In this document: positions 1-20,000 of the stretch, piece by piece | How the letters are laid out: every line of letters starts with the position of its first letter | Position numbering within the stretch: position 1 is the stretch's first letter | DNA from: an uncultured virus (IMG/VR IMGVR_UViG_3300046168_000051) | Lineage: Duplodnaviria > Heunggongvirae > Uroviricota > Caudoviricetes | Reading direction: 5' to 3' (one strand) | Length of the DNA: 20,000 nt | Virus record (IMG/VR): IMGVR_UViG_3300046168_000051 | The notes under the pieces: model-generated | The model's input: only the letters and a program-made list of their open reading frames with translations | The model's database searches: none | What the model was told of the DNA's origin: nothing | Translations under genes and position numbers: made by a program

Positions 1-666
1 GTCGAGGATGTTTCAGGTTCAGTATTTCACAAGCACCCAATGTACCTCGCATGTTTAGACTTCTGTCGAGAAGAAGGAATCCCTAACATTCTCTTTGAAC
101 ACTCCGACCGTCATTCTCGTGATACAGAAATGCTACTGTCAGAAATCCGCCAACGAAAAGCTGAGGGTATTTACTTTCACTACCTTAACTTCGGCGGTAT
201 GGATTTGTCCACCCCTGCGGGGAGGATGATGCTTACTATGGGAGCCGCCTTTGCGGAGTACTATCGTAATGACTTGAAATCAAAGACTATCCGTGGTATG
301 AAGAACCTTGAAGATAAGGGTATTTGGGCTGGCTCTCCACCTTACGGTATGCGTGTTATCACTCAAAAGGAAGACAAAGAAAACTACGGTAAGCTACTTT
401 ACAACCCAGCAGAAATGCGATTCATCCTCGCTCTCTATGACCGTATTCTTCAGCGACCAGGAGTCTCATATCGACAGCTTGCTAAGTGGGCTAATGAAGA
501 TGGTTGGCATACAAGGCGAGGAAAAAACTGGACTGCTATGGGTGTTCGTCGCATAATGACTTTCATGCTACCATGGAAGGGAGCCAATGATGATGATGAG
601 AACTGCGGCAAGTACTTCCTAAAAGAAATGAAAGAGAATCCGAACCTAGACGGAGATAACTCTTAA
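1..666 (+). CDS. Serine recombinase (resolvase domain plus recombinase DNA-binding domain), 5'-truncated
   Basis: Frame is open from base 1 (VEDVSGS...). Motifs DRHSRD, DLSTPAGRMMLTMGAAFAEY, G-W-GSPPYG and SYRQLAKWANEDG..TRRGKNWT..VRRIM are typical of the family. The catalytic Ser lies upstream of the window. Confidence 0.9.
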   Translation, partial: VEDVSGSVFHKHPMYLACLDFCREEGIPNILFEHSDRHSRDTEMLLSEIRQRKAEGIYFHYLNFGGMDLSTPAGRMMLTMGAAFAEYYRNDLKSKTIRGMKNLEDKGIWAGSPPYGMRVITQKEDKENYGKLLYNPAEMRFILALYDRILQRPGVSYRQLAKWANEDGWHTRRGKNWTAMGVRRIMTFMLPWKGANDDDENCGKYFLKEMKENPNLDGDNS

Positions 667-672
667 GGTGAT

Positions 673-1029
673 ATGGGAGGTACAGTGACTATGTGGATTC
701 ATGCTGATGGCGTACAGAAAGATGTGCAGTCAGAAATAAAAGAGGCTATATTCATAGGCGCCTCGTGCCTCATTCGTACTATCTTTGAAGAGTACGAAGA
801 CTTTGAGACCTTTACCCAATATTCGGTTGACATAGTAAATGAAGCCAATTTAGTTCAGCGTACTATTTTTGCAGGGGAAACATTCCTTATGATTTTTGAC
901 CCTTCATACAGTGTCCCTAAGAAAGCAATGCATGAGGCATTTGTTGTTGAGTACCTAGCTCATACTGCCAGTCACATTGCTAATGAAATAGAAAACGGGG
1001 AAATTTACCATAAGAACGGCAATGTCTAG
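673..1029 (+). CDS. Hypothetical protein (118 aa)
   Basis: GGTGA at 667-671 before the ATG; tightly packed with neighbours. Confidence 0.75.
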   Translation: MGGTVTMWIHADGVQKDVQSEIKEAIFIGASCLIRTIFEEYEDFETFTQYSVDIVNEANLVQRTIFAGETFLMIFDPSYSVPKKAMHEAFVVEYLAHTASHIANEIENGEIYHKNGNV

Positions 1030-1372
1030 GATTTTAGATGCGGTCGGAATTGACCTGGGAGATGGTGATGCTGACGACCCCATGGAAGAAGATTTAGACT
1101 ATTGGCAATACGGAATCGGGTTCTTGGCTGGCGACCTGGTAGGTGACCATGACTTTGAATATGCTACAATGCTAAGTCGCTTAGACGACCTAGGAGCTTC
1201 TGTTGTTGGGAAACTATTTGCTGGTATGAACATGAAAGACCCGAAGTACTTTGACGGGTATGATTCGACCTATATTGAGGAAAATATGAACCTAATAGTG
1301 AGCAGGTGCGCTAGAATCGTCGAATTTATTGAGAAGTATCAAAAAACCGGAAATTTCCGCGCCCACCCCTAG
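1022..1372 (+). CDS. Hypothetical acidic protein (116 aa)
   Basis: Overlaps the previous gene by 8 nt; protein-like composition. Confidence 0.75.
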   Translation: MSRILDAVGIDLGDGDADDPMEEDLDYWQYGIGFLAGDLVGDHDFEYATMLSRLDDLGASVVGKLFAGMNMKDPKYFDGYDSTYIEENMNLIVSRCARIVEFIEKYQKTGNFRAHP

Positions 1373-1410
1373 GTTGAAGGGGTAAAAACCAAAAAAGTTG
1401 AGGACCTAAA

Positions 1411-1785
1411 ATGAAACTAGACGCAAAAACGCAAAAGAGGATAAATGATTGGTGGAGAGAACATGGGGACAAGATGCACAAGCCACTTTGGGGAGCCATT
1501 CGATTATCGGCGGCCAACACTCGCGAGCATAACATCCGGGTGTGCGAAATTTGTTGTACGCTCATGGAACATGGTATTCCGTTCGCAACGGAAGTCCGAT
1601 TGAACACAGGAGTTCGACCTGACATAGTAGCTCCAACCCATGTGCTACCAATTATCGAAGTTCTATGGTCGGAGTCAAAGCAAGACTTCATTGATAAGAA
1701 GTCTGACAAGTACCCAAGCTCCTTGCAGAAGAAGTGGATTCTGCATGATGCAAAGACAGAATATTTTGAAAAGAGTGTCTTCTAG
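1411..1785 (+). CDS. Putative PD-(D/E)XK-fold nuclease-like protein
   Basis: FATEVRL..GVRPDIV.......IIEVLWSE resembles the E...PD...E-x-x core of small restriction-endonuclease-like proteins. Confidence 0.55.
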   Translation: MKLDAKTQKRINDWWREHGDKMHKPLWGAIRLSAANTREHNIRVCEICCTLMEHGIPFATEVRLNTGVRPDIVAPTHVLPIIEVLWSESKQDFIDKKSDKYPSSLQKKWILHDAKTEYFEKSVF

Positions 1786-1793
1786 GTGATAGT

Positions 1794-2126
1794 ATGAGTG
1801 CCCTCAATAACAAGCAAACGCGTAACTCAAGGTCCGACTATTACGATGCTTCGCGGGGCGGGGCGGTAAGAAATGATTATAACGATGATTTCGATAATCG
1901 TTGGGGACTCCGCCATGCCGGTAGCTGGCCTTCTGACTGGGCTCCGCGTCGTACCTGCCAATTGTGTAAGAAGCAATTTCGGACAGATAATGAAGAAGGG
2001 TTCAGCTCGTTTTTAGTCGATATTTGTGCGCCTTGCATACACCGTTTAGTCAAGAAAGAGAAGAATACAGTAACTACAAAAGATGTTGAATTCACGCCTA
2101 GAATCGACGAAATACGCACCCAATAG
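1794..2126 (+). CDS. Hypothetical protein with a four-Cys Zn ribbon
   Basis: CQLC...CAPC; GGTGA at 1785-1789. Confidence 0.7.
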   Translation: MSALNNKQTRNSRSDYYDASRGGAVRNDYNDDFDNRWGLRHAGSWPSDWAPRRTCQLCKKQFRTDNEEGFSSFLVDICAPCIHRLVKKEKNTVTTKDVEFTPRIDEIRTQ

Positions 2127-2127
2127 C

Positions 2128-2134
2128 TTTATGT
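2128..2134 (+). promoter_or_regulatory. TATA-like box for a leaderless transcript
   Basis: TTTATGT lies 24-30 nt upstream of ATG 2158. Similar placement is seen for TTCATAAG (2589-2596) before ATG 2620. Confidence 0.45.
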
Positions 2135-2157
2135 TCACTACTAAGTGTCGTTAGTAC

Positions 2158-2586
2158 ATGGCCAATGAAGTGCGCTACACATACAATGGAAAAGAAGTCG
2201 GAACGCTACGCAAGCTAGTAAGCGATGTTGTAATCGTTGAAGAGCAATGGATTAACGCGGCGAACAAGTATTTCGCCAAAGGTTATGGCCCCATGTTGAA
2301 ATTCCCAAAAGCCCTGATTCGTCAGGAGTGCGGTGAAGAATTGACCGACGCTCAAGCGTGGGTACTCCTACACCACCTCACCAACTCCGGCGTTCCTCTT
2401 GCTCTTCGCGATACCGAAGAAGACGAGAAGTCTCGCCCCGCTAAAGTCGCTGGTGCTGTCGCTGGCGCAGCTCTTGGAACCCTTGATAGTGCTGTCAGTA
2501 CTGTAACTGCTCCGGCAGTCAAAGTAAAGGGTGTTTTCTCCAAAAAGGCAGATGAGAGTGCAGAAACGCCAGATTCTGACGAGTAA
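2158..2586 (+). CDS. Hypothetical protein (142 aa)
   Basis: Clean ORF with an Ala/Gly/Val-rich C-terminal segment. Confidence 0.8.
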   Translation: MANEVRYTYNGKEVGTLRKLVSDVVIVEEQWINAANKYFAKGYGPMLKFPKALIRQECGEELTDAQAWVLLHHLTNSGVPLALRDTEEDEKSRPAKVAGAVAGAALGTLDSAVSTVTAPAVKVKGVFSKKADESAETPDSDE

Positions 2587-2619
2587 TGTTCATAAGGTGT
2601 TTGCACCGGTCTATGGATT

Positions 2620-3605
2620 ATGAGTGAATGCTGGAAGGTTCCGTGGGCAGATTACCTGCGAATGTCAAGTGGCCTTAGCGATAGCTGCTATTCGCCGCAT
2701 TCCTTCAACTTTGAAAACGGGATGGTAATTTTCAAGACAAAGAGAGAGCGAAAGCTACTCGAAGATGTAATTTCCTGGGCCAATGACAAAGTCATTCCTG
2801 AGCGTGAGCCAACTGCGGGTGAGCCTCGTAAAAAGAAGGCTAAGGTTTCCGAAAGAGAATGATGGCCCGAGTATCGGTCAACTAATTCTCCAACACCCGA
2901 CGATTATCACTAACCTTCGTAGCAAAAACGCCGATTACCTGCAAGGTCTATGTCCTTCATGTGCTACTATCGGGAAAGACTCCGATGAAAACCACTTTTG
3001 GATTCATGAAGAATCCGGTGGCTACGGCTGTGTCGCAGACTGTATGACTGATGGCAGTTTGACACGCGTCCTGGTGTATAAGCCTTTCAAATATAGGTGT
3101 CCTTCAATCTGACACACCTCAAATTGAACCAAAGGCCGAGGAGAAGCCCGACGAGACTTTAGAAGAAGCCCTTGAGCTAATTCATGCCGAGCATAGGGAA
3201 GAAGTTTCCAAGAGAACAAACAGTCGTCTTGTCAAGACCACTGACCATCATACTGTTGAGCATGTGCTTCATGAGACTTATGACCTGGCTTTGCGAAAAG
3301 GTGATGTTCATGTTTACTACCGCATTGAAACTTCTAAGACAACAGGTAGGGAAACCATTACCGAAGTCGAAGTTCCCAACATAGAGGTGTGGGCTCTTTG
3401 GCAAGCTATTGTCCGTCATATCGTTCCTTCTCCGGTTCTCGGAGGAAAGTTTGAGGTCTCCGATTTGTGGGACACAATGAACATCGACCGGACAAAGCAG
3501 GGAGAGAAATACCGCCGCTGGAATTTCCCTTCCGACATTCTCATTCTTTTGGGCGTTCTTGAAAAGGACGGAAACAGCTATACAGTAAGGAGGGCGTTTC
3601 GATGA
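2620..3605 (+). pseudogene. Probable single gene (~328 aa) split by two +1 frameshifts; Zn-binding domain plus possible winged helix
   Basis: Three overlapping open frames (2620-2862, 2771-3112, 3063-3605). Removing one A near 2852 and one near 3090 joins them. The middle part, CPSC...H...GCVADC, resembles a primase-type Zn-binding domain. Confidence 0.5.
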
Positions 3606-3703
3606 GTATGCCGACTGATGATTGCGAGTGCGAAGCACCGTGCCCTCGTCATTCGGGATGCCACCCGACTAGCTGTGCTAAGTGCGGGGGCGTCATCGAA
3701 TGA
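3602..3703 (+). CDS. 33-aa Cys-rich microprotein, not in the ORF track
   Basis: MSMPTDDCECEAPCPRHSGCHPTSCAKCGGVIE; ATGA overlaps at both ends (3602-3605, 3700-3703). Confidence 0.7.
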   Translation: MSMPTDDCECEAPCPRHSGCHPTSCAKCGGVIE

Positions 3704-4113
3704 CCTTGGACCGATTAGATTCTGTTGTTATTGGCAACAGGTGCGAAGTTGATGGGTGCGAGTGCGTAGCTGTTGCTAAGCAAAACCGTTGCTACGACCA
3801 TAGTGTTGACCGCTTAATTGAAGCACTCTTTGTCAATGAAGAGTGCAAGTTTGGTGGCGTAAACTGTGAAGGAAACGCTAGCCGCGTTAACGAACATGAT
3901 GTTCTAATGTGTGAAAATTGCCACAATGCTTACCAACGCATTCAGCGAGGGCGAGGGGCCTTTGCAAGGTTCTTACCGACCATGTTCATGGAACCTCAAG
4001 TAGTGAGACAAAACCCCCCAGGGACCACCTATGACGGTGGCTCTTACCACAGGAATATCAATTGGGAAGCGCTGATTGAAAGTGCGCGAGAAGAAGGAGA
4101 GGAAACAGAATGA
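3700..4113 (+). CDS. Cys-rich hypothetical protein, probably Zn-binding
   Basis: Start ATG 3700 overlaps the microprotein stop. Cys clusters CEVDGC...CYDH and CKFGGVNC...CENCH; ATGA overlap with polB. Confidence 0.75.
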   Translation: MTLDRLDSVVIGNRCEVDGCECVAVAKQNRCYDHSVDRLIEALFVNEECKFGGVNCEGNASRVNEHDVLMCENCHNAYQRIQRGRGAFARFLPTMFMEPQVVRQNPPGTTYDGGSYHRNINWEALIESAREEGEETE

Positions 4114-6851
4114 CGAACATAGCAATTTGTGAGCAAACCCCTGGATATCAGGGGCGAATGAGAGATGGAAGCCGAGTAGCGGTTAGGACAAGAGACAAAG
4201 ACGGCAACCGTAAGGTCGACTTCTATGATGTTCCCGCTGAATGTTATGTTGACTTGAACAACTTCGCTGAGCGTTATACATGGGATGGGCAGAAGAGAGT
4301 TAAGTGCAATCCTGCAAAGGTTGTCTTTGACCCTGTTGATTTCCTTACTCAAGACTGGCGAAAAGACAGGTCAGGTATAATTTCTGTCGAACCTAAGTCT
4401 GCGAAGACCATTGACAAGAGGCCACTTGCCCGTGTTACTTTCAATTCCCGTTCTGACTTGCGTAGCTTCCTTCGGGACTTCACTCCTGTTTATGGTGCTG
4501 ACTTGGCGCAAGAGGATATTTGCGCTATCAGGTATGAAACAGGAAATGAAGACTTCGAGTCTCACAAGTGCTACTTCGATATTGAAGCCGTTCAATTCAA
4601 GAGAGATGACCCACTAAAGGCTGAGTGGTTAGTCGATTGGAAGAAAGAGATTTGGCATGACCAGCAGATGGTTAACTCCATTGTTGCTTACGATAACTGG
4701 CTAGACACTTACTTTGTCTTTGCTTGCCACCCCACCTGGGATGAAGAAGTAACCAGTGCTCAAGACGGTGATAGGACTATCATCGAAAAGAAGCACAAGA
4801 CTGAGAAGGCTATGCTTACTTCTTTTGCTGAGTGGTTTTACAAGTCCGACTTCGATGTAGTCACTGGCTGGAACAGTGCTGGATATGATATGTCTGTTCT
4901 TTACCACCGTATGGAGTCTCATCGTGTGCCTCACTGCATGAACGGTGTTCACTTTGAGAACGGAATCATGCCTCGTGAAGTCTATGGTGGCGGGGCTATG
5001 TCCCCTTACGGTATCATGGATGAACCATTTCACAAGGGTGGCCGTGAGTACCTATGGCAACAACAACCACTACGAGGAGTCGACCATTTGGATATGATGG
5101 TGGCGTTCAAGCGTCTTTACAAAGACTCCACTAACAACGAATTGGTTTCTGCTCGCTTAGGTCGTGTTGCTCAATTCCTTGGGCTACGCGACGGTAAGTT
5201 AGAGTCACCTGACTTTTACTCAAAGGACTACCACATCGGGTGGGAACAGTTCCGAAACTACAACATTCGGGATGTTGAATTGCTAGTGCAGATTGACGAT
5301 GCATGGAATGTAATTGGGTCGTATAAGACTGTTCAACAGCTAATCGGTTGCCAGCTTCGCTCGACTTTCTATGCTACTGGGCTTGCGAAGGTTATGTTCA
5401 ATGAAGAGGCAGACTGGAAGCAACGCACTTACCCATACGAACATGAGTTTGCAAACGACGACGACGACCTTGAAGGTGCTATTGTTCTTGACCCAGTTGA
5501 ATTGGATTCAGTCGGGCTACATGACTGGACTGTCATTCTTGATTTCGCTGGGTTGTACCCTTCTATTATGTGCGCTTACAATACATGCCACTCTTCTAAG
5601 GTGCGACCAGGAATGCCTCACCTAGATGATGATATGATTGGGCATAAGGGTGTTCGTTTCCGTAAGAATCCTGTTGGTGTCCTTCCTAAAATGGTCCTTC
5701 GCCTTGACGAACAACGCGACGAATACAAAGCAAAGCTGAAAGAAGCAGAAGCCGCTGGTGATAAGAACGCCGCTCGTAAGTGGAACGCTATGCAGCTTTC
5801 AGTCAAAAGAATGCGCGCCAGTTTCTATGGGATTATGGCTTTTCCTAAGTTCTCATGGTATGACCCGGACATTGCTAAGACAATTACTATGGGTGGTCGC
5901 AATGCACTACTCTCTATCAAGGCTAAAGCCGAAGAAGCAGGGTTCAAGGTAGTATTCGGACACACTGATTCTATCTTCGTTACTATGCCTAAGGAATGGA
6001 CTCAAGAGAAAGTTTACGATGAATCCATCGCTCTTGCTAAAGTCCTCACTGACCATGTTCAAGCCGACCTTCGTACTGACAAAGTAGTAGTCGAGTTAGA
6101 GGCTATCATGGACAAGTATTTCATTGCTAAGAAGAACCGCTACGCTGGTCGTAAGGCATGGGACGACAAGAAGGGGTTCCTTAACCTCGACTTCTCCGAA
6201 GATGGTTGGCCGGAGGTTTCAAGGAAAATGTCCGGTATGGAAGCTAAGCAAACAAACACTGCCCCTATTGGTCGTAACATTCAGTTGCAAACGCTTGGTC
6301 GTATCTTCAATGATGAATCACCACGACAAATCCAAGAGAGTATCAAAACGCTAGTAAGCGAAGTCCGTAATGGTGATGTTGAAGACTCTCAGTTAGTCGC
6401 TAATGCTAAGCTCAACAAGTGGCTCCCTCACCATCAAGACTGGCACTGGGGCTATCCTAAGCACTGTGACTGTGGCGAATGCCCTGCACCAAAGGTCGGA
6501 GCCGAAAGGGATGATGACGATGCTTGCTATGCAAAGAAGTTTTGGTCTGCTACGGCAGCACTGTTCCACAATGATGTTCTTGCTGACGAGTCGAAGGGCT
6601 TTTTGCTACTCGATAAAGGAGACTCTTTCAGTTGGACTCATGTGTGTGATGGTCCGACTTCAATACCAAAGGATGGCTGGGTTGGTTTCTATGAGTTGGA
6701 GCAAATTGCTGACTACACCCTTGATTACGCCCTCTTAGCGGAGAAGCATGTAATCAAGAAGGTTGAGAACATTTACTACGGTATGGGCTGGGATATTGAC
6801 GCACTATACGAAAAGAAGAGTTACTCGTTGGATGCTTTCTTGTCCACATAA
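4110..6851 (+). CDS. polB: Family B DNA polymerase with 3'-5' exonuclease (913 aa)
   Basis: ExoI FDIE, ExoII GWNSAGYD, ExoIII YNIRD; motif A DFAGLYPSI; motif B KRMRASFYG; motif C FGHTDS; KKNRYAG; PIP-like C-terminus YSLDAFL. Confidence 0.97.
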   Translation: MTNIAICEQTPGYQGRMRDGSRVAVRTRDKDGNRKVDFYDVPAECYVDLNNFAERYTWDGQKRVKCNPAKVVFDPVDFLTQDWRKDRSGIISVEPKSAKTIDKRPLARVTFNSRSDLRSFLRDFTPVYGADLAQEDICAIRYETGNEDFESHKCYFDIEAVQFKRDDPLKAEWLVDWKKEIWHDQQMVNSIVAYDNWLDTYFVFACHPTWDEEVTSAQDGDRTIIEKKHKTEKAMLTSFAEWFYKSDFDVVTGWNSAGYDMSVLYHRMESHRVPHCMNGVHFENGIMPREVYGGGAMSPYGIMDEPFHKGGREYLWQQQPLRGVDHLDMMVAFKRLYKDSTNNELVSARLGRVAQFLGLRDGKLESPDFYSKDYHIGWEQFRNYNIRDVELLVQIDDAWNVIGSYKTVQQLIGCQLRSTFYATGLAKVMFNEEADWKQRTYPYEHEFANDDDDLEGAIVLDPVELDSVGLHDWTVILDFAGLYPSIMCAYNTCHSSKVRPGMPHLDDDMIGHKGVRFRKNPVGVLPKMVLRLDEQRDEYKAKLKEAEAAGDKNAARKWNAMQLSVKRMRASFYGIMAFPKFSWYDPDIAKTITMGGRNALLSIKAKAEEAGFKVVFGHTDSIFVTMPKEWTQEKVYDESIALAKVLTDHVQADLRTDKVVVELEAIMDKYFIAKKNRYAGRKAWDDKKGFLNLDFSEDGWPEVSRKMSGMEAKQTNTAPIGRNIQLQTLGRIFNDESPRQIQESIKTLVSEVRNGDVEDSQLVANAKLNKWLPHHQDWHWGYPKHCDCGECPAPKVGAERDDDDACYAKKFWSATAALFHNDVLADESKGFLLLDKGDSFSWTHVCDGPTSIPKDGWVGFYELEQIADYTLDYALLAEKHVIKKVENIYYGMGWDIDALYEKKSYSLDAFLST

Positions 6852-9800
6852 CGCTTCCCTATTTCTAGGTCAATCCCGACAGTAATGGCTTCAACCATCC
6901 CGTCAAGCAGGTCCACTGTACCCATGATTGGGTGCGCTCGTAGTGACTTTCCTGGGTCTTCCCCACCGATTCCTCCTAAGAGAGAAATTGAGTTAGCGAC
7001 CATGTGCCCGCTTTTACCTAATCCCGACAGGTAGCCTGTGCTTCCCATGTTGTCGATTAGCGCATCAATGTACCGCAAGTCCAGCTCTCCTAAGCCGTTA
7101 TCACTGTTCATCTGATTGTTGAATATCTCTTTGATACAAGAAAGTGCAGCTTCCAAACCATACTCGTGTGCAACCCAAAATGGGTCATTACAAACAGTGA
7201 GGTATTCATCATAGTACTCACCTATTAGGTCGTAAGCATTTTCCATCATTGGGTTGGTTCTTCCTGGGGCTGGTTTAGCTGGGCCTTTGACAAATACGCA
7301 CCAACGCTTATCTCCACCGTTAGGGTGAGTAGTAAAGTCTGAGAAAGCACGACCTCCGTTAATCAATCCGTTTACCTGATACTTACCTAGTGACTCCTTC
7401 AGTACTAAGAGGTAGGAGTCTATGTCTAAGCTCTCCGGTACTCCTTCAGTCCTTACTCTCAATCCACCCTCTATTTCATTGACATAAAACTTAGGCCTTT
7501 CGTTCCCGCCTTTGAAATCTAGGTACTTGTAAATGAAGCCCAAGTCTAGGTCAAAGGTTTCGACTACCTTGGAGTCATAGATAATATCGATTCCTCTTTC
7601 CTCAGGGAGGTATCTGAAAACCTTGACAATGTCGTCAAGCAAAAGAGTTGAGCAGAAATTAGCTAACTTCTTTGCGGTCTCTTCATTGTTGTATTCATCT
7701 TTCAAGAAAAACCTGGTAGCTGGTTGCTTAATTTCCGAGCGGGACAAATCCAGTACCTGTACGATTCTATCCGTAGTAGGAGTAGTACCCTTTCCCCCAC
7801 CGTGGAATGCGCGCAAACCAGCTTGCGTAACCGGTTCTCCGACATTCGCGGCACCAGTTGAACCAATCATCTCTCCTGGTCGCGCCTTATTCTCAATGTA
7901 ATAGTCGTAAGCGCGACCAAAGTAAGCTACTGGGTCTTCGATTTCTCTCGCTTCCTTTTCGAGGTCAATTTTTTCTGTCAATTTTGACAGAATATTTTTC
8001 GGTAATCGTCCCGCCTTTCCTCTCAAAGTGTATGTTGTACCTCTTTGACATGTGTCACAAGGGTCAAGTAGCGGAATACCATGTTTACACAGCTGTGAAA
8101 TGAAGTGAGACTGAAGTGAAAGTGAAAGTCCATTTGGATTATCAGGACCTCGCGCATGGAATGGTTGAAGCCCATCTTCACCAACTTGTAATGACAAAAC
8201 CTTGCCCAATCGCATGTTAACTAAGTAACCTCTATCGTCTATCATTAGATTTTCCGATGCGCGCTTTAGCCGGTGTGAAAGATAACCGGACTTTTGAATC
8301 GCGCCCATAGATGATTCCATAGTTGACCGGCGGCCAGCGGCGGAAGCCAGAAAATAATTTTCAGGAGACAAACCTTCGGAATAGGCCTGCTTTGCGAAAC
8401 CAAAGGCGTTCCCCGAATAGTCGGGCGGGTTATCGGTGTATATTGGCTCAAACTCAGGGTCGGCTTGTTGTTCATAGGAACCACTAACAGACCGACCTCC
8501 TGAGAAGTGTGACAATAGTCTGCCCACTTTTATTCCACTCATCAATCTGCTACCACCTATGGTTACCTGCCCATAAGCTCCTGACATTTGCTGAATATTC
8601 AAATTACCAGCACGAGCTCCTGAAACCACTGCTATGTTCATTTGGTTAGCAGTTCCTTGTAGCTCTTTAGTTAGTGAGATAATTTTCTTGTCGAAATCCC
8701 TAGTAATTTTTGCTACCGTTAATTCCATCCACCCTTGGGGGTCGTAAGTGAGCCAGTGACGAGAGTTTTCTTTGAAGTAATCATCAGGAAGCTCCTCTAG
8801 CGTTTTAGTGAAGAACGCCTCGGTTACAACTCGGATTTTCTCATTGGCTATGTCGTAAAGCTCCTGGATTTTCTTTTTGCTTTCGTTGTACCGTTCAAAG
8901 CCTGCGGCCTTACCTTCTCTAACTAAGGCCTCGTGGGCTCCTGCGCTGATTACTTCTCCAGTTTCCTTGTGACGATAAGCGAAATTGGACTCAAATGAAA
9001 TATCTTCAATACCAATAGTATACCCTACATACAAGTGTGCGGCAAAGAATAGACGGTTAATGTGGTCAATAAATTCCGCTAGCTTTCTAATTCCTAACTC
9101 ATAGTTGAAGTGATAGACAAATGCTGCCCCTAAAACCATTGAACCGTTTTTTACTCCCCTTGCATCCAGTGTACCATGGAGTAGTTTACCATCACGAATA
9201 GAAACTGGTTGCCCTGTTGAGTCTTCCCAATCGCAGTTGATTCCTTCAGGGATAAAGTGAGAAACTACTGCTTTACCAGTGTAATATATACTCTTGAAGT
9301 CAGGTTCGGGTAATGTGTCCATGTACTTGAGATTCCCTTCATCATCCCTAGTGTAAACAAGACTCATCATCTGAATGAGTGCTTTCTTAGTGAAGTAGAC
9401 ATGACCGTCTTTATCGTAGCCTATTCGTCCATCGAATGTACCATGCGGTCCTTTGAATTTCTTTCTCTTATCTTCGTCTAACTTTTGATAGGCGTTGTAA
9501 GTAATGGTAATGTCGTTACCATCTTCGTCCTTTCCTTTGTAGGTTAGTTTAGACTTATTCGGGAATGTAAGCAAGTAAGCACCTGATGTTTCATCTTGGT
9601 CAGAAGCAATAGTAGGTCTGCCGTAGCGAGAGTGAATAATTTGCTTGTTAACATCTAGAATGTCTTTAGCTTCTTGAATTGCTTCTTCTGATTGAGGTAC
9701 GAAGCAGCGCATAGCGTCACCGTCATAATCAGCGTTGAATGGGACACAAATAGTCGGGTTAAAGGAAAATGCCTTCTGCTTCATTGGTATGACTTTGCCT

Positions 9801-12046
9801 GCCATGACATTTTGACGATGGAGGGCTGGGGCACGGGTAAAGAGGATGGTGTCATTCTTTCTTAGAGAGCGATGAACTATGTCTCCAGGAACCAAGCGTT
9901 CTGCCTGTTCGCGGCGAATGTTAGAGGCAAATTCGTAGCGGTACTCTCTTCGTGCCCGCTTTATCTCTTCTTCCATGCCGTCTTTGTCTTCCTGGTCGTA
10001 ATACTTCGCAGTTATCCCTCTTAGAATCTCTCGATACCAAACAGTCTGAGCATCCGGAAACTTTTGCTTACCCATATCATCAAGAGCAAACGGGTCTTGT
10101 GGGCCGTTAAGTTCTCCTTCCAAATTAACGCGAGACTTACTATTTGGCCTAAGCTTCTGAATGTACTTGGCCCCGCCAATATGGTTTCCTTCGTCATCTT
10201 TTGGATAATAGGTATCTATGTCCCATTGGTCTAGTGCGCCTATTCCCTTCTTTTCAGGAGGATAACCCCTGATTACTGCTTCTCTTAGGTCCTCGATATT
10301 TTCCTTAGTCACTCTTACAGCTACTGTCATGCGAATACAAGCACCGATAGGTACTCCTACTTCATCTAACCTTAATGCCGGATTAGGAGTGATTACCGAA
10401 TACATGGTATGTTCTGTTACCTTAGACTGGTTAATTGCCCTAATGTGATTCTTCTTTTTGCCAGGTGGCTTGATTCTATCATACACTCCCTCTAATGACG
10501 CGTTTACGGCACCATCTCCTCCAAACTTCTGACTCATAGCTGGAGTGCCAAACGGAGTCTGTGTGCTAAGAGCCTGAGTGCATGCTTTGAACAACATAGA
10601 CTCGCTTCTGTCAAACTGGCTTCTGTCATTTTGCATATCGAATAGCTTTTGGTTTGCCTTTACTACATTGATGTATAGCTTGTTGAGGTCATTCATTTCC
10701 AACGCACCTGATGGGGTCTCCTGTGGTGGTCGGATATTGTTTGGTGCAATGGGGAACCTTCTCCAAAAAAGATAGCCGGGGTGAGAGCGTGGCTCGCCTG
10801 TGCTTGGGTTTAGTTCCGTGTTGAACCCCATTGCGAGTGCTTGGTCATTTGGAACTTGGTCAAGCGAGTCGGCTACAACACCATAGCGTACAGGTGGGTT
10901 TCTTGGGAATTCATCTTTAGGTCGGTCACCAGGTCTAGGGAAGAATTCGGCTGTTCTTCCCATACCAAACTTCATTCTAAACATGAGGATAGGCGATTTT
11001 TCATTGCAACGAGGGCAGTGGTTGACCTTAGTGCTAAGCGGAGTTGGTACTGGCCCGCCCTGTGAAAGCTGATAGGGGCCCAAGTTTTTCTTCCCCTCCT
11101 TGTAGTAAGCATTGTAAGAATCATTGAGCGCCTTCCAAATAAGAGCAAAGCCATCAGGGCTGGTAAACTTGTTTTCGTACATTATCTTCTTTGCATTTGC
11201 GATTAGTGGGTCTAGGTACTCATCGGGGAGAACAATTTCATGACAACTACGGCAGGTGTACTTTAGTGTCTTTACTAGCGGCGAAGAGTCAATATTGCCA
11301 CTAAGATACAGGTAGTTAGGAACTGGTACTACTAAGTTGATTCTGCCGAAGTGGCCAGGACAGGAATCGGCCTTGAATCTATTCTCGTTACCAGTATGTC
11401 CGCAGGTAAAGCAGGCATCGTTGTTGTAAGTGCCTAGCCGAAGGTCAGCAACCCCGCCGTGAATAGGCCGAGGAACTGCGGCAATAGCAGTCTTGCTTTG
11501 TCTTGGCGTTTCGTAAACTTCCGCGTGTCGTATTACTCGGTCACCACTTAGTAGTTCTATTTCCCTCGGTCCCATCATCCCGTGGTAAATAGCTCCTACT
11601 TGCTTTGTGATTTCGTGGAGTGTATGGTCAACTTTTGGTACAAGATTGAACTCGGCAGACACTGGCCCCTCTAAGACATATCCGTCGTAATCAGTTTCTA
11701 TTTCTATCCGGGCGGAGGCATCGAATAGTTCGGTGTAAAGCCAATCATCGGGCTTTGGCTCTTCGTTTAGGTACCGCCGAGTATTCTCATACGGGGTGTT
11801 TGTAACTTTGCATATTGTAATTAGCCCACTTTTAGCTCTCACCGCAGCTGCGTTTGGAGAATACATGTACCAGCGATAGGCTTCTGCTAAGGTTGCGGGC
11901 ACCCATCTGATTGTGTCGATTTCTATGAGTCCCTTTGTTTTGCCATTAGCATCTACTAGTATCTCTTCTTCGGTAAAGAACCAATAGAACCCGCTATCTA
12001 GTGGGTTTTCTATTTCGAGTTCTGGCTGTGGCCCCTGAATTACCAT
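6821..12046 (-). CDS. rpo1: DNA-directed RNA polymerase largest subunit, archaeal/eukaryotic type (Rpo1, A' plus A'' in one chain), 1741 aa
   Basis: Clamp Zn motif CFTCG...CPGHFGRINL; CRSC/CPRC; FTRAPALHR; catalytic NADYDGD (9716-9736); QD..SGAYLLT; SGARAG.NI.QM; bridge helix ...KSGYLSHRL; GEDG; trigger loop PGEMIG...GEPVTQAGLRAFH; YGLEAA. Confidence 0.97.
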   Translation of the reverse strand: MVIQGPQPELEIENPLDSGFYWFFTEEEILVDANGKTKGLIEIDTIRWVPATLAEAYRWYMYSPNAAAVRAKSGLITICKVTNTPYENTRRYLNEEPKPDDWLYTELFDASARIEIETDYDGYVLEGPVSAEFNLVPKVDHTLHEITKQVGAIYHGMMGPREIELLSGDRVIRHAEVYETPRQSKTAIAAVPRPIHGGVADLRLGTYNNDACFTCGHTGNENRFKADSCPGHFGRINLVVPVPNYLYLSGNIDSSPLVKTLKYTCRSCHEIVLPDEYLDPLIANAKKIMYENKFTSPDGFALIWKALNDSYNAYYKEGKKNLGPYQLSQGGPVPTPLSTKVNHCPRCNEKSPILMFRMKFGMGRTAEFFPRPGDRPKDEFPRNPPVRYGVVADSLDQVPNDQALAMGFNTELNPSTGEPRSHPGYLFWRRFPIAPNNIRPPQETPSGALEMNDLNKLYINVVKANQKLFDMQNDRSQFDRSESMLFKACTQALSTQTPFGTPAMSQKFGGDGAVNASLEGVYDRIKPPGKKKNHIRAINQSKVTEHTMYSVITPNPALRLDEVGVPIGACIRMTVAVRVTKENIEDLREAVIRGYPPEKKGIGALDQWDIDTYYPKDDEGNHIGGAKYIQKLRPNSKSRVNLEGELNGPQDPFALDDMGKQKFPDAQTVWYREILRGITAKYYDQEDKDGMEEEIKRARREYRYEFASNIRREQAERLVPGDIVHRSLRKNDTILFTRAPALHRQNVMAGKVIPMKQKAFSFNPTICVPFNADYDGDAMRCFVPQSEEAIQEAKDILDVNKQIIHSRYGRPTIASDQDETSGAYLLTFPNKSKLTYKGKDEDGNDITITYNAYQKLDEDKRKKFKGPHGTFDGRIGYDKDGHVYFTKKALIQMMSLVYTRDDEGNLKYMDTLPEPDFKSIYYTGKAVVSHFIPEGINCDWEDSTGQPVSIRDGKLLHGTLDARGVKNGSMVLGAAFVYHFNYELGIRKLAEFIDHINRLFFAAHLYVGYTIGIEDISFESNFAYRHKETGEVISAGAHEALVREGKAAGFERYNESKKKIQELYDIANEKIRVVTEAFFTKTLEELPDDYFKENSRHWLTYDPQGWMELTVAKITRDFDKKIISLTKELQGTANQMNIAVVSGARAGNLNIQQMSGAYGQVTIGGSRLMSGIKVGRLLSHFSGGRSVSGSYEQQADPEFEPIYTDNPPDYSGNAFGFAKQAYSEGLSPENYFLASAAGRRSTMESSMGAIQKSGYLSHRLKRASENLMIDDRGYLVNMRLGKVLSLQVGEDGLQPFHARGPDNPNGLSLSLQSHFISQLCKHGIPLLDPCDTCQRGTTYTLRGKAGRLPKNILSKLTEKIDLEKEAREIEDPVAYFGRAYDYYIENKARPGEMIGSTGAANVGEPVTQAGLRAFHGGGKGTTPTTDRIVQVLDLSRSEIKQPATRFFLKDEYNNEETAKKLANFCSTLLLDDIVKVFRYLPEERGIDIIYDSKVVETFDLDLGFIYKYLDFKGGNERPKFYVNEIEGGLRVRTEGVPESLDIDSYLLVLKESLGKYQVNGLINGGRAFSDFTTHPNGGDKRWCVFVKGPAKPAPGRTNPMMENAYDLIGEYYDEYLTVCNDPFWVAHEYGLEAALSCIKEIFNNQMNSDNGLGELDLRYIDALIDNMGSTGYLSGLGKSGHMVANSISLLGGIGGEDPGKSLRAHPIMGTVDLLDGMVEAITVGIDLEIGKRYVDKKASNE

Positions 12047-12047
12047 G

Positions 12048-12485
12048 TCATCCTCTCGCTGCGGTATATGCTAGCCAATCGGCCATCTCGTTAAGTTCTG
12101 TACCCATGTGCGCTTTGACCCATTGATACTGGTGGACTCCCCGTAATGAATCTTCTAGCTTCCTTATGCGCTTAATGATTTTGACCAGGTCGGGTTGTCT
12201 GATATTGTAGTTGTCGGAAAGACCCTCAACTACCATTTTAGAGTCGCTGATAATTGTAATGTGAATACTTGGCCCTAATTTTCGAGCGATTAAATCCTCT
12301 AAAGCAAGTTCAACTGCTACAAATTCGGCCATGTTGTTGGTAGTAACCCCGATATATTCACCATGTAGGTGAATTATCTTCCCGGTGTCCTTGTCAAGTA
12401 TGACATAGCCTGAACCGCATTCACCTTTACTATCGGTGTCGCGGTCTTTGATACAGCTACCGTCAGTCCACACTTCGTATTCCAT
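12048..12485 (-). CDS. rnhA: Ribonuclease HI
   Basis: TDGS, TNNMAE, SDSK, WVKAH and NEMAD give the full D-E-D-H-D catalytic set. Likely start is ATG 12485, 1 nt after the rpo5 stop. Confidence 0.95.
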   Translation of the reverse strand: MEYEVWTDGSCIKDRDTDSKGECGSGYVILDKDTGKIIHLHGEYIGVTTNNMAEFVAVELALEDLIARKLGPSIHITIISDSKMVVEGLSDNYNIRQPDLVKIIKRIRKLEDSLRGVHQYQWVKAHMGTELNEMADWLAYTAARG

Positions 12486-12486
12486 A

Positions 12487-12750
12487 TCAAACACCCTTGA
12501 CAACACGATACTTTACCTTAGTGCGGGTAGCGGGGTCGTCGCCATCACCATCGTTGAAGCGGCTTCTAACGACTTCTATCTTTATTACGGAATTAATGGG
12601 AGTTTCTTCTCCTTTCATTCTTAAGTGCTTAAGAGCAGCGTCTTCATACATTAGGGAGGGGAGCTCCTCTATCTTGATGGAGAGAGACTTTAGAACCGCT
12701 TCTGCATCAAGCGGAGAAAGAACTGTGTGTTCCGGCATTAAGTAGTGCAT
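12487..12750 (-). CDS. rpoH: RNA polymerase subunit Rpo5/RpoH (archaeal type, no eukaryotic jaw domain)
   Basis: HYLMPEHTVLS...LPSL..EDAAL...VIKI..RS...YRVV matches the Rpb5 C-terminal domain pattern; 87 aa. Confidence 0.93.
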   Translation of the reverse strand: MHYLMPEHTVLSPLDAEAVLKSLSIKIEELPSLMYEDAALKHLRMKGEETPINSVIKIEVVRSRFNDGDGDDPATRTKVKYRVVKGV

Positions 12751-13097
12751 TATTCTGATGCAAGTACTCCCTCACCATGAAGGTACTGCTTCATTTCTTG
12801 AATTTCATCACCAAGCTTGATAACTCGGTAAGCAAGAAATGCGGTCCCTAGCATAATTGCTATGTCTATGGGTGCAAACTCTAGGAGCATAAGTAGAAAG
12901 GCGGTGTAAACAAGACCAATCAAAAGGCCTGCGAGCACTACTCTAAACCTATTTTCTAGGTCCTGAAGCTCATTGAGCCGAAATAAAGAACCAAACGGTG
13001 CTGGAGTATCACCAGGATTCGTCGTCGTCGTCCCAGTCCCAATCATCGTCTTCATCCTCGTCAGGAGTTTCTTCCTCATCATCATCGAGACCAGCAA
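12750..13097 (-). CDS. Small membrane protein with two predicted TM helices; start uncertain
   Basis: Two hydrophobic stretches; TAATG overlap with the rpo5 start. The N-terminus overlaps the acidic tail of the upstream gene, so the real start is probably later. Confidence 0.65.
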   Translation of the reverse strand: MLVSMMMRKKLLTRMKTMIGTGTTTTNPGDTPAPFGSLFRLNELQDLENRFRVVLAGLLIGLVYTAFLLMLLEFAPIDIAIMLGTAFLAYRVIKLGDEIQEMKQYLHGEGVLASE

Positions 13098-13479
13098 GAA
13101 GCCCAGTTAGTTCATCATCATCTTCTTCGATTCCTGGCATAATCACTTTTGCTTTCTTTGGTGCATCTTCTCCAAGCTCTTCCCAGTCGGGAATGTTATC
13201 ATAGTCGAAATCGTCTTTTTCGGGGATTTTAAGCTCCGGGCGCTTCTTCTTCACCAAGGCTGCCTTTACAATAGAGGGTCGTCCGGCATCTTCTGCCTCT
13301 TCTGCGCCTTCTTCTTCTTCAGGTTCATCGAATTCAATGGCTGATAGGTTAAGGTCTGAGTTCTTCTTCAATGCAAGAGTAGGTTCGACCCATCCTTCTA
13401 GCTTCTTCATCGCTGATTCATCATTCATAGCGTCGATTTCGATTGTCAAGTAATAGGTGAAGGTATGCTTTTCTGCCAT
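13009..13479 (-). CDS. Highly acidic hypothetical protein
   Basis: Small N-terminal domain followed by D/E-rich tracts ending DEDEDDDWDWDDDDESW; first gene of the RNAP operon. Confidence 0.8.
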   Translation of the reverse strand: MAEKHTFTYYLTIEIDAMNDESAMKKLEGWVEPTLALKKNSDLNLSAIEFDEPEEEEGAEEAEDAGRPSIVKAALVKKKRPELKIPEKDDFDYDNIPDWEELGEDAPKKAKVIMPGIEEDDDELTGLLAGLDDDEEETPDEDEDDDWDWDDDDESW

Positions 13480-13488
13480 GTTACTCAA

Positions 13489-13581
13489 TGAGCTTCGGTC
13501 TGACCTTAAACCTAAGTGTACTTCAAGTGACTATGTACTCTTTCACAATGCTTATATGCACCGTGAAGCTGCACATAAACA
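13489..13581. promoter_or_regulatory. Divergent promoter region with two TATA-like boxes
   Basis: Plus strand CTTATATG (13551-13558) is 24-31 nt before ATG 13582. Minus strand TTTAAGG (13510-13504) is 25-31 nt before ATG 13479. Confidence 0.55.
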
Positions 13582-13734
13582 ATGGGCACAGCCGACTCTA
13601 TGAGCGCAATTCGCGTTCGTAAGTACGATATTGAGCGACTCAAGGAGTTCAAAATGAACAATGAGTCAACTTGGGAGACTCTTGCTCGTATCTTAAACGA
13701 ATATCAACACAGCCTGTTGAACAAGGAGGAGTAG
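13582..13734 (+). CDS. 50-aa ribbon-helix-helix-like DNA-binding protein, not in the ORF track
   Basis: MGTADSMSAIRVRKYDIERLKEFKMNNESTWETLARILNEYQHSLLNKEE fits the archaeal RHH pattern IRV.....RL..K...ES...L.RIL. Confidence 0.75.
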   Translation: MGTADSMSAIRVRKYDIERLKEFKMNNESTWETLARILNEYQHSLLNKEE

Positions 13735-13736
13735 TT

Positions 13737-14042
13737 TTGGCCAAATTCAAGAGAACAGTAATGAAAATAGAGCAGTGTTTCAAGGTCTATGAAGCAGAAA
13801 GTGACCTAGATGTGCTGTCTTTTCATCAAATCCGCGACTGGTACAATGACCGTACCAAAGATGGTATTACTTCAGCTCGCCTAATCAACCTCCTACGCAA
13901 GCGTCCTCAGTTCACATGGCAGCATACTGAGCGTAAAATTGGCTCTAATGAGACTCTATCTTACTGGTCACTTGGCCGCAAAGAAATCCTACCTAACCCG
14001 GCACAAGGCTGGGTTGTTGTTGAGCAAAGAGTGTTGGTGTAG
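13737..14042 (+). CDS. Winged-helix-like protein, possibly DUF3860-like
   Basis: TTG start after GGAGGAG (13725-13731). QIRDWYNDRTKDGITSARLINLLRKRPQF...W resembles DUF3860 from memory; not verified. Confidence 0.6.
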   Translation: MAKFKRTVMKIEQCFKVYEAESDLDVLSFHQIRDWYNDRTKDGITSARLINLLRKRPQFTWQHTERKIGSNETLSYWSLGRKEILPNPAQGWVVVEQRVLV

Positions 14043-14079
14043 TACTACCTTGGCGGGCGCTACAATATGAAGCGAGGAA
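14039..14079 (+). repeat. Repeat A, copy 1 (41 bp)
   Basis: GTAGTACTACCTTGGCGGGCGCTACAATATGAAGCGAGGAA; 3 mismatches to 16201-16241. Confidence 0.9.
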
Positions 14080-14105
14080 TGCCTCGCTTCGTGTATTAGA
14101 GTAAC

Positions 14106-15110
14106 ATGTTTAACTACATAATAAAAACGCTGCTAGAAGTACTGACTGACTTTGGACCTGCCGCTTTGGCAATCATCCTATTTACAATCACCTACTTTGA
14201 TTGGCGTATGAACAGAATTACGAAGAAATTGTTGGAAACTAACTTTACCGTTAGCGACCTAGAAAAAGAAAACTTGAAACAAGTGAATGATGTGCGAGCT
14301 GACTCTCAACGAGACTCTCATAACATCCTCCTTATTTCTGAGATGCAAGGTCAAACCCTCACTGAGGCGTTTATGTCGCTTGTATCACATGTCAATAAGA
14401 ATGCTGAAGCTGTTATCACTACCCATGATGCCATTAAGCATTTTTCTGAAAATCTTGAACAACTTGAAAACGCAGTCCTAGCTACCGCTCTTCGTGAGGG
14501 GAAGCGCATGGCTGCGCTTGAAAAAGAGGTACAGAGTTTGAAGGAAGACCTAGAGTCCCTTCAAAGCACTGTTGGATTTCATGAGTCTATCATGCAAGTC
14601 CGCGAAGTGCTTCCTGTGCCGCGCAAAGCAGACTACTTGGGTTCAATCGAGGTTGAAACCCTCGTTGAGCCACTCAGCTCTCCCACCAATCCTGGTTGGG
14701 CCGCTGAGGAAGTCCTCGAAGCCAAAGATTCTCTTTGGCCCGAAGAAGTTCGAGAAGAAGTTGAAAACCCACATTCCGTTGGAGTTGCACCAGTTTTGGC
14801 TGCGCAGCGTTCGCGGAACAGGGTTGGAATGTTTGAATCACGCGTTGATGTGGTTCCTGACATTGACGACTTGAACAAAGAAGAATATGAGCTACTTCTA
14901 AGTGGCTACATATTTGACATGAAGGAACAAGGAATTCAAATCCCAACCTGCGACCAAGGCGTACTAGACGAAAAGTACGGCAATAAACTGACAGCAATGG
15001 ATTGGGAAATCATTCGCTTCAACGAAACGGGAATTACAGCCCGATTCGGAGAAGGTCAAGAGCCAGTCCCCGGTGCTTATCGCCGTGGTGACCCTTACCG
15101 ACCACTTTGA
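14106..15110 (+). CDS. Membrane-anchored coiled-coil protein (334 aa)
   Basis: N-terminal TM segment (FGPAALAIILFTITYF), heptad-rich middle, acidic C-terminal half. Confidence 0.8.
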   Translation: MFNYIIKTLLEVLTDFGPAALAIILFTITYFDWRMNRITKKLLETNFTVSDLEKENLKQVNDVRADSQRDSHNILLISEMQGQTLTEAFMSLVSHVNKNAEAVITTHDAIKHFSENLEQLENAVLATALREGKRMAALEKEVQSLKEDLESLQSTVGFHESIMQVREVLPVPRKADYLGSIEVETLVEPLSSPTNPGWAAEEVLEAKDSLWPEEVREEVENPHSVGVAPVLAAQRSRNRVGMFESRVDVVPDIDDLNKEEYELLLSGYIFDMKEQGIQIPTCDQGVLDEKYGNKLTAMDWEIIRFNETGITARFGEGQEPVPGAYRRGDPYRPL

Positions 15111-15135
15111 ACACCTTTTTCTCAACAATACCCCC

Positions 15136-15221
15136 CATACTAGAGTAGACATAAGAACCTCTGAGTATTTCTGCCCAAAGGGCAGTAGCCGCCGACCATG
15201 CACCCAGGTGCATGCAAGGCC
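15136..15221 (+). repeat. Repeat B, copy 1 (three-hairpin element)
   Basis: Near-identical to 15542-15626 (one indel, one substitution). Stems ATACT-AGAG/CTCT-g-AGTAT, CTGCCC/GGGCAG and CATGCAC/GTGCATG. Confidence 0.92.
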
Positions 15222-15275
15222 CCCAACCCTCCGCCAGTGGTTCCCCCACTGTGCGTTGGATTAGGAGGTAAAAAA

Positions 15276-15485
15276 ATGAATCTGATTGCAAAATTGGGAA
15301 TGGGCTACCATAATGGCCCCTTCTCGGTAAAGACGAACGGAGCGACTCCCAACTGGAAGGGCCTAACTTGGCCTGGTCCAGCTGGAGAGACCCTAGTAGC
15401 AGAAGCAATCGAGGTAAGCATGTATGACTCAGTAGTCATCATTGACGGCAAGCGCTACAACAGCACTTGTTTTGTCGACGCTTAA
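15276..15485 (+). CDS. Hypothetical protein (69 aa)
   Basis: GGAGGT-A7 directly before ATG 15276. The frame is also open from the ATG inside repeat B (15198). Confidence 0.7.
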   Translation: MNLIAKLGMGYHNGPFSVKTNGATPNWKGLTWPGPAGETLVAEAIEVSMYDSVVIIDGKRYNSTCFVDA

Positions 15486-15503
15486 CCTCGGTTTCTGCAT
15501 ACT

Positions 15504-15535
15504 CCACAGGTAGCTCGCACACCTACAAAGTGCGA
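15504..15535 (+). repeat. Repeat C, copy 1 (32 bp, predicted H-type pseudoknot)
   Basis: CCACAGGTAGCTCGCACACCTACAAAGTGCGA, identical to 16059-16090. Confidence 0.92.
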
Positions 15536-15541
15536 GATTAA

Positions 15542-15626
15542 CATACTAGAGTAGACATAAGAACCTCTGAGTATTCTGCCCAAAGGGCAGTAGCCGCCGA
15601 CCATGAACCCAGGTGCATGCAAGGCC
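15542..15626 (+). repeat. Repeat B, copy 2
   Basis: Near-identical to 15136-15221. Confidence 0.92.
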
Positions 15627-15661
15627 TTTAGTGCGGTAAGCACAGGATGTGAAAACATACC

Positions 15662-15688
15662 CGAAAATAACGAAAATAACGAAAATAA
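15662..15688 (+). repeat. Tandem repeat (CGAAAATAA)x3
   Basis: Read directly from the sequence, just upstream of ATG 15696. Confidence 0.9.
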
Positions 15689-15695
15689 CGAACAA

Positions 15696-16049
15696 ATGAA
15701 CGAACTGAAAAGATTGGAAGATGAAGCAGCAAAACTTGCTAAAGCAACCCAATACGAAGGAGAATGGATTCGACTCTCGATAGGAGAGAAAATCGCCTTG
15801 ATGGTAGCATATGAAACTGCTACCGGGGCAAAAGCTGACCTAGACGGCGCGAAGAGACTCTTTATACTAATAAAGGAAAACAACGCACAGGCCGAAAGGA
15901 ACATCAAGAACAACTACCTTCCATATCAAGAAAAACTTGAAAGGGAAATCAAAGCCCTAAAGCTAGAGCTTAGAACTCCTGAACAAGTAGCTTCTGATGA
16001 ACAAGACGAAGAGCGCCGACTAGCGCGACTTCGAATGTTCCAAGACTGA
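15696..16049 (+). CDS. Helical, coiled-coil hypothetical protein (117 aa; 148 aa if started at 15603)
   Basis: E/K/L/A-rich ORF between repeats B and C. Confidence 0.75.
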   Translation: MNELKRLEDEAAKLAKATQYEGEWIRLSIGEKIALMVAYETATGAKADLDGAKRLFILIKENNAQAERNIKNNYLPYQEKLEREIKALKLELRTPEQVASDEQDEERRLARLRMFQD

Positions 16050-16058
16050 GCAGTTCAA

Positions 16059-16090
16059 CCACAGGTAGCTCGCACACCTACAAAGTGCGA
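16059..16090 (+). repeat. Repeat C, copy 2
   Basis: Identical to 15504-15535; 9 nt after a stop codon. Confidence 0.92.
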
Positions 16091-16096
16091 AACGAC

Positions 16097-16173
16097 ACTG
16101 TGCAATGCGTTGCACAGTTTCTGCCCTTTTGGGCAGTAGCCGCCGACCATGCACCCAGGTGCATGCAAGGCCC
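16097..16173 (+). repeat. Repeat B, copy 3 (variant)
   Basis: Core 16119-16173 is conserved, with loop AAA changed to TTTT. The first hairpin is replaced by ACTGTGCAA-TGCG-TTGCACAGT. Confidence 0.9.
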
Positions 16174-16200
16174 AAGTATTGGTAAATAGCGAATGTCAAG

Positions 16201-16241
16201 GTAGTACTACTTTGGCGGGCGCTACAATATGGAACGAGGAA
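16201..16241 (+). repeat. Repeat A, copy 2
   Basis: 3 mismatches to 14039-14079. Confidence 0.9.
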
Positions 16242-16242
16242 C

Positions 16243-17100
16243 CACCTTAGGACTGATTAAATGCGTCCGAAGGAGGTAAAGATTTGACAACCAGTGCATT
16301 ACGCACACACACATTTACCACATGTCATTTCCTACCTCGACCCCCCTTCGGAACGGGGAGAGGCCGTCGAAAGACAAGACCGAAGGTTTGCGCAACAGCG
16401 CCTACCACCCCACCGAAGAATTAGTGCGGAACGAAAGGTTTCGAGGCGATGAAATATGCGCTTTTATGGAACCTTCACTAGTACAATCCTGGAACTTAGT
16501 AGAGAAATCAAACGGCGACGGATAAGCGTGAAATTGCATATATGAGTTAGGACCCAAGCGGTGCTAAGGCTTAGAGTAACAAAGAGTTTCCAATTCTCTT
16601 TAACACGATGACAAGTCTAGCCCAAAACCATGACAAGATGATATGAATTTAGCAACCGAAAGGTTGCACTTAGATGACTGAGAACACTTCGGTGCGGTCG
16701 TCGAAACCCCTGAGCTATGATGCACAGTATAAACGCCCCCTGGCCTAAGGCCTACATGAAATGCCGAATGCTCATGCGACGGTCGAAAGACCATCAAATG
16801 AACAGACTAACTTAACTGACAGGAGGGGATATGACGGACTTCGGTCCCGATGTGCTCGTGCGAAAAAAATGCTGGGGAACAGGGAGAAGGTTACGCACCT
16901 CTCCCTTAGAAGCGAAGTAAAAAACGCCCCAAGTCAATAATTCTCCCCCCGAATCGCCGGGCGCAGAATTAGGCCACCACAACCGTGTTCGACCGGACTG
17001 GTGGCCCCAAGGCTTGGATTAGTGAGTGATGAAATTAATTGAAAGGTTGTTGGACAACCTGTATGGTATACTAGTTTTAACTAGGAGTGCCTACAACTAG
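16243..17100 (+). ncRNA. Candidate large structured non-coding RNA, unit 1; boundaries approximate
   Basis: No credible ORF. Plus-strand GAAA/UUCG-capped stems at 16366-16375, 16652-16667, 16685-16694, 16781-16792 and 16836-16847; longer stems at 16881-16906 and 16972-17006. Confidence 0.7.
16293..16322 (+). repeat. Repeat D, copy 1
   Basis: AGTGCATTACGCACACACACATTTACCACA; differs from 17108-17138 by one A. Confidence 0.9.
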
Positions 17101-17107
17101 AAGATTA

Positions 17108-17138
17108 AGTGCATTACGCACACACACAATTTACCACA
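17108..17138 (+). repeat. Repeat D, copy 2
   Basis: AGTGCATTACGCACACACACAATTTACCACA. Confidence 0.9.
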
Positions 17139-17400
17139 CTCGCCGGAAGTTCGATTTATCGAACTTCGTTATAATAACTTGAGACTAAAATAGGGCTTAT
17201 GCCCGGCGAACCTATCACCGTAAGGATGGTGGGTATAGTCGCACAGTAATTTATCAGCCCTCTTCGGAGGGAAACAGAAATCCAGATACCAGCTTTCAAA
17301 GGCTGAGACTGATATACGCCCACATTAAGTGACCCTACCGGATTGAGCCGAGGGTACAGTGGTGCGCGGAATTTGGATGTTAGAATAACAAACAAAAATT
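17108..17400 (+). ncRNA. Candidate structured RNA, unit 2, with group I intron-like core topology
   Basis: Crossing pairs TCGCC/GGCGA and GACTA/TAGTC, plus hairpins at 17146-17167, 17193-17204, 17210-17234 and 17258-17271. Confidence 0.55.
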
Positions 17401-17437
17401 AACCGGGGTAGCATTAAACCTACCCCGGTTTTTTTTT
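17401..17437 (+). terminator. Intrinsic terminator-like hairpin plus U-tract
   Basis: AACCGGGGTAG-cattaaac-CTACCCCGGTT, a perfect 11-bp stem running into T9. Confidence 0.8.
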
Positions 17438-17495
17438 GTATCAGTGCATGCCTAGAGCATGAATAAGACCTACTACGGTAGGAGGTAAAAAAAAC

Positions 17496-19681
17496 ATGAA
17501 AAAAAATATGAAAATGAATACCCTGATGATGATGATGGTGCTGTTTTTGCTAGGTGGCTTTGTGCTACTTGGTGCGACCGGCACTGCATCAATCGATGAC
17601 CGAACCCAAGCAGACAACGACTCCCAACAGCGTGTCCTTCCCCAGGACATGCACTTGAGCCGTTACTCTGTCAGGAAACCAACCAAGGAAGAGAAGAAAA
17701 AGGCACTATGGCGCCAAGCCAAGTGCAATGCTTCTGTTGACCTTGGAGACTTCTTTGCTATTACTCGCGAGAGTAAGGAGAGAAAGCACCCTGGCACGAA
17801 GCTACAAAAAAATGCTGAAAGACGGTTCGGCATAAAAACCCCCCACGCCAAGCCGCATTTTTACTTGCGAAAGACATCTACAATCGGTGTCATAAATTTG
17901 GCGACGACAGTGTTCAAACGGTCCTCAACGATGAGGTCGAAGAACTACTGAAGTACGGTACAAAGCGGATAAAGGACAAGACCTACGCGGTCGACTATAC
18001 CCTGCATGTACTCAAAGATTTGGGAGGCGCGTTTAAAAGAGTCTTTGAACAGAATGGCCTGGCCATCAATGACAAAGCTCGAAAGAACGACAAAAAGATT
18101 ACCCACCAAGAAAGAGAACAAAGAATGGCTATTAGGCGAAAGCTTACTGTCAATGTCTCTAACCTTGTTACAGCCCTCAAAGCTAACAAGGACATTCTTA
18201 AGGAATCTGGCTATGAATTACAAATCAAACCTTACAAGCACTTCAAGAAGAATTCTGTCACTCCAAAACTGTGGCATGAAATGTCTTTCAAGAGCATGCC
18301 CACTATGAGGGCTGTTGCTAATGAGGTTGAGAAAAATTTCGATTCAACAACCTACAACGATATTAAAGCTCAATACACCGCTGAAGCCCTTAAGGAAGAA
18401 GCAGTAACGAAGCTGAAGTTGTGGAAAGAACTATACGATACTGATATGCAAAAACTCCTGAAGGTTTGCCCTGAAGGAAACGGCCTCTTCGGTATTGTGA
18501 AAGACTTGATGGAAACTGGTACGCTAATACGGACCCTCGAAAAGGAGGGCGTCGAATCAATGAGCACTGTTGAGAAGGTGATAAACCTTCGAAAACAATT
18601 CGTTGAAGCTTACGCGGAACACATGAAGACCACCATGCCTGTTCGTAGTGAACTTTTAGACACAGCTGTCGAAAAAGCAATTACGAGCAAGCTGCGAGAT
18701 ATCAAGAAGAATTCCCACTCCTGGGAAATTATGGTTACTCGCCAACCCCGTCGTAATGAAACAGATGTCACCATGTTGTGGCACCTGTCTCATATGACCG
18801 AATACAAGAACGCTAAGGCTAGCGTTCGAAAGAACAATCATACAGGCGCAAGATACTTGTTGGGACCCTCCAACGGTGTTACTGTACCTGATTCGATTGC
18901 GATTGGATATGTTAGAGCCCTCCGCGACACAAGCGCGGGCTCTCGTCAATTTACCGGTGATACAGTGTCATTACAAATGATACTGCCAAACTGGAAAAGA
19001 CAGTTTACGGTGACAGAAGACATGAAAGACAGCGATGTCAGGAAAGTCATGAAGCGCCGAAAACACCAAGCTGAACTCTATACGATGATTAATGTTGGAC
19101 TGGGCAAAAACCCAAAACAGCCAGCACATCTCGTAATGGGGCTATATTCTGACCCCGCTCTTGTTAAAAGTGGCGGACAGATGGCTGCGCCGGTCCTCAA
19201 GACCCTTAAGCCGCAGTCTGACGCTCCTAATTCTAAGCCTAACAAGCGAAAGAATAAGAGAAAGCAACAAGGACCAAACACAGTTAAGAACACTCAAAAG
19301 GTGAACAAGGCTGCAAAGACCCTTGATGTTGACGCAAACGCAGCAACCCCTGAGGAAGTTGCGTACTACTCGCGTCGTAACGAAAGCGAAAGCCCGAATT
19401 ACGCGAGTATGACAAATTCTGTATTGAAAGAGTACTGTCGTGCTGCTGGCCTCCAAGTCAGCGGTAACAAAGCAGCCCTCGTGGAGCGCCTAAACAGTGC
19501 TCCGTTCAATGTCGACGGAAATGATGATGTATTCGACCAGTTAATGACGACTGGTAGTGCATCCATCGGTGAACCTTCTAAGGAGCCTACAACTCCTAAG
19601 CGAGTAAAGAAGACTGGTCAAAAGCCCGTCACTCCAACTCGTGGCCGCACCACCGGCAAGAAGTCTGACCCTGACAACTGA
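17496..19681 (+). CDS. Large basic protein (~728 aa) with N-terminal hydrophobic helix and C-terminal SAP domain; frameshift near 17806-17820
   Basis: GGAGGT-A8 before ATG 17496. The frame of ORF 18020-19681 is open back to 17819 and reads as protein (KTVRHKNPPRQAAFLLAKDIYNRC...). SAP motif YASMTNSVLKEYCRAAGLQVSGNKAALVERL at about 19400-19492. Confidence 0.75.
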
Positions 19682-19705
19682 ATCGTCAGAATCAACTAGC
19701 CACCC

Positions 19706-19841
19706 CCGCTGCCAATTGGTAGTGGACGCCGCTCCCACCTAGACTCCGGTCCGGGTGGGAGCCCCCCCCCCAAGTACTGGAAATACTTGTGAGCAAATTT
19801 TCTCCCTGCGGTCATTCCCCGACTGCGGGGAGCGTTTGCTC
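19706..19841 (+). other. Intergenic run of four hairpins
   Basis: Stems at 19706-19725, 19731-19762, 19771-19789 and 19791-19841. Confidence 0.7.
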
Positions 19842-19860
19842 TCTCATAAGGTGAAAAAAA

Positions 19861-20000
19861 TTGAACACTAGAATTAAAAATTCAAGTAAAAAAAACTTTG
19901 AACTGAAAATCGTCTACCCGCGCGGAAACCCCGATTCGGATGACGAACCAGTACGAAAGCGACTGTCGACTGAAAATGTATATTCCATACGAAAGAAGTC
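19861..20000 (+). CDS. Hypothetical protein, 3'-truncated
   Basis: AAGGTG-A7 before TTG 19861; frame open to the window end (MNTRIKNSSKKNFELKIVYPRG...). Confidence 0.65.
   Translation, partial: MNTRIKNSSKKNFELKIVYPRGNPDSDDEPVRKRLSTENVYSIRKK

Follow-up and report, generated by a model that had tools for sequence, protein, structure and literature searches.

A virus-encoded RNA resembling a circularly permuted catalytic domain of archaeal RNase P RNA

The window analysed here is a 20,000-nucleotide stretch of DNA from an uncultured virus, densely coding apart from one locus of about 1.2 kb (16243–17437, plus strand), which raises the question of what that locus encodes. The original prediction described a structured non-coding locus, probably two RNAs sharing a leader and belonging to a new class of large RNA that could not be matched to RNase P. 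Only short ORFs of 51–79 aa overlap the stretch, and its RNA structure was borne out by folding z-scores of −6.7 (17100–17445) and −4.1 (16285–17100). The count of at least six stems capped by GAAA or UUCG loops held for stems of at least 3 bp, where seven GNRA/UUCG-capped stems were found on the plus strand (shuffled sequences: mean 2.5, maximum 8), and fell short for stems of at least 4 bp, where the plus strand has five and the minus strand none (500 shuffles: mean 0.95, maximum 4). The tetraloops themselves are poorly kept among the related loci (numbered L): L004 and L008 have something else in place of the GAAA loop near 16664, L003 and L004 read UUCU where the window has UUCG at 17263, and the stem with a GAAA loop near 16785 falls within a stretch resembling coding DNA of a downstream gene. 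The proposed Rfam search returned no family at its gathering score. ARAGORN found nothing in the locus, and no model of GOLLD, ROOL, OLE or other large Rfam ncRNAs matched. A GOLLD/ROOL-like RNA of 1.2 kb was ruled out by the missing Rfam match together with the unconserved upstream 780 nt; what survives of the proposed new class is a covarying, transcribed-looking RNA that no Rfam model describes.

The extent of the RNA was defined by six close homologs, five from a pattern scan of metagenomes (six matches) and L091 as the sixth; the pattern matches L001, L002 and L006 were attributed to chance. The segment 17018–17439 is kept at 79–99% in all six, L007 included, and conservation sets in at about 17018–17021. 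The conserved RNA is one molecule of approximately 370–420 nt, running from 17022 to 17389 or to the terminator. Repeat D does begin at 16293 and 17108, with repeat A upstream, and a terminator-like hairpin (17401–17430) followed by a T run closes the locus, all as described earlier. The division into two units, each opened by repeat D, was not upheld: every one of the six homologous loci has a single copy at the position of the second, and the four that span the site of the first copy all lack it. RNA contigs cover 16201–16362 and 16286–16465, and the arrangement in the window is therefore not a misassembly as far as these contigs show. The exact repeat D was found in none of the viral contigs. 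Instead of two RNAs with a shared leader, the locus holds a single conserved RNA behind a variable leader (Table 1).

Part of the locus was present in 20 of 21 listed sequencing runs from 10 studies, 18 of the runs being on record as RNA; the RNA is thus represented in marine RNA libraries. Four runs were mapped, all as contigs, in which strand and level are not readable; the contigs cover the locus, and in two of the four runs they also cover the flanking genes. Contig depth peaks over the core in two of the four, although contigs cannot rank expression, and no joints indicating a circular RNA were seen in the contigs of the four runs. Contigs of two studies end at 17022, one of them with a loose end that we take to be a template-switch adapter, which hints at 17022 as a candidate 5′ end of the RNA. 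This position is the G of a UAG lying two bases 3′ of a 7-bp helix (AAG in L091). Close to it, at 17026–17032, stands GUGAUGA, presumably a box C-like motif and possible L7Ae site; it is followed by CUGA in L003, L008 and L091, and not in the window.

Table 1. Features of the RNA locus and its upstream flank (window coordinates)
Feature	Position	Strand	Remarks
Repeat A	16120–16172	+	One of three copies separating cassette genes; kept in L005, L007, L008
Further repeat	16166–16241		From repeat search
Promoter-like motif at the head of the locus	16219–16231	+	Presumed role
Variable structured leader (first unit of the original prediction)	16243–17021	+	Mosaic, largely dispensable
Repeat D, first copy	16293–16322	+	Seen only in this genome
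Possible H-type pseudoknot and GNRA hairpin	16345–16411	+	Helices 16345–51/16380–86 and 16355–58/16408–11
Downstream-gene-like stretch	16757–16821	+	76–84% like the 5′ coding region of a downstream gene family
Covarying hairpin, UAG immediately after	16881–16909	+	Three compensatory pairs
Minihelix-like stem with inner hairpin, then CCA	16972–17009	+	Two compensatory pairs in L008
5′ extension of the conserved RNA	17022–17167	+	Three hairpins; repeat D 17108–17138; pseudoknot strand 17140–17144; hairpin 17146–17167
P5 strand (3′ in normal RNase P)	17168–17178	+	Pairs with 17379–17389, closing the core; 3 pairs two-sided
J5/15, P15, A-rich L15, two hairpins	17179–17244	+	P15 17183–87/17236–40
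CR-IV	17245–17250	+	Six nucleotides, AGUAAU
P2 enclosing P19, CR-V, P4 strand and P1	17252–17314	+	P2 17252–57/17309–14; compensatory pairs in P2, P19, P1
P19 (inside P2)	17258–17271		
CR-V (inside P2)	17274–17279		ACAGAA
P4 strand (inside P2)	17280–17287		
P1 hairpin (inside P2)	17290–17305		
P3 with internal loop	17318–17365	+	
CR-I and second P4 strand	17366–17378	+	GCGGA; 8 contiguous pairs with 17280–87
P5, other strand	17379–17389	+	No S-domain after
Intrinsic-terminator-like hairpin and T run	17401–17439	+	Compensatory changes in L007

The leader reads as a variable, structured precursor region. A motif similar to the promoter-like one was found upstream of the core in 10 of the 11 loci examined (not in L012), and its distance to CR-V is 1055 in the window, 872, 1128, 804 and 442 in four close relatives, and 252–569 in five distant ones. 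Leader size ranges from about 190 to 870 nt among the close relatives; L005 and L008 are without 16246–16342 and 16421–16520, and the region upstream of the RNA in L007 gave no blastn alignment to the leader of the window. Covariation in the leader amounted to 7 of 59 pairs in one count and 1 of 42 in another. Both helices of the possible H-type pseudoknot form in each of four sequences taken singly, and its pair count on the MAFFT alignment was matched or exceeded by 45 of 500 shuffles. The downstream-gene-like stretch is probably a captured gene fragment. Lying just upstream of the candidate 5′ end and showing covariation in L003 and L008, the minihelix-like stem may serve as a processing signal. 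Helices followed by UAG are weakly raised in the leader of the window (5 of 13 UAGs, as high in 2 of 60 shuffles) and also raised in L008, and not in L004, L005, L007 or L091. The leader was also considered as a decayed second copy of the core; this idea was dropped when R1, a covariance model built from the six close homologs, gave no second match in the window.

The elements of the core were named by comparison with E. coli rnpB and 66 cellular RNase P RNAs. From 5′ to 3′, they run P5, P15, CR-IV, P2, P19, CR-V/P4, P1 hairpin, P2, P3, CR-I/P4 and P5, which is the order of a circularly permuted RNase P C-domain: P1, P2, P3, P5 and P15 keep their canonical cyclic order, and the linear order is rotated. 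In sequence terms, the 11-bp P5 strand is followed by UUGA, CR-IV stands in the string GC-AC-AGUAAU, and the eight P4 bases behind ACAGAA are followed by an A. Judged by these comparisons, the core is a catalytic domain whose chain is interrupted where the S-domain would be and made continuous at P1. The earlier failure to match the locus to RNase P is thus reversed, and it was the rotated order of the elements that let the kinship escape recognition.

Helices of the core covary among homologs, as the original prediction had asked of a genuine RNA. In the six close homologs, two-sided changes affect 8 of the 82 pairs, located in P1, P2, P4 and P5, and 97% of the cells are paired, while slid controls gave zero or one such pair. 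The P4 pseudoknot between CR-I and CR-V is present, and its pairs 17280/17378 and 17286/17372 vary on both strands. Further compensatory changes came from RNA contigs, at 17140/17209, 17144/17205, 17252/17314, 17255/17311, 17259/17270 and 17291/17304, with coupling deduced from equal depths. A pseudoknot from the core to the 5′ extension (17205–17209/17140–17144) shows two compensatory changes, seen in an RNA contig and in L091. The last pseudoknot, together with a GACUA/UAGUC helix, would also fit the topology of a group I intron-like core in the close homologs, with 17140–17240 read as P3, P7 (GACUA/UAGUC) and P8. The would-be P4–P6 is, however, a plain variable hairpin, no Rfam group I model matched, and the conserved motifs lie downstream; as the sequence of the GACUA/UAGUC helix varies freely in distant homologs, there is no conserved guanosine site. 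The group I reading was rejected on this free change, and we regard it as scarcely credible.

Distant members were obtained through the RNA polymerase subunit gene of the element. An Rpo1 alignment of 33 rows led to five full-length relatives from viral contigs and two from genome contigs, and all seven loci have the same elements in the same order, a six-nucleotide CR-IV included, upstream of Rpo1 on the opposite strand. No blastn match links the distant loci to the window. The P4 strands of the distant loci have different sequences that still pair, P5 is a helix of 9–14 bp of unrelated sequence, P1 is closed by a GCAA loop in L010, and the 5′ extension is not common to these loci. When the distant members were included, 38 of 69 pairs changed on both sides, in an alignment that leans towards the model. 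R1 gave full-length matches in L010, L011 and L092 (E 6e-9 to 3e-7), whose Rpo1 proteins are 31–34% identical; it missed L012, L013 and L014, matched no cellular RNase P RNA and had no chromosomal match in 151 genomes.

Standard searches were blank at the family level. The Rfam RNase P models matched neither the window nor L010, and four half-molecule searches designed to admit truncated matches were equally negative. With nhmmer, profiles of 65 archaeal RNase P RNAs in rotated, normal and half form gave a best E of 1.1 over 3.05 Mb, with no locus of the group (termed group D below) near the top, and a loose CR-V/CR-I motif scan alone did not discriminate, such motif pairs being common by chance. 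A rotated descriptor did separate them: over 3.05 Mb, the group D loci were the top 13 of 477 candidates (one locus counted twice), with scores of 62.3 for the window and 64.6 for L010, compared with 61–75 for rotated cellular controls (65 of 66 scored) and 49.9 for the best background; L012 (45.7) and L278 (47.8) fell within the background. The motif matrices of the descriptor came from the 66 cellular RNase P RNAs only; its design, which permits a short CR-IV and an unbulged P4, postdates sight of the viral sequences, and the result is thus support, not proof. Three further loci, L278, L260 and L263 (the last identical to L011 over the locus), came from a later pattern scan; they were selected for a short CR-IV and are not counted as evidence for its length. 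Twelve of the 19 matches of that scan had no blastn match to group D loci, and of these twelve only L260 scored above background. L260 lies in a complete 127.6-kb record (G237) that resembles group D in having RNase H and RusA but gave only a weak match to Rpo1 and none to PolB, and is a more distant carrier of the permuted RNA. Searches for relatives through single proteins in viral and genome contigs found none, nor did blastn of the phage collection.

The blank family searches and the frequency of chance motif pairs would be expected of a new ncRNA class unrelated to RNase P that matches its motifs by chance or convergence. Three conserved motifs and seven helices, the CR-I/CR-V pseudoknot among them, nevertheless occur with precisely the cyclic order and spacing that RNase P has, in lineages of otherwise unrelated sequence, and we give an unrelated origin little weight. 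Very probably, this virus-encoded RNA descends from archaeal RNase P RNA, of which it retains only the catalytic domain, in circularly permuted form.

The genes of the window include a resolvase, PolB, a fused Rpo1, RNase H and Rpo5, the fused Rpo1 (1741 aa), RNase H and Rpo5 forming a single run at 6821–12750. No match to the Rpo2 family was found among the ORFs scanned in the relatives G001 and G002. PolB, resolvase, Rpo1 and Rpo5 fit a reading of the window as part of an element like magrovirus group D. That group is described as having DNAP, thermosome, resolvase and RNA polymerase A without the morphogenetic block (PMC5434244, PMC10160649, PMC11706807). PolB, resolvase and RNA polymerase A are shared by the window, and the thermosome by the relatives G001 and G002 only; no capsid family was found by Pfam, and the contigs measure 110–144 kb. 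The main text of two of these papers is silent on RNase P or non-coding RNA (PMC5434244, PMC10160649). Among the 49 best of 83 Rpo1 relatives, the matches are full-length or long, the contigs reach at most 138 kb, and one is labelled Poseidoniales. The close relative L091 lies in an archaeal MAG and the more distant L092 in a bacterial MAG. We infer that the host belongs to the marine archaea of MG-II.

Several features of the flanks vary among the close relatives. Upstream of the locus lies a cassette region (14039–16241) of small ORFs bordered by repeats of 32–76 nt; close relatives differ in its ORF content, in the manner of a gene array driven by recombination. On the 3′ side of the terminator (17446–17461), one to three extra genes stand in L003, L004, L005 and L008 and none in the window; L005 is 98% identical to the window on both sides of its insertion. 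The two ORFs at 17496–19681 (151 and 553 aa) correspond to one ORF of 722–774 aa in L004, L005, L007 and L008; the window has a frameshift near 17838, a place at which one RNA contig carries an additional base, and a SAP domain lies near the end.

The viral core departs from RNase P RNA at places tied to substrate and catalysis. The S-domain with the T-loops of CR-II and CR-III is absent; P5 closes a core of 196–255 nt, and the terminator follows. CR-IV has six nucleotides in all nine annotated loci, compared with eight in 65 of 66 cellular RNAs. In the clade of the window, P4 forms eight of eight pairs without a bulge and four of eight in the bulged register, leaving no bulged U. P4 is likewise unbulged in L260, pairs at seven of eight positions either way in the L011 clade, has a bulged C in L010, and has a bulged U with two mismatches in L012; the bulged U is present in 65 of the 66 cellular RNase P RNAs. 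The third P4 pair is U-G in the unbulged and ambiguous loci, as it is in 11 of the 66 cellular RNAs, 14 of which can also be drawn with eight contiguous P4 pairs. J5/15 is UGA, not CAA. No conserved GARAR loop was seen by eye, and there is no P8. By model match, bulged U, CR-IV length or GARAR loop, the RNA fails membership of RNase P and of RNase MRP, and it should therefore be filed as neither. It works at most like the catalytic core of RNase P/MRP.

Published work bears on how much each departure would cost. C-domains alone can cleave, slowly (PMC13022451), and type T RNase P RNAs indicate that cells tolerate loss of most of the S-domain (PMC3579882). Deletion of the bulged U greatly lowers the activity of M. 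jannaschii RNase P (PMC6565675), and the role of this nucleotide is also covered in PMC11143913 and PMC3737539. RNase MRP is characterised by a CR-IV of six nucleotides and by having lost the T-loops, and exchange of CR-IV between RNase P and MRP impairs both (PMC13184271).

One outcome of these losses would be an RNA of the same RNase P origin that has ceased to be catalytic: with its P4/P2/P3 junction retained, it would serve as an abundant decoy or scaffold that binds host RNase P proteins or a viral protein, and damps host tRNA maturation or organises a viral RNP. The bulged U is lost or disturbed in every lineage seen (none in the window and L260, C in L010, mismatched neighbours in L012), the S-domain is gone, and the parts that remain include those gripped by Pop5 (CR-IV) and Rpp30 (P2–P3) (PMC6565675). 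An RNase P-like RNA of camelpox virus is inactive and has been discussed as a decoy (PMC3001073). Of 61 genomes from the presumed host order (the order of G005), 58 have a normal RNase P RNA. In the same order, however, neither Pop5 nor Rpp30 exceeded the cut-off in any of 31 genomes, whereas the S-domain binder Rpp29 was found in 30 of the 31. A mimic would moreover be expected to keep the eight-nucleotide CR-IV of the host, yet the family fixes another length, and the active-site elements CR-I and CR-V are kept across proteins of about 30% identity. We consider a non-catalytic role unlikely, though it is the main rival of the catalytic reading.

The distribution of protein partners was examined on the viral side as well. 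Pfam searches found no RNase P protein genes in 150 of the 167 ORFs of the complete relative G002 or in the 131 of 131 ORFs of G001, and Pop5 and Rpp30 were found in none of five records of related elements. The RNase P proteins of the presumed MG-II hosts would form a set that is either reduced or highly diverged, and incomplete sets have been noted in Thermoplasma (PMC4919917). Two RNase P RNA matches lie 2 kb apart on one archaeal contig (G089:C306:3601-3893 and 5738-6031). Since the host order has both a normal RNase P RNA and Rpp29, the viral RNA fills no gap in host tRNA processing. G001 (L184 6256–6330) and G002 (L176 10366–10440) each have a single tRNA-Arg gene (anticodons GCG and CCG), and with only one tRNA gene in each of these two relatives, tRNA maturation is an unlikely purpose.

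The 5′ extension suggests another mode of action, in which a cis-acting, single-turnover ribozyme would cut itself from the precursor with the extension as a tethered substrate. A 7-bp acceptor-like stem (17022–28/17137–43) would present its 3′ strand docked at the L15 position; this stem starts at the candidate 5′ end, and the covarying pseudoknot 17140–44/17205–09 lies where L15 normally holds the substrate's 3′ end (PMC11143913). Tethered C-domain constructs do self-cleave (PMC13022451). Against this, the stem and the pseudoknot share bases and are partly mutually exclusive, the stem has no two-sided change in six sequences and one mismatch in L091, the 5′ end comes from two contigs, and the pseudoknot does no better than chance in the distant loci (equalled in 37–95 of 200 shuffles). 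We regard such a self-cleaving element as a poor candidate.

The preferred reading remains that of a catalytic-domain descendant of RNase P RNA that may process viral transcripts. According to the proposed mechanism, the chain was opened at the former S-domain site, and the old 5′ and 3′ ends were joined by the loop on P1. Transcription from a promoter at about 16220, and trimming of the resulting long precursor at about 17022, are both inferred steps; the core with its P4 pseudoknot would then fold into a remodelled endonuclease, with the conserved U-G wobble standing in for the bulged U at the metal site. Given the proposed descent, action as a processing endonuclease appears evenly balanced in our estimate. 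That catalysis occurs, and on which substrate, is our guess. The lost tRNA-elbow T-loops and the six-nucleotide CR-IV, both marks of RNase MRP, would make single-stranded or hairpin-flanked RNA the most likely substrate, rather than pre-tRNA. One task could be the cutting of polycistronic transcripts of the element into single messages, perhaps along with release of the RNA itself. We tentatively put the full reading, a remodelled P/MRP-type ribozyme with putative activity on viral transcripts, at slightly under an even chance.

A candidate substrate class is offered by ORFs marked with a hairpin and YAG. In one block of G002 (50–92 kb, plus strand, L177–L179), a short hairpin and YAG directly precede the start codon of 26 of 49 ORFs, compared with YAG just 5′ of 102 of 1075 ATGs (9.5%). 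In G001 the mark occurs at close to background frequency (7 of 88), and the window does not show it (0 of 8). We hypothesise that the UAG at 17022 is linked to these marks. The most specific version, an active permuted S-domain-free ribozyme of group D elements that independently followed the MRP route, acquired a new active-site geometry with a U-G wobble in place of the bulged U and cuts at hairpin-YAG sites to give nearly leaderless mRNAs, is speculative and rather improbable as a whole.

Natural permuted tmRNA and tRNA genes and engineered permuted RNase P RNAs have their ends moved and their fold kept. Compared with archaeal RNase P RNA (RF00373), the viral RNA has a similar C-domain, with P1, P2, P3, P4, P5, P15 and P19, the cyclic order of CR-I, CR-IV and CR-V, the 5+3 spacing after ACAGAA and the A-rich L15. 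It differs in its rotated linear order, the P1 hairpin, the missing S-domain, a CR-IV two nucleotides shorter, the missing bulged U in the window, the extra pseudoknot to the 5′ extension, its location in a virus-like element and its escape from the model. The type T RNase P RNA of Thermoproteaceae has also lost most of its S-domain and is also missed by the standard Rfam model, but it is cellular and of normal order, with universal P4 and P15/P2 positions and short P7–P9 stems (PMC3579882). RNase MRP RNA shares the six-nucleotide CR-IV, the lack of CR-II/III T-loops and a P5 directly after CR-I, whereas it is eukaryotic and of normal order, keeps the bulged U, carries the GARAR loop on P8 and binds many proteins (PMC13184271); the likeness is probably convergent. 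The camelpox RNA is virus-encoded with an RNase P-like secondary structure, but it comes from a poxvirus, is inactive in vitro and is not described as permuted (PMC3001073). It was the only viral precedent in the literature searched, and no natural permuted RNase P RNA, or such an RNA in archaeal viruses, was found in that literature, from which subscription journals were largely missing. The diverged RNase P RNAs of PMC8172020 are, as described there, cellular. Tan1, an abundant MG-II ncRNA of 229 nt (PMC5069720), is a different RNA and shows by eye none of the motifs.

The permuted RNA points to a blind spot, as permuted members of known RNA families escape covariance-model searches. Very few ribozymes are universal, RNase P RNA being, to our knowledge, among them, and its gene order, its bulged U and the eight nucleotides of its CR-IV are regarded as invariant. 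The viral family departs from all three of these traits yet stays conserved in distantly related viruses, which makes it a natural experiment in the requirements of the catalytic core; at about 220 nt it is also easy to assay. It would provide an independent test of whether CR-IV length decides if rigid tRNA or flexible single-stranded RNA is the substrate, and of the way in which RNase P could have given rise to RNase MRP. If the RNA is a decoy, it would represent a new viral way to act on host tRNA maturation. If the most specific version above holds, it would be the first viral, the first naturally permuted and the first MRP-like member of the family from the prokaryote world.
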